This document shows positions 1 through 64,000 of a stretch of 64,000 bases of DNA, in pieces. Source of the DNA: a virus. Its lineage: Duplodnaviria > Caudoviricetes. The translations under genes were made by a program, and so were the position numbers. Where the stretch lies: IMG/VR virus record IMGVR_UViG_2934384730_000002, positions 23,867-87,866 of that record; one strand, written 5' to 3'. Position 1 is the first letter of the stretch. Every line of letters begins with the position of its first letter. Under the pieces are notes generated by a model. The model searched no databases and was not told the DNA's origin. It saw only the letters and a program-made list of their open reading frames with translations.

Positions 1-1802
1 GTGTTGTCGTACGACGCCTGAGCGGTCACCAGGGACCAGCACTCCGTGCTGTACGACGACGGACAGTCCCCGACCGAAGCACAGTCCGTGACCGTCCCGG
101 CCGGCACGTATGCGGTGACGCCGTCCAGCATGGTGTCGGTGACGGCGACGGTCCCGCCGGTGCAGTCGTGACACACCGTCCGCAGGAACGGCACGGGGGC
201 GCTGCCGGGGACGACGTCGCACAGGACCAGCGGGGCGCACTGCTCGCAGGTCGAGGCGTCGCCTGACTGACCGCCGCCCCCGCACGTGCTGTGTGCGGTG
301 CAGGAGGCGACCTCGCCGACCGGGGTGTACGGCAGCCCGTCGTAGCCGGTGTCCAGGACGTCGACCAGGTCGCCGGTCACGCAGTCCCGGCGGATCGTCC
401 GCAGGAACGGAGTCCCGCATCCGGCCTGCGGAAACGTGAGGCTGACCGTGAAGCCGTCGGCGGTCCACGCCTTGAGGCCCTGGTGCTTGGTCTCCAGGTC
501 CATCTCGATGGCGATCGTGCCCGCGAGAAGGTCCGCGCGGGAGACGTCAGCGGTCACGGTGAACTGGGCGGTGCCCCCGACCGGCGTAGCGGTGATCTGG
601 TTGGCGTCGAGGATCGTGGTCCCGTTGTAGAGGGTGAACCGGCCGGTGACTCCCTGGCCGACTGCCGGCCCCGTGTTCGTCACCGTGGCGGCGACGGTCA
701 GCGTCATGGTGTCCGGCCAGTCCCCGCACGGCGGGCACGTGCCCTCGGGCAGGGTCAGGACGGCGGCCGTGTACCGGTGGGTCGGGTCTGCGGTCGTCTC
801 ACCGCCGGGCGGCCCGTCCACGGTGATCGGCCCGCCGTCGAAGAACGGTTGCGGGTCGGCCAGCACGACCAGCTTGGTGACGCCGTCGCCGGTCTGGAAG
901 TACGGCGTCGGGTCCGTCGCCGTCGCCGCCACCAGGCCCCCGGTGTCGACCGGGGTGGTGTCGCAGAGGGTCAGCGTGGTCGAGGAGCGGCACGGGTCAG
1001 GGTCCGCCGGGTAGCAGACCCCGACGGCCCCGGCCGGTGTGTACGGGGTGCCGTCCAGGGTGTAGTCCGAGAAGCCTACGAGGGCCCCGTTCTCGTCCCG
1101 GGCGTAGTCCCGGACGAACGCGGTCACCGTGCCGTCGGTGGCGGTGTCGCACAGCTGGAGGATGTCCCGCTCCGGCTGCTCGACCCCGGCCGGGCAGACC
1201 GTGACAGTCCCCGCCGGCACGTAGGTGCCGCCGGTGATGGCGTCGACCAGGCGCACGGAGTCAATCGTGCCGTCAACGGCGTAGCTGTACTCGACGAGGA
1301 CCAGGCCGACGACGTCACCGGCGCCGTCGATGTCGCAGAACGTGCCGCTTACGGTGATGCTGCGCGATTCCCCGCACGCGACAGCCCCGGCCGGGACCGT
1401 ACCGGCAGACCACGCCCCTGTGGTGAGGTTGATCCACCCCTCCGACGTGACGACACCGTCGCAGTCCCGCACGACGGTGACCGCGATCGGAGTGCCGTCG
1501 GCGAGGCACAGGCCGACCGTCGCCGTCGGCGTGGTCAGCGCCGCACAGTCCGAAGACGCCGACCCCGACGCGCACGGCTGGAGCGTGCCCGTCGGAACGT
1601 ACACAGCGCCGGTGACCGGGTCCACGGTGCGAGTACCCAGCCGGACCCCGCTGCTCGTGTCGTACACGGCTTCGACCAGTACAGCCGCGGCGACCGTGCC
1701 GTCCGGCAGCACATCGCACAGGAGAGTCCCCTCCGCGTCCACGCGGGGCGTTGCCGCCGCCCCGGAGACGATCACGGGCCCCTGCCCGCAGCATCCACTC
1801 AC
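1..1802 (-). CDS. Cys-rich repeat putative virion protein (3' end runs off window; not in ORF track)
   Basis: GTG at 1802 overlaps the TGA of the upstream gene; reads VSGCCGQGPVIVSG...LLCDVLPDG with repeated LCD..PF(L/V)R..LDG.PY.P.G.VG.C units like those in 1799-4300. Confidence 0.8.
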   Translation of the reverse strand, partial: MSGCCGQGPVIVSGAAATPRVDAEGTLLCDVLPDGTVAAAVLVEAVYDTSSGVRLGTRTVDPVTGAVYVPTGTLQPCASGSASSDCAALTTPTATVGLCLADGTPIAVTVVRDCDGVVTSEGWINLTTGAWSAGTVPAGAVACGESRSITVSGTFCDIDGAGDVVGLVLVEYSYAVDGTIDSVRLVDAITGGTYVPAGTVTVCPAGVEQPERDILQLCDTATDGTVTAFVRDYARDENGALVGFSDYTLDGTPYTPAGAVGVCYPADPDPCRSSTTLTLCDTTPVDTGGLVAATATDPTPYFQTGDGVTKLVVLADPQPFFDGGPITVDGPPGGETTADPTHRYTAAVLTLPEGTCPPCGDWPDTMTLTVAATVTNTGPAVGQGVTGRFTLYNGTTILDANQITATPVGGTAQFTVTADVSRADLLAGTIAIEMDLETKHQGLKAWTADGFTVSLTFPQAGCGTPFLRTIRRDCVTGDLVDVLDTGYDGLPYTPVGEVASCTAHSTCGGGGQSGDASTCEQCAPLVLCDVVPGSAPVPFLRTVCHDCTGGTVAVTDTMLDGVTAYVPAGTVTDCASVGDCPSSYSTECWSLVTAQASYDN

Positions 1803-4300
1803 AGCGTTACTCCTTGAGTCCAGGTGATCGTGACGGTTCCGCTGGTCGCGGTGATGGCGAGCGGGCCGGTCAGGGCCGCATCGATGTCCCGGGCGACAGA
1901 CCAGGTAACGGCCTCGCCCGGGTGGAGGGTGCTCGTCCCGTCCAGGGTGGTGACCGTGCCGCTACCGCCATGGGCGACGGCGGTCACCGACTGGAGGGTG
2001 GGGAACACGGACGCATCCCACGGCCCCGCACCGGGGGCGAGCTCGACGCGGCGGGCCTGGACGCCGATCGCAGGCTCGGCGCCCTCGTCGGTCTCCGCGC
2101 AGTCGATCGGGGCGACCGGCGCGTACGGGGCATCCAGCTCGGCCGTGTAGGTGCCCAGGCTCGTGAGGGTGCCTTCACAGTCGACGGCCAGGAACTCGAC
2201 GTAATCCGTGTCCGCGATGCCGTCGCCGTCCGCGTCGTCACAGCGGCAGACCTGGAACACGGTGTTCGCCGGACAGTCCTCGGCAGTCGCGCACAGACCG
2301 GCCGTGCCGGTGACTACGTACGGCGTGGTGCCGTCCAGGGCGGTATCCGCGACAACCGGGGTACCGCCTCCGGCCGGGAATGTGAGGCGGCGGAGGAACG
2401 GCGTGACGGCTCCGCCTGTGGTGACGTCGCATAGGGAGATGACCTCGGTGTCCGGCTCCACCGGCTCCGCGTCCTCGGCGGAGGGCTGGCAGACGCCGAC
2501 GAGCCCGGTGGGCGTGTACGGCGTCTCTCCGTCCAGGAGGGTGTCTGTCGTGGAGACGACGACCCCGGTGCAGTCCCGGCACACGGTGCGCAGGAACGGG
2601 CCGCCTACGGAGACGTCCAGCGCACCGAACTCCCAGTTGCCGTAGCGCCGGCACTCCACGCTGAGCACCCGGGGGCCGAGGTACTTGAGCGTGAAGGTGG
2701 ACACCCCGGTCACACGGAACCGGGCGGAGGCCGCGCGGGTGGGGGCGTTGAGGGTGCAGCCAGCACCGGTGAGGGAGGGGCCCCCGGTCAGGACGCTGGT
2801 GGTCTGGCTGTAACTGTACCCGGGCGGCAGGCTGAGCGGCACAGCGCCCGGCGGGAGCTGAACCGTGTTCTCTCCTGGCGCGGTGCCGGTCGAGTAGGTC
2901 AGGGCAACACTGAAATCGACGTTCACCGGCTGGTCGAACGTCCAGCGGGTGGTGGGCACGTTTGGGTTGGGGAAGAGTGCGACGCCCCACCAGGAAGCGC
3001 CGTCGCTCTGCCGGCCCGGGACAAACGGGTTCGGGGCGGTGACGGCGTACGTGACGCCGTTGGAGAGCGTCCCGGTGGAGGTGGCCCCGGCAATGGTCGC
3101 CGGGGGGAGGCCGTTGGTGTCGCAGAGGACGGCCGCCTCACAGCTCTGGCACGGAGCGGCGGCGCAGCGCCCCACGGTGCCGGTCGGCCCGTAGGGGGCG
3201 CCGTCCAGGAGGTAGTCCGTGTGCCCGGTGATCGCGCCGTTCTCGTCGCGCCGGTAGTCCCGGACGAACGGCGTGCTCGTGCCGTCAGGGGCGACGTCGC
3301 AGAGCTGGAGGAGGTCCTGCTCCGGCTGGGCGACCCCGGCCGGGCACGTCGTCACCTCACCCTGCGGGACGTAGGTCGTGCCGGTAGTGGCGTCGACCAG
3401 ACGGACGGCGGTGACCGCGCCCTCCGCGCCGTAGGTGTACTCGATCAAAACCAGGCCGAGGACGTCACCGGTGACCGTGTCGACGTCACAGAACGTCCCG
3501 GTGGTCGAGATCGACCGGGGGTTGCCGCATGCCATCGTGCCGACGGGCGGCTCCCCGGAACTGTAGGCGCCCGAGGTGAGGTTCAGCCACCCGTCCTGAG
3601 CGACGGCGCCGGAGCAGTCCCGGGTGACGAGGACAGCGATCGGGGTTCCGTCAGCGAGACACAGGCCGAGCGTCGCGGCCGGCGTCGTCTGCGCCTCACA
3701 CCCGCCGGCCGCCGAGCACACGCCGACGGTGCCGGTGATGACGTACGGGGTGATGCCGTCGAGGGCGACGTCCTCGAAAGCGGCGGTGTCACCGATCCAG
3801 GTGTACCGGCGCAGGAACGGCCCGACCTCGTCGCACAGCGTCAGGACCTCGCCGGACGTCTCGGCGTACTCACAGTCCACCGGGGCGACGGGCGCGTACG
3901 GGACGGACGGGTCGTCCTGGTAGGTCAGGACGAGGTCTGCGGTGCCGTCCGCGCGGACGCACCACAGCTCCGAGTACGTGGCGTTCGCCGCGCCGTCGCC
4001 GTCCGTGTCGTCACAGAGCTGCCGACAGACGGTGTCCAGGCACCCGGCGTCGCAGGGGCCGACGTCGGCCGGGAGTACCCCGGGGGTGAACGCCCCTGTG
4101 GCCGTGTCGATCCAGCCGACGGCCTCCGGGTCGCCGGGGGCCTCCCCGCACTCGACGCAGCCGGAGCGGACAACGAGGAGCACCGTGGAGCTGTCCTGAC
4201 GGCACAGCGGTGCGGCGGCGATCGACGGGGCGCAGCATGTTGTCACCTCGACGGGTGTTGTGCCGCCGCCGTCGGCGCACGGGATGGGCTCGACCGGCAT
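1799..4300 (-). CDS. Cys-rich repeat putative virion/head-fibre protein, 833 aa
   Basis: Repeated LCD/PFLR/LDG.PY modules and DxDGDG motifs; lies downstream of the capsid genes. Confidence 0.8.
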   Translation of the reverse strand: MPVEPIPCADGGGTTPVEVTTCCAPSIAAAPLCRQDSSTVLLVVRSGCVECGEAPGDPEAVGWIDTATGAFTPGVLPADVGPCDAGCLDTVCRQLCDDTDGDGAANATYSELWCVRADGTADLVLTYQDDPSVPYAPVAPVDCEYAETSGEVLTLCDEVGPFLRRYTWIGDTAAFEDVALDGITPYVITGTVGVCSAAGGCEAQTTPAATLGLCLADGTPIAVLVTRDCSGAVAQDGWLNLTSGAYSSGEPPVGTMACGNPRSISTTGTFCDVDTVTGDVLGLVLIEYTYGAEGAVTAVRLVDATTGTTYVPQGEVTTCPAGVAQPEQDLLQLCDVAPDGTSTPFVRDYRRDENGAITGHTDYLLDGAPYGPTGTVGRCAAAPCQSCEAAVLCDTNGLPPATIAGATSTGTLSNGVTYAVTAPNPFVPGRQSDGASWWGVALFPNPNVPTTRWTFDQPVNVDFSVALTYSTGTAPGENTVQLPPGAVPLSLPPGYSYSQTTSVLTGGPSLTGAGCTLNAPTRAASARFRVTGVSTFTLKYLGPRVLSVECRRYGNWEFGALDVSVGGPFLRTVCRDCTGVVVSTTDTLLDGETPYTPTGLVGVCQPSAEDAEPVEPDTEVISLCDVTTGGAVTPFLRRLTFPAGGGTPVVADTALDGTTPYVVTGTAGLCATAEDCPANTVFQVCRCDDADGDGIADTDYVEFLAVDCEGTLTSLGTYTAELDAPYAPVAPIDCAETDEGAEPAIGVQARRVELAPGAGPWDASVFPTLQSVTAVAHGGSGTVTTLDGTSTLHPGEAVTWSVARDIDAALTGPLAITATSGTVTITWTQGVTL

Positions 4301-4303
4301 TGC

Positions 4304-4783
4304 TCACGCCTCCGTGTGCTTGTGGCGGCGGTGGGTGTCCCGGCCGCGCTCGGTGGTGAACTCCCGGTCACACCTGGAGCAGGGGAAGACGCCGTCCACG
4401 TGTTCGGCCGGCGGGTCATCAGGGGTCGGCGGGGGGAGCGGCGTCGAGTCGGGCCCGTACGCCTCCTCCGGGACGTCAGGGAGCGGCTCCCCGGGGATCG
4501 CGGTCAGCTCCGGGGAGGAGAACCCCTCCGCGGTAGCGACGCCGAGGAGCTCCCCGGGGGGCGCCGTTCCCTCCGCGGCATCTTCCTCCGGGGAGACGTA
4601 GCGGCGGCCGTCGACCAGGGCCCCGATGAGGACGTCCTCCGGGGCCTGGACGAACAGCTCCGCCGGGACGGCGAACGTGTTGATACCGACGGTGCGCAAC
4701 TTCGGCGTCTGGGCGGTCGCCCACCGGGCGAACGCGGTCCGCCGGCCCCGGGTGGGCTGGATGTGGATCATCTCGCTACTCAC
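4304..4783 (-). CDS. Hypothetical protein with C-terminal C2H2 zinc finger
   Basis: FPCSRCDREFTTERGRDTHRRHKH. Confidence 0.75.
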   Translation of the reverse strand: MSSEMIHIQPTRGRRTAFARWATAQTPKLRTVGINTFAVPAELFVQAPEDVLIGALVDGRRYVSPEEDAAEGTAPPGELLGVATAEGFSSPELTAIPGEPLPDVPEEAYGPDSTPLPPPTPDDPPAEHVDGVFPCSRCDREFTTERGRDTHRRHKHTEA

Positions 4784-4829
4784 TGGGCAAGACCTCCGTA
4801 ACGGCTCTGACCAGGCATTTCTCCGATAG

Positions 4830-4960
4830 AATGAGGGCGCAAGGCACCCCGGCTCCGGTAGTGCTCGCGCGCTCGCCGAGGAGTTCGGCGTGACGCCGGG
4901 CTACGTGTCGATGCTCGCTACGGAAGAACGGTGGGCGTGGCTGGACGCCGAGGACGCAAC
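4830..4960 (+). pseudogene. Remnant of the C-terminal HTH of an HNH-type endonuclease
   Basis: Start-less frame after TAG 4827 reads ...ARALAEEFGVTPGYVSMLATEERWAWL; lower-GC patch between structural genes. Confidence 0.4.
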
Positions 4961-5803
4961 TCATGTCGAACACACCTCGACGTTCACGGCGCAGATGGTG
5001 CACGTCGTGCCGACCACGTAGGACCGCTCCAGGAGGACCCGGCGGTCGTTGGTGCGGATGTTCACCGACGCGGAGCGGTCGGGGATGGTGTCGAGGGGGC
5101 CGCGCCGGATGTGGACCGGGCCGGTGATGTAGAGCCACGTCGTGCCGGGCTCGGCGGGCAGCCCGCCCGGGCCCACGTTGAGCGCGGAGTAGCCGGCGCC
5201 GATCACCGCGCAGTTCCCGGCGAGGGTCTGAAGGGACCCAGTTTCGGAATCCTCGCGCAGGATGTTGCAGCAGCCGAGGAGCGCCGCGACGCCGGCAGGG
5301 ACGTGCAGGACGCCTACGCCGCCGTAGGACTCCGCGAGGCAGCCCTCCAGCGCGGCGACGCCCTGAGCGACCGACACGGGCCCTTCGGCCGGGGTGAGGT
5401 CGACGGCGTCCCTGGAGAGGTGGGAGGCCATGAACGCGGCCTCCAGGCCGTGCTGCTCGCCGAGGTCCATCGTGGCCCGGGCGTGCTCCACGGCCTCGTC
5501 GTACGACCAGCCGAGGGCGCCGCACTCGGCGCCGGCGTACAGGGTGATCGGGTCCGCGCCCTCGATCTCGGGCCGGTCGAAGATCTTCACGGCGGGTTCC
5601 CCGGGCGACTCGCCGGGGGACTCGTCGGTGAGGCAGGGGTCCACCCAGTGGCGGACCGGGGAGCAGCCGAGGCCCAGCCACTCCACGCCCATCAGCTCGT
5701 GGACGTCGGTGACGTCCACGACGGTGGTACAGGCGTTGAGGATGCCGTGCGGCAGCGGCGTCCCGGTGATGGGCTCGACGGCCTTACGCATGCCTGACGG
5801 CAT
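4961..5803 (-). CDS. Putative major capsid pentamer-type protein
   Basis: 280 aa directly downstream of the major capsid gene; size and position match the hexamer+pentamer capsid gene pair of cluster-B-like actinophages. Confidence 0.6.
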   Translation of the reverse strand: MPSGMRKAVEPITGTPLPHGILNACTTVVDVTDVHELMGVEWLGLGCSPVRHWVDPCLTDESPGESPGEPAVKIFDRPEIEGADPITLYAGAECGALGWSYDEAVEHARATMDLGEQHGLEAAFMASHLSRDAVDLTPAEGPVSVAQGVAALEGCLAESYGGVGVLHVPAGVAALLGCCNILREDSETGSLQTLAGNCAVIGAGYSALNVGPGGLPAEPGTTWLYITGPVHIRRGPLDTIPDRSASVNIRTNDRRVLLERSYVVGTTCTICAVNVEVCST

Positions 5804-5887
5804 CGTGCACCTCCGGTGCGTTCAGGGGACGCCGGGCCCTCGGCTCACGCTCAAGGGCCCGGCGCGTCCGGGTCGGGGAGGTACGGG

Positions 5888-7567
5888 TCAGCAGGCGAGG
5901 AGCGTCTGCGCGCCGGTCTCACCGGAGGGGCAGACCGGGACGGTGACGAGGCGGGTGTCCACCGACCGGTTGACCAGCGCGGCGCACTCCTCCGCGAAGA
6001 GCGCGGTGTAGTCGTTCACGCGGAACTTCGTGCTGTCGTGGATGACGCCGAGGTTGACCTCCTCGCCACGGCCGATGACGAGGCCGCCGGCGGGGTAGAT
6101 CAGGAACTTGACCTCGCCGGGGAACGCCACGGCCGGGTCGGGGCCGCCGATCTCGTCGGGAACGGCCGGGTTCAGGCCCCGCGCGAACTGCACGCGGACA
6201 CCGAGCTTGCCGAACGTGTCCTGAATGCAGTTGGGGTCGAGGTCGCAGATGTTGACGCCGTTCTGCCGCGCGAGGTCGGCGAGGAACAGCTGCCGCGACC
6301 AGTACGGGAACACCACCTCAAGGGCGGTGCTCTCGCAGAGGCTGTGCCGCTCGATCATGTCGGCCGCCTGGAGACCCACCGCCGCGAACACGCTGGAGAG
6401 CGCGCCGAACGACGCCGCGATGTCCACGGGTGTGGCCGTGTTGAGCGCCTGCTGGAAGAGCTGCTGCTTGATACGGATCTCGTGCGCGACCATTGAGTTG
6501 CGCAGGTACCAGGAGACGAGCTCCGGGAAGTGCCGCTGGGTGAGGATGCCGGCCTCCAGGCACACGCCGATGGCGTCACAGCGCACCTCGACCGGCTCCG
6601 GGCAGGGAATGCGGAAGCAGGGCTTCTCAGCACCGCTGATGTCGTCGGCCTCGGTGTGCACCCACGTCATGGCGGCGACGTCGAGGGAGAGCGGCATGTA
6701 GTAGCGCAGGCCGCCCCGGGCGAGCTGGATCTCCGGCGCGTCCCACAGGAGGTCGGGGCACGCCGTGTCGGTCAGCTCGTAGACGGTCTCCGACGGGGCG
6801 CACCAGCCGCCCGACGCGACGAGCTCACGCTCCGGCAGGCGGCTCTGGCTGGAGGCGGTCAGGGCGACGCTGGTGCCCTCCGGCGCCGACGAGGAGTCGG
6901 TGACGATGAGTTCCTGCGGGTACGGGTGCCGGTACGAGATGACCTGACCGACGCCGCCGCCCGCCGTCTTGAGGGCGTTGGCGCGGCTGATGATGCCGGC
7001 CGTGATGTCGCCGAAGTCGAGGGCCGCGCCGGGGGTGTAGCCGGGGACGTCGACCGCCGCGGTGATGGTGGTTCCCGGGGCCGGGGCCTCGGGCAGGACG
7101 CGGGGCTGGACCCGGCGCACGGCGCTGAGGTTGAGGGCGGGCCGGGCGACGGCGGACGCGGTGGCGGTCGCGGGCGCGGCCGGAGCGGGCGCGGCCGGAG
7201 CGGGGGCGGGCTGCTCCGGGGCCGGGTCGGCGGCTGCGGTGGTCTCCTCCGCCGCGGGCGGCTCCTCCACGGCGGGCGCGGTCTGCGCCTCGTCGCCGCG
7301 GATCTGCGCGGCGAGCTGGTCGATCTCGCTCACGGCGGCCTCGGCGGCCTCGCGGCGGGACCGCTGCTCCGAGCGGATCGCCTCGGTGCCGGCGGCGAGC
7401 GCCCGCATCTGGGCGAGGGAGTCCTCCGTGATCTCGTCCCGAGCGGACAGCGCGGCGAAGGTCTGCGCGGTGGTCTCCGTCGCCGCGCTCAGGTCCTCGT
7501 CCGTGAGGGAGGAGAGGTAGGCGCCGTCGGAGAGCTGGTTGAGGTCCTGCGGGAGCTCGAAGGCCAT
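5888..7567 (-). CDS. Major capsid (hexamer-type) protein with N-terminal coiled-coil scaffold
   Basis: LVASGGWCAPSETVYEL motif; Ala/Pro linker; follows the protease gene. Confidence 0.85.
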   Translation of the reverse strand: MAFELPQDLNQLSDGAYLSSLTDEDLSAATETTAQTFAALSARDEITEDSLAQMRALAAGTEAIRSEQRSRREAAEAAVSEIDQLAAQIRGDEAQTAPAVEEPPAAEETTAAADPAPEQPAPAPAAPAPAAPATATASAVARPALNLSAVRRVQPRVLPEAPAPGTTITAAVDVPGYTPGAALDFGDITAGIISRANALKTAGGGVGQVISYRHPYPQELIVTDSSSAPEGTSVALTASSQSRLPERELVASGGWCAPSETVYELTDTACPDLLWDAPEIQLARGGLRYYMPLSLDVAAMTWVHTEADDISGAEKPCFRIPCPEPVEVRCDAIGVCLEAGILTQRHFPELVSWYLRNSMVAHEIRIKQQLFQQALNTATPVDIAASFGALSSVFAAVGLQAADMIERHSLCESTALEVVFPYWSRQLFLADLARQNGVNICDLDPNCIQDTFGKLGVRVQFARGLNPAVPDEIGGPDPAVAFPGEVKFLIYPAGGLVIGRGEEVNLGVIHDSTKFRVNDYTALFAEECAALVNRSVDTRLVTVPVCPSGETGAQTLLAC

Positions 7568-7628
7568 GGGTCGGGTCTCCAGGTTTGATCCTGATGACCC
7601 GGCCCATAACCAGCGGTACTAGTGGAAC

Positions 7629-7644
7629 AGCATAGCCACCCCGG
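7629..7644 (-). promoter_or_regulatory. Putative late promoter (CCGG-N5-CTATG(A/C)T)
   Basis: CCGGGGTGGCTATGCT upstream of the capsid gene; similar motifs at 14929 and 18863. Confidence 0.5.
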
Positions 7645-7674
7645 AGGGCAGGTAAGCGGTGATGTGAGGGGTGG

Positions 7675-8079
7675 TCAGGCCGGGGTGGGGGCCTGCTCGG
7701 CGGTGAGGGTGGCGCCCGAGGCGGTGAGCGCGGCCGGGAGCGGGTAGACCACGGCCCCGCTGTCCACGGCGCGGACCACGGCGCCGTCGGCCGCCCGCTC
7801 GTCCGCGGCGGCCCGCAGCGGGGCCTTGTCGGCGTCGTTGCGGACCTTGTGGGCGGGGAGGATCACCGTGTCTCCGGCGACGACCTCGTACGCGCCCTTG
7901 GGCCAGGCGTGGTAGACGGCGTCGCCGGTCTTCTTGTCCCGGACGACGCTGGTGGGGTACCGGTCCGCGACGGCCTCGGCGGTGCCGCGGCTGGAGCTGG
8001 TGAACGCGGGCCGGTTCGCGCGGCCGGCGTTCGGGACGACCTCGTACGTCTGGCGCTTGTTCTTGCACGCGCATGCCAT
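7675..8079 (-). CDS. Small head-associated hypothetical protein (MACACKNK...)
   Basis: ATG at 8079 with GAGGAG RBS; between protease and capsid genes. Confidence 0.7.
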   Translation of the reverse strand: MACACKNKRQTYEVVPNAGRANRPAFTSSSRGTAEAVADRYPTSVVRDKKTGDAVYHAWPKGAYEVVAGDTVILPAHKVRNDADKAPLRAAADERAADGAVVRAVDSGAVVYPLPAALTASGATLTAEQAPTPA

Positions 8080-8105
8080 GGCGGTGCTCCTCTCGGGTGG
8101 GTGGG

Positions 8106-11100
8106 TTAGGCGGCGGCGGAGACGGTGGCGGCCAGGCGCTCCACCTCCGCGCGTCGTTCGTCGGCCCGCTGCTGCTGCCGGCGGGACAGGGCGTCCAAGA
8201 GGGTGTCGAGGACGTCGGGGCTGTCGAGCGCGGCAGTCAGGGCCGGGGTCGGCACGGGTGCCGTGGCCGGGGCACCAGCGGCGGGAGCGGGGGCGGGGGT
8301 GGGCATGCCGCTCGCGGCGGACGCGGCGGACGCGGCCAGGGCGAGGTTCGAGCGCTCCACGGCGGCCGCGAGGAGCGGCGAGGAGTGCCCGGGCACGGGC
8401 ACGGACAGGACCGCGCGGAGCTGCCACCGGCCGTCGGCGCCCTGCCGCATGTGGTAGCTCGGCTGGCACGCCGTGAAGACGGTCCGGTCCCACGGGCTCA
8501 GCCAGGGAGCGGCTGCGCCGGAGAACCACAGCCCGCGCTCGTTCATGCCGGTGGTGATGACCGCAGCGACAGTCCGACTGTCGTCAAACTGGCACGACGC
8601 GGTGTCGCACTCGGCGCCGTCCTTGCTGTGGGGCACGTTCATGGTGAAGGCGCCGGCCTTGACGAACGTGCCGTCATCGAGCTTGAACCTCGCCCTCAGG
8701 AAGTGGGTCATGTCCAGCTCGCCCAGCGACTCCACAGTGAGGTTCCGGCCCGGGTACCCGGCGTGGGGTACCCCGGCCTGCGCCACCCACCCGTAGACCC
8801 GGCCGTCGGCGTAGTGCACGCCCCCGGAGCCGGGCGGGAGTTCGGCCTCGGTGGGCTCGCGGAACCAGGCGGCGGGCATGGGGTCGGCGTCGCGCATGGC
8901 GGTCCAGGCCGACGCGGCGAGGTCGGTGAGGACGTCGTCCGGCACCGGGTGGAGGCGCAGCGAGGCCGGGACGTCGGCGGGGGCGCCGGGCACGGTCCCG
9001 GCCGCCGCAGCCACCGAGGCCGACGCCTCGGTGCCGGGGCCGGCCGTCGCGCCGACGTACAGGCCGGGGCGGAGACGGACGAGGTCGCCGGCCTTGACCG
9101 CCGCGCCGAGGTGCTTCCGGGCGGTCGACACGGAGATGCCGAGGGCCTTGGCGACGTGCGCCGCGCCGACGGGGGCGGGCGCCGTACGGACGTAGGTGAC
9201 GACGCGGCGGCGGGTGGCCTCGCTGCTGGCCGTGACGTCGTCCAGGAGCGGGGGGCGGGCGGACGCTTCCCGCTCGGCCTCGTCGTCGTCCAGCGGGTCC
9301 AGGACGATCCGGGCCGCCGCGAACGCGGGGACGGCCACCAGGGTGGCGCCGCGGAGGCGGGCGCGGGTGATGCGGACGAGGAAGTCCCCGGAGTTCTCGG
9401 AGTGGACGACCACGCCGGTGTCGGGGTCGTCGGCGTCGCCGGCGGCGGCGGTGATCGCGTCGGGGAGCAGCCCCGTGCCGGCGAACGCCGAGGTGAGTGC
9501 GGAGGCGTTGACCTGTCCGCCGGGCCCGGTGATGAGCTGCACGGTGCGCCGGGTGCGGGAGAGGACCCCGGCGGAAGCAGCCCACTCGGCGGTGGGCTGG
9601 GCGGTGATGAGCCAGCCGCCGTCTTCCAGGGGCAGGAGCGACGCGGAGGCGAGGGACGCGGCCAGGACCAGGTTCCCGGCCTCGTCCTCGGCGAGGGTCT
9701 TGTCCACGAACTCCACGTCGACGTCGTCCAGGTCGACGGACACGCCGAGCGGGGCCTCTTCCTCCAGGAGGAGGGCGGCCTCGGCGCCGGAGCGCTGGGT
9801 GAGGTACAGGACGCCGCTGCCGGTGATGCGGTCCCCGTCCCGGCCCACGCTGGTGATCGCTCCGGCCAGCTCAGCGCCCTGGTGGCCGGACAGCATTTCG
9901 TCGGCGTACTGGAGGGGCCAGGGGCCGGCGCCGTCCCAGGAGAGCGCGCCCGGCCGGAAGACCCTCCCGTCGCCGGTGGTCTGGTTCTCGAAGGCGAGCG
10001 CCGTGCCGTCCGGCGTGCTCCACGCGCGGGTCGGCAGGCCGGCCGCCGTGGTCTCCTCAGTGGGCATGGGGGACCCTTCCTTTCTGAGGCCCCCGGAGGG
10101 CCTCACTCCATGGGCTGTTGCTCCTGTGCCGCCTTCAACCGGGCGCGCCGCTCCCGCTGTGCGGCAGCGGCCCTCGCCCGGTACTCCGGCGTGCTGCGGT
10201 GGGCCTTCGCTGAGGCCCGGCGCTTCGCCTTCGTCTCGTCGCTGCACTGGCGGTTCCGCAACTTGTCCGGGTTGGCCGCCGCCCACCGGCGCGTAGCCTC
10301 CCGCTGGCACTCCACGCACACGCCCCACCCCCGGCTGTCCCGCCGGTCGTACGGCCTCCTGTGCACGGAGCAAGTGGCCTGTTCCAGGCTCTCCGCGTGG
10401 TGGTCGCTGTGCTCCTGGACCGGAAGGACCACCAGGTGGTTTTCCTCCACGCACCGGGGCGTTTCGCACGTGTGGTGTACGTCCTCCTCCGGCTCGATAG
10501 GCCTCCCAAGTGCCGTGGCCGAGACGACCCGGATGGCGCTCACCTGGCGCTCCCGACCGTCGTTGATCCACACCCACGGGCGATCCTTCGACGGGGTGAG
10601 CGCCGTCAGCCGACAGCCGTTCGGCATGACCTTCGCCGCAGCCACCAGCCGGGCGGCCACTTCCGGGAGTACCGGGACCCTCGTTCCATGTCGCGTTGCC
10701 ATGCGCCCCATGGTCCCGCACGTGTGCGGCGCGCACATCACCCTGACGGGTGGCCTCGCCTGCGGATTCGTTGAGCAGGACGTCGATATGGTCCCCGCCG
10801 AACGCTAGACGGATGCGGTCGAACACGATGGGGCCGAGGCGCGCCTCCAGCTCCTCCAGCGGCCATGTCTTCCCGGTATAGATCGCACACACATGCGGAA
10901 TCCACGGGGAGTGTTGGGTGGGCAGCTCGGGGCGGTTGTGGGTGCCCTCCAGGGCGTCCGTGGCGAGGGCGTGGGCCTGGACGAGGGTGGGGGCGTCGTC
11001 GGGGGCGTCGCGGTCCCCGCCGACCGACCACACCCACGACGGGGAGTCGCTGCCGGCGTTCCAGTGGGCGGCGCCGAACGCCCGCGCGGTGATGGGGCCG

Positions 11101-12188
11101 CCGAGGTCCTGGACGCGGGAGCGGACGAGGTCCGCGAGCTCCTGGCGCTGCTCCTCGGTCCAGTCGCCGCCCTGGTCACCGAGGAAGTACAGGGTGAGGT
11201 GGAGCTCATCGGCCGCTTCGCCGCCGTCGAGGGCGAGGCGGGCGGCGTCGTCCTCGGTGGGGATGAGCGCGATCATGCCGCCCATGAGGTGGCTCCCGTC
11301 CGCCGCAGCCACGAGCGGCCCGGCATTCGAAGGTGTGGTGCCGTGGTGCGCCGACGATTCGTAAGAAGCCGTCCGTCCGGCGTCTTCGGAAGTGGGGGCG
11401 GCGGCGGAGGTGCGGCGTTCGGCGTGGGCGAGCCTCAGCACGCACCGGCAGTTCACGACGAGGGAGGCGGGGGCGGAGGGGTCGCCGGGTGCGTCCATGT
11501 CGTACCCGCCGACCCGGAACGGCTCATCGATCAGCCGGAGTTGGCCGTCCGCCTCGTCGTGGGCGTGCCGCACGCGCCGGTCGCCTCGGGTACGCCACTG
11601 CTTCACCAGGGGCCGGTCCGGGCCGGACAGCGCCCGGGCGGCCTCCAGGGTGGCGGTGTTCCAGGCGCGGGACGCCTCGGTGGCTGCGGTGCGCTCCTGG
11701 CGGCCCGCGCCGAGCTGCGGCCCGTCCTCCCGGAACCGGGTCAGGAGCCGCGCCCGGAGCTGGTCGACGTCCTCCCCGGCCTCCAGGCCCTCCGCGAGTT
11801 CCTGGCGGGCGACGTCCGCGAGGCGGTCCCCCACGGCGCGGAGCAGGTGCTCGGTGGTCTCCACGTACTGGCCGATGCCGGCGGGGAGTTCCCGGCCGTC
11901 CTCGTACCGGCCGGGGAGGTCGTCCCACGTGCCGTCGAGGTCGGCGTCCACGGAGTCGGCGGCCTGGTGCGCGGCGGTCTCCGCGACGCCGAGGAGCCGG
12001 GCGACGACCCGGGGCATGCGTGATGCCCACATGCGGGCGATGCGGCCGACGGAGAATCGGGCGGCGACCAGCTCGTCCGCGCCGGACACGGCGTCCGCGA
12101 ACTCCTCGGCCACCTCGGCGAGGACGTCCGCGACAACGCGGCTCACCTCCTCCTCTGCCTGCTGGAGCGTGGCCTCCTCATCGGCCAT
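8106..12188 (-). CDS. MuF-like minor head protein / 2H phosphoesterase / capsid maturation protease fusion (probable internal start at 10067)
   Basis: MuF motifs KQWRTRGDRRVRHAH...PGDP..VNCRC; HLTLYF...HVCA 2H pair; C-terminal protease-like part (TGDGRVF, GATLVAVPAF) with AGAAAGGAAGG RBS before ATG 10067. Confidence 0.8.
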   Translation of the reverse strand: MADEEATLQQAEEEVSRVVADVLAEVAEEFADAVSGADELVAARFSVGRIARMWASRMPRVVARLLGVAETAAHQAADSVDADLDGTWDDLPGRYEDGRELPAGIGQYVETTEHLLRAVGDRLADVARQELAEGLEAGEDVDQLRARLLTRFREDGPQLGAGRQERTAATEASRAWNTATLEAARALSGPDRPLVKQWRTRGDRRVRHAHDEADGQLRLIDEPFRVGGYDMDAPGDPSAPASLVVNCRCVLRLAHAERRTSAAAPTSEDAGRTASYESSAHHGTTPSNAGPLVAAADGSHLMGGMIALIPTEDDAARLALDGGEAADELHLTLYFLGDQGGDWTEEQRQELADLVRSRVQDLGGPITARAFGAAHWNAGSDSPSWVWSVGGDRDAPDDAPTLVQAHALATDALEGTHNRPELPTQHSPWIPHVCAIYTGKTWPLEELEARLGPIVFDRIRLAFGGDHIDVLLNESAGEATRQGDVRAAHVRDHGAHGNATWNEGPGTPGSGRPAGGCGEGHAERLSADGAHPVEGSPVGVDQRRSGAPGERHPGRLGHGTWEAYRAGGGRTPHVRNAPVRGGKPPGGPSGPGAQRPPRGEPGTGHLLRAQEAVRPAGQPGVGRVRGVPAGGYAPVGGGQPGQVAEPPVQRRDEGEAPGLSEGPPQHAGVPGEGRCRTAGAARPVEGGTGATAHGVRPSGGLRKEGSPMPTEETTAAGLPTRAWSTPDGTALAFENQTTGDGRVFRPGALSWDGAGPWPLQYADEMLSGHQGAELAGAITSVGRDGDRITGSGVLYLTQRSGAEAALLLEEEAPLGVSVDLDDVDVEFVDKTLAEDEAGNLVLAASLASASLLPLEDGGWLITAQPTAEWAASAGVLSRTRRTVQLITGPGGQVNASALTSAFAGTGLLPDAITAAAGDADDPDTGVVVHSENSGDFLVRITRARLRGATLVAVPAFAAARIVLDPLDDDEAEREASARPPLLDDVTASSEATRRRVVTYVRTAPAPVGAAHVAKALGISVSTARKHLGAAVKAGDLVRLRPGLYVGATAGPGTEASASVAAAAGTVPGAPADVPASLRLHPVPDDVLTDLAASAWTAMRDADPMPAAWFREPTEAELPPGSGGVHYADGRVYGWVAQAGVPHAGYPGRNLTVESLGELDMTHFLRARFKLDDGTFVKAGAFTMNVPHSKDGAECDTASCQFDDSRTVAAVITTGMNERGLWFSGAAAPWLSPWDRTVFTACQPSYHMRQGADGRWQLRAVLSVPVPGHSSPLLAAAVERSNLALAASAASAASGMPTPAPAPAAGAPATAPVPTPALTAALDSPDVLDTLLDALSRRQQQRADERRAEVERLAATVSAAA
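10103..10711 (-). CDS. HNH endonuclease nested in a different frame of the MuF fusion
   Basis: DVHHTCETPRCVEENHL HNH motif, CSVH...CVECQRE Zn motif, basic C-terminal tail. Confidence 0.8.
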   Translation of the reverse strand: MGRMATRHGTRVPVLPEVAARLVAAAKVMPNGCRLTALTPSKDRPWVWINDGRERQVSAIRVVSATALGRPIEPEEDVHHTCETPRCVEENHLVVLPVQEHSDHHAESLEQATCSVHRRPYDRRDSRGWGVCVECQREATRRWAAANPDKLRNRQCSDETKAKRRASAKAHRSTPEYRARAAAAQRERRARLKAAQEQQPME

Positions 12189-12420
12189 GGGTCACCTCTT
12201 CCGCCCGGGGGCCCGGGCACGAGTCGGGGTCGTGTGCTTGGGCCGGGCCGGCGGCGTGGAGGGCGTTGTCCCGTGCCCGCCACGCCACCAGCTCCGTGTC
12301 CGGCTCGATGCCGGGGCAGGCAGCGCACCAGCCGTGGGCGCGGTGCGCGGCGGCGGAGTGCCCGACCCGCGCTGTGTGGTCCAGGGGCCGGCCGTTCGGG
12401 GCTGTCGGCTGGTCAGCCAC
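12178..12420 (-). CDS. Small hypothetical protein (CxxC)
   Basis: Overlap-coupled to neighbours. Confidence 0.55.
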   Translation of the reverse strand: MADQPTAPNGRPLDHTARVGHSAAAHRAHGWCAACPGIEPDTELVAWRARDNALHAAGPAQAHDPDSCPGPRAEEVTHGR

Positions 12421-12616
12421 GGGAGGCCTCCCCGGGGCGGTGGAACGTCATCGGTTCCAGCTCCACCCGGTGGTCCTCGAAGAGGAGAACCGGGGTGATG
12501 ATTACGCCCGCCTCCTGGCCGGGAGGGGCGTCCTCAAGGGCCCGGGCGGCATCCGCGTAGATCTGGCGCCTGAAGTCGGCGAGGAAGTCCGCGAGCATGG
12601 TGGTGAGGTCAGCCAC
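12413..12616 (-). CDS. Small hypothetical protein
   Basis: Overlap-coupled, GGAGG RBS. Confidence 0.55.
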   Translation of the reverse strand: MADLTTMLADFLADFRRQIYADAARALEDAPPGQEAGVIITPVLLFEDHRVELEPMTFHRPGEASRG

Positions 12617-12830
12617 GGTCGGCCTCCCGGTCGTCGGGCTCGTCGCAGACCTCGCACCCGGCGTACGAGCCGACGACGGACACGCCGCCCCGGTCGAGGT
12701 AGAGGACTTCGCCGGTGAACCGGGTCCACGCCTTGCAGACGTGGCACCAGGCGGTGCGGGGCTCGCTGGCGGTCACGTAGACGGTGGCGGAGGCCAGAGG
12801 GGGCGGTACGGGCTGCTGGCGGGGCGTCAC
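12609..12830 (-). CDS. Small Zn-ribbon protein
   Basis: GTGA overlap with portal stop; WCHVC...CEVC. Confidence 0.55.
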   Translation of the reverse strand: MTPRQQPVPPPLASATVYVTASEPRTAWCHVCKAWTRFTGEVLYLDRGGVSVVGSYAGCEVCDEPDDREADRG

Positions 12831-14569
12831 GCGGCGACCGCCAGGCACGAGGCGCGGAGCGCGCCGGGGGTGAGGTCGTAGGCGTGGGGGATGCCTGCCG
12901 CGATCAGCTCGCGGCAGTAGGTGTCGAGGGTGTCGGCGAGGCAGTCGGGGTCGAGGCCGTGGCGGGCGGCGACGTCGGGCAGGCGCGGCCACGCCCCCTC
13001 CAGCAGGCCCCACTGCTCGACCTGTACGGCCTCGACGCGGAGCGCGGTGTGGAGGGCGGCGGGCTCGATCTCCCGGGCCCGGGCCCGTTCCGAGCGGGGG
13101 CACGCCGGGGTCTTGCGTAGCTTCTCCCCGGCGGAGGCGAGGGCGGCCCAGATCAGGGCGTCGGCGGCTTCCAGGACGGCTGTGGACGGCGCGGCGGAGG
13201 CGGGGAGGGTGTCCGGGGCGGGCAGGGTGTCCGGCTCGCTCTCGGACTCGTCCACGGGCAGGTCCGCCGGGCCCGGCTGGTCGTCGGCGGGGTCGGGTTG
13301 CGGGGCGCGCCTCTGCTCCTCCTCGGCGGTGGGGGCGTCGCTCTCGTCGAAGCCGGTCTCGCGGCGGAGCGCGGCGGCGCTGATGACGCCGCCGGCCTTG
13401 TAGACGTCCAGCGCGGTCTGGGAGCGGTTGCCGCGGACGCGGAGGCCGGAGGTGTCGGAGGCGACGACGTACCGGTGGGCGTCCTCGACGCCGTCGGCCT
13501 GGAGGATCGGGCGGAGCCACTGCGTGGTCAGGGCGTGGGTGACGGTGTCCAGGCGCGGCTGTACGCCGAGGGTGATCGCTTCTTCCTTCATGGCCCATAC
13601 GCCCCAGTGATTGAGGCCGGTGGAGCCGAGGAGGACTTCCGCGGGGACATCCATACCGGTCGCGAACCGGCGGATTGCCTCGTCCCGGAGCTTGAGCGCC
13701 AGCTCATCGAAGTCGGACTCGAACGTGAGGCGCTTGATGGCGGCGATGTGCTCCGGGGGCACCTCCAAGATCAGCGGGACCGTGGCCGCCGCCGACTCCG
13801 GCTCACGGATGGCGGTCTCCGCCACCTGCATGAACACCTCGATCAGGTCGTCTTCGGCGTCGCCCTGCACCGGAGTGGAGGGGAAGCGCGTGCCCTGGGG
13901 CACCAGGAGGACGCCGCGTCCGATGAGGCGGGACCGCGCGATCGCGGCCACGGCGGCGTTGAGGAGTTGCAGCTCCTCCAGGAGCACGAGGGACGCCCGT
14001 ACAGGGCTGTCGGCCTCCATGAACGTGCGGGGGTGGGGTTGCCAGACGCGAAGCGCGATGGGGTCGGTGTCCTCGCCGCCGCCGTCGGGGTCGGCCGGGG
14101 GGACCTCGACCGGCTCCCCCTCGATGTCCGTCACGAGCTTCTGCCCCTGCTTGCGGACCTCCTGGACGGACAGGACATGCCAGTCCTGCGTCCCGTCCTC
14201 CCGGGGCAGGACGACGATCCAGCCTTCACCGGGGACGACGAGGTGGGGACCGAACCGGCCGAGCAGCTGCGACTGGCCTTCGGGGCCGCCGGCGATGCCC
14301 GCGACGATCTCGGCGGCGCGGTCACCGGGCGGCACGGGCTCGATCGTCTTGCCGTCGTCGGCGAGGCGCCCGGCGTAGAGGGTGGCGGCGCTCATCGCGC
14401 CGGAGATCCACTGTGCGGCGAAGCGGACCTCGGGGGTGGTGTCGTAGAAGCTCCAGGCGCGGGACTGCCACCCGCTGTCGGTGCCCTTCGACTGCGTCTT
14501 GGTCTTGCGGGCGGTGTAGCGGGAGGCTGCGGCGGTGATGACGCGGCGCGGCGCTGCGGGGGCGGTCAC
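12827..14569 (-). CDS. Portal protein
   Basis: WQSRAWSFYDTTPEVRFAAQW N-terminus and NHWGVW motif; lies between terminase and MuF. Confidence 0.8.
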   Translation of the reverse strand: MTAPAAPRRVITAAASRYTARKTKTQSKGTDSGWQSRAWSFYDTTPEVRFAAQWISGAMSAATLYAGRLADDGKTIEPVPPGDRAAEIVAGIAGGPEGQSQLLGRFGPHLVVPGEGWIVVLPREDGTQDWHVLSVQEVRKQGQKLVTDIEGEPVEVPPADPDGGGEDTDPIALRVWQPHPRTFMEADSPVRASLVLLEELQLLNAAVAAIARSRLIGRGVLLVPQGTRFPSTPVQGDAEDDLIEVFMQVAETAIREPESAAATVPLILEVPPEHIAAIKRLTFESDFDELALKLRDEAIRRFATGMDVPAEVLLGSTGLNHWGVWAMKEEAITLGVQPRLDTVTHALTTQWLRPILQADGVEDAHRYVVASDTSGLRVRGNRSQTALDVYKAGGVISAAALRRETGFDESDAPTAEEEQRRAPQPDPADDQPGPADLPVDESESEPDTLPAPDTLPASAAPSTAVLEAADALIWAALASAGEKLRKTPACPRSERARAREIEPAALHTALRVEAVQVEQWGLLEGAWPRLPDVAARHGLDPDCLADTLDTYCRELIAAGIPHAYDLTPGALRASCLAVAA

Positions 14570-14892
14570 GAGGCGGCCTTGCGGGAGTCGTCCCAGCGGT
14601 TCAGGAGCGCGGCGGCGCCGGCGACCGCGAACCACAACAGGCCGACCTGGACCACGCGGTTGTCGGGCCACAGGAGCCAGGCGGCGAGGACGGCGCCGGT
14701 CAGCCACCAGCCGAGGCAGTAGATGCAGGAGATGAGGGTGACGACGAACGCCCGGGCGCTGGACTCGGGGCGGCGGGTCTGCCAGTCGAACACCTTGTCC
14801 CGGGCGGGGTCGAGGATGGCGTCATGTACGCCGAGTTGGGTGAGTCGATATCCGGCGAGCGCCAGGATTACGAGTTCCGGGATTGTGATCAT
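14566..14892 (-). CDS. DUF1360-like small membrane protein
   Basis: LAGYRLTQL..D.I..P.R...LISCIYCLGWW plus TM helices. Confidence 0.7.
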   Translation of the reverse strand: MITIPELVILALAGYRLTQLGVHDAILDPARDKVFDWQTRRPESSARAFVVTLISCIYCLGWWLTGAVLAAWLLWPDNRVVQVGLLWFAVAGAAALLNRWDDSRKAAS

Positions 14893-14928
14893 CGCTGCCC
14901 CTTGGTGATCGCCGTCATTCGGCGGAGC

Positions 14929-14944
14929 ATCATAGGCCAGCCGG
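14929..14944 (-). promoter_or_regulatory. Putative late promoter for the portal operon
   Basis: CCGGCTGGCCTATGAT (TATGAT -10). Confidence 0.55.
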
Positions 14945-15413
14945 AAAGGGCTCTCGCGGGCCGTTTCCGCTCGTCAGGAGGGGCGCGGGGCGGGAAAGTA
15001 CGCGTTTAGTGCGCAGTAATTCTGATCAATTCCGGGGGTAATTCCCAGGTGAATTGGGGTACGGAGCTGGCGCCGGGGGGCGACGGTTACGCAGATACAG
15101 CGTCCGGACTGCGCGGAAGTACGCTCCCCGCACCCGCCCGCCCCTTCCAGCACTCGGCCCCCGGGCCCCCTTGCGCGAGGGAGGCCGGGGGCCGAGGTGT
15201 TGCGGTACGGCTAGGCGGGCTTGTTCGTCGGCCGGCCGGTGTCGGGGCGCCGCGCCCACTCCCGGGGCCCGGAGGCCGGGCCGTTGAGGAGGGCGAGGCG
15301 CCGGGCGCGGGCGGCGACGGCCGGGCCGTAGCCGAGCGGGATGAACACCACCGGCGCGGTCGCCCTCGCTTGGTTCGGGGCGGGCGGTACCGCGCCGCCG
15401 GGCTGGGAGCTGG

Positions 15414-15788
15414 TCACCGGTCGCCCTCCGCCGTGGTGGTGCGCCCGCGCGGGGTGGCGTCGAGGGCGGTCTCCTCGTCGCTCGAGGTCTCCTCGCCGGC
15501 GGGCGCGGCGGTCTCGGGCGCAGCGGGGCGGGGGTGGCCGTAGCGCTCTCGGGCGGCGACGATGAGCGGCGGCCCGTAGGTGCTGACGAGGGCGGCGGCG
15601 TAGCAAGCGCCGGCCACCGCGACGGCCCCGCCGATGCCCTGCGCCCGCCCACGGGCCACGCCCGTCTTCAGGCCGTGGGCCACGCCCGCTTTGCGGCCCT
15701 GGTCGGCGTAGAACTGGAGGAGGCGGGCGGGGCCGCCACGCTGGGCGGCCTCCCGGGTGAGGACGGCGTACGGCCACGATGCGGCCAT
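15414..15788 (-). CDS. Hypothetical membrane protein
   Basis: GAAGGAG RBS; one TM segment. Confidence 0.6.
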   Translation of the reverse strand: MAASWPYAVLTREAAQRGGPARLLQFYADQGRKAGVAHGLKTGVARGRAQGIGGAVAVAGACYAAALVSTYGPPLIVAARERYGHPRPAAPETAAPAGEETSSDEETALDATPRGRTTTAEGDR

Positions 15789-16079
15789 GGGGCTCCTTCG
15801 GTGAGCTCTCGGGCTGGCGGGGGTGGGTGGCGTGATTCTTCCAGGAGCGGAGCGCGGTCGGCGCCGGAATGTGTCCCTCCGGGCCGGTGTGTCCCGGGGC
15901 GGGTGGGTCAGCGGTTGGCGCAGGCGGCCGCCCACTCGGTGATGAGCTGCGCCCGGACGCTCTTGCCGCCCTCCGTCTACCCGGTGCGGGGGCCGGCCTC
16001 CATAGCTGCGTGCCCTCGATTGGCTGGGCAGGCTGCCGGGCTGACGGCCCGAGCGAACAGAACCGGTTCCACAGTGACG

Positions 16080-16121
16080 CGTGCAGAGTTAGTTACCTCC
16101 AGGTGTAACTAACTCTGCACG
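16080..16121. repeat. Perfect 17-bp inverted repeat with 8-bp spacer
   Basis: CGTGCAGAGTTAGTTAC-CTCCAGGT-GTAACTAACTCTGCACG. Confidence 0.9.
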
Positions 16122-16376
16122 GCCCCGCCCTCTGGGAGAGTTCCAGGGCGGGGCCGTACGTGGTGGTGGCGGTTTCGGCCGGTCGGCATCTTGGCTACCC
16201 GATCTCGTGTCGGACCTCATCCGCCAGCGGCTGACCCCTGCACCGTCGAGCGCCGCACCCCGAGAGGAGTGAGTCGGGGAGTGGGTGCCGTTCTGCCCTT
16301 GGTCCCGATCGCGGCCGCAGGTACGCCCAGCCAGGCAGGGACAGCGTAGCGGCGGCCGCGGGGACTGCGGGAGGGA

Positions 16377-17135
16377 GTGCGAGAGCTCGTTCGGGGCGTG
16401 CAGGAGGCGCGGCGGGCACTTCCCTGGTTCACGCCACCAGGGGTGATCAGAATGGCTACGGTGTGCCCTTCCGACGTCGCAGGGGAGGTCGTGGTGGACG
16501 AAGCCTCGTGGAGGGTCGTCACGTTCGTGCTCGGTGCGGTCCCGATACTCGGTGCGGTATGGCTCGTGGCGCGTTACGTCCTGCTCCTCAAACGGGAAGG
16601 AGCAGCGAGCAGCGTCCCCCGGTACCGCCCCATCACGACCATCCACGATCGCGAACACCTCATAGTGGTCAGGGGGGAGATGACCAACGTGCTGATGAGG
16701 CTCGCCGACTCCACCGCCAGCACTGCGGGCGAGTGGGTGCGCTACGAACGGGACACGGGCACAAGGGGTGGCGGGCCCAGGGGCCTAGGGGACGCGGGGG
16801 AGGCATCCGCGGAAGCTCTGGACCGGCTCTTCTTGGCATTCACGCACGGCGACCCGTTGACCGATGACGCGCTTGACGACTACCCCCGCGAGAGGTCGCG
16901 GCGCCTTATCCATGAGGCGCGCCTCCTGCCCGGCCACTCGGTTTCACTGGGGCGGGGCGAGGGCGACCCGCTGTCGGGCCTGTCGGCGGAGGAGCTGGTC
17001 CGGGCTGCGGAGGCGAGCCACCGGAGCGTCGACCGGGCGTTGGCGGAGCTGATGGTTCGTCTTGGGCCGCCTCCACACCCGGTCGAGCGTGCCCTCCAGC
17101 CCACGGGCACCGGCGATGGCGGGGCGCAGTCATGA
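16377..17135 (+). CDS. Hypothetical membrane-anchored protein (moron-like; true start probably near 16452-16494)
   Basis: One TM helix; opposite strand to the phage operon; ATGA-coupled to the next gene. Confidence 0.55.
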   Translation: MRELVRGVQEARRALPWFTPPGVIRMATVCPSDVAGEVVVDEASWRVVTFVLGAVPILGAVWLVARYVLLLKREGAASSVPRYRPITTIHDREHLIVVRGEMTNVLMRLADSTASTAGEWVRYERDTGTRGGGPRGLGDAGEASAEALDRLFLAFTHGDPLTDDALDDYPRERSRRLIHEARLLPGHSVSLGRGEGDPLSGLSAEELVRAAEASHRSVDRALAELMVRLGPPPHPVERALQPTGTGDGGAQS

Positions 17136-17602
17136 CCGAACAGCTGCCAACCTCCGGTGGTGAGTCGCCCGTGTTCGAGCACGGGTTGCGTGTGGCTCGT
17201 GAGTGGGGAGCGCTCGGGGCGGAGGGGCTGGAGGTTGCCCTCAAGGCGCTGGATGCCCAGTTGGCCCGGGAGCACGCCATCACGGTGTTGAAGCTCAAGG
17301 GGATGGAACGGGATGCCGAGCGGGCCGCGGCCAAGGAGAAGGAGGACGCGGACCGGCGCCTGGCCGTGACGCGGCTCGTCGTCGGGTGCGTAATGGGTCT
17401 GGTGATGATGGGGGCCGGCATCGCCCTCGCTACCTACGCGTGGTGGCTGTCGGCTCTGCTGTGCGGACCGAGCCTCCTCGCTCTGGTGCACGTGCTGGTG
17501 CTGGGGCGGGGCGATCCGGGGGCGCTGCGGTACATCACGGGCGCGTCCCGGCAAGCGACGGACGCGGCCGCGGCCCACCAAGCGGGACCGCCGGCGGTGT
17601 GA
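17132..17602 (+). CDS. Hypothetical 2-TM membrane protein
   Basis: Coiled-coil followed by two hydrophobic helices. Confidence 0.7.
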   Translation: MTEQLPTSGGESPVFEHGLRVAREWGALGAEGLEVALKALDAQLAREHAITVLKLKGMERDAERAAAKEKEDADRRLAVTRLVVGCVMGLVMMGAGIALATYAWWLSALLCGPSLLALVHVLVLGRGDPGALRYITGASRQATDAAAAHQAGPPAV

Positions 17603-17694
17603 CCGCCCCTCGTCGGCGAAGAGCAAACGGGCAACGGCAGGGAGGCAACAGGCAACCCCTGCCGGGGCGGGCCCGGGCGGGGGAGGGTTGAGGC

Positions 17695-18153
17695 ATGACC
17701 TCACCCCTCCCTCCCTTGGTCCGCGTCGTCAGCTTCGGCTACGGCCACACCGGTACGCCCGACAGCGACGGGGCACCGCTGGAGCCGCCCACGGCGGACA
17801 TCACGCTCGACCTCCGTCGGTCCCTCCGCAACCCCCACCACGACCCCGCCATGCGGGACTTGACCGGGTTGGACGACCGAGTCCACGACCACGTCATGGC
17901 GACGCCCGGGGCGCGGCTCCTCGCGCACAACACGGCGCTTGCGGCGCACGTGCTGATGGACGAGGCACGGCCGGAGCTGCTGACGGTGGCGACGGGGTGC
18001 GTCGGCGGCCGGCACCGCGCGGTGTCAATGGCCCGCGCGGTGACCTGCCTGCTGAGGGAGTATTCCCGGGCCGGGGGGTACGGGGTGGAGCTGGTCCACC
18101 GGGACGTTGAGCGGCCGGTGTTGTCCTCCCGGACGCACGTGCAGCCCGAGTGA
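17695..18153 (+). CDS. RapZ C-terminal-domain-like protein
   Basis: VVSFGYGH, D.R..LRNP, LTGLD, GCVGGRHRAV motifs. Confidence 0.8.
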   Translation: MTSPLPPLVRVVSFGYGHTGTPDSDGAPLEPPTADITLDLRRSLRNPHHDPAMRDLTGLDDRVHDHVMATPGARLLAHNTALAAHVLMDEARPELLTVATGCVGGRHRAVSMARAVTCLLREYSRAGGYGVELVHRDVERPVLSSRTHVQPE

Positions 18154-18356
18154 TGCCTATGCGCAGCAGGCACCCACGGAGTGGCCGAGCCGTGTCCGGT
18201 AGGCCAAGGGGCCGTCCGTCCGGCAGAAGACGCACCGCCCGCGCGTGCCGGCCGGGAGCGGTGCGCGCAGCGGGAGTCCGGGCGGCGGGGCCATGACGAG
18301 GGTGCCGCAAGGAGCGCACGCGCAGTCAGGGTCGTGCTCGGTGTCGTGGTGGCCGC

Positions 18357-18836
18357 TCACGTGGCTACCGGGGCCTGCGCCCGTTCGTCGTCGCAGACTC
18401 GGCACCAGGGCTTGAGGGCGGCGTGGGTGATGTTGGCCGTGTAGAAGACCAGCAGGACGGCCAGCAGGCCGCAGCGAACGGTGAACAGCGTCACCGGGTC
18501 GGACGTGAGCCACCGAGCGCCGAAGACGATGCCCAGGTAGACGCCGAGGGTGACGACGGCGCCCACCAGCCCGGTAGGCAGGAGGTGCGCGGCGCGGAGG
18601 AGGCTCCGGTGGCGGACGGCCTGCTCCCGCCCTTCAGCGGGCGTGTAGCGGCACCGCTGGCACTCGCCGCGGGCGTGGCGCTCGATGATCCCTCCGGCGC
18701 AGATGACGAGGCCGGCGAGGAGGATGAACTGAATCCAGGTCACCCACGCCGGGTACGGCCGTGCGAGGGAAAGGGGGAGGTCGCCGAGTACCACGAGCGG
18801 GGGGACGACGAGGGCGGGGTGTCGGAAAGGCTTCAC
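18357..18836 (-). CDS. Multi-TM membrane protein with His/Cys motifs
   Basis: About 4 TM segments; H..GECQRC and H..LKPWCRVC. Confidence 0.65.
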   Translation of the reverse strand: MKPFRHPALVVPPLVVLGDLPLSLARPYPAWVTWIQFILLAGLVICAGGIIERHARGECQRCRYTPAEGREQAVRHRSLLRAAHLLPTGLVGAVVTLGVYLGIVFGARWLTSDPVTLFTVRCGLLAVLLVFYTANITHAALKPWCRVCDDERAQAPVAT

Positions 18837-18897
18837 AGTTCCTCCGGACTAGGGGGCCGGGGATCATAGAGCAGCCGGGCCGTCCCCGGGGGGGGTG

Positions 18898-20556
18898 TCA
18901 CCGGCCGCGCCCGCCGCTGCCGCTCCCTCCGCCGCCGCCGATGGGGCGGGCGTACCGGGACGCGGCCCGGGCTGCTGTCCCTCCGCCGCCGGCCCCGGGG
19001 CGGGCTGGGGAGTGCACGGCGCCGGCCCGCATCCACTCCCCCGCGAACGCCATGACGACGGCGTCGCCCTTGTCCGGGGAGCGCCCCATCCGCTTCACAA
19101 GGTCCTCTTTGGTCTCCACGCGGATCTTCGGGGGGACGCCGGTGGTGGTGTCCCACGTCGGCGCGGTGAGGTCGGCCAGCAGCTCGTCATCGGGCGGGAG
19201 CATCACCTCCGACTCGTAGGCCGGGTCCAGGAGCTCGCGCATCCTCCAGTACGCCTGCGACCTGACGTTGCGGAAGCCCCACTCTCCGTCGCGGGTCCTG
19301 CCCGTGGCCTTGGCCGCTCCGGTGTAGGCAAGGACCGGTACGTCGAGCTCTCGGAGGCGGTCTACGACGCCGCCGCCGACGCCGATGGAGTCGACCACCG
19401 GCGTCGTCTTTCCGTCCGCTCCTGCGGCTGCCTGGACCCGCGCCACCGTGCGCATCGTGTCTTCCTTGTCGTGGGTCTCCAGGGCGGTGACGGCCACGCC
19501 GTGGCGGTGGGCGAGGACGGTGGAGTCGCCGCCGGTCCGGGCGACGTCGACACCGAGGAACCGGCGGCCGGCCAGCGGGGGGCGGCCGGCCTGGTCCCAC
19601 TCGTGCCAGCGCTCCACGGCCGCCTCCACCCACGCCAGCGGGATGACGGAGTCCTCGTCCGACGCGTGGAACTCCCCCAGCACGCGGTTGGCGTACATGG
19701 CGGAGTCGCGGCCCCACTGCCGCGCCCGCTGCTCCGCCCACCCCTGGGAGATCCGGCCCGCCGCGATCGCTTCGTCCAGGGTGACGTGGCGGACCCACCA
19801 GTCCTCCAGGCCGGGGGCGCGGCGGTGGATGTCGTAGAACCGGCCGGCCGGGGGGCCGGGCGTGCTGATGGCGAACGCGAACGCCTCCGGGAGCTGCCCG
19901 GGCGGGCCCTCGGTATGGCCGCCGGAGAAGGCGCCTTCGATCGCGTCCCACGTGCCGTCGGGCACGATCTTCGCTTCGTCCACGAGGTAGAGGAGGGAGT
20001 CTGCGTGGGCGCCCTCGATCAGCTCCGGCTTGTTGGACGCCACCGGGGTGGCCGCGCCGCTCTCCAGTTTCAAGTTCAGCGCGAGGAGTTCCGTCCGCTC
20101 CGAGAACGCAGGCCGGCCCACCTGGTCCCAGCGGATGCGCTTGGACCACTTCCGCAGCTCGGGCACGAGGTACACCGACAGGTGCCGCCACGCCGAGGCG
20201 GTCATGATGACTTTCCAGTCGATGCCCGCGGCCTCCCGGGTCGTCGCGAACCACAGGACACCGATGGCGGACATGCCGGTCTTGCCGAGCCCGTGGGGGC
20301 CTCGTACGGCCACGCGCCGCCGGGTGGGGATCGCGCCGAGGGCGTCCTCCTGGTAGGCGGTCAGGCCCTCGCCGGGCTGCCAGGCGATGCAGTCGCGGGC
20401 CCACCCGACGGGGTCGTACATGTAGCGCATGACGCGGCGGGAGTTCTTCCGCGCCCGGGCCCGGCGGACGGCATCGCGGACCTCCCGGAGCGCGGTCACG
20501 TCGCCGGCCTGGACGAGCGCGAGGACCTGGCGCTCCACGTCCTCACGGGACCTCAC
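18898..20556 (-). CDS. Terminase large subunit
   Basis: Walker A GPHGLGKT, Walker B YLVDEA, nuclease GVDVAR...SPDKGDA. Confidence 0.9.
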   Translation of the reverse strand: MRSREDVERQVLALVQAGDVTALREVRDAVRRARARKNSRRVMRYMYDPVGWARDCIAWQPGEGLTAYQEDALGAIPTRRRVAVRGPHGLGKTGMSAIGVLWFATTREAAGIDWKVIMTASAWRHLSVYLVPELRKWSKRIRWDQVGRPAFSERTELLALNLKLESGAATPVASNKPELIEGAHADSLLYLVDEAKIVPDGTWDAIEGAFSGGHTEGPPGQLPEAFAFAISTPGPPAGRFYDIHRRAPGLEDWWVRHVTLDEAIAAGRISQGWAEQRARQWGRDSAMYANRVLGEFHASDEDSVIPLAWVEAAVERWHEWDQAGRPPLAGRRFLGVDVARTGGDSTVLAHRHGVAVTALETHDKEDTMRTVARVQAAAGADGKTTPVVDSIGVGGGVVDRLRELDVPVLAYTGAAKATGRTRDGEWGFRNVRSQAYWRMRELLDPAYESEVMLPPDDELLADLTAPTWDTTTGVPPKIRVETKEDLVKRMGRSPDKGDAVVMAFAGEWMRAGAVHSPARPGAGGGGTAARAASRYARPIGGGGGSGSGGRGR

Positions 20557-20981
20557 GGCCCGTCCCCCGGCCCGTCGTCGTCGCTGCTCTCCAGCATGGC
20601 CATGATCTCGTCGCCGAGCTTCTGTGCCTCCACGTTGAGGCGGGTCGGGGCCTTGGTGCCCTCGACGTCCGCGCGGCCCGCCAGGCAGCGGAGCACGACG
20701 TCCGCGGCCTTCTTGTCCTTCTCCTGGATGGCGAGCGGCCAGAACGCGGCCTGGAGCCGGTCGTAGCGCGCGACGGTGAGGGCGCGCAGCTCGTCCACGT
20801 TGTCGTGCTGCTCGCGGAGGTTCGCTTTCAGGGCCTCGCTCACGGCGGTGCAGGCGGCGCCGGGTGAGGCGTAGCCGACGCGGTCCGCGATCGTCGCCCA
20901 GTCGACGCCGGCGACGCGTAGCGCGGTCGCCTGCGCGCGCTTCTTCGCCGCGGCGGCCCGCTGTGCTTTCGATGCGCCCAC
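20553..20981 (-). CDS. Terminase small subunit (HTH)
   Basis: LRVAGVDWATIADRVGY HTH; directly upstream of the large subunit. Confidence 0.75.
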   Translation of the reverse strand: MGASKAQRAAAAKKRAQATALRVAGVDWATIADRVGYASPGAACTAVSEALKANLREQHDNVDELRALTVARYDRLQAAFWPLAIQEKDKKAADVVLRCLAGRADVEGTKAPTRLNVEAQKLGDEIMAMLESSDDDGPGDGP

Positions 20982-21073
20982 GGGGCCCTCACTTTCCAGA
21001 GTCTTATGGGTTCCAGGGACGCCCCGGTGCCCGGTGGGCGGTGCGGGGGCGGTCGCCGGGGGGGGTGGGGTGG

Positions 21074-21685
21074 TCAGGTGGTCATGAGGTGGTGGAGGTC
21101 TGCGCGCGCCTGGGGAGAGGCGTGGAAGTGCCCGGTGTAGGAGGCGGTGACCATGACGGAGCCGGGCTTGCGGGCGCCTCGGTGGGTGAGGCAGCCGTGG
21201 GCGGAGCGGATGATGCAGGCGGCGCCGAGGGTGTCGAGGTGGGTGTCCAGGGCGGTGGTGACCTGCTGGGTGAGCTGTTCCTGTGTCTGGAGGCGTCGGG
21301 CGTAGACGTCGAGGACTCGGGGGAGTTTGGACAGGCCGGCGACGGGGGCGCCGGGGGCGGGCTGGTAGGCGATGTCTGCGTGGCCGGTGAAGGGGAGGAG
21401 GTGGTGTTCGCAGAGGGAGGTGAAGGGGACGCCGGTGACGAGGATGGGGCCGCCGTCGTGGTCGACGGGGAAGGTGCGGGCGAGGTGGTCGGCGGGGTCT
21501 TCGTCGTATCCGGCGGTCATCTCGGTGAGGGCGCGGAGGACGCGGGCGGGGGTGTCAGTGAGGGCGGGGCTCGTGGGGTCGAGGCCGCGGGCGGTGAGCC
21601 AGGAGCGGAGGCCGGCGGTGTAGGCGTCGGCGGCGGTCTCCTGGGCGGTGGGGAGGCTGGTGTGGGGCGGGGTGGTGGTGGTCAT
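21074..21685 (-). CDS. folE: GTP cyclohydrolase I
   Basis: SLCEHHLLPF, GLSKLPR, RRLQTQE, HGCLTHRG. Confidence 0.95.
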   Translation of the reverse strand: MTTTTPPHTSLPTAQETAADAYTAGLRSWLTARGLDPTSPALTDTPARVLRALTEMTAGYDEDPADHLARTFPVDHDGGPILVTGVPFTSLCEHHLLPFTGHADIAYQPAPGAPVAGLSKLPRVLDVYARRLQTQEQLTQQVTTALDTHLDTLGAACIIRSAHGCLTHRGARKPGSVMVTASYTGHFHASPQARADLHHLMTT

Positions 21686-21687
21686 GG

Positions 21688-22416
21688 TCAGCGGGCCCTT
21701 TCGTCGCCCCACGCGTGGACGTGGAGGCGGGTAGTGAGGTTGAACCCGGCCGTGATGGCGGGGTCTGCGATGGCGGCCAGGTGGGCGTTCAGGGCGGCGG
21801 GGGTGGTGCCTTCGGGCATGACCCACACCCGGGCCGGGGGTACGCCCCACGCCGCCGTGTAGGTGGCTACCTGGGCGACGTCGGCGGGGGTGCGGCACAC
21901 GAACTTGAACGCGGCGCGGCCGGTGGCGTTGAGCGCGGCGAGCTGGGCGGGGCGGATACGGGCCCGCTCGGGGTCGCCGGCGTGGGGGAGCTTCGGGGAG
22001 ACGTTGAAGCGTGCGACGGCGGCCGTCGTGGTGGGGGTGGGGGCGATGGTGCCGTTGGTCTCCACCTCGATCTCCGCGCCGCCCGCGGTGAGGAGGTCGA
22101 GGAGCGTCGTCCAGCTGGGCTGGTGCTGGTGGAGGAGAGGTTCGCCGCCGGTGATGACGACGACGCCGGGGGCGCCCTGGAGCGCGCGGGCGGCGATGTC
22201 GGCCACGGGGGTGCGGGTGAGTTCGGCGCGCAGGTCGTACCGGTCCCCGTCCCAGGTGTAAGGGGTGTCGCACCACGTACAGGACAGGTTGCAGCCGCCG
22301 AGGCGAACGAACGAGGCGCGGCGGCCGAGGGAGGGGCCTTCGCCTTGCACGGTCGGGCCGAACGTCTCGGCGACGACGAGGGTGGCCGGGGTGGGGGTGG
22401 GTGGGGTGGTGGTCAT
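21688..22416 (-). CDS. queE: 7-carboxy-7-deazaguanine synthase (radical SAM)
   Basis: TVQGEG..G...FVRLGGCNLSCTWCDT, ITGGEP, ETNG, VSPKL. Confidence 0.95.
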   Translation of the reverse strand: MTTTPPTPTPATLVVAETFGPTVQGEGPSLGRRASFVRLGGCNLSCTWCDTPYTWDGDRYDLRAELTRTPVADIAARALQGAPGVVVITGGEPLLHQHQPSWTTLLDLLTAGGAEIEVETNGTIAPTPTTTAAVARFNVSPKLPHAGDPERARIRPAQLAALNATGRAAFKFVCRTPADVAQVATYTAAWGVPPARVWVMPEGTTPAALNAHLAAIADPAITAGFNLTTRLHVHAWGDERAR

Positions 22417-22856
22417 GCGGCTGTCCTCGTGCTGGGTGCGTGCCAGGTGGCGGCGTTGACGTGGGTCTCCTGGACGTGGACGCGGGTGATGGCGGCGCCG
22501 GGGGCGCGGCGGAGGTCGAGGAGGGCGGTGTGGGCGACGTCGGCGAGGAGCGCGGCGACGTTCTCCACGGTCGGCCAGCCGGGCACCTGGTGGACCTTGG
22601 TGGTGTGGGCGCGGAGCAGGGGGACGAGCGGGTCTTGGGGGCCGAGCATGACGCCGTGGTCCAGGTGCTCATCGATCCACCGGCGGATGCGCTGTTTGAA
22701 CGGGCCGAACTCGACCACGAGGCTGTCGGCGAGCTGGGGGGCGGTGACGGTGATCTCGGCCCACCAGGAGTGGCCGTGCAGGGACTCGCACTTGCCGGGC
22801 AGGTGCGGTAGGCGGTGGGCGGTCTCGAAGTTGTGGCGGACGGTCACGGAGTGCAC
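22413..22856 (-). CDS. queD: 6-carboxy-tetrahydropterin synthase
   Basis: FETAHRL, CESLHGHSW, LDH, PTVENVA, QET. Confidence 0.93.
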   Translation of the reverse strand: MHSVTVRHNFETAHRLPHLPGKCESLHGHSWWAEITVTAPQLADSLVVEFGPFKQRIRRWIDEHLDHGVMLGPQDPLVPLLRAHTTKVHQVPGWPTVENVAALLADVAHTALLDLRRAPGAAITRVHVQETHVNAATWHAPSTRTAA

Positions 22857-22857
22857 G

Positions 22858-23547
22858 TCAGATCCTCTCGTTGGCGTAGGTGGTGGGGTCGGGCACGCCG
22901 GCGTCGGTGAACGCCTCGCGGCGCTCCACGCAGGTGCCGCAGCGTCCGCAGTGGGCGGTGCCGCCCTGGTAGCAGGACCAGGACAGGGCGAGGGGGGCGT
23001 CCAGGGTGGCGGCCAGGCGGGCAATGTCGGTTTTGGTGCGGTTGATGAACGGGGCGTCCACGTAGGGGGTGTGGAAGCCGTCGAGGGCGGCCGTGGTGGA
23101 CGCTTGGAGGGCGGTGAGGAAGGCGGGCCGGCAGTCTGGGTAGACGTGGTGGTCGCCGGCGTGGATACCGAGGGCGACGACGCGTGCGCCGCGGGCGGAG
23201 CCGATACCGACGGCGATGTTCGCCATGATCGCGTTGCGGTTGGGGACGACGGTGGCGCGCATGGACTCGGCGGCGTAGTGGCCTTCGGGGACGTCCACGG
23301 TGGGGTCGGTGAGCGCGGAGCCGGGCATGAGCGCGCCGACGGTGGTGAGGTCCACGATGTGGTGTTCGGCGGCGTAGTGGGCGGCGACCTCTCGGGCGGC
23401 TTCCAGTTCGCGGGTGTGGCGCTGGCCGTAGTCGACGGTCAGGAGCAGCAGGCGGTAGCCGCGGCGGTGGTAGTAGGCGGCGAGGGTGGTGGAGTCCATG
23501 CCGCCGGAGAACGCGAGGACAGCGAGCGGCTGGTGAGTGGTAGTCAT
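22858..23547 (-). CDS. queC: 7-cyano-7-deazaguanine (preQ0) synthase
   Basis: FSGGMDST, VPNRN, YPDCRP, SCY...CGRCGTC. Confidence 0.95.
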   Translation of the reverse strand: MTTTHQPLAVLAFSGGMDSTTLAAYYHRRGYRLLLLTVDYGQRHTRELEAAREVAAHYAAEHHIVDLTTVGALMPGSALTDPTVDVPEGHYAAESMRATVVPNRNAIMANIAVGIGSARGARVVALGIHAGDHHVYPDCRPAFLTALQASTTAALDGFHTPYVDAPFINRTKTDIARLAATLDAPLALSWSCYQGGTAHCGRCGTCVERREAFTDAGVPDPTTYANERI

Positions 23548-24458
23548 GCGGGGACTTCCTTACGCATACGGAGGTAGTGGGCGGCGTGGAGAAAATTGCG
23601 GGTTTTGACGTCCGCCAGGTAGAGGACGGTCCCGGGGGCCTGCCACCCCCGGGGGGGCTGCACTTGGTGGCGGGCCTGGAGCATCGAGCCGTAGTGGCGC
23701 CATGCCTCGGCGGCGGCACCGAGCAGCATCCTTTGCTCTGCTACGTACGTGTCCCGCTCGCGGGCGGCTCGCTGACCGAATCCCGTCCGGGCGACCGCGG
23801 TGGGGTCCAGGCCGTGCGCTTGTAGCAGACGTGCGTGGCTGTGTACGTCAGCAGGCTGGTTCAAGGGGACGACTCGGATCTTGTGGGCACGGTCGTCCCA
23901 CAGTGGGAGTCGGCCGTACCGCGTACTGGCAGTCCAAGAGGAGGAGTCGACGGAGTAGAACGGCAGGTTTACGTTCGCGGTATGGGCGGTCTGGCCGAAT
24001 CCGTGGAAGCGGGTGCCGTGATGACGGGCGATGGCGAAGGCGCGCACCAGCCACCGCATGACCGGCTTGGGGGAGGCGGAGTGCGGCACCATGCCGCCGA
24101 GAGCGATGTAGGGGTGGCGGGCACACAGGTCCTCCAGAACGGACCAAGGGGTGCCAACGTGGAACGTGGGCAGTACAGGGTGGCCCGCGTCGTGGAGCGC
24201 TGCGGTGTTCGCAGCGGTGGCTTTGGGGTCGCCAATGACGTCGAGGGTCGCCGCGGTGGTGATCAGGGGGCCCCACTCCCGGAGCCACGCGGCGTAGTCG
24301 GCAAGTCGAATGGGCGTTCCGAGCGTGGCGGCGGAGTAGGCGCCGGAGTCCGCGAACAGTTCTACAGGGCCGTCGTAAGCGGAGCGCAGGTCTGCGAGCA
24401 GGTCCGCCATGTCGGTGCGGGGGTAGTAGTGGAAGGAGGCCAGCACACGGAGAGTCAT
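23544..24458 (-). CDS. dpdA: TGT-fold deazaguanine DNA transglycosylase (DpdA-like), copy 2
   Basis: LFADSGAYSA, LDVIGD, PTFHVG, YIALGGMV, FHGFG, FYSVDSSSW. Confidence 0.75.
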   Translation of the reverse strand: MTLRVLASFHYYPRTDMADLLADLRSAYDGPVELFADSGAYSAATLGTPIRLADYAAWLREWGPLITTAATLDVIGDPKATAANTAALHDAGHPVLPTFHVGTPWSVLEDLCARHPYIALGGMVPHSASPKPVMRWLVRAFAIARHHGTRFHGFGQTAHTANVNLPFYSVDSSSWTASTRYGRLPLWDDRAHKIRVVPLNQPADVHSHARLLQAHGLDPTAVARTGFGQRAARERDTYVAEQRMLLGAAAEAWRHYGSMLQARHQVQPPRGWQAPGTVLYLADVKTRNFLHAAHYLRMRKEVPA

Positions 24459-24462
24459 CGTC

Positions 24463-25371
24463 TTACCTCGGGGGCGGGGTCTGGCGGATGAGGCGGCGCA
24501 GCGGTTCGCGGTCCTTCTCGCCAGCACCGCCGAGTGCCAGGTAGACCTTGGTGCCGGTGTCCGCCTTGCGTGGGAGTGGCGGCGGGGGGACCTGGTGGCG
24601 GCGGGCGAGGGAGGTTTCCATGAGGCCGTAGGCGCGGGCTGCGGCGGCGGTGACGGCTGCCCGGTCGTCTGCGACGTCGCCCCGGCCGGGGCGCATGAAG
24701 TCGGGGTGGATGACCCGGGCCGGGTCGAGACCATGGCGGCGGAACAGCTGTGCGTGGGGGCGGACCTCTTCGGGGTTGCGGAAGAGGACCGCCTCCATGC
24801 GCCAGGCCGCCGGGTTCCACAGGTAGGACAGGCCCCAGCGCTCCCCGAACACGTAGCTGGAGCTGTCGATGGAGTAGAACGGCAGGTGCTTGACGATCTG
24901 TGCCGAGGTGAGGCCGAAGCCGTGGAAGCGGGTGCCGTGGTCGCGGGCGATGGTGAAGCAGCGCACGAGCCACGCCATGAGCGGGCGTTGCTTCGCGGAG
25001 CCGACGGCGTGAAGGGCCATGCCGCCCAGGGCGACGTACTCGTGGCTGGCGCACAGCTGCTCCAGGACCGGCCAGGGCGAGCCGAGATGGAACGTGGGCA
25101 GCACGGGCAGCCCGGCGTCTTGGAGAGCGGTGGTGTTGGCGGCGGTGGCCTCGTGGTCGCCGATGACGTCGAGGCCGGCCCGTACGGTCCACAGCGGTTC
25201 CCAGTCGCGGAGCCATGCGGCGTAGTCGGCGAGGTTGATGGTGGCGCCGGTGGTGGCGGCGGAGTATGCGCCGGAGTCCGCGAACAGGTCGACGTCCCCG
25301 CCCAGCTCGGCGACGAGGCCGGCGAGGTCGGTGTTCCGGTGGTAGTGGTAGGAGACGAGGAGCCGCATCAC
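24463..25371 (-). CDS. dpdA: TGT-fold deazaguanine DNA transglycosylase (DpdA-like), copy 1
   Basis: LFADSGAYSA, LDVIGD, PTFHLG, YVALGGMA, FHGFG, FYSIDSSSY. Confidence 0.75.
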   Translation of the reverse strand: MMRLLVSYHYHRNTDLAGLVAELGGDVDLFADSGAYSAATTGATINLADYAAWLRDWEPLWTVRAGLDVIGDHEATAANTTALQDAGLPVLPTFHLGSPWPVLEQLCASHEYVALGGMALHAVGSAKQRPLMAWLVRCFTIARDHGTRFHGFGLTSAQIVKHLPFYSIDSSSYVFGERWGLSYLWNPAAWRMEAVLFRNPEEVRPHAQLFRRHGLDPARVIHPDFMRPGRGDVADDRAAVTAAAARAYGLMETSLARRHQVPPPPLPRKADTGTKVYLALGGAGEKDREPLRRLIRQTPPPR

Positions 25372-26060
25372 GCGGTCTCCGGGTCGGGGGCGGTGCGGGC
25401 GCGTTCCAGGAGGTAGCGGAAGCGCTCGGCGTCGTCGTTGGGGTTGGGGCAGTTGATCGTGAGGCCGTAGAAGGCGTCCCGGAGTTCCGGGGACACGCGG
25501 AACTTGAGGACGGGCCAGAAGTCGTCTGCTTCGGGGTCGCCGTAGGTGTCGGCCAGTTCCTCGAGGGAGGGGGGCGGGGCCACGAGGAGGTTGATGTCGG
25601 TGTCGGTGTAGCCGGTGCCCTCGTACCCGTCGTCATCGAGGTACGACAGGAGTTCGGCGAGGGCGTCGCGGTCGTAGGTGCCGTCGTCGCTCGCCTTGTT
25701 GTCCACGAGGTTGATGCGGCGGGCGGTGTCGTCGTCGCAGATGATCACCTCGCAGCGGGCGGAGGGCGTCCAGTCCTCGCCGTAGCAGACGCCGCACGGC
25801 CGCTCCTTCCCCTGGTGGGTGGTGCGGTAGGTGCAGGCGCCGGGGCCATGGAGGGCGAGGGCCTGCATGGTGTGGTTGCCGGCGAGGACGACGAGCGGGC
25901 CGTCCGGCTGTACGTCGCGGACGACCAGGCCGCGGTACTGGCCGTTGCGCTTGAGGCTGTTGAGGATGAGCTCGACGTCCCCGCGGCGGGCGTTGCCGGG
26001 GAAGTGCTGGAGCTGGTTGAGGAGCAGGGTGTCCGTGCGTACGTGGGTGGCGGGTGGCAT
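25368..26060 (-). CDS. ParB/Srx-like N-terminal domain protein
   Basis: PGNARRGDV..I..SL..NGQYR, VLAGNHT, NLVDNKASD. Confidence 0.75.
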   Translation of the reverse strand: MPPATHVRTDTLLLNQLQHFPGNARRGDVELILNSLKRNGQYRGLVVRDVQPDGPLVVLAGNHTMQALALHGPGACTYRTTHQGKERPCGVCYGEDWTPSARCEVIICDDDTARRINLVDNKASDDGTYDRDALAELLSYLDDDGYEGTGYTDTDINLLVAPPPSLEELADTYGDPEADDFWPVLKFRVSPELRDAFYGLTINCPNPNDDAERFRYLLERARTAPDPETA

Positions 26061-26228
26061 GGGCGGCTGCTCCTGGTCGGGTCGGGGTCGGCGGCCCAGG
26101 AGGATAAGCGCCCGCCTTGATCACATTCGGGGACGCGGGAGGGCCCGCCCGGGCGGGTGCCGGGCGGGCCCTGTGGTCAACGGGGTGTCAGGTGGTGCGG
26201 GTGGCGGGGTCGGGGCGGTTGCGGAGGG

Positions 26229-26918
26229 TCAGCCGCGGTGGCGGCGGGTGTAGGGCGGGAGGTCGCTGGTGATGGTGGCGGCGAGGTCGGCGGGGCGGCG
26301 CTGGCCGGGGATGTGCGCGCGGCTGGTGAGGTGGTTGGTGAGCCGGTCGGCCGGGACGATGAGGATGCCGCGGAACTCAAGCTGGGTGGCGGGGCGTCCG
26401 TGGGGTCCGATGAGCTGGGGGCCGTCCATGACGACGAGCGGGGTGACGCGGACGCCGAGGACGCGGGCGACGGTGGCGGTCTCGTGGCGGAGGCCGTTGA
26501 GGCGGTCGGTGACGTCCTCGTTCCCGTGGAGAAGGCGGCCGGCGCAGATGAGGACCGGGCGGGCGGCCGACCACTTCTTGGTGTCGGGGAGGAAGACGGT
26601 CCCGGCCGGGCTGATGGCGAGGTGGTCGACGTTGGCGCGGCCGGTGGGTAGGGCGCGGTCGTGGAAGATCCTCCAGCCCGCGTGGGTGAGAGGGGCGAGG
26701 CGGGCGGCGGTGCGGCGTTCCCCGGCGGCGCCGGCGTCACTGCGGTCCGCGAGCGCGGCGGCGCGGGTGCGGATACCGAGGGCCGTGGCGAGGCGGACCA
26801 GGGGGGTACGCAGAGCACGGGCCCGGGCGGCGGCCGAGGCGCCGGCGCCGCGGCGGGGGCGGTGGGTGTGCCACCACCACGCGGCGGCGGCGATGGCGAG
26901 GAGGGCGGTTAACGTCAC
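26229..26918 (-). CDS. NERD-domain nuclease with N-terminal TM segment
   Basis: GAAGE..TA..L, FHDR, NVDHLAISPAG...DTKKW. Confidence 0.8.
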   Translation of the reverse strand: MTLTALLAIAAAAWWWHTHRPRRGAGASAAARARALRTPLVRLATALGIRTRAAALADRSDAGAAGERRTAARLAPLTHAGWRIFHDRALPTGRANVDHLAISPAGTVFLPDTKKWSAARPVLICAGRLLHGNEDVTDRLNGLRHETATVARVLGVRVTPLVVMDGPQLIGPHGRPATQLEFRGILIVPADRLTNHLTSRAHIPGQRRPADLAATITSDLPPYTRRHRG

Positions 26919-27280
26919 GGGTTCGGTTCCTTCGGGGTGTGGGTGGGCTCGGGGACATGGCCGGGGACGGGCTCCGGGCGGTGTGTCCTCGCACCGGGGG
27001 AGGTGTCCTCGCGGGTGTCCGGCGGGGCGCTCGGGGGCAGTCCCGGGGGCGGTTGTCTCCGTCGGTGGGCACGGGTGTCTCCGCAGGTGGCTACGGGTGT
27101 CCGCGCCAGGGGGACACGGTCCGAGCGGGGTGTCTCCCGACCCGGTGGCGGCCTGTCCCTCGACCTGGGGACGGGCGGGCAGTGGGGTGGGGCTGGTGGA
27201 GCGCGCGAGGGGCGGGGGACGCGTCCGGGGACAGGTGTCTCCCGGGTGGTGTCCCCCGCCCCTCGCGGAGGTGGCGGCGG

Positions 27281-27489
27281 TCAGGCCCCCGTGAACTCGT
27301 GGGGGTCCAGGGCGACGGGCAGGCCGTCCGGGTCACCGTCGAGGACCACGCCGTACCCGCAGCCCTGGCCGACCGGGAGGCCGGTCACGGTGCCAGGGTG
27401 CCGGCGGGGGCGCCCCACGCTCCCTCCCACCCGGGGGCGAGGTCGATGGTGGTGCGGACGCGCTGCCCGATCGTGTACGTGGTGCTCAT
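27281..27489 (-). pseudogene. Small SH3-like hypothetical gene with a 1-bp frameshift
   Basis: MSTTYTIGQRVRTT...GTL stops at 27385; the adjacent frame continues TVTGLPVGQGCGYGVVLDGD...* to 27281. Confidence 0.6.
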
Positions 27490-27553
27490 GCTGGTTGCTC
27501 CTTCTGTGCGGTGGCGGGGCGGCGGCCGTTCCGCCGCCCCGGGGGATGGGTGG

Positions 27554-28282
27554 TCAGTAGTGGGTGCCGCGGTAGAGGTCCGCGAGGAGCGCGGTCGCGT
27601 TGTCGGCCCGCTTCCCGTCGGCCTCGACGGCGGACTCCACGACGGTGCGGGCGGCCTTCTCCAGGTCCCCGTAGAGGAAGTCGGAGAGCGGCACAAACGC
27701 GTCCTCCATCGGCTCGTAGGCGCCGTCGCTGGCGAGCCAGAGCCGCGCCCACTCGTCGCCGGGGGTGTGGGTGGTCTCCTCGACCGCGGGGTGGCCGTGG
27801 AGGGCCTGGAGCCCGGCGTCCGTGCTCTGTGCGCCGAGGGCGGAGGTCAGAATGTTCCGCGCACCGTACGGGGGGTAGACGCGGCGGTCGTTGTGGTCGT
27901 CGGTGAGCTGGACCGCGTCGAAATCCGACCAGAGGTAGGCGCGGGCGTCGCCGCACCACGCCACGGTGAGGGGCCGGCCGGGGACGGTGACGACGACAAC
28001 GGCGGCGGCGTGCGGGAGGTTGACCCACGGGTTGTCGTGGCCGGGGCGGGCGGCGTACTTGGCGTAGGCGGCGCGCAGGCCGGCCCCGGCGTTCTGGTGG
28101 CGGGCGGCGAGCGCGGCGACCTGGTGGGCGGCGCCGCGGGTCCAGCGGGCCACTTCCTCGGTCGAGCCGACGCCGTCGAGGAGGGCGAAGGCGCGGACGC
28201 CGCCGGGGGCGGCGACGACGGTTGCGGTGTCGCACTGCCGGGAGCGGGCACCGGTGTGCTTCGCGATGGCGTAGGTACGCAT
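27554..28282 (-). CDS. PP2C-family Ser/Thr phosphatase-like protein
   Basis: QCD, LLDGVG, WCGDARAY, LTDDHN, LASDG, DNAT. Confidence 0.8.
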   Translation of the reverse strand: MRTYAIAKHTGARSRQCDTATVVAAPGGVRAFALLDGVGSTEEVARWTRGAAHQVAALAARHQNAGAGLRAAYAKYAARPGHDNPWVNLPHAAAVVVVTVPGRPLTVAWCGDARAYLWSDFDAVQLTDDHNDRRVYPPYGARNILTSALGAQSTDAGLQALHGHPAVEETTHTPGDEWARLWLASDGAYEPMEDAFVPLSDFLYGDLEKAARTVVESAVEADGKRADNATALLADLYRGTHY

Positions 28283-28359
28283 GCGGGGCTCTCCTTGCTC
28301 ACGCCGAGGGCGTGAGGGTAGAGGGCGGGCCGCGGTGGTGGCGGCCCGCTCCGGGTGGG

Positions 28360-28881
28360 TCAGGCGGGGACGGCGGCCGGGGCCGGGAGGAACACGGCGG
28401 CCAGGGCGTCGCGGTCGGCGCCGTGGGCGGCGAGGAGCGCGATCGTGGCGGTGAGCGTGAGGCGGACCCTGCCGCGCTCCTCGGTGACGAGGCGGCACCC
28501 GTAGAGGCGGGAGGTGGTGCGGACGTCGACCGGCTCGGCGTCGGCGCTGGTGCGGATGCGGAGGCGGGGGCGGTCCCGGTCCTGCTTGTCGAGGTAGGCG
28601 TGTGCGTCGGCCGACCGGGCGATGGCGTGGAGGGCGGCGAGGACGCTGGCGTGGAGGTGTCCGGCGGGGGTGTGGGGGGTGAGGACGACGGAGCGGGGCT
28701 CCTCAATCAGGCTGCCGCTGCCCAGGCGCCGGGCGGTCCAGGTGATGCAGGCGCCGCCGTCGGGGGTGGGGGTGACGGTGTAGCCGCGGTGGAGCGCGCG
28801 ACGGATGAGGTGGGCGGCGTGGGCCTCGCTGGCGTGGCCCTCAGTGATGCCCCCGGAGTGGAGCACGGTCTCGGCGAACAC
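28360..28881 (-). CDS. Hypothetical protein
   Basis: AGGAGG RBS; GC3-biased frame. Confidence 0.6.
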   Translation of the reverse strand: MFAETVLHSGGITEGHASEAHAAHLIRRALHRGYTVTPTPDGGACITWTARRLGSGSLIEEPRSVVLTPHTPAGHLHASVLAALHAIARSADAHAYLDKQDRDRPRLRIRTSADAEPVDVRTTSRLYGCRLVTEERGRVRLTLTATIALLAAHGADRDALAAVFLPAPAAVPA

Positions 28882-28930
28882 GGGTCCTCCTTCGGGCCGG
28901 GCACCGCGGCGGGTGCCCGGCGGGTCGTTC

Positions 28931-29200
28931 TCAGGCGTCGGTGGGGATGCGGGCGGCGTTGCAGTAGTGGGCGATGAGGGCTTGTCCGGTGCGGGTGAAG
29001 GCTTCGCGGACGGTCATGCCCTCGCCGAGGCGGCGGAGGTAGGCGCGGCGGATGGTGTCCAGGACCTCGTCCGAGGTGATCCGCGCGCCGACGGCCTCCA
29101 GGTCGTGACCCTCGTGGCCGTCCTCGGCGATGACCTTGGTGGCCATGGCCGCGATGTGGGCCACGGCGTCCTCGGTGGTGCGGATGCGGATGGTGGTCAT
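28931..29200 (-). CDS. Hypothetical protein
   Basis: ATG 29200 downstream of the palindromic promoter. Confidence 0.65.
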   Translation of the reverse strand: MTTIRIRTTEDAVAHIAAMATKVIAEDGHEGHDLEAVGARITSDEVLDTIRRAYLRRLGEGMTVREAFTRTGQALIAHYCNAARIPTDA

Positions 29201-29260
29201 GGCGTACGCCCCTTCCCTGGCTGGCCGTTCGGCCTGCCCAACACCCCGATACTCGCACGG

Positions 29261-29277
29261 TGACTTTGCAAAGTCAA
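29261..29277 (-). promoter_or_regulatory. Palindromic operator TGACTTTGCAAAGTCA overlapping a TTGACT -35
   Basis: Perfect 16-bp palindrome; variants at 31029, 33201, 52621. Confidence 0.75.
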
Positions 29278-29384
29278 CTTGCCTTTGGGGTGTTGCTGCG
29301 CAGCATGCTGCGGCGGGAGCGGCAGCCCTTCGGGGACAGCGTGGGGACACGCGGGGAGACGGTGTGTCCCCGCAGGTCACACGG

Positions 29385-30128
29385 TCAGGCCTGGTGGTCG
29401 GCCTCACCGGCCGGGAGCGCGCGCCGGTCCCCGGCGGTGAGCTGGTCCCCGGTGGCGCGCGCCCGTTCGTCGGCGACGATCCCGGCGTGGGCGGCGAGCA
29501 TGGCGTCCGCGACCGTGACCCGGCCGTGGTTGCCGGCGTGCTGCGCCTCGGCGCGCTTGCGCTCCAGGCGCATACGGATCTGGTCGTGGGTGAGGCCCTG
29601 GCCGCGCATGTCGCGAACGGCCTTGGCCGTGATGGCGGCGGTCAGGGCGGGCAGCGTCCCGGTGAGCCCGTCCCGCTTGATCCGGCCGGCCTCCACCTTC
29701 GCGCCGATGGCGGAGGTGGCTGCGGCTGCCGCGTTCGCGCCGATGCCGGGGGCGTCCTGGATGTACTCCCGGACGTCACCGAGGACGCGCTCCTCAGCGG
29801 CGGTGCGGGCCGGGGAGGGGGCGGTGCGGCGAGCGGGGGTGCTCGCCGTGGCGGGGCGGACCGGAGCCGGGGCGGCCGGCCTGCGGGGCGGGGTGGGCTC
29901 CTCGGTGGTGAGCACGTAAAAGGAGTTCGAGTGGACGTGGACGGTCCACTTGGCGCCGGGGGTGTTCTCGATGAGGACGGCGCGGCGGTTGGCCTCCCAG
30001 ACCTCGAAGGCGCGGGCCGGGTCGACGGGGACGAGGTGGCCGGTGCTGGAGTCGTAGGCGCGGCAGTAGCGGGCGGCGTCGCGGACGGCGGTGACGCGCT
30101 TGGTCCAGTTGCGGCGGATGGTGGTCAT
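29385..30128 (-). CDS. Hypothetical protein
   Basis: RBS and codon bias. Confidence 0.6.
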   Translation of the reverse strand: MTTIRRNWTKRVTAVRDAARYCRAYDSSTGHLVPVDPARAFEVWEANRRAVLIENTPGAKWTVHVHSNSFYVLTTEEPTPPRRPAAPAPVRPATASTPARRTAPSPARTAAEERVLGDVREYIQDAPGIGANAAAAATSAIGAKVEAGRIKRDGLTGTLPALTAAITAKAVRDMRGQGLTHDQIRMRLERKRAEAQHAGNHGRVTVADAMLAAHAGIVADERARATGDQLTAGDRRALPAGEADHQA

Positions 30129-30198
30129 GGGTCCTCGGCTTCCTGTGTGCAGGGTCGGGGGCCGGGCGCCGGTGGGGCGCCCGGCCGGTGGGGCGAGG

Positions 30199-30966
30199 TC
30201 AGGCGGTGAGGGTGAGGGTGTCCGTGTCGGGGGTGGCCAGGGCCTCCATGAGGGCGGTGGCGTCGCACTTGAAGGTGGTGCGGGTGGCCTTGCGCGGGGG
30301 GACCTCTCCACGGGCGGCGTAAGCCAGGGCCACAGCGGCGCCGTCCAGCACGGACCGCCCCGGGTTGCGCATGATCACGACGCGGCCGTACGTGCCGTTG
30401 GGGAGCTGCCGCAGCCAAGTGCGCTCCGCCTCCGCGAGCTTGGCGAGGTCCTTCGCCTGGCGGTCCAGGGCTGCGTACTGAGCCGCGTGAGCCTCCACGA
30501 TCTCCACGGCGGGGAGCTCGTCGGCGGGGAGGACCGGGTCGGCCTGGGGGGCCGGGGTGAGGGTGGTCTCTCCGAGGCGGGTTGCGATCTTCTCCACGGC
30601 GCGGGTGGCGGCGAGGGCGGCGCGGCGGGCGATGCGCTCCATGCGGCGCTCGGCGGTGCGGCGGGCGCGGCGGGCGGTGGCGGCCTCGGCCTTGCGGGCG
30701 CGGGCGGCGTCGGCCAGCTCGGCGAGGCGGGCTTCGCGGGTGGCGAGGCGGCGGGTGGCGGCGGCGATGCCCTTGCCGGTGCGCTCGGCGGCGCGGGCGG
30801 CCTTGCGGGCCTCGGTGCGGAGGGTGCGGGCCTTGAGGACGCGGGCGGTGGCGCGGGTGGCGGCGCGGGTGGCGCGGGCTTCCTCGCGGGTGGCGGTGGT
30901 GAGGGCGTCCTCGGCGTTGAGGAGGTTGGCGAGGTGGCGGGCGGCGGCGGCGGTGGTCTTGCTCAT
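30199..30966 (-). CDS. Ala/Arg-rich coiled-coil hypothetical protein
   Basis: GGGAG RBS downstream of promoter 31029. Confidence 0.65.
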   Translation of the reverse strand: MSKTTAAAARHLANLLNAEDALTTATREEARATRAATRATARVLKARTLRTEARKAARAAERTGKGIAAATRRLATREARLAELADAARARKAEAATARRARRTAERRMERIARRAALAATRAVEKIATRLGETTLTPAPQADPVLPADELPAVEIVEAHAAQYAALDRQAKDLAKLAEAERTWLRQLPNGTYGRVVIMRNPGRSVLDGAAVALAYAARGEVPPRKATRTTFKCDATALMEALATPDTDTLTLTA

Positions 30967-31028
30967 GGTGTGCTCCCGTCGTCTGCGGCCGGGCCCCTCG
31001 CCCTGCCTGCACCCCCATCTTGACACAG

Positions 31029-31045
31029 TGACTTTGCAATCTCAA
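31029..31045 (-). promoter_or_regulatory. Operator/promoter variant TGACTTTGCAATCTCA
   Basis: 14/16 match to the 29261 palindrome. Confidence 0.65.
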
Positions 31046-31111
31046 CTTGCTTTGTCTCTTTGCTTGGCGTGTTGCCTGACCGTGACGGTGACTCGGCAGC
31101 CCCCCAGGCAC

Positions 31112-31149
31112 GGACGAGCCCCCGCCGGGCGTCCCGGCGGGGGCTCGTC
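31112..31149. terminator. GC-rich hairpin
   Basis: GACGAGCCCCCGCCGGG...CCCGGCGGGGGCTCGTC after gene 31160-31360. Confidence 0.6.
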
Positions 31150-31159
31150 TCAGCGCGTG

Positions 31160-31360
31160 TCAGTACGCGCGGCCGTCGGTCCTGACGCGGGAGCCGACGA
31201 CCTTCCCGGGCAGCTCGGCGAGGGCGGCCCGCGCCGCGCGGGCGTGCACCTCGACGTCCGAGAGGCCGGCGGGACCGGTGAAGTCCCAGTAGATGGTGGA
31301 GAGGTCGGCACCGGGTGCGGTGCGGATCTGGACTTCGGTGGAGTAGTCCTGGCGCTTCAC
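31160..31360 (-). CDS. Small hypothetical protein
   Basis: AGGAGG RBS. Confidence 0.6.
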   Translation of the reverse strand: MKRQDYSTEVQIRTAPGADLSTIYWDFTGPAGLSDVEVHARAARAALAELPGKVVGSRVRTDGRAY

Positions 31361-31400
31361 GTGTCCTCCTGGTGACGGTCGGCGGGTCTGGTCGGTGGGG

Positions 31401-32522
31401 TCAGGCGGTGGGCCGGTAGGCGCTCACCGTGCGGACGGTCCCGGGCGCGGTCTCCCATCCGGCGGCCTGGAGCTTGTGGCGGATGTCACGGAGTTGCGCC
31501 GTGTGCGGGTGCCCGGCCGGCGTGACGTACCTGCCGCGCTCCACCCAGTAGGCGATCACGCCTCCGCCGGCCGCCGGCTCGACCACCAGGCCGGTGACCG
31601 TCGGGTCGTGCCCGGCCGCGCCCTCATCGGCGGCCGGGTCGAAGGTCTGGGGGACCTCTGCGAAGTGGGCGGAGGCGAGCACCTTGAGGGCCGCTGCCAC
31701 GCCTTGGTCAAGGACGTGGCGCGGGGAGGTGCCGCGGGTGCGCGCGGCGCAGTCCTGGAGCCGGTCCAGGGCCTCCTGGAGCTCGCCCAGGGAGACGTGG
31801 GCCAGGGCGTCCACGATGGGGGTGTCACCCTCCCCCCGGGCGGCGAGGGTCAGAATGCTGGACGCGGCGTCCTCCTCCGCCTGCCACCGGTAGATCGCTA
31901 CGGCGTGCTCCGTGCGGAGCCGACCTCCGGCCAAGACCCACCCGTACCGAACGGCGTGGCCGTAGCCGGTGCGGTACGTCCACGCGACGGGGCTGTCCTC
32001 GCCGCGAGCGTGGACGGCCTGGAAGCTGTTCGCCCGGCCGTCGTGGGAGAGGACCACGAAGTGGGCGGCGACCTCCGCCCGGAGGGCCTGCTCCTCCTGG
32101 TCCTGGGCCGGTGCCGCAGCGTTCTTCCGCTTCTCGATCTCGGCCTGGGTTCGGGCGGCGGATACTTCACCCTCGGCCAGGGCGGCGCGGAACCGCGGGT
32201 CCGGGTCGGCGGCCTTGAGGTAGTCCTGCGCGGCGGTGAGGTCGGCGAGGGCGGCGCGCCACTGGGGAGCGTCCGGGTCGGCCTGGCGGACGCGGGCAGC
32301 GGATGCGGACATGAGGAGGCGGGCGGCGGCCAGGTCCTCCGGGTTGGCGCGCCGGCAGTTGAGCGCGGCCCACTCCGTGCCGTCCTCCACGACGACGCGG
32401 ACGGGCTCGCCGTTGACGAGCGGGGCCATGACACGGACGGTGCGGGCGACGCCGTCCGAGCAGAGGATTCGGTCACCGGCCTGGAAGGTGGCCGGGGTGG
32501 TCCGGGTGGTCTGGATGGTCAC
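31401..32522 (-). CDS. Hypothetical protein
   Basis: GGAGG RBS before GTG 32522. Confidence 0.65.
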   Translation of the reverse strand: MTIQTTRTTPATFQAGDRILCSDGVARTVRVMAPLVNGEPVRVVVEDGTEWAALNCRRANPEDLAAARLLMSASAARVRQADPDAPQWRAALADLTAAQDYLKAADPDPRFRAALAEGEVSAARTQAEIEKRKNAAAPAQDQEEQALRAEVAAHFVVLSHDGRANSFQAVHARGEDSPVAWTYRTGYGHAVRYGWVLAGGRLRTEHAVAIYRWQAEEDAASSILTLAARGEGDTPIVDALAHVSLGELQEALDRLQDCAARTRGTSPRHVLDQGVAAALKVLASAHFAEVPQTFDPAADEGAAGHDPTVTGLVVEPAAGGGVIAYWVERGRYVTPAGHPHTAQLRDIRHKLQAAGWETAPGTVRTVSAYRPTA

Positions 32523-32613
32523 GGTTTCCTCCGTGGTCGAGGCGCGGACATGGTGTCCGGGCACCCTCCGGGCCGTCCGCCGTGGCGGGCGGCCCGGGGC
32601 ATGTCCGGGCGGG

Positions 32614-33144
32614 TCAGTAGGTGAAGACGGCCGGGTCCATGCGGGACACGCGGGTGACCTCGGCGGCATAGCGGTCGTAGCAGGCGAGGACAGCGGCCAG
32701 GCCTCCGACGGTGAAGGCGTCGCGGGCCTCAGCCTCGGCCCGCGCCCGGCGGGCGGGGTTGTAGCGCCAGATGGCCGTGCCGAGCCGCTTGGCGGAGCTC
32801 TCCGCGACGGTGGCGGGGTCCTCGTAGGCCGTCATGCGGGTCGCCAGGAGGTCCCGGTACCGCTGGAGGAGGGGGAGGGCCCAGGCGGCGCGGTCGCGGA
32901 GCTCGGCGCGGGCCTCCATGGCGGCCTGGAGGTCGGCGGCGCGGGCGGCGCGGCGGACGGAGTAGGAGGACCGGCCGAGGGCGGTGGCGGCGCACTTGGT
33001 GCCGTAGTAGGTGACCTCCCCGTCCGCCGCGCCGTCCTGGTCGAGCGGCTGGAGGGCGACGGTCCGGCGGAGGCCTCGGCGGTTGCAGCAGTCGCAGGAG
33101 GTGACGTCCCCGGTGGTGCCCATGATCTTGAAGTCCGCGCTCAT
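32614..33144 (-). CDS. Zn-binding hypothetical protein
   Basis: SCDCCNR...YYGTKCA. Confidence 0.7.
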   Translation of the reverse strand: MSADFKIMGTTGDVTSCDCCNRRGLRRTVALQPLDQDGAADGEVTYYGTKCAATALGRSSYSVRRAARAADLQAAMEARAELRDRAAWALPLLQRYRDLLATRMTAYEDPATVAESSAKRLGTAIWRYNPARRARAEAEARDAFTVGGLAAVLACYDRYAAEVTRVSRMDPAVFTY

Positions 33145-33200
33145 GTCGTGCTCCTCCCTCGGGGACCTGGTGCCCCCTTCGGAGCACCATCTAAGCAGGG

Positions 33201-33217
33201 TAGCTTTGCAATGTCAA
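33201..33217 (-). promoter_or_regulatory. Operator/promoter variant TAGCTTTGCAATGTCA with TTGACA -35
   Basis: Lies in the divergent intergenic region. Confidence 0.65.
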
Positions 33218-33291
33218 CGCGCTAGACGTTGGATGGCTCGCCACACCCTTAGCCTTGCCGCTTTGTAAACCCGGATGGCATAGTGCTCGCC

Positions 33292-33792
33292 ATGACCCCC
33301 ACCCGCCCCCGGCCCTTCACCCGGCTGAAGAAGCTTGCCGCGGCCCTCGAAAAGGCCGAGGCCGACCAGGCCACCGCCCGCGATGCCCTGCACGACGCGA
33401 TCCTCAAGCACCTCCGGGCCCGCAGCGCCCCGCCCGGGAAGATCGCCGCGCACACCCCCTATGACCGGAACTGGGTCGGTGAGCTCGGGCGCCGCGCCGG
33501 CATCCCGGCCCTGCGGGGCCCCCGCGCCGTCGGGCCGCCGCCCAAGTACGAGCCGGAGGTGCAGGCCGCCGCCCTGGCCGAGCTCGACCAGCTCACCGCC
33601 GCCTGGGAGAAGGCGGAAGACACTATCGAGCGAACCCGCCCGCTGGTGCACAAGGAGATCGTGGCCGAATACGAGGGCGGCGCCACTCCAGAAGAAATGT
33701 CGTCCCACGTACCCTATGACCGGAACTGGATCGGTGAGATTGCCCGCAACGCCTCCACGAAGAGGCACCGGGAAAGCCGCTCCTCCGCCTGA
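33292..33792 (+). CDS. Tandem-duplicated HTH-like regulator
   Basis: Two internal repeats (HTPYDRNWVGELGR / HVPYDRNWIGEIAR); divergent from the regulon; start could be 33283. Confidence 0.7.
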   Translation: MTPTRPRPFTRLKKLAAALEKAEADQATARDALHDAILKHLRARSAPPGKIAAHTPYDRNWVGELGRRAGIPALRGPRAVGPPPKYEPEVQAAALAELDQLTAAWEKAEDTIERTRPLVHKEIVAEYEGGATPEEMSSHVPYDRNWIGEIARNASTKRHRESRSSA

Positions 33793-33805
33793 TATCCCCG
33801 CCCCG

Positions 33806-33856
33806 GGAATGCCGAAAGGCCGCACAGTGACGCACTGTGCGGCCTTTCGGCATTCC
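33806..33856. terminator. 24-bp-stem hairpin between convergent genes
   Basis: GGAATGCCGAAAGGCCGCACAGTG-ACG-CACTGTGCGGCCTTTCGGCATTCC. Confidence 0.8.
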
Positions 33857-33862
33857 GGGCGC

Positions 33863-34105
33863 CTACAGCATTCCCGTGGCCCACGCGAAGACGATGAATC
33901 CGAGGAGGACCACGCACGCGATCTTCTGCGGCCTGGGCATGTCGACCAGCCGGACGCGGGGCTCCTCGATCACCTGCTCCCCGTCCGGGATGAGGCCCCC
34001 GTGCGCCACCCGGCGGTGCCGGGCTCGGATGCGGTCGAGCTCCTGCCGGCCGACCGGCGGGGAGGTCTCGCGGCACTTGGTGCACCGGTACTGGGACAGG
34101 GGCAT
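33863..34105 (-). CDS. Small Zn-binding membrane protein
   Basis: YRCTKC...HRRVAH; C-terminal TM. Confidence 0.6.
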   Translation of the reverse strand: MPLSQYRCTKCRETSPPVGRQELDRIRARHRRVAHGGLIPDGEQVIEEPRVRLVDMPRPQKIACVVLLGFIVFAWATGML

Positions 34106-34192
34106 CGCGTCCTCCGGGGAGCGGCCGTGCGGGGCGGTGCGGCGTGAGGGCCGCGCCGTGGCGGGGTACCGACGATAGCCCGCCCGGGGGCG

Positions 34193-35521
34193 TCAGGGGT
34201 GCCGAATCACCTTCCAGGCAGAGGGGCCGCGCTCGGCGTCGGGGACCACTTCGAAGGGGAGATCAGTGCCCTGTGCACCCAACCCCTTCTCGGGGGCCTC
34301 TCCTGGTGTTGTTGGCGTTGGCGTTGGCTCCTGACCTGCGGCAACAACACCTACAGGGGACCCCTCTCGGGAGGTCGGCAGCGGGGGGATGTCCTCCAGG
34401 TGCACGCCGGGCCCGTTCTTCCTCTTCACCTGGCCCCCGTCGAGGACCGCCGCGCGGACCCCCTCCCGGTGCCGGATGCCGGCCCCGTCGAGGGCCGCTT
34501 TCACGGCCTTGGTGGAGGGGAGGTTGTGGGCCTCCTGGAGGGTGGTGAGGAGGACCCCGCGGGCGCCCCGCAGGTGAGCGTGGAGGGAGCGCGCGAGGTC
34601 GTCCCGGGAGGGCGGGGCCGGGGCCTCCTGCGGGGGCTCCTGCGGGGCCTCACCCGAGGGCTCGGCGGGGGCCTGCGGGGAGGGCCCGGCGGGGGAGTCG
34701 GAGGCGGGTCGGGCGAGGGCGCTTTCCAGGGCCCCCGCGAGGGACCAGGCTGGCCGCGCCTTCTTCCCGCCCTTGAGGGTCCGCTTTCCCTTTCCGGCGG
34801 CCTTCTTCTCGGCCTTTCCTGTGCCCTCCTCTTCGGTCTTCTCGGTGGACTTCTCCGCGCCCTTAACCGGCTCCTCCTCGGGCTTGGCATTCGCCTTCCG
34901 GGATACGGCCATCGCCGTAAGGACGACGACGGCGGACGCGACGATTAGTGCGCCGATCTGGACGTCACGAGGGGACTGGATAAGCGCGTATACGGTGCCG
35001 CCCGGAATGGCGATAAGACGCACGAGGGGGTGGAAGCGCTGGCCGACCTTTCCGGTACACCAGGCGGCGGCGGCGATGCAGAGAACGGTGGCGCAGCCGT
35101 GGAGGAGCCGGAGGCCGCGCCGGGTGAGGTAGGCGGTGGCCCGTACGGCGAGCCGTCCGGCGCGCCGTGCACGGTGCGCGCTGCGGGCAGTGGCGACGGC
35201 TTCCCGGGCGAGGACACGTGGGGTGGTCCGGTCGGGCAGGTAGGGGCGGAGCGCCGGCATCGCCAGAGCACGTCGGGGGGCGGCCTCCTGGTCCGCCTCC
35301 AGCTCGACGTCCTCCGCGCCGTCGGCCTCGTCCGCTTCTGGGGCCGGGAGAGGCCGCTTCCCTGCAGGCATGCCCGCCTCCGCAGGGGCGTTGAGCGGCC
35401 CGTGGGGGCGGGAGAGGCCCGCCCCGGCCGGGGCGGGGGCCTCGACCGGGGCGGGGGCCGCAGGGCGCTTTGTGGGGGCCGGGAGGGCGGTCCCCTCCCC
35501 CAGCTGCTCGACGGTGGTCAC
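34193..35521 (-). CDS. Membrane protein with C-terminal putative winged-helix domain
   Basis: GTGA-coupled; central TM segments. Confidence 0.6.
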   Translation of the reverse strand: MTTVEQLGEGTALPAPTKRPAAPAPVEAPAPAGAGLSRPHGPLNAPAEAGMPAGKRPLPAPEADEADGAEDVELEADQEAAPRRALAMPALRPYLPDRTTPRVLAREAVATARSAHRARRAGRLAVRATAYLTRRGLRLLHGCATVLCIAAAAWCTGKVGQRFHPLVRLIAIPGGTVYALIQSPRDVQIGALIVASAVVVLTAMAVSRKANAKPEEEPVKGAEKSTEKTEEEGTGKAEKKAAGKGKRTLKGGKKARPAWSLAGALESALARPASDSPAGPSPQAPAEPSGEAPQEPPQEAPAPPSRDDLARSLHAHLRGARGVLLTTLQEAHNLPSTKAVKAALDGAGIRHREGVRAAVLDGGQVKRKNGPGVHLEDIPPLPTSREGSPVGVVAAGQEPTPTPTTPGEAPEKGLGAQGTDLPFEVVPDAERGPSAWKVIRHP

Positions 35522-35925
35522 GCGGCCAGCCTCTCCGCGGCGTCGGCCAGTGCGGCAGCGAACCGGGCGTACGGTCCGCCGGCCCCGGTGGCGACGTGGA
35601 CGAAGACGATACAGAGGACGCTGATGCCCCGTTTCGAGAACTTCTTGAACAGCGCGAGCGCGATCATGAGCGCTGCGAGTGCGGGCATCTTGAGCTCGGG
35701 CGCGACGGCCCCGATCACGCCCATGACGTCCTGGATGAGGGCGCCGATGATGTCGAAGGGAAAGCCCGCGGCGGAGTAGGCGACGCCGGCGAGGAGGCTG
35801 AGGCCGAGGCACCAGCCCCACGACAGCTTGACCTTTCCCCCCTCGTTCTCCTTGCCTCCGAACCAGAGGACAACAGTCAGGATGGCGGCGAGACCAAAGA
35901 GGCCGATGCCAGCGAGGAAGCTCAT
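35518..35925 (-). CDS. Multi-TM small membrane protein
   Basis: Strongly hydrophobic, 135 aa. Confidence 0.7.
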   Translation of the reverse strand: MSFLAGIGLFGLAAILTVVLWFGGKENEGGKVKLSWGWCLGLSLLAGVAYSAAGFPFDIIGALIQDVMGVIGAVAPELKMPALAALMIALALFKKFSKRGISVLCIVFVHVATGAGGPYARFAAALADAAERLAA

Positions 35926-37040
35926 GCGCTTGTCCGTTCAGGGGTGACCATGTCGGAGATCGGGGTGGGGTCGCCCCACAGCAGGAAGCCGAGGACGAGG
36001 GAGGCGGTGGGGATACGGGCGGCCCACGCGAGCGGGTAGAACCACCGCCGGGTCGCGACGTCGGCCGCGAGGACGCCGGCCGCGAGGGCGTAGCAGGTGA
36101 GGCAGTAGGTGCTGGTCCACGACGTCTGGGTGGTCTCCAGGTAGCGGAGGGCGTCGCTCACCCACTGGGGCCATCCGAAATGCCAGCCGACGGCGCCTGC
36201 GCTGCCGGAGTAGAGCAGCCACCAGAAATGTCTGGGGGTGGAGCGGAGGATGTCGAGGACGGAGCGGCGGTCCTCCTGGTGGAGGCCGGGGGCGGCGAAC
36301 GTGGGGCGGCGTCCGCTGCCCCACGAGGGCCAGAACCGTGCCGCTCCCCCTCCCCCGCTCGTGGCTGGGGCCTTCTTGGCGGCCGGGGCGGGGTCCTCGT
36401 CTCCCGCGTCGTCGCCGGCCGTGTCGTCGTCTCCCCCGCCGTTGCCTCCCGGGCCGGGCGTGGGCTCGGTGCCGGCGGGGGGCTCCACCCCGGCTTTGCG
36501 CTCCAGGCGCCCGGCGGTGCGCTGCCACCAGGGGAGGCCCGCCTCCGGGTCGCCCTCGGCGTCCTGGCCCTGCTCGTCGGCGTCGTCGTCCTGGTCGTCG
36601 TCCTCGGCGGCGGCGTCCGCTCCCCCGCCGCCGGACGCCTTCGCCGGGGCCTCGTCGTCCGGCTGGGGCTTGGTGAGGTCGATGTGGGCGCCGGTGCGCC
36701 AGTCCGGCAGCCGGTTCGCTCCGGCCGCCGGGGCGGCCTCGTCCTCGTCGCCCGGGCCCTCGTCACCCTTGTCGTCGTGGTCCTCGTCGGCGTCGGCCGG
36801 GGTGGGCGGAGACACGCCGGCCCTCTCCTCGATGCGCTCGGTGAGGCGGAGGAGGCGGGCGCGCCAGTCGGTCTCGGTCTCGTCGCCGCCCGGCTCGTCG
36901 CCTTGCCCCGCGCTGTTCGGCGCCGGGTCGGCGTCCGCGGTGGTGTCGGGGGCGGTGGGGTGGTCCGCGAGCGGGCCGACGCCGGCCGCGATGAGGAGCG
37001 ACCGGATACGGGCCTCGTCGGCCTCGGGGTGGGTGGTCAT
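35922..37040 (-). CDS. Acidic disordered protein with C-terminal TM segments
   Basis: D/E-rich N-terminus, Trp-rich TM C-terminus. Confidence 0.7.
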   Translation of the reverse strand: MTTHPEADEARIRSLLIAAGVGPLADHPTAPDTTADADPAPNSAGQGDEPGGDETETDWRARLLRLTERIEERAGVSPPTPADADEDHDDKGDEGPGDEDEAAPAAGANRLPDWRTGAHIDLTKPQPDDEAPAKASGGGGADAAAEDDDQDDDADEQGQDAEGDPEAGLPWWQRTAGRLERKAGVEPPAGTEPTPGPGGNGGGDDDTAGDDAGDEDPAPAAKKAPATSGGGGAARFWPSWGSGRRPTFAAPGLHQEDRRSVLDILRSTPRHFWWLLYSGSAGAVGWHFGWPQWVSDALRYLETTQTSWTSTYCLTCYALAAGVLAADVATRRWFYPLAWAARIPTASLVLGFLLWGDPTPISDMVTPERTSA

Positions 37041-37092
37041 GTGCCGTACTCCCGGCAGTCAAGGGGGGGCGGTGGAAGAGGAGGTGGGGTGG

Positions 37093-38205
37093 TCAGGAGG
37101 CGCGGCCCTCGATGCGGGACCGCAGCCGCCGCACGTCCTTACGGAGGTCGGGCTTGTCCCCGAACCGCTTCCGGACCTTGGCGGTGAGGTCGTCCAGGTC
37201 GATGCCCGGGGTCTCCGCGAGGACGGCTCGGATGAACGCCGTTTTGCCGACCGGGGGGCCGCCCACGGCGTGGAGCGGTGCCGCCGGCGCCGACTGGGCC
37301 TCGGGCGCCGGGGGAACCGGGGCCGGGGGCGGGGGGACTGCGGGGACGGCCGGGGACAGCGGGGCGGGGGCGACAGAGACAGGGGGCGACACCGGGGCGG
37401 CCGGAGCCAAGGGGACAGCGGGGACGGCCGGGGAGACAGGGGCGGCCGGAGCCGGGAGGGCCGGGGCGGCAGCCCGGTTGGAGACAGCCGGGGACAGCGG
37501 CGCCCCCGGCTCGCGCTCCACGTCGACCTCCGGAGCCTGCTGCCCGTACAGCAGTCCCTCGTACGCCTCCATCGCCGCCAGCTCTCGGCGCTCCCGGCTG
37601 ACCGCGAGCTTGACCGCGATCCGCCGGCGGCGGGTCAGGAGGTGGTGGGCCATGCCCGGGTCGAGCGGTACCGCGTAGTAGCCGAGGGCATTGATCCACA
37701 TGCCCTTCGCCAGGGCGGAGACGGCCGCGCCGACGAGCCCGGACGCCAGCTCGCCCTCTACGTGCCCGTGCACGCCGATCGCGACCATGGTCACGACGAG
37801 GGCGATGTAGCCGAGTCGGCGGGGGATCTTGGCCCGCTCGGGGTCGCGGCGGTCCAGCCATTCCCGGGCCTGGCACGACAGCCATGCGATGTCGAAGATG
37901 ACCGCGGCGCCGTACGCGGCGAAGGCGTCCGCCTTCCGGTCGAGGAGGCTGCCGATGCTGTCGGTGGACCACACCAGGGACAGCGCCGTCACCAGGAGAG
38001 CACCGCCGATGAGGCCGCGGACCAGCACGAGGTCCCAGTCCCTCGGCGGGGCCGGCACGCGCACGGTCCGCTCTACCTCGCGGTAGGTCGTCTCCCCGTC
38101 CAGCGTGGTCGCCTCCAGGTCGACAACCTTCCGCTTGACGTAGCGCACGCCCGGGAGGTCCATGGGCGGAACGCCCTGCTGGTGCTGGTGGTGGTCGGTG
38201 CTCAC
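37093..38205 (-). CDS. Plasmid spread (SpdB/DUF2637-like) 4-TM protein with C-terminal HTH
   Basis: WSTDSIG...AYGAAVIFDIAW TM bundle, coiled coil, Pro/Ala linker, basic C-terminal helix domain. Confidence 0.55.
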   Translation of the reverse strand: MSTDHHQHQQGVPPMDLPGVRYVKRKVVDLEATTLDGETTYREVERTVRVPAPPRDWDLVLVRGLIGGALLVTALSLVWSTDSIGSLLDRKADAFAAYGAAVIFDIAWLSCQAREWLDRRDPERAKIPRRLGYIALVVTMVAIGVHGHVEGELASGLVGAAVSALAKGMWINALGYYAVPLDPGMAHHLLTRRRRIAVKLAVSRERRELAAMEAYEGLLYGQQAPEVDVEREPGAPLSPAVSNRAAAPALPAPAAPVSPAVPAVPLAPAAPVSPPVSVAPAPLSPAVPAVPPPPAPVPPAPEAQSAPAAPLHAVGGPPVGKTAFIRAVLAETPGIDLDDLTAKVRKRFGDKPDLRKDVRRLRSRIEGRAS

Positions 38206-38279
38206 GGTCTGCCTCTCCTGTTCAGGCCGCGTCAGGACCGGACCCGCGTGCACGGGCCCGGTCCTGACGGGGTTGGGGG

Positions 38280-38468
38280 TCAGCCGAGGCGGGGCAGGCC
38301 GCGCTTGTGGCGGCGCATGCGTGCCTCGGTCTCCTGCTCGCGCTTCCGCGCCTTGTCGGCGTCGGCCTGGCGCTGCCGCTCCTGCGCACTCGCGCGGAGC
38401 TGGTCGGCCAACGCGTGGTCGTCGCCGGGCTTGAGGGAGCGGAAGAAGTCACGGGTACGACTGGCCAT
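38280..38468 (-). CDS. Small hypothetical protein
   Basis: Coupled ORF. Confidence 0.5.
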   Translation of the reverse strand: MASRTRDFFRSLKPGDDHALADQLRASAQERQRQADADKARKREQETEARMRRHKRGLPRLG

Positions 38469-38571
38469 CACGCACCCCGCTTCCGGCTGGTGGTGGACGA
38501 CTGGTACGAGCTGCCGCACTTGCCGCAGACCAGGACGCCGTTCTCGTTGCGCATCTCGCGCCCGCAGCACT

Positions 38572-38751
38572 TCACCGCGAACCACGCCCCTTCGGGGCCT
38601 CGGCCGCGGCCTTGGCGTGCCACCGGGTGTTCTCCTGCTGCACGGCGGCGTCCTCGGCCCGGGCCGCGCGCTCGGCCGCGGTGCCCCGGTCCTGCTGGCA
38701 CGCCTCCACCGTCGCGGGCTCGGCGAAGATCTTGTTCGGCTTGAGCTTCAC
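38572..38751 (-). CDS. Small hypothetical protein
   Basis: GTGA-coupled. Confidence 0.5.
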   Translation of the reverse strand: MKLKPNKIFAEPATVEACQQDRGTAAERAARAEDAAVQQENTRWHAKAAAEAPKGRGSR

Positions 38752-39155
38752 TGGCTGGCCCTCCCAGTGCTCGGGCGCGGCCGGGGGATGCCCGGGTTGA
38801 CGGGCTTGTCGTCGTCCGGGCCCCAGCCGTACGCCGCGGCGGTGTGCTCCAGCCGGGCCGCGTACCGGCCGCGGGTGCCGGAGAGGTCCGCCTCGGGGAG
38901 CGCGTCCACCACGGCCTTCGAGAGGGCCTTGCCGCTGCTGCGGCAGGTGCGCCCACGGAGGTTGTAGACGGTCCCGGCGGTGCACGCCTGGACGGAGAGG
39001 GGAGTGATGCGGTCCCCCGGCCGATGGCTGGCGAAGTGGCCGGCCATCGCGGCCAGCACCTCCCCGACCTCGCTCCGGGAGGCCACGGCCGCGGCGGCGC
39101 GCTGGGCGCCCCCGGCCGTAGAGGTCACGGGGACACGCCCCGTAAAGTGCTGCAT
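38748..39155 (-). CDS. Hypothetical protein
   Basis: AGGAG RBS. Confidence 0.55.
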   Translation of the reverse strand: MQHFTGRVPVTSTAGGAQRAAAAVASRSEVGEVLAAMAGHFASHRPGDRITPLSVQACTAGTVYNLRGRTCRSSGKALSKAVVDALPEADLSGTRGRYAARLEHTAAAYGWGPDDDKPVNPGIPRPRPSTGRASQ

Positions 39156-39373
39156 TGCGTCATCTCCTGTTAGTGGCAGGGGGTGGCGGCCCGGACCTCG
39201 TGTGCGACCACGAGCCGGGGTTGAGGCGGTGCCCGGTATGCGACTACCGGGCACCGCCGCTTTTTCAGCAGCCCCGACCACCGTGTGCGACCACAGCGGC
39301 CGGGGCTTCGTGCTGAGATTGCGAGACTAGCGCGGCGTTTGCGCTAACGCAAATAAGTTGGAAGGATGGCGGC

Positions 39374-39655
39374 ATGTCTCACTCCCCCCAGGGGGCGGAG
39401 CGGCAGAAGGGCCAGCCCGATCTGGTGTCGATCCCGGCCATGCCGGACCGCCTGGTGGCGGCCGGCGTCAAGCGCGTGGGGGCACCCCGCATTCGGCAAC
39501 TTGTCGCGACCGACCCCGACTTCCCGGCGACGGTGTACGAGCACGGCCGGATTCGGCTGTGGAACTGGCCGGAGGTCCTGGCGTACTTCCGTGCGCGCGT
39601 CACCCGCCAAGGGGAGAGGACGGACCTGAACGAGAAACACCCCCCGGCGGAGTGA
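39374..39655 (+). CDS. Small AlpA/Xis-like DNA-binding protein
   Basis: RIRQLVATDPDFP...GRIRLWNWPEV. Confidence 0.65.
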   Translation: MSHSPQGAERQKGQPDLVSIPAMPDRLVAAGVKRVGAPRIRQLVATDPDFPATVYEHGRIRLWNWPEVLAYFRARVTRQGERTDLNEKHPPAE

Positions 39656-39804
39656 CGCCCCCGGGACGCCCTGAAAAGGAAGCGCTGTTGGGCACCCCCC
39701 CTTGCCCACTGCCGACCTCGTGCCGGACGTCCCGGGCGGACCGACCGTGGCGCCAGGGGGCCCGTACAGGCCTCCAGCATCGGACCCGCCCTGAGGTGAA
39801 CGTG

Positions 39805-39843
39805 CTTCGGCCCCCGCACCGGTGCGTAGTGCGGGGGCCGAAG
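39805..39843. terminator. Hairpin
   Basis: CTTCGGCCCCCGCAC...GTGCGGGGGCCGAAG. Confidence 0.65.
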
Positions 39844-39859
39844 TGGCGTGGAGGACGGA

Positions 39860-39952
39860 TCACTCCTTGCCGGTGCGTCGGTTGGCGTCTCTGACCTTGT
39901 CCTTGAGTTCCTTCCGCTCCTCCGGCTTGCTGAGGTCGTGCTCCACGGTCAT
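39860..39952 (-). CDS. 30-aa charged peptide (below ORF-track cutoff)
   Basis: GGAGG RBS; MTVEHDLSKPEERKELKDKVRDANRRTGKE; followed by a hairpin. Confidence 0.55.
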   Translation of the reverse strand: MTVEHDLSKPEERKELKDKVRDANRRTGKE

Positions 39953-40198
39953 GACTTCCTCCGATTCCACCCTGTGGGGGGTGCGACGTGGGGTCGGCGG
40001 TGGCTCTTCGCGGGTGTGCGACCACCCGGGCCGGTGCGGGGTGTTCGTGCGGGCGGTTAGTGGCCGGTCCGCGCGAACGCTGGATCCCCGTGGGCTTTCG
40101 AGGAGCCTCGGTGCGCTCTAAGGTGTACTAAGGCACCTTGGTGTGTCAAGCGGTGTCGCATCGGGCACTGTCAGTGATCAGAGAGAGGGGAGGCCGGG

Positions 40199-40924
40199 AT
40201 GGGCCAGGCTCTTCCGCCGTACCGGCGGATCGCGGAGAAGATCATCGCGGATATCGAGGCGGGGCGGCTGCGCCCTGGTGACCGTGCGCCGTCGGTGCGG
40301 GAGATCGAGCGGGCGGAGGGGGTGAGTTCGGCGACGGCGGCACGGGTGACGGCGGTGCTGCGTGACCGGGGGGTGGTGGACACGGTGCCCGGTATCGGCA
40401 CGATCGTGCGTGCCCCGAGCCCGGCGACGGCCGGCGCGGAGCGGCTGGCGCGGATGCTGTCGGCGCGGCCCTCGATCGGTGAGGGCGAGCGCGTCGAGCT
40501 CCTGGACGTCCGGCGCGAGGAAGCCGACCGGGCGGTGGCTGACGCACTGGGGGTCGAGGTCGGGACGGTGGTGACCCGGCGGCGCCGCCGGTACCTCGAC
40601 GTCGGCGGGGTGGTCGCGGTGTCCTCGACGTGGGTCACGGGCGCCCTGGCCGACCTGATGCCGGAGTACGAACAGCTGGCCCCGCTGCCGAAGATGACGT
40701 TCGGGCTCGTGGAGGAGCGGACGGGGCGGCGGGTGGCCCGGCGTCGGGATACCCATGAGGTGCGGCCGGTGCCGCTGGACGTCGCGGAGCACCTGGGCGT
40801 GGCCGCGGGGACGGAGGTGCTGGTGACGGTGAACCACTACTGGGACCACGACCACCAGCCGACGGAGTACGCGGTGGACTACCTGGCGCCTGGCCGGCGG
40901 CTCGTGGCCGAGAGCGACGTGTGA
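40199..40924 (+). CDS. GntR-family regulator with UTRA domain (KorSA/TraR-like)
   Basis: PPYRRIA..I...I..G.LRPGDR.PSVRE...GVS..T, PGIGT. Confidence 0.9.
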   Translation: MGQALPPYRRIAEKIIADIEAGRLRPGDRAPSVREIERAEGVSSATAARVTAVLRDRGVVDTVPGIGTIVRAPSPATAGAERLARMLSARPSIGEGERVELLDVRREEADRAVADALGVEVGTVVTRRRRRYLDVGGVVAVSSTWVTGALADLMPEYEQLAPLPKMTFGLVEERTGRRVARRRDTHEVRPVPLDVAEHLGVAAGTEVLVTVNHYWDHDHQPTEYAVDYLAPGRRLVAESDV

Positions 40925-40963
40925 GGTTGTACCGGCGGCGCGAGGCCGAGAGCTGAGGTAGAC

Positions 40964-40999
40964 GAACAGCCCCCCAACCGATCGGTTGGGGGGCTGTTC
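40964..40999. terminator. Perfect 36-bp palindrome followed by T-run
   Basis: GAACAGCCCCCCAACCGATCGGTTGGGGGGCTGTTC. Confidence 0.75.
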
Positions 41000-41230
41000 T
41001 TTGTGGAGCTACCGCCGGAGCGGCCCGGTCCGCGCCGAATTCCCCGGCCGACGCGGTTCCCGATGAGCGGTGCTGACGGTAGTGCCCGGGGATGATCAGA
41101 GTGGGCGGCCCGTGGCTGCCGTACGCCAGATCGGTGCGCCCCTCGTTCGGGGGGTGCGGCCGGGATTGCCCTTGGGGCCGGGGGCCGGGTCGCTAGCGTC
41201 GGCGCTTTGCACTGATCAGAGGAGGGCGCC

Positions 41231-41698
41231 ATGCGGAGTGTTGGGGTGTACGTGGGTGCGGTCGTGGCTGCGGCTGCGCTGGTGAGCGGCTGCGCGGGGT
41301 CGAGCGAGGACGCGGCCGATGGCCAGGGGGCGCCGTCGGCACCGGCGGGGTCGACGGCACCGGCGGAGGCCAAGGGCGGCGAGGAGGACGTGGCCGCGCG
41401 GGACGTCGGGCTGGGCAAGGCCGGGTTCCAGGATCACGACGTGTGGGGGTCGGGGGCGTACGTCACCCCCTACTCGATCACCAACCGCGGTGAAGAGGCG
41501 GCCTCGTACTTCGTGGGGCTGGAGTACCTGGACGCGGACGGGGACGTGCTGGGGTCCACCGGGGTGACGGCGGACAAGCTGGGGCCGGGGAAGACCTCGA
41601 AGGGCGACACGGCGCCCCTGGAGGCAGAGATTCGGAACGGGGAGCTGAAGGACATTCGGTCCGTGCGGGTGTCGACAGTGGAGCGCACGCCGGAGTAG
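41231..41698 (+). CDS. Lipoprotein with FxLYD-like domain
   Basis: LVSGC lipobox; LEYLDADGDVLG. Confidence 0.8.
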   Translation: MRSVGVYVGAVVAAAALVSGCAGSSEDAADGQGAPSAPAGSTAPAEAKGGEEDVAARDVGLGKAGFQDHDVWGSGAYVTPYSITNRGEEAASYFVGLEYLDADGDVLGSTGVTADKLGPGKTSKGDTAPLEAEIRNGELKDIRSVRVSTVERTPE

Positions 41699-41714
41699 GC
41701 AGGCGGACACCAGG

Positions 41715-41742
41715 AGGCCCCCTCGATGGGTCGAGGGGGCCT
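41715..41742. terminator. Hairpin after the lipoprotein gene
   Basis: AGGCCCCCTCGA-TGGG-TCGAGGGGGCCT followed by TT. Confidence 0.65.
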
Positions 41743-41957
41743 TTGTGCGGACCTTGGGCGGGTCGGTTACCCGTTGAGGAGGCATGGTGGAGATACGCGT
41801 AAAGCCCGCCGTTAGGTGACTCAGCGTGATGTACCAGTGGCTGAGTTCTCCTACGCTTCGCGATCTTGAGCCGGGTCCACTTCGTGCATCAGTCTGGAAT
41901 GCGTCGGCGCCCGCCCCGAGGTCGGATCGGGACGGGCGCCGACGTCGGTCGGGGCCG

Positions 41958-42341
41958 CTACTGGGCGCCGGTCGCGTTGAAGCGGGCTACCTCCTCCTCG
42001 TGCCGCTTCGCTGCCTCTGCGGACGCCGCTGCGAAGGTCTTGACTGCTGCTTGTACCGGGGTCGGGGTCTCGGGGTACGTCTCGTCGAGGTCCCGGATAC
42101 GCAGGGCGCGTACGTCATCGGGCAGGTCGTCCAGGCGGCGGAGCGCTTCGACCTCGGCGAGCTGGTACGCGGCGGTCGCCTCGGGGCGGGATACCGAGTG
42201 GTGGTTGAGGTAGATGCTCATCTCAAGGATGCGTCCGAGGGCACGCTTCGTGATCTGCCCTTCCTGCGCCTTGGTGTAGGTCGGCCACGACACTTTTGGT
42301 CCTCCTGGGTAGTGAGTTGCCTTGATCGATTGCGTGCCCAA
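41958..42341 (-). CDS. Hypothetical protein (start possibly GTG ~42293)
   Basis: AGGAGG RBS; lower GC. Confidence 0.5.
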   Translation of the reverse strand: MGTQSIKATHYPGGPKVSWPTYTKAQEGQITKRALGRILEMSIYLNHHSVSRPEATAAYQLAEVEALRRLDDLPDDVRALRIRDLDETYPETPTPVQAAVKTFAAASAEAAKRHEEEVARFNATGAQ

Positions 42342-42573
42342 CTACAGGCCGCACGAGAGCGTAGACAGGACTTGGACACGAGGCGAGGCGCGCTGCTCAC
42401 GGGGCTCCAGGGCGGTTGGAGGAGGTCGGTTCGGGCGCCTCGGCCGGGCCGGCGGGGGAGAAGTGGCGGGTGGGCATGGGCTGTCCTCTCGGGTGGGGTG
42501 ATGCGAGTTTGCCGTCATGGAGCGCCGGCCGTGGGTGCTTCCGGCGCGGTGCACCTGTACGTGTGGCGGGGGG

Positions 42574-43038
42574 TCAGTGGGTGCGGCGTCCGGAGGTGGC
42601 GATGGCGGCGGCGACGCCGATGCACGCTTTGTGCCACGCCTGATCGATGAGAGCGCTGGCGCCGGGGTCGCGCTGGAGCCACGTGCCCTTGCCGGTGGCG
42701 TGGGCGGCGCGGACGAGGAGCGGTGCGGTGGGGGTGTCGTCCGCCCAGTGGGTTGCGCAGCGGTCTGCGATGTAGTGGGTGGCGGCGGAGAGGCCGAGGC
42801 CGAGGAGGGCGCGGCGGGGGTTGAGGTCGAGGCGGAGGCCGCGGTGGGCGGCGAGGAGCGCGAGGGCCTGGGTGGCGGTGTAGGAGGCGACGTGGCGGGC
42901 GCAGGCGGCGCGGCCGGTGTGGCCGTGCTTGCCCTTGTCGCGGGCGTCGGCGTCCCGTTGGACGATGTAGTCCCCGGCTTCATGGGCGGCGGTGAGGGCG
43001 GCGTAGGCGGCGACGTAGGCGGCGGCGGTGCTGGGCAT
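42574..43038 (-). CDS. DUF3307-like membrane protein
   Basis: AHEAGDYIVQ, HVASY, HYIADR, DQAWH. Confidence 0.7.
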   Translation of the reverse strand: MPSTAAAYVAAYAALTAAHEAGDYIVQRDADARDKGKHGHTGRAACARHVASYTATQALALLAAHRGLRLDLNPRRALLGLGLSAATHYIADRCATHWADDTPTAPLLVRAAHATGKGTWLQRDPGASALIDQAWHKACIGVAAAIATSGRRTH

Positions 43039-43133
43039 TGGAGTCTCCTTGGAGGGCGGTGTGCTGGTGTTCGTGGTTGCGAAGCGGTGGCGGCCGGGGC
43101 GCCCTGTGGTGGGCACCGCGGCCGTGCGGTTCG

Positions 43134-43883
43134 TCACCCGGCGGGGCGGGGTGGGCTGGTGGCTTTCCGGTAGTGGGCGACGGTGCTGCGGTGGACGCCG
43201 AGGAGGCGGGAGATTGCGGCGTTGGTCTCGGTGCTGAGCAGAGCCCGGATTTCGTCGGCTCGGGGGTGTGAGCGGGTGGCCCTCGGGATGGGGGCTGGAC
43301 CGATGCCGGCGGCGCGGCGGTGGCGAGCGACGGTTTGCGGGTCGACGCCGGTGGCCCGGCTGATGGCGGCGTTTGTGTGCCCAGCGGCGAGAAGTTCGCG
43401 GATCTCCTCGGCGCGCGGGTGGCTGTAGGCGGTGCGGGCGGGGGGTCTGGCGGGGCCGTACAGCCTGCGGAGTCTGGCTACCTCGTTGCGGTCGGCGCCG
43501 ACGAGGGAGGCGATGCGCTTGTCTCCGGCCGTTGGGAGGAGCGCGCGGATCTCCTCGGCGCGTGGGTGTACGGGGGCCGGCGGCTGGGTGTAGGGCGGGA
43601 TGCCTGCGGCCCTGCGGTGTCTGGCAACCGTGGGGGTGGCCGCCCCGGTTGCGCGGCTGATCGCGGCATTGCTGAGGCCGTCGCGGAGTAGCTGCTCGAT
43701 CTCAGCTGCGCGGGGGTGGGTCCGCTTGCCCCAGGCCGAGCGGGGAATAGGGGGGATGCCCGCGAGGCGTCGGAGGTCGCGCACGGTGGCCCGGTCGAGG
43801 CCGAGTTGCGCGGCGATGCGCTGCGTGGTGTGTCCCTCGCGGGCGAGGGTGACTGCCTGCTCGATGACGTGCATGTCAGGCAT
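43134..43883 (-). CDS. Tandem HTH-repeat protein (5 units)
   Basis: HPRA.EI..LL...NAAISR..G....TVA.. repeats. Confidence 0.8.
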   Translation of the reverse strand: MPDMHVIEQAVTLAREGHTTQRIAAQLGLDRATVRDLRRLAGIPPIPRSAWGKRTHPRAAEIEQLLRDGLSNAAISRATGAATPTVARHRRAAGIPPYTQPPAPVHPRAEEIRALLPTAGDKRIASLVGADRNEVARLRRLYGPARPPARTAYSHPRAEEIRELLAAGHTNAAISRATGVDPQTVARHRRAAGIGPAPIPRATRSHPRADEIRALLSTETNAAISRLLGVHRSTVAHYRKATSPPRPAG

Positions 43884-44793
43884 CGGCTGCTCCACGGCCG
43901 TGCGGGCGGTGGTCCAGCTCGGCTCCGAGAAGGTCGAATGCCTCGGTGATGGCGGCGTGGACCTGGTCCCGGCGGACGGTGGCGGTGTAGGCGAAGCGGA
44001 CACCGCCGTCCCCCGTGCTGTCCCCGTCGTCGTCCTCGGGGGCGTGGCGGTCGGGGACGGCGGGGACAGTGCTGGTCAGGGCGGGTGCGGCGGTGTCCCC
44101 GGGAGGGGACGCCTGTGTCCGTCCACCGAGGTCGGGGGGCGTGTCCTCCCCGGTGTCCCTCGCCGGGGGGACGGGGTGTCTCCCGGCGGGGACGGGGTGT
44201 CCCTCGGTGGTGGCGTGGGAGTCGGTGGGGTTGGCGCGGGCGGGCACGCCAGCGGCGTCGAGGGCGGCGTGAACTGCTCGCCAGATCGAGGCGTTGCGCT
44301 GGGCGGTGTCCGAAGGGAGGCCGGGGCCGAGGCGGCGGATGTGGTTGTACACCGCTTCGTAGGCGGCCTGGCGGCACGGTGAAGGCGCGCCGGTCACGTC
44401 CTCGCGGGTGGGTCGGCGTTCGAGGAGGGTCGTTGCGGCGTCGGGGGTCGGGCAGCCGAGGGAGGAGCAGGTGATGTAGCCGCCGTTCGCGAGGAAGAGG
44501 GTGGCGCCGCCGCAGCTCGGGCAGCGGCCTTGAACATCCGGGTGGTACGGGCGGGTGCGGCGGGCGGTGAGGGCGGAGTGGGCCCGCTTCACGAGCATGG
44601 GCGGGACGGCCTGCTCCTCGGCCGCGCTCTCCGCGAGGTGCGCCAGGAGCGTGCGGAGGGAGTGGGCCAGGAGATCCAGGCGGCCCCGGGCGTGGCGCAG
44701 CGCGTCCTTGAGCTGTGCAGGGGCGCACTCGTGGCCGGGCTCGGTGGTGTCCCCGCACGTGAAGCACTGGTCAGTCGTGGTGGTGTCGGTCAT
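43876..44793 (-). CDS. Zn-binding hypothetical protein
   Basis: CFTC, CPSCG..LFLANGGYITCS..GC. Confidence 0.65.
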   Translation of the reverse strand: MTDTTTTDQCFTCGDTTEPGHECAPAQLKDALRHARGRLDLLAHSLRTLLAHLAESAAEEQAVPPMLVKRAHSALTARRTRPYHPDVQGRCPSCGGATLFLANGGYITCSSLGCPTPDAATTLLERRPTREDVTGAPSPCRQAAYEAVYNHIRRLGPGLPSDTAQRNASIWRAVHAALDAAGVPARANPTDSHATTEGHPVPAGRHPVPPARDTGEDTPPDLGGRTQASPPGDTAAPALTSTVPAVPDRHAPEDDDGDSTGDGGVRFAYTATVRRDQVHAAITEAFDLLGAELDHRPHGRGAADA

Positions 44794-45098
44794 GGCTTTC
44801 CTTCCGGGGTGGTGGCGGTCCAGGCGAAAGGGTTCTCGCCGCGGTCCTGGTCGCAGGTGAGGGCGACGAGGGCGGCGGCGTCCTCGTCGGCGGTGCCCGG
44901 CCGGGTCGGGACGGGCGGCCGCCGGGGGCCGGGCGCGGCCGAGAGGGCGGCTACGGCCGCGAGGGCGGCGGTGGCGTAGAGGGCGGTGGCGGTCGCCGGC
45001 GCTCCGCCGTGGTTGACGGTGATGGTGGCGGCGTGAGCGAGGTAGAGGCCGGCGGTGAGGTGCGCGGCGGCCAGTGCGTAGCCGAGGGGGCGGGTCAA
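44790..45098 (-). CDS. Small membrane protein
   Basis: TTGA-coupled, hydrophobic. Confidence 0.5.
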   Translation of the reverse strand: MTRPLGYALAAAHLTAGLYLAHAATITVNHGGAPATATALYATAALAAVAALSAAPGPRRPPVPTRPGTADEDAAALVALTCDQDRGENPFAWTATTPEGKP

Positions 45099-45376
45099 CG
45101 GGCCTCCTCGTCCTCGGGGCGGTATGGGGGCGGGACTTGCATGGCGGGGCTCCTGGGGGGCGGGGGGTCGTGGCGGTGGCGCCAGGCCCGGAGGGTGCGG
45201 CGCGGGTCGGTGATGAGCAGCAGCGCGGCGAGGACGAGCCGTTGGGGGCGGGTCGTCCACCGATCAAGGTGGAGGTGGGTTTCCCAGGCGACCCAGTCGC
45301 CGAGTCGGGCGTAGGGCTGCCAGCGGCCGAGCCCGTACCCGGCGAGGAGGGCCGCCAGGAGGTAGACGGTGGTCAC
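45095..45376 (-). CDS. Small membrane protein
   Basis: GTGA-coupled. Confidence 0.55.
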   Translation of the reverse strand: MTTVYLLAALLAGYGLGRWQPYARLGDWVAWETHLHLDRWTTRPQRLVLAALLLITDPRRTLRAWRHRHDPPPPRSPAMQVPPPYRPEDEEAR

Positions 45377-45840
45377 GGACGGTCCTCTCCGGCCTCGCGG
45401 GCCTCGCGCGCTAGTTGGGCGCTGGTCGTGACGGCCATGCCGTAGACGAGGCCGATGGCCTCGCCGAGGTCGGGGGCGCCGGTGCGTTCGCAGTGGTCCG
45501 CGAAGACGGTGAACAGATCGAGGGCGGCGTCAGGGTCACGGTTGGCCCAGGCCGTGACGTACTGGAACGCGAAGCGCGCCGGCGGCGGTAGCTCGTCGGC
45601 GGACGCGCTCTCCCCGGTGGTGATGTCGGCGACGTGCAGGCCGAAAGCGCCGGCGGTGCTGTCGCGTCGGGCGATGAACGTGGCGGCCTCGGCGAGGCTG
45701 CCGAGGACGGCGAACGTCTCGCGGCGGCCCCGGTCCACGAGGGGCTGGAGCATCATGGCGCCCCGGTCGAGGTCGCCTGCGACGCCGGCGGCGAGGGCAT
45801 CGCCGATCGTGCGTACCTCGTCGTTGAACTGCTCGGTCAT
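45373..45840 (-). CDS. Hypothetical protein
   Basis: GGAG RBS, codon bias. Confidence 0.65.
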   Translation of the reverse strand: MTEQFNDEVRTIGDALAAGVAGDLDRGAMMLQPLVDRGRRETFAVLGSLAEAATFIARRDSTAGAFGLHVADITTGESASADELPPPARFAFQYVTAWANRDPDAALDLFTVFADHCERTGAPDLGEAIGLVYGMAVTTSAQLAREAREAGEDRP

Positions 45841-46138
45841 CGGGGGTCTCCGGTGTGCTCGGTGCGCGGGTTCACGGGCCCCACAGGGGCAGTTGGCGGG
45901 GCTGTGGCGGGGGTAGCGGCAGGGCCGTCTGTCCGGGTACGGACGTGGGCGGGGGCGGGTCGGGTGGGTCGGGGCGGCGGCATCCCGGTCGGGGGCACAG
46001 GGCGGTGGTGTCGGGGAGGGGTGTCCAGCAGGCTGCGCAGATGGGGTGCACGGTCGGCCTCCGTGGCGTGGGAGGGTGGCGGGGTGGGGCCGCTCCCGGT
46101 TCGGACGGGAGCGGCCCCACGCTCGTGGCGCACGCTGG

Positions 46139-46993
46139 TCAACTGCGCTTGCACTTGTTGCAGTAGGCGACGCCGGTGGGTGTGTACCGGCCGTGGTCGG
46201 CCTGGAGGTGGCCGTGGCGGCAGCGCTCGGGCCGGGGGCCGCGCCCGGTGAGGTAGCGCAGTTGCTCGCGGGTGCGCTGGCGGCCGAGGTCGTCGTCTAC
46301 GTGGTCGGGGGCCTGGCAGTGGCGGACGCCGCACTCGGCGCGGACCTGGTCGACGGGGTCGCGGCCCTTGCCCCAGCGGAAGGCGACGGCGGACGGGGCG
46401 ACCCACTGGTCCTGGTAGCGCATGGCGGGGGTGCCGGTGCTGGACCGCTCCCCCAGCCACTCCAGGTGGCCGCCGTCGACCAGGCGGACGTGGTCGGCCC
46501 ACTTCTCTTCGACTGAGCGGTACTTCGGCTTGCGGTAGGTGGTGCCGGTCTCCTGGCGGATGCGGGCGACGGTCGCGCGGTCCACGCCCAGCTGGTGACC
46601 GATGGCCGTGTTCGTGGCGTGGGCGAGGAGGGCGGTGATCTCGGCGGTGCGCGGGTGGGGGCGGGGCGGCGGCGGGATGGTGGCGGGCCCGATACCGGCG
46701 GCCTCGCGGATGCGGGCCGCGGTGGCCGGGGTGACGCCGGTCCGGCGCGCAGCCTCGGCGTTGCTGTACCCCTCGGTGAGGAGGTCCCGGACCTGCTTCT
46801 CCTTGGGGTGGGGCGGCTTGCGCCAGGCGGTGCGGGGGGTCGGGGGGATGCCGGCCTCCTCGCGGACCCTGGCGACGGCCATGCGGCCGGCGCGGAGGGT
46901 GCGGGCGATCTCGTCGGTGGTGTGGCCGGCGCGGGCAAGCTCGATGATCTGCGCCGTCTTGGGGTGCGGGCGTCGGGAGCGGGAGGCGGTCAC
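46139..46993 (-). CDS. HTH-repeat protein with C-terminal degenerate HNH/Zn domain
   Basis: Three HP...I..L HTH units, then GHLEWLG...CGVRHCQAPDHV...CRHGH...CNKC. Confidence 0.7.
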   Translation of the reverse strand: MTASRSRRPHPKTAQIIELARAGHTTDEIARTLRAGRMAVARVREEAGIPPTPRTAWRKPPHPKEKQVRDLLTEGYSNAEAARRTGVTPATAARIREAAGIGPATIPPPPRPHPRTAEITALLAHATNTAIGHQLGVDRATVARIRQETGTTYRKPKYRSVEEKWADHVRLVDGGHLEWLGERSSTGTPAMRYQDQWVAPSAVAFRWGKGRDPVDQVRAECGVRHCQAPDHVDDDLGRQRTREQLRYLTGRGPRPERCRHGHLQADHGRYTPTGVAYCNKCKRS

Positions 46994-47066
46994 GCGGGTC
47001 TCCGTGGTTGGCTGGTGGGAGGGCCGCCCCCGATTCCCGCGGGGGCGGCCCGTGTTGAGCGGGCGG

Positions 47067-47366
47067 TCAGGAGGTGGGCTGCCAGCGGGGGCAACCGGTG
47101 GCGGGTTGGTAGCTGGGGCCGAGAGAAAGGCCCAGGTCGCATGACGGGGCGGCGGGTCCGGAGGCACCCCAGTTGCAGCCGGGCTCGCAGCCGCAGGCGT
47201 CACCGCCCCGGTCGTAGTGCGTGCACGTCTTGCAAGAGCGGGTGGCGGGGTTCTTCCAGCAACGGGAGATGTGCGTGGCGGCGGAGGCGCGCTTGGCCCA
47301 GGTACGGCGGCAGTGCGGGCACTGGTGGCGGGTGACGACAACGGGCGTCGGCAGGTCGACGGACAT
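47067..47366 (-). CDS. Small Cys-rich zinc-finger protein
   Basis: CPHC..H...C, CKTC, 10 or more Cys. Confidence 0.7.
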   Translation of the reverse strand: MSVDLPTPVVVTRHQCPHCRRTWAKRASAATHISRCWKNPATRSCKTCTHYDRGGDACGCEPGCNWGASGPAAPSCDLGLSLGPSYQPATGCPRWQPTS

Positions 47367-47452
47367 CAGGGGCCTCCGAGGGGGGTGGTGTCGTGGTCAA
47401 GGGGGCCGCCCCCGATTCCCGCGGGGGCGGCCCGTGCTGTGCGGGCGGTAGG

Positions 47453-48466
47453 TCAGGCGTCGTAGGCCAGGGGGACCCACTGCCCCGTGCTCGGGTCCCA
47501 GGCGGGGAGGTCATCGAGCGAGAGGTAGGCGCCGTACGCGGTGGGGACGAGCGGCGGGTACTCGGTCGTGAGCTGGTCGAGAGGGGCGGGCTCGTTGGTG
47601 GGGTCGTCCTCGTGGAGGAGGAGCAGGCAGCCCCGGGCGTCGATGCCCACCGGCCGCCACCACGCCCCTTCGCCGTCGCGGTACCAGACGGCGGCCGGGT
47701 AGGTCTTTCCCTGCCACGTGAGCCTCGCGGACGCGCAGTCGGCGGCGTGGAAGGTGGGGGCGAAGCACCGGCATTCGCCGCCGGTGGTGGTGCCGGTGGC
47801 GTCGGTGATGACCGGTGCGGGCCGCGTGGTCAGGGCCTCGGCGGCGAGGAGGTGGAGGAACCGGAGGACGTCGCTGCGGCCGGGGTCGAGCTCGTAGTCC
47901 TGCGGCAGGGCGTCGACCAGGCCGGCGGCCTTGCGGTACGCGGCGGCCTGGACCTCGGCAACGGACGGGCCGGACGGGGCCGCCGAAACGGGCGTGTCGG
48001 TCTGCGCCTCCCATCCGTCGTGCTGCCAGTTGTCCGGGTCCATGGACGTGGCGGTGGACGGCTCGCCGTCCCGGCCGAGGAGACCGACCGCACGGGGCTC
48101 CGCCGTGAGCGGGTTGAGGACGACGGCGAGGCACCGGAAGGTCCAGCGGCGCCGCCGGTAGACGGTGTCGGGGGCGAAGAAGTCGGCGGGTGGGGCGGTC
48201 TCGGCCGGGCGGGCTTCCGGCTCGGCGCCGATCTGGCCGGCGGCGAGACACGCGGCGATGACGACGGTGTCCGGCACGTCGCCGGGGAAGGTGGTGGCGC
48301 CGCCGCCCGGGGTGTCGAGGCCGCAGTCACCGTGGTCGGTGTGGACGGCCCAGACGGCGCCGTTGGGGTGGTGGAGGATTTCCAGGAGCCGGTCCGGGGC
48401 GCCGGTCCACCCGGCGGCTTCCAGCGCCTCGGCTACGTCCAGCCGGGAGTTCCAAGGGGCGTTCAT
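47453..48466 (-). CDS. Mosaic hypothetical protein, paralog of 48571-49614
   Basis: Shared C-terminal part from DFF.PDTVYRRRRW to LA.DA. Confidence 0.75.
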   Translation of the reverse strand: MNAPWNSRLDVAEALEAAGWTGAPDRLLEILHHPNGAVWAVHTDHGDCGLDTPGGGATTFPGDVPDTVVIAACLAAGQIGAEPEARPAETAPPADFFAPDTVYRRRRWTFRCLAVVLNPLTAEPRAVGLLGRDGEPSTATSMDPDNWQHDGWEAQTDTPVSAAPSGPSVAEVQAAAYRKAAGLVDALPQDYELDPGRSDVLRFLHLLAAEALTTRPAPVITDATGTTTGGECRCFAPTFHAADCASARLTWQGKTYPAAVWYRDGEGAWWRPVGIDARGCLLLLHEDDPTNEPAPLDQLTTEYPPLVPTAYGAYLSLDDLPAWDPSTGQWVPLAYDA

Positions 48467-48570
48467 GGGGTGATCTCCGGTTTCTGCGGGCGGGGCCCGC
48501 TGTCGTTGTGGTGGTGGAGGGGGCCGCCCCCGATTCCCGCGGGGGCGGCCCGTGCTGTGCGGGCGGTAGG

Positions 48571-49614
48571 TCAGGCGTCGTGAGCCAGGGGGACCCACTG
48601 CTGCGTGCTCGGGTCCCAGGCGGGGAGGTCATCGAGTGAGAGATAGGCGCCGTACGCGGTGGGGGTGAGCGGCGGGTACTCCGCCTCGACCTGGTCGACG
48701 GGGACGGGTTCGTTGGTGAAGTCGCCCTCGTTGAGGAGGAGCAGGCAGCCCCGGGTGTCGATGCCGCTCGGCCACCACCACGACCCTTCGCCGTCGCGGT
48801 ACCAGCTGGCGGCCGGGTAGGTCCGGCCCTCCCACGTGAGCCTCGCCGAGCGGCAGCTCGAAGCATGGTGGGTGGGGGCGAAGCACTGGCATTCGCCGTC
48901 GGCGGTGGTGCCGGTGGCGTCGGTGATGGCCGGCGCGGGCTGCGTGGTCGGGGCCTCGGCGGCAAGGCGCTGGAGGATCTGGACGGCGTCGCCGCGGCCG
49001 GGGTCGAGCTCGTAGTCCTGCGGCAGGGCGCTGACCAGGCCGGCGGCCTTGCGGTACGCGGCGGCCTGGACCTCGGCAACGGACGGGCCGGACGGGGCCG
49101 CCGAAACGGGCGTGTCGGTCTGCGCCTCCCATCCGTCGTGCTGCCAGTTGTCCGGGTCCATGGACGTGGCGGTGGACGGCTCGCCGTCCCGGCCGAGGAG
49201 ACCGACCGCGCGAGGCTCCCCAGTGAGCGGGTTGAGGACGACGGCGAGGCACTGGTAGGTCCAGCGGCGCCGCCGGTAGACGGTGTCGGGGGTGAAGAAG
49301 TCGACGGGCGCGGCGGTCGGTGCGGTCCCCCCTCCGTGCTGCCAGGCGGTCTCAGCGCGTTCGCGGAGCACGTCGGCCATGCTCCGGGTCGCGGCTCCCT
49401 CGATCCCGGTGTCCCGGTCCAGCTCGCCGTACTCGGCCCGAATCTCCTCGTCCATCTGGTCCTGAAGCCGGGTAATGGTGTCGGCGGCCTCGCGCAGCAC
49501 GGCGGCGCGGCCGGCGGGCGGGGGGTTGAGCGACGCGGGGGCGGGGTCGTGGGACTCGTCGGTCATGCAGGCGATGCAGGGGCTGGTACAGCCAGTGGGG
49601 CGGGGTTCGGTCAT
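48571..49614 (-). CDS. Mosaic hypothetical protein, paralog of 47453-48466
   Basis: Same C-terminal part, unrelated N-terminus. Confidence 0.75.
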   Translation of the reverse strand: MTEPRPTGCTSPCIACMTDESHDPAPASLNPPPAGRAAVLREAADTITRLQDQMDEEIRAEYGELDRDTGIEGAATRSMADVLRERAETAWQHGGGTAPTAAPVDFFTPDTVYRRRRWTYQCLAVVLNPLTGEPRAVGLLGRDGEPSTATSMDPDNWQHDGWEAQTDTPVSAAPSGPSVAEVQAAAYRKAAGLVSALPQDYELDPGRGDAVQILQRLAAEAPTTQPAPAITDATGTTADGECQCFAPTHHASSCRSARLTWEGRTYPAASWYRDGEGSWWWPSGIDTRGCLLLLNEGDFTNEPVPVDQVEAEYPPLTPTAYGAYLSLDDLPAWDPSTQQWVPLAHDA

Positions 49615-49664
49615 CGGTCATCTCCTAGTGGTGTGGGGGGCGGGCTTCGTCGTCCTCGGGCTGG

Positions 49665-50498
49665 TCACGTGAGGTCGAGGACGCCCTGAGCAAAGCGGGC
49701 ACGGGCGAGGTCGTGGTAGGTGGCGCTGATGTCGATGCCGATGTACCGGCGGCCGAGGTGGCGGGCTGCGGCGCCGGTGGTGCCGGAGCCGGAGAACGGA
49801 TCGAGGACGAGGCCACCCGGCGGGCAGCCGGCTGCGATGCAGCGGGCGGCCAGGGCCTCGGGGTAGGGCGCGACATGGCCGTGGGACGCCGCTGCCCGGT
49901 CGGTGCCGATCGTCCACACGTCAGTGGAGGCGCCAGCGTCCTCCCGGCTGTAGTGGTAGCGGGCCGACTTGGTCAGCAGGTAGACGCGCTCAGTAGTGCG
50001 CCGGGGGCGGTCACGTGCGGTGGGCTCGGGGGCCGCGTCCGGTCGGCGCCAGATGATCTCGGACCGCAGGGTCCAGCCGTCCTCCTGGAGGGCTATTGCG
50101 ACTCGGGCGGGGATCATCAGCAAGCTCTTGCGCGGGTAGGGCAGGCCGCTTTGGTCCAGGGGGCGCGGACCGGCCCAGCGACGCGCCCGCTGTCGACGGT
50201 CTACACCGGTGGGCCGACCCTTCGCCGAGTAGTAGGAGTCGCCGAGGTTCAGCCAGAGGGTGCCGGTGGCGGCAAGGACGCGCCGAGCCTCGGCGAAGAC
50301 GGCGCGGATTCGATCGACGTACAGCGCAGGGGTCTCTTCCAGCCCGAGCTGGCCCGCGGCGCCGTAGTCGCGCAGGCCGTAGTACGGAGGGCTGGTGACA
50401 ATGCAGTCGACCGAGCCGTCGGGCAGGGTGCGGAGCTGGTCCAGGGCGTCGCCGAGAAGGAGAGCGGCCTGCTCGTCCTGATGGTAGGCAGTGGTCAA
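49665..50498 (-). CDS. DNA methyltransferase (beta class, N4-C/N6-A)
   Basis: VTSPPYY catalytic motif before the [13 protein letters not shown]-binding motif. Confidence 0.92.
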
Positions 50499-50710
50499 GG
50501 GTTGATCTCCAGTTCTGCGAGCGGCTGCCCGCTGTCGATGTGGTGGTGGAGCTCGCGGAGGCGGGCCATGGCGCGGGCGCGGGCGCGGGCGCGGGTGTGG
50601 GAGAGGAGGCGTCGGGCCTCGTTGGGGAGCTGGCGCCAGCACGGCGGGCACAGGTAGGTGCGGGTGGGTCTCGGGTTGCCGCAGGCGCGGCACCGGGTGC
50701 GGGCGCTCAC
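50495..50710 (-). CDS. Small Zn-binding protein
   Basis: CRAC...LCPPCW. Confidence 0.55.
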
Positions 50711-50849
50711 CAGCGGGCGGGGGCGGTCGCGCAGGCCGGGGAGCAGACCTCGGCGGTGGGCGGCATGTCGCCGCCGCACACCGGGCAGTCGGCGGTGGTC
50801 TGCTGGCGGAGGGGGTGGTGGCCGTGCTGGTGCACGTCGGGCTGGGTGG

Positions 50850-51260
50850 TCATTCGATGGGTCCTCGGTTGGTGGTGGTGCCCCGGCCGGCGGTGGCGAG
50901 GGCTCGGGCGACGGGGCGGGCCCCGTAGGTGCGCACGGCGGCGTCGTGGCCGTGCGTGTCGACCGCGTGGAGGACGTCCTCCACGGGCGCGTCGGTGGTC
51001 GTGTGGGTGGTGGCGCGGCGGCGGCGGGTGTTGCACAGGAGGCACCCGCCGGCCTCGTTGTCGACCGGGCCGGTGGGGTGGAGGCGGCACCCGGTGACCG
51101 GGCGGTTCGCGGCGGCGGCGACCAGGCGGCGGGCAAGGACGAGGGATTCGTCCAGCGCGCGCAGCGCCTCGGGCGTCGCGTCGTGCGGGTTGAGGCGGTC
51201 GCCGTAGCTGTCGAGGTCGGCGAGGGCGGCGCGGAGGTCCTGGAGCACGGTGAGGTTCAT
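50850..51260 (-). CDS. Hypothetical protein
   Basis: ATGA-coupled; GCRLHP...CLLC. Confidence 0.6.
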   Translation of the reverse strand: MNLTVLQDLRAALADLDSYGDRLNPHDATPEALRALDESLVLARRLVAAAANRPVTGCRLHPTGPVDNEAGGCLLCNTRRRRATTHTTTDAPVEDVLHAVDTHGHDAAVRTYGARPVARALATAGRGTTTNRGPIE

Positions 51261-52525
51261 CCGTTCACCGCCTGGGCCGCGTCGTCGGCGGTGCAGCGGG
51301 GGCAGAGCCCGGCGGGGGCGGGGGCGGGCACGGTGCGGTGGACGCTGCCGCAGTCGCGCTCGCAGTCCCGGATCTCCGTGCGCTGGGCCGGAAGTCGCCG
51401 TGCGGGCCTAGGAGCGGCCGGGGCGGCGTCGGTGGCCCCGGAGGGCACGCCGACCAAGATCGCCCCCTGTACGGGCGCCTGGGCCGCTTCACGGCGGCGC
51501 TTACGGTCCTCGGCCTCCCGCTCGCAGGTGCGGCAGCGGGCGCCGGTGTCGACGTCGGTGCCGTCGTCGCAGCGTTCCGAGGTGCACTGCCCCCGGCGCA
51601 CCAGGGCGATGGCGACGCCCACCGGGCGGAGGATGCCCGGGCCGTCCCCGGACTCGGCCGCGTCCTCGTAGCCGTGGTTCCACCAGCGGCGCCCGACCCG
51701 CTCCACGAGCTGATCGGCGGTCAGGCCGCGGGCCAGCTCCGTGCGGATGGCGTCCGTGACGGCCCGGGGCACCGGGTTGGGGAGCTGGTCCCGCAGACGG
51801 TGCGGCATCAGCCCGATGACGCAGCCGACGGCGGCCGTCCGCAGTTCCTCCGTCTCCTCCTCGGCCGGGCTCGCTGTTGCTGCCGCGGCGCAGCCGCCCT
51901 CGGGCGCGCCCTCACTACCGGTAGTTGGCCTACGGCCGTCACCAAGGGTTGTGGACGGTTCTGTGGACGGTTCACTGACGGTTAGGGCGGCACTGAGTGC
52001 GTGACGTGCGTCGTCAGAGTGCGTGACGTCACGCACTTCGGATGCGTGACGTGCGCCGTCGGACTGCGTGACGTCCGACTCGGTCACGTCGTCAGAGTGC
52101 GTGACGTCCGGCTCGGCGGAGGACTCGACGGCCGCCGACGAGGCGGCGCGCTTCGCGCGGGCCTTCCGCTGGCGGTCCCGCGCGGCGTCCTTCTGCCGCT
52201 GCTCGTCCTCCAGGAGTTCCGTCCAGTCCGACGCCGGGCGGGCTGCGTGGAGGGCGAGGGCGTAGACGGTGATCTCTCCGTGGGTGCCCGTGGCCTTGAT
52301 GAGCCCGGCCGTCTCCAAGCGGCGGAGCGCCCGTTGCACGGTGCGGCGGTCGTAGCCGGTGCGGTAGCGGAGGCGAGCGATCGAGGGACGGGCGTTCCGG
52401 CCGTCCTTGTCGGCGTGCTCTGCGAGGACCTGGAGGACACCCCGGGTGGTGGTGTCCGGGCGACCCTTCTCGGTCCGGAGCATGGGCGCGTCGTCCATGG
52501 CCCATGTGACCGCTTCGTGGCTCAT
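51257..52525 (-). CDS. Replication initiator (N-terminal HTH, lambda-O-like organisation)
   Basis: VLQVLAEHAD..G..ARPSIARL...TG...RTVQRALRRLE..GLI. Confidence 0.8.
   Translation of the reverse strand: MSHEAVTWAMDDAPMLRTEKGRPDTTTRGVLQVLAEHADKDGRNARPSIARLRYRTGYDRRTVQRALRRLETAGLIKATGTHGEITVYALALHAARPASDWTELLEDEQRQKDAARDRQRKARAKRAASSAAVESSAEPDVTHSDDVTESDVTQSDGARHASEVRDVTHSDDARHALSAALTVSEPSTEPSTTLGDGRRPTTGSEGAPEGGCAAAATASPAEEETEELRTAAVGCVIGLMPHRLRDQLPNPVPRAVTDAIRTELARGLTADQLVERVGRRWWNHGYEDAAESGDGPGILRPVGVAIALVRRGQCTSERCDDGTDVDTGARCRTCEREAEDRKRRREAAQAPVQGAILVGVPSGATDAAPAAPRPARRLPAQRTEIRDCERDCGSVHRTVPAPAPAGLCPRCTADDAAQAVNG
51998..52107. repeat. Iterons, putative replication origin
   Basis: TGCGTGACGT at 51998, 52020, 52043, 52065, 52098. 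Confidence 0.75.
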
Positions 52526-52620
52526 GCGGCGGCGACCCTTCCATCAGTGCTGGTCAGCGCATTTTCGGCTGGGCCGCCGTTTGCCGGGGCGACCCTTCCG
52601 TGATCAACACTTTGACCCTG

Positions 52621-52637
52621 TCGGTTTGCAAAGTCAA
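52621..52637 (-). promoter_or_regulatory. Operator/promoter variant upstream of the replication gene
   Basis: TCGGTTTGCAAAGTCAA (TTGACT -35). Confidence 0.65.
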
Positions 52638-52688
52638 GTTGCCCGGTCACGCAGTTTGAATGCGTACACGGACGGGGCACCTCCACGC

Positions 52689-53000
52689 TCACCGCGGGCC
52701 CCGACGGCTCCGGCGCGCGGCGAGGTCCACCACCCCCTCCGGCAGCGGTCGGGCCGGACGCGCGGTGCTCGGCGCCCCCGCCGCCCGGCCGCCACCACAC
52801 GTCGCCACGTGCGGCTTGTGCAGCCGCTCCCACCCCGCCACCGGCAACTCCTCAGTGGGCCGGCGGGACCGCCACGTCCCCGTCCCGTCCCGGTAGACGG
52901 CGGTGTTGCCCTCGGGGTCGGGGCGGGCGTCGACCAGCAGACGGCGGCCGGCCTCGGTGATCGTCAGGTGCACAGCCGCACCGCAGGTGCCACACCGCAC
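52689..53000 (-). CDS. Zn-binding hypothetical protein
   Basis: CGTCGAAV...PDPEGN...PHVATC. Confidence 0.65.
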   Translation of the reverse strand: MRCGTCGAAVHLTITEAGRRLLVDARPDPEGNTAVYRDGTGTWRSRRPTEELPVAGWERLHKPHVATCGGGRAAGAPSTARPARPLPEGVVDLAARRSRRGPR

Positions 53001-53104
53001 GGGGGCTCCTCTCAAGCAGGACAGGGGAGGGGGCGGGCCGGACGCCGACCCGGGCGCGCGGGCGCCGGGCCCTCGACCGTCGGTGGTCGGGGGCCCGGCG
53101 CTCC

Positions 53105-53479
53105 TCACTTGCAGGGACTCGTGGACCCGCTCGGTGACGGGCTCTCGGTCGGCGCGGGGTGGGCCCCGCCCGGCACGAGGACCAGGCCCCGGGGCGTCGT
53201 CCGGGTCGGGGCGGGTTTGGGCTTGCGCAGGTCGACGGACGGGCCGTCAGGCCGGGGCGCCGGCCGGGGCGCGGACCCGCTCCCCGACCCGCCGCCGGAG
53301 CCGCCACGGCCCCCGCCACGCCCCTCGACCGCCGCCACGAGGCTCATCTCCTGGCCGGTCCCGGCGGACCGGCAGCGGCCCCTGTCCTGGTCCTCGGCGG
53401 CCTGGCAGCCCCACAGCAGCAGCGCGCCGAGCGGCACCGCGAGCAGCCATCGAGCCCGGCCCGGGCGGGAGGTCTTCAC
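53105..53479 (-). CDS. Small putative lipoprotein
   Basis: LLWGC after a signal peptide. Confidence 0.55.
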   Translation of the reverse strand: MKTSRPGRARWLLAVPLGALLLWGCQAAEDQDRGRCRSAGTGQEMSLVAAVEGRGGGRGGSGGGSGSGSAPRPAPRPDGPSVDLRKPKPAPTRTTPRGLVLVPGGAHPAPTESPSPSGSTSPCK

Positions 53480-53694
53480 CGCTTCGACCCGCCGGGGCCG
53501 CGCAGCCGCGCCCCGGACTCCAGGATCAGCGCCCGCGCCGTGCCGTACGACAGGTCCCGCGCCTCGGCGATGGCCCGGATACCCGCGCCGGCCGCATACT
53601 CGGCGCCGATCGCGGCGGCGACCCGCGTGCGCTCCTCCCCTCGCAGGCGGGGCCGGTACCGCGACCCGAGCCGAGCCTTACCGCTGGTGCTCAC
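53476..53694 (-). CDS. Small HTH DNA-binding protein
   Basis: YAAGAGIRAIA...LSYGTAR.LILESG.RLR. Confidence 0.75.
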   Translation of the reverse strand: MSTSGKARLGSRYRPRLRGEERTRVAAAIGAEYAAGAGIRAIAEARDLSYGTARALILESGARLRGPGGSKR

Positions 53695-53933
53695 AGATGG
53701 GTCCTTTCGTTGGTCTGCTGGGGGGTGGTCACCGCTGTCCAGCGGCGGGCCGCCTCCTCCGCACACGTCTTGTGCGAGGGACGGCCGTAGGAGTCGCGGA
53801 GCTGGGTTGTCTCGGGGCAGTAGCGGCACTGGGCGGCCGTCTGCGACCAGTGGGCCGAGGCCCGCCAGTCCAGGAGGCCGCCTGGCACCGGCGGCAGCTC
53901 AGGTGGCTTCGGCCGGCTCCTGCGTACTGCCAT
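53691..53933 (-). CDS. Small Zn-binding protein
   Basis: CRYC...HKTC. Confidence 0.6.
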   Translation of the reverse strand: MAVRRSRPKPPELPPVPGGLLDWRASAHWSQTAAQCRYCPETTQLRDSYGRPSHKTCAEEAARRWTAVTTPQQTNERTHL

Positions 53934-54264
53934 CCGCCGCCACCTCCCCGGCGCGCTCGCGGCGGCGGGCGTTGCGCTCCCGCTCCCGCCGGCGGCGCAG
54001 GATCGCGCGCCGCTCGCCCGCGTCCATCCCGCCGAACACGCCGTGCGGCTCGGCCCGGTCCAGCGCGTCCGTGAGGCACTGCGCCTGCACGGGGCAGCGC
54101 GCGCACCACGCCTTGGCCTCGCGGGCCACCACCTGAGTCAGGCCGGCGTCCTGTGGCGGATGGAAAATGTCCGGGGGTGCCCCGATGCACGCCGCCTGCA
54201 CCGACCAGTGCGCAGGGCGGGGCAGCGTGTCCGGTGCGGGCCTGCGCCCGCGCCGCGCCATCAC
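53899..54264 (-). CDS. whiB: WhiB-family transcription factor
   Basis: W..QAAC...F, AKAWCARCPVQAQC, GVFGG. Confidence 0.9.
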   Translation of the reverse strand: MMARRGRRPAPDTLPRPAHWSVQAACIGAPPDIFHPPQDAGLTQVVAREAKAWCARCPVQAQCLTDALDRAEPHGVFGGMDAGERRAILRRRRERERNARRRERAGEVAADGSTQEPAEAT

Positions 54265-54529
54265 GAGACACCCGTCCCCGACCCGCGAGGGACGCTGTCC
54301 CCGCAGGCCACACGCTCGACCCCTGCCGCGTCCCCGACCGCGTCCCCGGCCGCGCCGCCCCCGGCGGGGACGGAGGGGACGGGCGTCCCCTCCGTGTCCC
54401 CGCCGGAGGGGTACGAGCCCCGGACGGCCTGGACGAGGAGCAGCGCCGCAAGGACCGCGAGGAACGGCCCCCAGACCGGGAACGCCACCACGACGGCCAC
54501 GACGAGCGGCAGCACGTCCACGGGCGGGG

Positions 54530-55075
54530 TCACCGTCGACCCTCCAGCGCGGGCAGGGCGGGCCACTTGACCTTGTCGAGCCGGGCTCGCTGGGCCGCCG
54601 GGAGGTCGACGGGCGGAGCGCCGAGCCGATCGAGCCCCGCGGCCCACAGCCACCAGGCGTCGCACTGGTTGTCGTCCTCGAACTCCCGGCCGGCCCTCTT
54701 GTACGCCGCCATAGCCATCGGGACCTTGTCGCCGGACCCCTTGCCGGTCGCGAACGCCTTCAGCGTCGCGGCCGTGACGAGCACGTACGGGACGCCGGCC
54801 TCGATGAGGACGGCCCGCACCACGCCGTGCACCATGCTGATCGGCTTGGCCGCGAAGCTGTTCTGCGGGATGTCCTCCATCACCACGAGGTCCGGCACCG
54901 GGCCGAGACCCACACGGGGCCCGCCCACCGCGACGCGGACCGCCTCCGCGATGTGGAGGAGCCGCCGGTCCCCGTCCTTCTGCCGGGTCTTCACCGTGGT
55001 GGTCGACCCGTCCCGGTAGGCGATACCGGACGCCGTCAACGAAAGGTCAAGGCCCACCACCTGAGGCGTGGTCAC
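54530..55075 (-). CDS. RuvC-like Holliday junction resolvase
   Basis: GLDLSLTASG, VVMED, LKAFATGKG..DK, NQCDA. Confidence 0.85.
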   Translation of the reverse strand: MTTPQVVGLDLSLTASGIAYRDGSTTTVKTRQKDGDRRLLHIAEAVRVAVGGPRVGLGPVPDLVVMEDIPQNSFAAKPISMVHGVVRAVLIEAGVPYVLVTAATLKAFATGKGSGDKVPMAMAAYKRAGREFEDDNQCDAWWLWAAGLDRLGAPPVDLPAAQRARLDKVKWPALPALEGRR

Positions 55076-55311
55076 CGTCCCCCACCCCCGAGCCGACCGG
55101 CGAGACGCTGCACACCAGCGACGACGTAGACGGCCGGCCAGGCGACGACCAAGACCGCGAGGAAGGCGTACACCACCCCCGCCGGCACCGGCGTTCGGCT
55201 CGTGACGCCGGCTACCCGGCGCTTGCCCTGCTCGGACGAGAGCGTGACGAGGCTCGCCACGATCCCCGCCCCCCAGACGACCAGCAGCACGACCACGACG
55301 AGGTCACTCAT
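55072..55311 (-). CDS. Small 2-TM protein (paralog of the next gene)
   Basis: MSDLV...W.AG...AWPAV. Confidence 0.6.
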   Translation of the reverse strand: MSDLVVVVLLVVWGAGIVASLVTLSSEQGKRRVAGVTSRTPVPAGVVYAFLAVLVVAWPAVYVVAGVQRLAGRLGGGGR

Positions 55312-55529
55312 GACCGCCCCCCGGGCGTGCCCGAACGGTGCTGCACGAGCAGGAACAAGGCGACCGCCGGCCACGCCACGCACGCCGCGGCCATGAACAC
55401 CGCCCCGAACACCGGCGGGACCGTGGCCCGCAGCTCCGTCATGACATCCGAGACGGCAACACCGATGAGGAAAAAGACCACCCCGGCAGCCCAGATCAAC
55501 AGCAGCACCAACGCCACAAGGTCACTCAT
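55308..55529 (-). CDS. Small 2-TM protein
   Basis: MSDLV...W.AG...AWPAV. Confidence 0.6.
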   Translation of the reverse strand: MSDLVALVLLLIWAAGVVFFLIGVAVSDVMTELRATVPPVFGAVFMAAACVAWPAVALFLLVQHRSGTPGGRS

Positions 55530-56232
55530 GGCCGCCCCCGTCCCCGAGGATCGCCGCAGCCGTGCCGGGCAGCGCGGAGGGCACGGTGAGCTGGGTGAGG
55601 ACGACGTCATCGCCCTCCAGCGCGCCGCAGTTCGCCTCCCCCTCCAGCTCCATCCCGGGCAGCTCCGCCGCCTCGACACAGGCAGCGGCGCGGAGCTGGC
55701 CCAGGAGGACGGTCACCGGCGTCTGGTCCGACCAGCCCTCGACCATCACCAGCGCGGTCCGCGTCTCGACGTCTACGGACCGCACCACCACCCGCGTCAC
55801 CGTGCGGCCGCCGGCACGGGCCGCGAGGTAGACGCGGCCCAGCTCCGTCGCCACCAGCCCGAAGTCGACCTCTACCGCCAGGCCGCGGACCTTGAGGGAG
55901 GCGAGGACCTGCCGGTCGAGCAGCGCCGGAGCGTGACCGGCGGCGATGTCGCGCAGAAGGGTCTCCTCCCGGAGCGGGAGGGGCCGCTCGGTCGCGAGGC
56001 GGGTCACACGGACCTGCGCCGCCCGCCACGCGTGCGTGCCCCGCGTCGTCGCCGCCGAGCACGGACAGCCGTGCACGGTCTCCCGGTGCTCCTCCGGCGT
56101 CAGCCCCCGGCACTCGTGCACGCTGACCCGACCGCGCCGGCACAGCTCCGCCGTGCAGCACGAACAGCTCGGGCACTCAGCCTGCTGGGGCCGGACGTAC
56201 TCCGGCCCGAACGTCTCCGTCATCGCTGTCAT
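55522..56232 (-). CDS. Cys-rich hypothetical protein
   Basis: ECPSCSCCTAELC...GCPC. Confidence 0.65.
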   Translation of the reverse strand: MTAMTETFGPEYVRPQQAECPSCSCCTAELCRRGRVSVHECRGLTPEEHRETVHGCPCSAATTRGTHAWRAAQVRVTRLATERPLPLREETLLRDIAAGHAPALLDRQVLASLKVRGLAVEVDFGLVATELGRVYLAARAGGRTVTRVVVRSVDVETRTALVMVEGWSDQTPVTVLLGQLRAAACVEAAELPGMELEGEANCGALEGDDVVLTQLTVPSALPGTAAAILGDGGGHE

Positions 56233-56480
56233 CACTGGTCCCCCGATGTGGTGGTCTTGCAGGACACGCACGTCCGCCCGCCGGTGGCGTGGAGGAAGTG
56301 CGGGGTGGTCCGGCACTCGGCCGGGCAGTGGTCGAAATCCACGGCGTCGTACTCGCCATCCAGGTCCGGCACCGGGCCTGCGGCCTCGGTGCCGGGGCCG
56401 CCCAGGCGGGCGACCAGCAGGACGACGAGGGCGACGCCGACCGCCACCAACAAGGCGGCGGGCAGCGTCTGCTCGCTCAT
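56232..56480 (-). CDS. Small membrane Zn-ribbon protein
   Basis: TM plus CPAE..H...CVSC. Confidence 0.55.
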   Translation of the reverse strand: MSEQTLPAALLVAVGVALVVLLVARLGGPGTEAAGPVPDLDGEYDAVDFDHCPAECRTTPHFLHATGGRTCVSCKTTTSGDQ

Positions 56481-57202
56481 CGCGGGGCACCCCAGCGCGG
56501 CGCCGGGATCACCGGCCAGTCCAGCCGGACGGAGGCGGCAAGGCGCTCCTTGCCGGGCGTGCGGGCGAAGTAGTCGCGTAGTCCCTCGGCCTGCTCCCGT
56601 GCCCACCGCGTCTGGAGGTCGTGCAGCTCGCCGAGTTCGGTGTGGGCGAGCACCTGGTAGCGGGCCGCGAGCTTCCAGACGAGGGCGCAGGCCGCGACCG
56701 CGTCGGCGTCGGCGCTGTGCGCGACCTCCAGCGGCACCACGTAGTGCCGACACAGGTCCGTCAGCGTCCGGCCACCACGCCGGTACCGGTCCAACTGCCG
56801 GTCCAGGACACGAGGGTCCAGCACCACCGGCACACACAGGTCACTCAGCGGCCGGACACCGTAGCGACGTGCCTCCCGGTCCAGCATCGTCAGGTCGAAC
56901 GCGGCGTTCATCGCGACGATCGGGAGGCCCTCGGCGGCGGCCTGAACCAGCGCCGCGGTGATCTCGGTGACGACGTCAGCGGCCGGGCGGCCCGACGCGC
57001 GGGCCGCCTCCGTGGTGACGCCATGCACCGCCGTAGCCCCGGCCGGAATCGGGACCCCGGGGTCAGCGAGCCAGGTCCGTGCCTCGGTGGGCCGGCCGCC
57101 GCCGTAGCGGACGACGCAGCCCGTCACGATCCTGTCCGTCTCCGGGTCGACCCCGGTCGTCTCCAGGTCGAAGCCGACCAGCGGGCGCCGGTTCCAGCTC
57201 AT
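56477..57202 (-). CDS. DnaQ-like DEDDh 3'-5' exonuclease
   Basis: GFDLETTG, MNAAFD, AHSADADA. Confidence 0.9.
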   Translation of the reverse strand: MSWNRRPLVGFDLETTGVDPETDRIVTGCVVRYGGGRPTEARTWLADPGVPIPAGATAVHGVTTEAARASGRPAADVVTEITAALVQAAAEGLPIVAMNAAFDLTMLDREARRYGVRPLSDLCVPVVLDPRVLDRQLDRYRRGGRTLTDLCRHYVVPLEVAHSADADAVAACALVWKLAARYQVLAHTELGELHDLQTRWAREQAEGLRDYFARTPGKERLAASVRLDWPVIPAPRWGAPR

Positions 57203-58224
57203 CGGCGGGCCCCCTTCCGAGACCGGGCCCCGCGCGACTTCCGAGAAGAACGCGTCGGCTGCGTCCGACGGGTCCGCGGGCTCTTACGGGGCAGCGCAGC
57301 GTCGGCGAGCTCCTGGGAGCCCTCGGCCGCCTCATACGCCCGCTCCGCCTCAGCGGCGAGCACGGCGACCTCCGGGTCCGGCGCGTGCACGACCTGCACC
57401 CGCCCCTCATCGCCCGCGTCGTCTGCCGCCAGCAGCGCGACCAGCTCGGCGGACATCGGCACGACCTTGTGCAGCCGCCGCAGCGCGCTCTTGGCCCACA
57501 TCTTGTCGAAGTCGGTGTGCCAGAAGCTGTCGTTCGCCCCGGAGTCCTTGGCCCGCTGGTACGCCGAGCTGTACTCGTCGCGGATCGCCTCGGCGTCCTC
57601 GCGGGACAGGACGATCACCTGGGAGCGGGCGCCCGACGTCATCCAGCAGAAGGCGTAGGCGAGGATCGCCGGGCCCCGGTCCTTCTTCGACAGCTCCACC
57701 CGGGGCTTGTGCGTGAAGTCGAGCGGCGCCGGAGCGGACGGCTCGTAGCTCCACTCGTCGGCCTCGTGGATCATCCCGACGTGCACCGAGCCGACCCGGC
57801 CCGAGCGGTACATCAGCTCGACGTAGCCCTGGGCCATCGGCACGAACACCGCGAGCTTGCCCTCGCGCTTGATCACCGCGTGGCGCCCGTCCGGGATGAG
57901 ACCGAACCTCGCGCAGGTCAGGAGCGCCTGCCGGAGCGACGCCGGCGTGCAGTGGATCAGACCCGGCAAGCAGGCGCGCACGGCGGCCAGGAACACCTTC
58001 ACGTCGATGTGCGACGGCAGCGTCTTCGTGAAGTCGTCGCCGTACCGCTCCAGCCAGGTCAGCACCAGGTCGGCAACGGCGTCGCCCTCGGCCTGCGCCG
58101 ACGTGTGCAGCTGCTCCGGCGTCGACTGCTGCGGGATGCCCGCGAGGGCTTCCACGGTCGCGTCCGGGGCGGGCTTCTCCGTGGTGGCCGCGCGGACGCG
58201 GTCCTTCAGCGTGGACAGAGACAT
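57199..58224 (-). CDS. recT: RecT-family single-strand annealing protein
   Basis: CTPASL..AL...A..GL.PDG, GYVEL.YRSG, W..DFDKMWAKS.LRRL.K. Confidence 0.9.
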   Translation of the reverse strand: MSLSTLKDRVRAATTEKPAPDATVEALAGIPQQSTPEQLHTSAQAEGDAVADLVLTWLERYGDDFTKTLPSHIDVKVFLAAVRACLPGLIHCTPASLRQALLTCARFGLIPDGRHAVIKREGKLAVFVPMAQGYVELMYRSGRVGSVHVGMIHEADEWSYEPSAPAPLDFTHKPRVELSKKDRGPAILAYAFCWMTSGARSQVIVLSREDAEAIRDEYSSAYQRAKDSGANDSFWHTDFDKMWAKSALRRLHKVVPMSAELVALLAADDAGDEGRVQVVHAPDPEVAVLAAEAERAYEAAEGSQELADAALPRKSPRTRRTQPTRSSRKSRGARSRKGARR

Positions 58225-59306
58225 CAGATTCCCTTCGCGGGGATGTGGAGCTTGCGGGCGCGGAACTGCGCGTAGATGTCGGGCTCCTCGGCCTTGAGCC
58301 GGTCGACGTCGAGCGCGGGCGTCATGTGCGTGTACTTCTCGACCAGCTCGGGGTGCGCCTCGGCGAACTTCTTCGAGGCGAAGGTGCCGTTGGCCTTCCA
58401 CGTCCACGCCTGCTTGCCGCTCGCCTTGACGGTCTCGCTCTCGCCGGTGAGCAACTTCATCTCGTTCTCTACGAGGCGAAGTTCTTCCTTGAGGGCCTTC
58501 TCCCGGGCCTTCACCTCGGCGTGCTTAGCGCGCAGCTCCTTGGCCTTCGCCACGTCGATCTCGGCGATGGTCTCGGCCTTCACCGTCCACAGCTTGGCCA
58601 GCAGGTTCGACGTCGCCTCCAGGCCGTCGGGCGGGGGCTCGATCCCCTCGACCACGTGGCGCTGGAACCACTTCCCGCAGTAGTCGACCAGGTACTCGAT
58701 CATTTCCTCGTCGCGCTCCAAGCGGCTCCACCGGAGCTTGTTGCCTCCGACAAGCGCGGACACGAAGCCGTGGTCCCACCCGCCAACGGCCATGCCCCAG
58801 TGGCACTGGATCGCGGGGGCGTCGGGGACAGCCCCGCCCTCCCACTGGTCCGCCTGGTACTCGCTCCGGTTCTTGCACTCCAGCAGCCCCGACGCCGGGC
58901 CCGGCCGCTCGAAGGTGTACCGGTCGACGTTCACCCGCATCCACGGCCAGTCGACGTGCACGAGCGTGCCGGGGGCCTCGGCCGTGGCAACGCCGGACCG
59001 CTTCGAGAAGAGGTGGGCAATGAAGCCCTCGATCTCGCGGCCGACCTCGGCGTACTCGTTGTCCTTGAACGTGGGCCGGCCGTGCTTCTCCTCGAAGACA
59101 TGGCGCGGGCCGGTGTACTTCCCACCCAGGCCGAGAATTCCGGCGACGTCCGACCCGCCGATGCCCTCGCGGCGGACGGCAAGCCACTCTTCGTGGGAGG
59201 CGTCGGCGGGCAGCAGCAGTCGGGCGGTCGGCGCGTCCGCCAGCGGCGGGAGCGCCTGGTCCGCCTGGGAAAGGCCGGCCATAGGAATGCTGTCAATGGT
59301 GGTCAT
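58224..59306 (-). CDS. YqaJ/RecE-like exonuclease
   Basis: WL..RREGIGGSD, NVDR, LLECKN, QCHWGM. Confidence 0.9.
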   Translation of the reverse strand: MTTIDSIPMAGLSQADQALPPLADAPTARLLLPADASHEEWLAVRREGIGGSDVAGILGLGGKYTGPRHVFEEKHGRPTFKDNEYAEVGREIEGFIAHLFSKRSGVATAEAPGTLVHVDWPWMRVNVDRYTFERPGPASGLLECKNRSEYQADQWEGGAVPDAPAIQCHWGMAVGGWDHGFVSALVGGNKLRWSRLERDEEMIEYLVDYCGKWFQRHVVEGIEPPPDGLEATSNLLAKLWTVKAETIAEIDVAKAKELRAKHAEVKAREKALKEELRLVENEMKLLTGESETVKASGKQAWTWKANGTFASKKFAEAHPELVEKYTHMTPALDVDRLKAEEPDIYAQFRARKLHIPAKGI

Positions 59307-59755
59307 GCGGCCTTCTTCCGTCGGGCGGCCTTGCGGGCGACGCGGCAGGCGTCACACGGGCACTTGGCGGGGTGGGTGAGGGCGCGCTCCGCGCGCAGGC
59401 GAGCAAGGGCACCGATCTCGGCAGCCTCGCGGGCAGCAGCGGCATCGGTGTCCCCGTCGGTCGCGAGGACCGGGGTGTCGATACGAGGCGGCGGGGCCGC
59501 AGGGACGGGGCCCTTGCCGGCCACGTACCGGACCCAGACGACGGCGTCCCCCGACCCCGTCAAGAGGGCCTGCGCCTCGAACGCCCCAGCGGGCCGGTAG
59601 GGGCGGAGGGTCGGGTGAGCGGAGCTGATCCGGCGCGCGGTCAGGCCGGCCACGAGCGGCTGGGCGTAGACCCCCGCGGCGATCCACTCGCCTCGCTGAG
59701 CGCGGGCAGCGGCAGCGGCGGCCGCGTGGGCCGTACGGGCTCGGTATCTACTCAC
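59303..59755 (-). CDS. Hypothetical protein
   Basis: YRPAGAFEA...VWVRYV. Confidence 0.6.
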   Translation of the reverse strand: MSRYRARTAHAAAAAAARAQRGEWIAAGVYAQPLVAGLTARRISSAHPTLRPYRPAGAFEAQALLTGSGDAVVWVRYVAGKGPVPAAPPPRIDTPVLATDGDTDAAAAREAAEIGALARLRAERALTHPAKCPCDACRVARKAARRKKAA

Positions 59756-59948
59756 GGGGGCCTCCCTGGCGAGGGATGCCGCCGCTGGGCGCCCGGAGCG
59801 CGCGCCCGGCCGGGTGCCGCATCCGGGCGCACTGGCGGCACCGGCAGATGAGGTCGGGGCGCTCGCGCAGCCAGTGGAAGGCGACGACGGACACGGGCAG
59901 CAACACGGCACAGACGGCCATGGCGCCCAGGAGCACGGTGCTGATCAC
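59748..59948 (-). CDS. Small membrane protein
   Basis: GGAGG RBS; TM plus CRCRQC. Confidence 0.55.
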   Translation of the reverse strand: MISTVLLGAMAVCAVLLPVSVVAFHWLRERPDLICRCRQCARMRHPAGRALRAPSGGIPRQGGPRE

Positions 59949-60084
59949 GCGGTGCCTCCCGCCGTGCAGGGGGCCTTCATGGCCGGCGGGCTAGAGTGGA
60001 GGTGAATCATGCGACCTCGTCTCGGGTTGACGGATTGAGGTTGGAGGGGCTGCTCGGACCCGGCACGGTCCGAGTGGCCCCGAT

Positions 60085-60378
60085 CTATGCGCCCACCCGG
60101 CGCCGCCCCGATGCGGGACGGATACGGGCGAGGGCGGGGGCGGGGGCGGGGGAAGACATCCCCTGCGGGGAGGTGTCCGGTGCGGGCGCGTTAACCGTGA
60201 ACTGCTCCTGAATCAGGGCAAGTTCGCAGTCGCAGAAGGCGACGCTTTCGCCGAGCTTCTGGTGAGGAAGCCGAGCGATCCGGTCTTCCAGGAACCGGCG
60301 CTTGCAGCGGAGTTTCTGGGCGGCCTCGTCGTACGAGTAGTTCCGTACGGTGACGCACCGGCAGTAGGACCGGCTCAC
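60085..60378 (-). CDS. Excisionase-like HTH protein
   Basis: YSYDEAAQKL....RFL......LPHQKLG...F. Confidence 0.7.
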   Translation of the reverse strand: MSRSYCRCVTVRNYSYDEAAQKLRCKRRFLEDRIARLPHQKLGESVAFCDCELALIQEQFTVNAPAPDTSPQGMSSPAPAPALARIRPASGRRRVGA

Positions 60379-60632
60379 CGCGCACCCCCCTCACCGGGGG
60401 GCGCATTTGCGACCAGAACTTCCACGGGGCAATCCAGCACCTCGGCGATCTGCGCAAGGAGCTCCGGCCGGGCGGATCGGTGTCCGGTCGCGAAGTCGTG
60501 CAGGAGCGATTCGCTCACCCCCACGCGCTCCGCGAGCTGGCGCACCGTGATCCCCGCCGACCGGCGGGCGAAGCGCAGCGCCGCCGGGCGGTGGTACAGG
60601 GGGGCGCCGTTGGGGCGCCGTCGGCGACTCAT
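60375..60632 (-). CDS. Cro-like XRE HTH protein
   Basis: LRFARRSAGITVRQLAERVGVSES...TGHRSA...IAEVLDC. Confidence 0.85.
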   Translation of the reverse strand: MSRRRRPNGAPLYHRPAALRFARRSAGITVRQLAERVGVSESLLHDFATGHRSARPELLAQIAEVLDCPVEVLVANAPPGEGGAR

Positions 60633-60791
60633 GATCCCGACGCTAGCGCGCACCTGCGCACAGTGCAAGCTGCTACGCGCTACTGCGCGTCTTGTCGCGC
60701 ATGGCTGAGAACTGCGCGTAATGAGGCGCCTCACCCCCGTAACGGGGGGGCGGTATGGCGAATTAGCGCGCAGTACTGCCAGACTGGCGGC

Positions 60792-61226
60792 ATGCAAACG
60801 CGACCCGAGCCCCCACCGGAGGCCGCACTTATCCGCGCAGCCGCCAAGCGCAATCGCATCAGCGGCCGCAAGGCCGCGAACCTCGCCGGCATCAGCGACG
60901 CCCGGTGGCGCCAGATCGTCACGGGCTACCAGTCCGTTGGCGGCACCTACGTGCCCGTTAAGGCCCCTGCGGACACTCTCGCCCGCATGGCCCAAGCCAC
61001 AGGCGTCACCGCCGACGAGTTGACGAGAGCAGGCCGGGAGGACGCGGCCGCCGAGCTCCGCGAGCTCTCCACGACACCCCCCGCCGCGCAGAGCAACGCC
61101 CAGGTCGAGGCCATCACCGCGCTACTCGCCACCCTGCCGCCCGAAGCTCAGCAAGAGGTTCTGCGCCGCCTACAACGGCACCCCGCCGTCAACCAGACCC
61201 CCGCCGATGAGCGGCGTGCCGGCTAA
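60792..61226 (+). CDS. Immunity repressor (cI-like HTH)
   Basis: ISGRKAANLAGISDARWRQIVTGY; divergent from cro. Confidence 0.8.
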   Translation: MQTRPEPPPEAALIRAAAKRNRISGRKAANLAGISDARWRQIVTGYQSVGGTYVPVKAPADTLARMAQATGVTADELTRAGREDAAAELRELSTTPPAAQSNAQVEAITALLATLPPEAQQEVLRRLQRHPAVNQTPADERRAG

Positions 61227-61339
61227 CCCCACGAGCCACACGAGGACCACGCGTAACGGGATGGTCACGGATTGAACTGATTTCCCTCAAGGCTGCATAG
61301 TCCGATGGAACATCCAAAGACTCGATCTTTGGGGGTTTC

Positions 61340-62182
61340 ATGACGGTAGGGGATGTACTCGTCTGCACGATCCTCGGCGCCGCGGTCCTTGCGATCGTGC
61401 AACTCTGGACCGCCCACCGCAGACACGAGCGCACCATCCGCGATCTTCACGCCGAGCTAACCGCGCAGCGAATCGCAGCCCTGACCGGTCCAGGGCCGCT
61501 CCCCCTCCAGGACGCCGCCGAGGAGCCGCCGGAGCCCGCGCACCGGAAGCGCCATCTGGCCCTGTACATCGGTGGCGGCGCCGTCGCCGCAATCGCCTCT
61601 CTCGGCGGAAAGCTCCGAAGCCTGCTGCGGGGCCACACCGCCGCCGTCGCAGCCTCCACCACCGTCATCGTGGGCACTGCGGCTGCCGCCGCGCTCTACC
61701 TCACCAGCGGAACGGGCACCGCCGCCCGCGAAACCCCCGAAGGCCGCGCGGGGCGGCCCAGCGCCAGCGCCGGCGACACCGGCACCGGCACCGGCAAGCC
61801 CGGCGACAACGATGCCACCGGGCCCGAGGACGAACCGGTCGTCCTCCCCCTCGACGCGGCCGCACCCCGACCGATCAATGAGTCCGCCGGCCCAAGCCCA
61901 ACGCCGAGCGGCACCACGGACCCCGAAGCCGACACGGAGCAGGCCGAGGCCGACGAGGCAGAGCCATCCGCCCCGGCCGACAGCGCGGCGCCCACCTCGG
62001 CACCGCCCGAGGACAAGCCGAGTCCGCCCGCGCTCGAACCGACGTCCTCACCGACGCCTCCCCCGACCGCGACTCAGCCCCCGGAACCCGCGCCCGCCCC
62101 GACCCCGAGCCCGACCACCCCCGCGCCTGACGACGGCCTGTGCATTCGCCTCCCACCGCTCCTCGACCTGTGCCTCTTCTGA
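61340..62182 (+). CDS. Membrane protein with Pro/Thr-rich tail (immunity region)
   Basis: TM segments; C-terminal LCIRLPPLLDLCLF. Confidence 0.7.
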   Translation: MTVGDVLVCTILGAAVLAIVQLWTAHRRHERTIRDLHAELTAQRIAALTGPGPLPLQDAAEEPPEPAHRKRHLALYIGGGAVAAIASLGGKLRSLLRGHTAAVAASTTVIVGTAAAAALYLTSGTGTAARETPEGRAGRPSASAGDTGTGTGKPGDNDATGPEDEPVVLPLDAAAPRPINESAGPSPTPSGTTDPEADTEQAEADEAEPSAPADSAAPTSAPPEDKPSPPALEPTSSPTPPPTATQPPEPAPAPTPSPTTPAPDDGLCIRLPPLLDLCLF

Positions 62183-62186
62183 AACC

Positions 62187-62228
62187 ACAGCGGGCCCCCG
62201 GGATGCCCTTCCCCCGGGGGCCCGCTGT
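62187..62228. terminator. 16-bp-stem hairpin between convergent genes
   Basis: ACAGCGGGCCCCCGGG...CCCGGGGGCCCGCTGT. Confidence 0.75.
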
Positions 62229-62233
62229 CTTCG

Positions 62234-64000
62234 TCAGACCGCCACACCATCCGGGTGGCCGGCGCACAGTCGTAGCGCCTCCGCCCGCGCTTCTGCGTAG
62301 GCGGCCCGCACCGCGTCCAGCTCGACCCCCGACGCCGCTGCTCGGGTCAACGCCGCACCGCCCGGCACCCACTCTGTCCGCCAGGTAGCCGCCTCCGCGG
62401 TAGCTCCCTCCTCCCACTCCCACACCCACCGCCCCTGCGGCTCGTGGACGTCCTCGGCCGAGGTCCGCTCGGTCCCGTCCATGCCGTACAACGCCGGCCC
62501 CAGCGACCACACCCACACCCGCTGCGGCGCCTCACCACGCACTCCCTGCACGCCGTTGCCCTGCTGCCTGATCCACCAGTCCACCGCCCACGTCTCCACC
62601 CGGGCACCCGGGCCCCGGTCGAGCGTCCACTGCTCCACCACCGCCCGCGCCACGCCGCTCTCCCAGAACGCCAGCACCTTCCCGCCCGGCAGCACCACGG
62701 CGTGCACCCTCGACCGGTCCACGCGCTCCACCGGCGCCGGCGCCTCGCTGCCACGCTCGCGCCCCAAACTCCGCTCGATCGTCTCCATGGCCGCGTCGTC
62801 CGCCTCCGGCAGCAGATGCCCGTACGTGTCCGAAGTGGTCTTGATCGACTCGTGGCCCAAACGCCTCTGCACGTACGTCAAGGAGTGCCCGGCAGAGATC
62901 AGGGCCGCGGCATGGGAGTGCCGCAGATCGTGAGGCGTTGGCGCCTTCTCCTGCGGGAGAAGCCCCTCGGCCTTCGCCAGGCGCACCGCACGCTGCCACC
63001 GGTCGTAAAACGTGGAGTAGTGCAGTCGACGCCCCGACTCCCCCGTGAAGTAGAGCCGGTCGGCCGGCTCGCTCTTCCCGCCCAGCTCCTCCACGGCCGC
63101 CATCACGCTCGCCGACACCCGCAGCGTGCGCCGGCCACGCTTCGACTTCGGCGTGCCGAGGTAGTACCCCTTCTTCCCGTCCCGCTTCCACGCCCGCTTG
63201 ACTCGAACCTTCGGGAGGTCGGTCGTCCAGCCGACCAGGCACTCAGGAGCCAGGGCCGTGACCTCCGACCACCGCATGCCGCTGCCGTACTTGATCGTCG
63301 CAAGGAGCTGGTCACTGCGCCGCTTCATGCACGAGATGACGCCCTCCACCTCCTCGGGCGTCAGGAACTCGATGTCGTCGCCATCCTCGGCCCCATCGTC
63401 GTCCGCTCGCGGCAGCCTGGTCTGTTCGCAGGGGTTGCGGAGCCGGAGGGGCGGCTCGGCGGTGACCGCCTCCTGAAGGATGCTCGACAGCAGCCCATGC
63501 AGGTTGCGGATGGTCTTCGGTGACATCTTCCGCCACTTCGGCTCGCCACTCTTCGGGGCCTGGCCCTTGTGCACCTTCGCCTGCTCCAGCACCCGCACCC
63601 ACGCCCGGATGGTGTCGCGGCTGAAGTGCTCCACCGACCGGACGTCGCACTCACCGAAGGTCGGGAACACCCACCGCTCCAGGTCGCGCATACAGGCCAC
63701 CCGGTAGTGCTCCTCGATGCCGGTACGCCCCTCGATCGATGCGGCGGCGTAGGCCCGAAAGCGGTACCTGTCGTCATCAGGGAGGGCGGCGTCCGCCGAA
63801 ATGTACCCCTGCCCCTTGACCCACCCGGGGGGCCACTGCTGCCCCGCGTCGTTGACCGCGTCGCGGAACACCTCCGCGGAGGGTTCGTCCTCGAACGCCT
63901 CGTACTGGGCGGCACCGGCCCGACTGCCCCCCTCGCGCCACCGGACCATGTAGCCGGTGACGTCCCCCGAACGATTTTTACGCGCCTTCACGTATGCCAT
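62234..64000 (-). CDS. int: Tyrosine integrase with C-terminal extension
   Basis: GMRWSE (R), PKS (K), HDLRH, LGHES, TYGH (Y). Confidence 0.93.
   Translation of the reverse strand: MAYVKARKNRSGDVTGYMVRWREGGSRAGAAQYEAFEDEPSAEVFRDAVNDAGQQWPPGWVKGQGYISADAALPDDDRYRFRAYAAASIEGRTGIEEHYRVACMRDLERWVFPTFGECDVRSVEHFSRDTIRAWVRVLEQAKVHKGQAPKSGEPKWRKMSPKTIRNLHGLLSSILQEAVTAEPPLRLRNPCEQTRLPRADDDGAEDGDDIEFLTPEEVEGVISCMKRRSDQLLATIKYGSGMRWSEVTALAPECLVGWTTDLPKVRVKRAWKRDGKKGYYLGTPKSKRGRRTLRVSASVMAAVEELGGKSEPADRLYFTGESGRRLHYSTFYDRWQRAVRLAKAEGLLPQEKAPTPHDLRHSHAAALISAGHSLTYVQRRLGHESIKTTSDTYGHLLPEADDAAMETIERSLGRERGSEAPAPVERVDRSRVHAVVLPGGKVLAFWESGVARAVVEQWTLDRGPGARVETWAVDWWIRQQGNGVQGVRGEAPQRVWVWSLGPALYGMDGTERTSAEDVHEPQGRWVWEWEEGATAEAATWRTEWVPGGAALTRAAASGVELDAVRAAYAEARAEALRLCAGHPDGVAV

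Follow-up and report, generated by a model that had tools for sequence, protein, structure and literature searches.

A nested, out-of-frame HNH endonuclease gene in a phage head gene that remains a single open reading frame

How an endonuclease gene can reside inside a phage head gene without interrupting it is the question raised by the locus described here. To our knowledge, homing endonuclease genes are thought to persist inside other genes only by means of self-splicing introns or inteins, being otherwise located between genes. A splicing-free alternative has been proposed for phage methylases by computational work from 2025 (PMC11855218). In the window (the whole stretch of phage DNA analysed, 64,000 nucleotides), a sequence-only reading had noticed an HNH gene within a long ORF and proposed a homing element that needs no splicing and is tolerated by read-through of the host frame as a disordered linker. 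The analysis supports this proposal, and neither of the two outcomes that had been named against it, separate genes in the relatives or a standard group I intron, occurred. We consider it probable that an HNH homing gene was copied into a single-ORF head gene whose frame is read through, and that the element is neither an intron nor an intein.

The host gene is part of a Streptomyces-type prophage, in a region where all genes are carried by the minus strand, and it is organized as follows:

8106..12188, minus strand: host ORF, 1360 aa, uninterrupted, in the order MuF, 2H phosphoesterase, insert, C-terminal part
11436..11807, minus strand: MuF domain, residues 128-251 (PF04233, E 2.4e-10)
10767..11294, minus strand: 2H (LigT-like) phosphoesterase domain, residues about 299-474 (phrog_2659, E 2.5e-25)
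8106..10064, minus strand: downstream part (phrog_859 positions 366-781, phrog_21470), with an HTH-like domain and a conserved C-terminal domain

The host protein (P0001) was matched by phrog_859 as one stretch (residues 3-1357), and its homologues are labelled 'capsid maturation protease and MuF-like fusion protein'. Both 2H motifs are present, HLTL and PHVC, the second of which reads H-x-C, and the AF2 model of this domain (pLDDT 87-98) matched E. coli LigT (5ldi) in Foldseek with an E value of 2e-5. For the downstream part, no protease family was detected in Pfam at E <= 0.01 and no sequence match was found in the PDB; its designation as a putative protease is taken solely from the annotation of relatives.

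The nested gene and the insert that contains it are the following:

10103..10702, minus strand: HNH endonuclease gene (199 aa and a stop codon) in the host's +1 frame; 10711, 10738 and 10741 are possible alternative starts
10072..10773, minus strand: insert as delimited against L007, the closest empty allele: 702 nt, a net gain of +687 nt or 229 codons, without host-frame stop

As had been described, the HNH ORF lies entirely within the 1360-aa ORF, on the same strand and in a shifted frame, and the host frame is free of stops across the insert. The HNH is read in the host's +1 frame, and the host conversely in the +2 frame of the HNH. The ORF first delimited as 10103-10711 is intact, but its start at 10711 was replaced by the ATG at 10702 (MATRHG...), which is likelier because the called protein (P0003) and the N-termini of its homologues begin there; the stop is the TGA at 10105-10103. 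No clear Shine-Dalgarno (SD) sequence was seen upstream of the HNH start. The GC content by codon position in the HNH frame is 0.69/0.55/0.88. The product was matched by phrog_826 (E 2.6e-12) and, below the Pfam gathering cut-off, by PF13392 HNH_3 (E 0.003), and it contains an HNH nuclease motif with Zn-binding Cys/His residues, H76, H77, C79, C84, H89, H98, H102, C111, H114, C129, C132 being invariant in 16 relatives. It may be an active endonuclease.

The boundaries of the insert were defined by alignment to HNH-less homologues, as had been suggested. The open host frame, put at about 235 codons by the sequence-only reading, is indeed stop-free but shorter, with a net length of 229 codons against the L007 allele. 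The insert is located in the linker that joins 2H to the protease part, with the host in phase on both sides, and it includes about 70 + 31 nt (about 101 nt) outside the HNH ORF. Host-frame codons ending in A or T amount to 99 of 230 in the insert and 38 of 475 upstream, and given these codons the read-through of the insert may be slow.

Relatives do not encode MuF-2H and the protease part as separate genes. In all 62 IMG/VR loci with both domains, the 2H and downstream parts form one fused frame with no HNH between them, and the same single frame without HNH was found in 3 annotated phages; moreover, the linker is stop-free in 46 of the 46 relatives in which both anchor motifs were located. 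The nearest insert-less allele, L007, shows 96-99% nucleotide identity to the window on both sides of the site, revealing that the HNH is present sporadically among near-identical alleles. Comparison with this allele also delimited a further feature:

10774..10950, minus strand: foreign (co-conversion-like) tract, about 180 nt directly 5' of the insert, 74-78% nucleotide identity to L007

This tract is one-sided, the 3' flank being immediately at least 98% identical to L007. At the protein level it is 70% identical to L007, which is itself 85-90% identical to other HNH-less alleles, and it shows 58% identity to the HNH-bearing candidates P0014 or P0015 described below, no closer than the rest of the protein. 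Judged by its sequence, the tract is consistent with a co-converted flank, and the donor would have been a diverged allele from which the HNH gene entered the linker between the 2H and downstream parts by gene conversion. The idea that HNH-bearing, 'immune' alleles are recognisable by a 2H tail of the YT..WPL form was weakened by the presence of the TWPL form in many HNH-less loci and by the lack of any special closeness of the tract to P0014 or P0015.

Further nested copies were retrieved from IMG/VR by searching with the HNH and not by means of open frames. HNHs 38-58% identical to that of the window were found in L076 (with a duplicate contig, L077), L080, L081 (with a fragment, L083) and L082, and a second scan with a broader HNH alignment recovered the same five loci again. 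In L076, L080, L081 and L082 the HNH is nested in a 2H-bearing ORF (with PF13563 matches in L076, L080 and L082), the host being in the HNH +2 frame with 0 stops and keeping its phase on both sides. Other members of the family are inserted at a point hereafter called site A, near the second HxT/C motif and inside the 2H fold, in hosts with architectures other than that of the window's gene, and the family has two insertion sites, between domains in the window and inside the 2H fold at site A. The inserts at site A are close to a bare HNH ORF, with the ATG 10-22 nt past the junction and the stop at or within the resumed host codons; in L076, the TGA that ends the HNH shares bases with an ATG of the host frame (ATGA). 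The HNH probably cuts near site A, because other members are inserted there and the foreign tract of the window begins there.

Free-standing copies were also found. In Myrna, Cali and L079 the HNH is located at the 3' end of a stand-alone 2H gene, whose frame stops at once. When the phage collection was searched by tblastn with the HNH of the window, all 68 hits were in cluster-C-type phages; among the matches listed, the HNH overlaps an 'RNA ligase' in 57 of 60 cluster-C-type records, and none of these 60 listed records of the 68 hits had a methylase as the site of the hit. Every family member with known context sits at a phage 2H gene, and the family is specialised on these genes. This constant association, together with the overlap of the HNH with the end of the 2H gene in those 57 mycobacteriophage records, would also fit an HNH that is not selfish but works together with the 2H enzyme, for instance as a nuclease and end-healing pair. 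Such a role is highly improbable in view of the lack of the HNH in 62 of 62 related fusion genes, including the allele with 96-99% identity, of the foreign flanking tract, and of the out-of-frame insertion within the 2H fold, which resembles invasion and not design.

Two large proteins, P0014 (1763 aa) and P0015 (1706 aa), carry an alternative-frame peptide at the window's site and read through it, and in P0015 the downstream part is not preceded by a Met. Both are known as proteins and not as DNA, so that the nesting of an HNH in them is presumed; they are also a biased sample because they were found via the read-through peptide and are hence open. This peptide matched P0015 alone among 1.84 billion representatives and P0014 alone in a word-indexed database. 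Nine closer HNH relatives (P0004-P0013) are known as proteins alone. In-frame fused HNH forms of 372-2000 aa were not found, which is weak evidence.

The sequence-only reading had warned that an open frame by itself is weak evidence, and this is true for the window alone, as 264 of 2302 windows of 232 codons (11.5%) taken from frame +2 of gene-like ORFs in the same phage contain no stop and the probability of 0 host-frame stops in synonymous shuffles of its HNH was 0.044-0.057. The relatives found through the HNH answer this caveat, because four further independent nested copies are open with significant stop avoidance, whereas stop avoidance is not significant in three free-standing ones. For the five nested copies the probabilities of 0 host-frame stops were 0.044, 0.0002, 0.028, 0.031 and 0.023 (Fisher combined 2.2e-6), with about 3 to 7 stops per copy predicted by the shuffles, and no stop depletion was detected in their +1 frames. 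In the free-standing controls Myrna, Cali and L079, stops are present in the corresponding +2 frame of the HNH and the shuffle probabilities were 0.40, 0.22 and 0.16. At the level of codon choice, stop avoidance across the window and its relatives thus provides strong evidence for a frame kept open.

The 3' end of the insert contains three elements:

10085..10105, minus strand: hairpin containing the HNH stop codon, arms TGAGGCCC (10105-10098) and GGGCCTCA (10092-10085)
10075..10085, minus strand: SD-like sequence AGAAAGGAAGG, 7 nt upstream of ATG 10067
10065..10067, minus strand: in-frame ATG (MPTEETT...) where the downstream part begins, a candidate site for a restart or an internal start

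The hairpin noted previously does fold, with 9 bp, but it is not an exceptional structure, since the 76-nt stretch gave a z of +0.41 against shuffles and 130 of 200 shuffles were as stable. A proposed long-range pairing of GGGACC with GGTCCC was rejected, as these sites are not above chance (69 in the window against 121 expected, four of them within 10070-10795). In contrast, the strong ribosome-binding site ahead of ATG 10067 was confirmed, AGAAAGGAAGG being a sequence that we take to be complementary to the anti-SD of Streptomyces 16S rRNA. An equivalent Met with an upstream SD-like GAGGAG was found in 26 of 46 HNH-less relatives, so that the internal start may pre-date the insert. The suggestion that the insert spares its host by supplying a restart site therefore holds for the window, with its strong SD and ATG, but does not generalize, since such a start is missing from P0015, L080, L081 and L082.

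These observations bear on the possibility that the gene works in pieces, that is, that the open frame is luck, translation of the downstream part begins from the SD and ATG 10067, and the long product is irrelevant or even harmful. The strong start at the 3' end of the insert, its counterparts in 26 of the 46 HNH-less relatives, the ATGA overlap in L076 and the weak statistics of the window taken alone would agree with it. However, even with an SD-led start downstream of the insert, a host frame free of stops leaves no way to produce the upstream part as a protein of its own; frame and phase are preserved in P0015, L080, L081 and L082 although their junctions lack a restart codon; and the stop avoidance over five nested copies (P 2e-6) would be unexplained if read-through were irrelevant. 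We regard this possibility as unlikely, and return to the preferred reading of a continuous host frame.

Group I introns of phages often carry HNH genes, so a self-splicing intron (group I, group II or of an unrecognised class) that bears the HNH ORF and is excised from the transcript has to be considered too. The hairpin at the 3' end of the insert and the existence of atypical introns in actinophages (PMC11855218, section 3.1) could be taken in its favour. Nevertheless, when positions 7500-12800 of the window were analysed by cmscan against Rfam, no group I or II intron was found at E <= 1, the sole match being the microRNA family mir-6790 at chance level (E 0.4), and no Rfam match of any kind at E <= 1 was obtained for L076, L080, L081 and L082. 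The Infernal run thus bears out the earlier impression that no group I core is recognisable. In addition, the sequence beyond the HNH ORF, which amounts to about 70 + 31 nt in the insert of the window and to about 10-22 + 0 nt in those at site A, is too short for a ribozyme core, and an intron gives no reason for the preservation of host phase or for stop avoidance. A group I or II intron was therefore rejected, a self-splicing element of whichever class is very improbable, and removal of the insert at the RNA level appears unlikely from the sequence.

An intein was rejected likewise, since the HNH is in another frame and the 1360-aa P0001 has no Hint domain. No intein family was found in this protein (Pfam, E <= 0.01) and no splicing residues are evident, in agreement with the absence of an intein signature noted earlier, whereas Intein_splicing matches were obtained within the MuF motif of P0014 and P0015, so the same method detects real inteins. 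The insert could still be translated and then cut out of the protein, by the neighbouring prohead protease or by an unrecognised form of protein splicing. It adjoins the part annotated as maturation protease, a disordered linker would be an easy protease substrate, and true inteins occur in this gene family, in the MuF motif of P0014 and P0015. Against this, no intein family appears in the host-frame reading, whose sequence is dictated by the HNH frame, and at site A the inserts interrupt the 2H fold itself, in hosts of different architecture; removal at the protein level is accordingly rated as quite unlikely.

The preferred reading, with a read-through peptide that stays in the protein, was also compared with structural predictions. 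In the AF2 model of the host protein the insert showed a pLDDT of 33-49 beside the 2H domain at 87-98, a low confidence to be read with the fact that the alignment had two homologous rows there. The host-frame peptides contain 74-82% disorder-promoting residues. In the model of L081, a loop of 190 aa interrupts the 2H domain, whose fold nevertheless closes across it, and the best match was 1iuh (Z 16.4, rmsd 3.5, 165 residues aligned, model range 4-361). The host-frame product of the insert is thus predicted to be unstructured and to stay apart from the host fold.

With an element out of frame, a length that is a multiple of three and a stop-free codon choice, ribosomes would run through the host gene. 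Read-through would add about 230 disordered residues, rich in Gly, Pro, Ala and Arg, between two folded parts, and the resulting protein would be expected to work; in the window allele, the strong SD and ATG at the 3' end of the insert could also start the downstream part independently. More broadly, homing endonuclease genes of GC-rich phages may in general have been selected to leave the host frame open, which would be a third route in addition to introns and inteins; in this route the gene is dual-coding and its synonymous sites keep the host frame open as a harmless disordered loop, so that one HNH lineage would be free-standing and translationally coupled at a lone 2H gene and nested where 2H is fused to essential domains. 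We see the arguments for and against this generalization as evenly balanced. If it is true, dual coding lets an HNH invade the interior of a fold and an essential head polyprotein. One prophage with one 702-nt insert also offers a compact system to test the tolerance of virion proteins to large disordered insertions, and the locus is suited to asking how an internal out-of-frame gene without obvious ribosome-binding site is translated. As a warning for annotation, very long 'fusion' ORFs in GC-rich phages can conceal an endonuclease gene in another frame.

The locus can be compared with several known systems. Free-standing homing endonuclease genes of T4-like phages, the basis of 'intronless homing', occupy intergenic positions or divide a gene into two ORFs. 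The element described here would resemble them in that a stand-alone gene spreads by cutting the empty allele, with co-conversion of flanking markers and a cut site that can be distant from the gene, but the host ORF is continuous here. In Aeromonas phage Aeh1, nrdA is split by mobE into two polypeptides that reassemble ('genes in pieces'). A homing gene lies there too within an essential coding sequence, without intron or intein and with host function retained, but our host frame lacks a stop and a single polypeptide is predicted. As with inteins that have homing endonuclease domains, a mobile endonuclease-bearing insert is in phase inside a conserved gene, although here the endonuclease is out of frame and there is no Hint domain. 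The pairs gp94/gp95 of Myrna and gp90/gp91 of Cali, with an HNH beside an 'RNA ligase', belong to the same HNH family (50-54% identity) and have the same 2H target, but unlike in the window, their HNH overlaps the last codons only of a lone 2H gene (GTGA in Cali).

The closest parallel is provided by the 'ShiLan domain' and Pacc40 gp60, out-of-frame HNH insertions in mycobacteriophage DNA methylases (Arsenault, Gosselin & Gogarten, 2025; PMC11855218). These share with our locus an alternate-frame HNH ORF in a host gene whose frame is stop-free, the absence of intron or intein signatures, an in-frame product predicted as a loop or disordered, related HNHs that are free-standing beside the target gene elsewhere, and actinophage hosts. 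The element of the window belongs to this known kind. The terms MuF, protease, RNA ligase and Streptomyces are absent from the text of PMC11855218, and its abstract and sections 3 and 4 report no test of stop avoidance. In contrast to ShiLan, whose methylase is deemed dispensable by its authors (PMC11855218), the host here is a 2H domain in a MuF/2H/protease head polyprotein; the HNH lineage is a separate one, judging by the 68 tblastn hits, all in cluster-C-type phages, and by the lack of a methylase among the 60 listed; the insertion sites are two, between domains and inside the fold; and the insert of the window has an SD and an ATG at its 3' end. The ShiLan-type idea is thus extended to a second HNH lineage, to an essential head-assembly polyprotein and to insertions inside a folded domain, and further by a statistical signal of selection on the endonuclease codons, for which the free-standing copies serve as natural controls.

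The window belongs to an 87.9-kb IMG/VR provirus record with an estimated completeness of 94%, and among named phages Streptomyces phage TurkishDelight comes closest (69% amino acid identity). The HNH gene is nested in the head module, which is organised as follows:

14707..12827, minus strand: portal (phrog_776)
12188..8106, minus strand: long ORF, stop-free, 1360 aa, between the portal gene and a small ORF
Residues 128-251 of the long ORF, minus strand: MuF domain (PF04233)
Window 10767-11294, minus strand: 2H/LigT-like domain (phrog_2659 match over residues 274-474 of the long ORF)
Long ORF after the 2H domain, minus strand: Gly/Pro/Ala/Arg-rich stretch of ~230 residues
8106-10064, minus strand: conserved C-terminal half (downstream part), called 'protease' in relatives
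Between the long ORF and the major head protein, minus strand: small ORF
7567..5888, minus strand: major head protein (phrog_777)

The phrog_859 alignment spans residues 3-1357 of the long ORF unbroken, and therefore the fused architecture is the norm of the family; its label 'portal protein' seems wrong, given the separate portal gene upstream. The 2H domain was predicted with AF2 pLDDT of 87-98 and matched E. coli LigT in Foldseek (E 2e-5). For the downstream part (8106-10064, minus strand), searches yielded neither a Pfam protease family (E <= 0.01) nor a PDB sequence match (E < 0.4). An HTH/winged-helix-like segment in this head-assembly protein (window 9048-9221, minus strand; residues 990-1047), with matches to HTH_20 (E 3e-4 to 2e-3) and AbiEi_4 (0.008) that are both under the Pfam cut-offs, is common to TurkishDelight, Mischief19, Maih and the insert-bearing relative proteins P0014 and P0015.

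The presence of an HNH ORF inside the long ORF, as seen in the sequence-only reading, was borne out: it is in the +1 frame, ends with TGA at 10105-10103 and likely starts at ATG 10702, which is the start of the called protein P0003 and agrees with the N-termini of its homologues. GC by codon position in this frame is 0.69/0.55/0.88, so it is the HNH frame that has the shape of coding sequence. Read in the host frame, A/T-ending codons amount to 99 of 230 in the insert versus 38 of 475 upstream.

Alleles without the insert were found. TurkishDelight gp15, Mischief19 gp12 and Maih gp11, annotated as 'capsid maturation protease and MuF-like fusion protein', are single CDSs with nothing at the insert position. 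When IMG/VR was scanned with the downstream part as query, 69 loci were obtained, 62 of which had both the 2H and the downstream part, in the same frame and a few codons apart in every case (62/62) and with no HNH between them (0/62); the other seven were without a 2H match in the DNA examined. The linker was 25-48 aa long and stop-free in all 46 HNH-less relatives in which both anchor motifs could be located by regular expression, a count that leaves out 26 loci where no motif pair was found.

The nearest insert-less allele, L007, is 96-99% identical to the window in nucleotides across ~8 kb. Compared with it, the insert is 702 nt (window 10773..10072) and lengthens the gene by a net 687 nt (229 codons). 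The 3' flank is at least 98% identical from its first bases, whereas identity falls to 74-78% in the segment that abuts the insert on its 5' side (10950-10774). In amino acids, this tract (residues 413-475), which begins directly past the second HxT/C motif (PHVC), shows 70% identity to L007, versus 98% for the adjoining 2H core and 97% for the downstream part. The L007 tract is 85-90% identical to those of other HNH-less clade members and the window tract 68-75% identical to all of them; therefore, it is the window tract that was imported. With a break upstream of the endonuclease gene, gene conversion by a diverged donor would be expected to leave such a one-sided tract. Further short patches at 83-86% identity to L007 (window 11401-11490, 9454-9543 and 8644-8733, in a gene otherwise at 96-100%) suggest extra small recombination mosaics unrelated to the HNH.

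Relatives of the HNH, whose family proved to be linked to 2H genes, were sought with the HNH itself as query, a search without bias from the state of the host frame. Nested copies, 38-58% identical to the window HNH, were found in IMG/VR loci L076 (duplicate L077) and L080 and in metagenome loci L081 (fragment L083) and L082, each within a long same-strand ORF bearing a 2H domain:

L076: 2H alone with a C-terminal extension
L080: 2H-MuF-GNAT
L081: MuF-2H-downstream part
L082: X-2H-MuF-like

All four inserts occupy one aligned column within the 2H domain (site A; alignment A5), straight past the second HxT/C motif and ahead of the last helix and strands; the Pfam 2H profile stops exactly there, at position 114-122 of 152. 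The host ORF of L080 (2412-6377) is a polyprotein of >1322 aa, with 2H, then MuF, then a long extension matching a GNAT acetyltransferase (PF00583, E 1.7e-4), and is similar to MuF proteins whose C-terminal effector domains vary. The HNH-less relative L015 has a distant HNH relative ~4 kb downstream of its fusion gene, on the opposite strand (8204-8476; 31% identity over residues 24-112).

Free-standing copies were also detected. In Myrna (L078) and L079, the HNH overlaps the last codons of a stand-alone 2H gene. In the GenBank phage collection, HNH matches occurred in 68 records, all Mycobacterium phages of 153-165 kb; among the 60 matches listed, 57 overlapped an 'RNA ligase' gene, and the other three were two Myrna records (gp94 'RNA ligase' adjacent) and one 'hypothetical protein' record. 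In Cali (L085), GTGA at 1213-1216 joins the stop of the stand-alone 2H gene to the GTG start of the HNH, an arrangement typical of translational coupling; no such host stop is present at the HNH start of the nested copies.

At the window's own site (site B, after ...DIPL), searching protein databases with the read-through peptide, that is, the host-frame translation of the insert, yielded P0014 (1763 aa; 45% identity over 99% of the peptide) and P0015 (1706 aa; 41%), the latter the sole match among 1.84 billion representatives. Both are MuF-2H-insert-downstream proteins known from protein sequence alone, and are necessarily open, because such a search returns translated frames by design. Both also carry a true intein splitting the MuF 'NCRC' motif (VVNC|FPGDT...SHN|CRC; residues ~257-581 and ~258-584, respectively; Intein_splicing E 5e-6 and 6e-5, under the gathering score), and thus combine two different mobile inserts within a single head gene.

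In all five nested copies with DNA, the host frame was the HNH frame +2, had no stop across the HNH and kept phase with the host sequence recognisable on either side. Each HNH gene was shuffled among synonymous codons 20,000 times, P being the chance of host-frame stops as few as observed.

Host-frame stops under synonymous shuffling
Window, nested: 2.6 expected, P 0.044
L076, nested: 6.8 expected, P 0.0002
L080, nested: 2.9 expected, P 0.028
L081, nested: 2.9 expected, P 0.031
L082, nested: 2.9 expected, P 0.023
Myrna, free-standing: P 0.40
L079, free-standing: P 0.22
Cali, free-standing: P 0.16

Combined by Fisher's method, the five nested copies gave 2.2e-6, and the preserved phase contributes a further factor of 1/3 for each of them. 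No depletion of +1 frame stops was detected in any of these five (P 0.33-0.94). Taken alone, the open host frame of the window counts as weak evidence: among 2302 comparable windows from genes of this phage, 264 were stop-free, and resampling from phage codon usage gave P 0.145.

Removal of the insert from RNA or protein was also considered. No intron was found by Rfam at E <= 1 in the window region or the nested relatives, and the host-frame reading of the insert contained no intein family. The site A inserts are little beyond the HNH ORF, with the ATG 10-22 nt past the host motif and the stop at or inside resumed host codons (an ATGA overlap in L076, within host codons in L081 and L082); the window insert has ~70 nt of non-HNH sequence 5' of the ORF and 31 nt 3' of it.

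The host-frame peptides were 74-82% disorder-promoting and 11-15% hydrophobic in 7/7 cases, versus 27-30% hydrophobic in the neighbouring domains. The window insert was modelled by AF2 at pLDDT 33-49 with almost no secondary structure, from a 37-row alignment with few homologous rows for the insert. L081 was predicted as one 2H fold over a 190-residue loop (pLDDT 84-97 for the N-terminal part, 90-97 for the post-insert helix and strands), and this predicted structure can be aligned over its full length with solved 2H enzymes (best match 1iuh: Z 16.4, rmsd 3.5, 165/183 residues, model range 4..361). Its structural neighbours include the anti-CBASS phage nuclease Acb1 (7t26: Z 11.3, rmsd 3.5, 132 residues aligned), poxvirus cGAMP phosphodiesterase and viral 2',5'-phosphodiesterases; a MuF-fused 2H might be a capsid-carried enzyme degrading nucleotide signals, fold likeness alone not being proof of function.

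The sequence-only reading had proposed a splicing-free element tolerated by read-through as a disordered linker and/or by a restart site. The positions it gave for the hairpin, the AGAAAGGAAGG motif and ATG 10067 hold, and AGAAAGGAAGG-N7-ATG (10085..10065) makes a good ribosome-binding site; the hairpin energy and the suggested GGGACC/GGTCCC pairing were at chance level. The corresponding Met follows GAGGAG-type codons (...PEEEPM...) in 26 of 46 HNH-less relatives, so an internal start for the downstream part may pre-date the insert. In the linkers of these 26, from the set L001 and L007-L074, a GAGGAG-type SD-like motif lies 3-12 nt ahead of an in-frame ATG/GTG, ~13-17 codons before WSTP, which suggests a nested internal start that would produce the downstream (protease/scaffold-like) part separately, a signal that acidic linker composition could mimic. 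P0014 retains a Met following an SD-compatible 'QEAP', and P0015 has no Met on the way into the downstream domain. Both routes are therefore available in the window; for P0015, L080, L081 and L082, read-through is the only one.

The feature is real, and its most likely reading, which we consider probable, is a homing endonuclease gene whose host reads through it, with an optional restart site after the HNH gene in the window allele. The window element is a new member of a kind already known, though only computationally: out-of-frame read-through HNH insertion, recently described by Arsenault, Gosselin & Gogarten (2025; PMC11855218) and little studied. The 'ShiLan domain' reported there in mycobacteriophage DNA methylases is an out-of-frame HNH with a stop-free host frame, no intron or intein signature and a predicted loop as host-frame product; Pacc40 gp60 is a second case, whose relatives have its HNH free-standing beside the methylase. 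The text of that paper has no mention of MuF, protease, RNA ligase, phosphoesterase or Streptomyces. Compared with the ShiLan and Pacc40 elements as described there, the window element has another target gene and belongs to another HNH lineage, and the selection test with its natural controls is, as far as could be seen from the same text, new.
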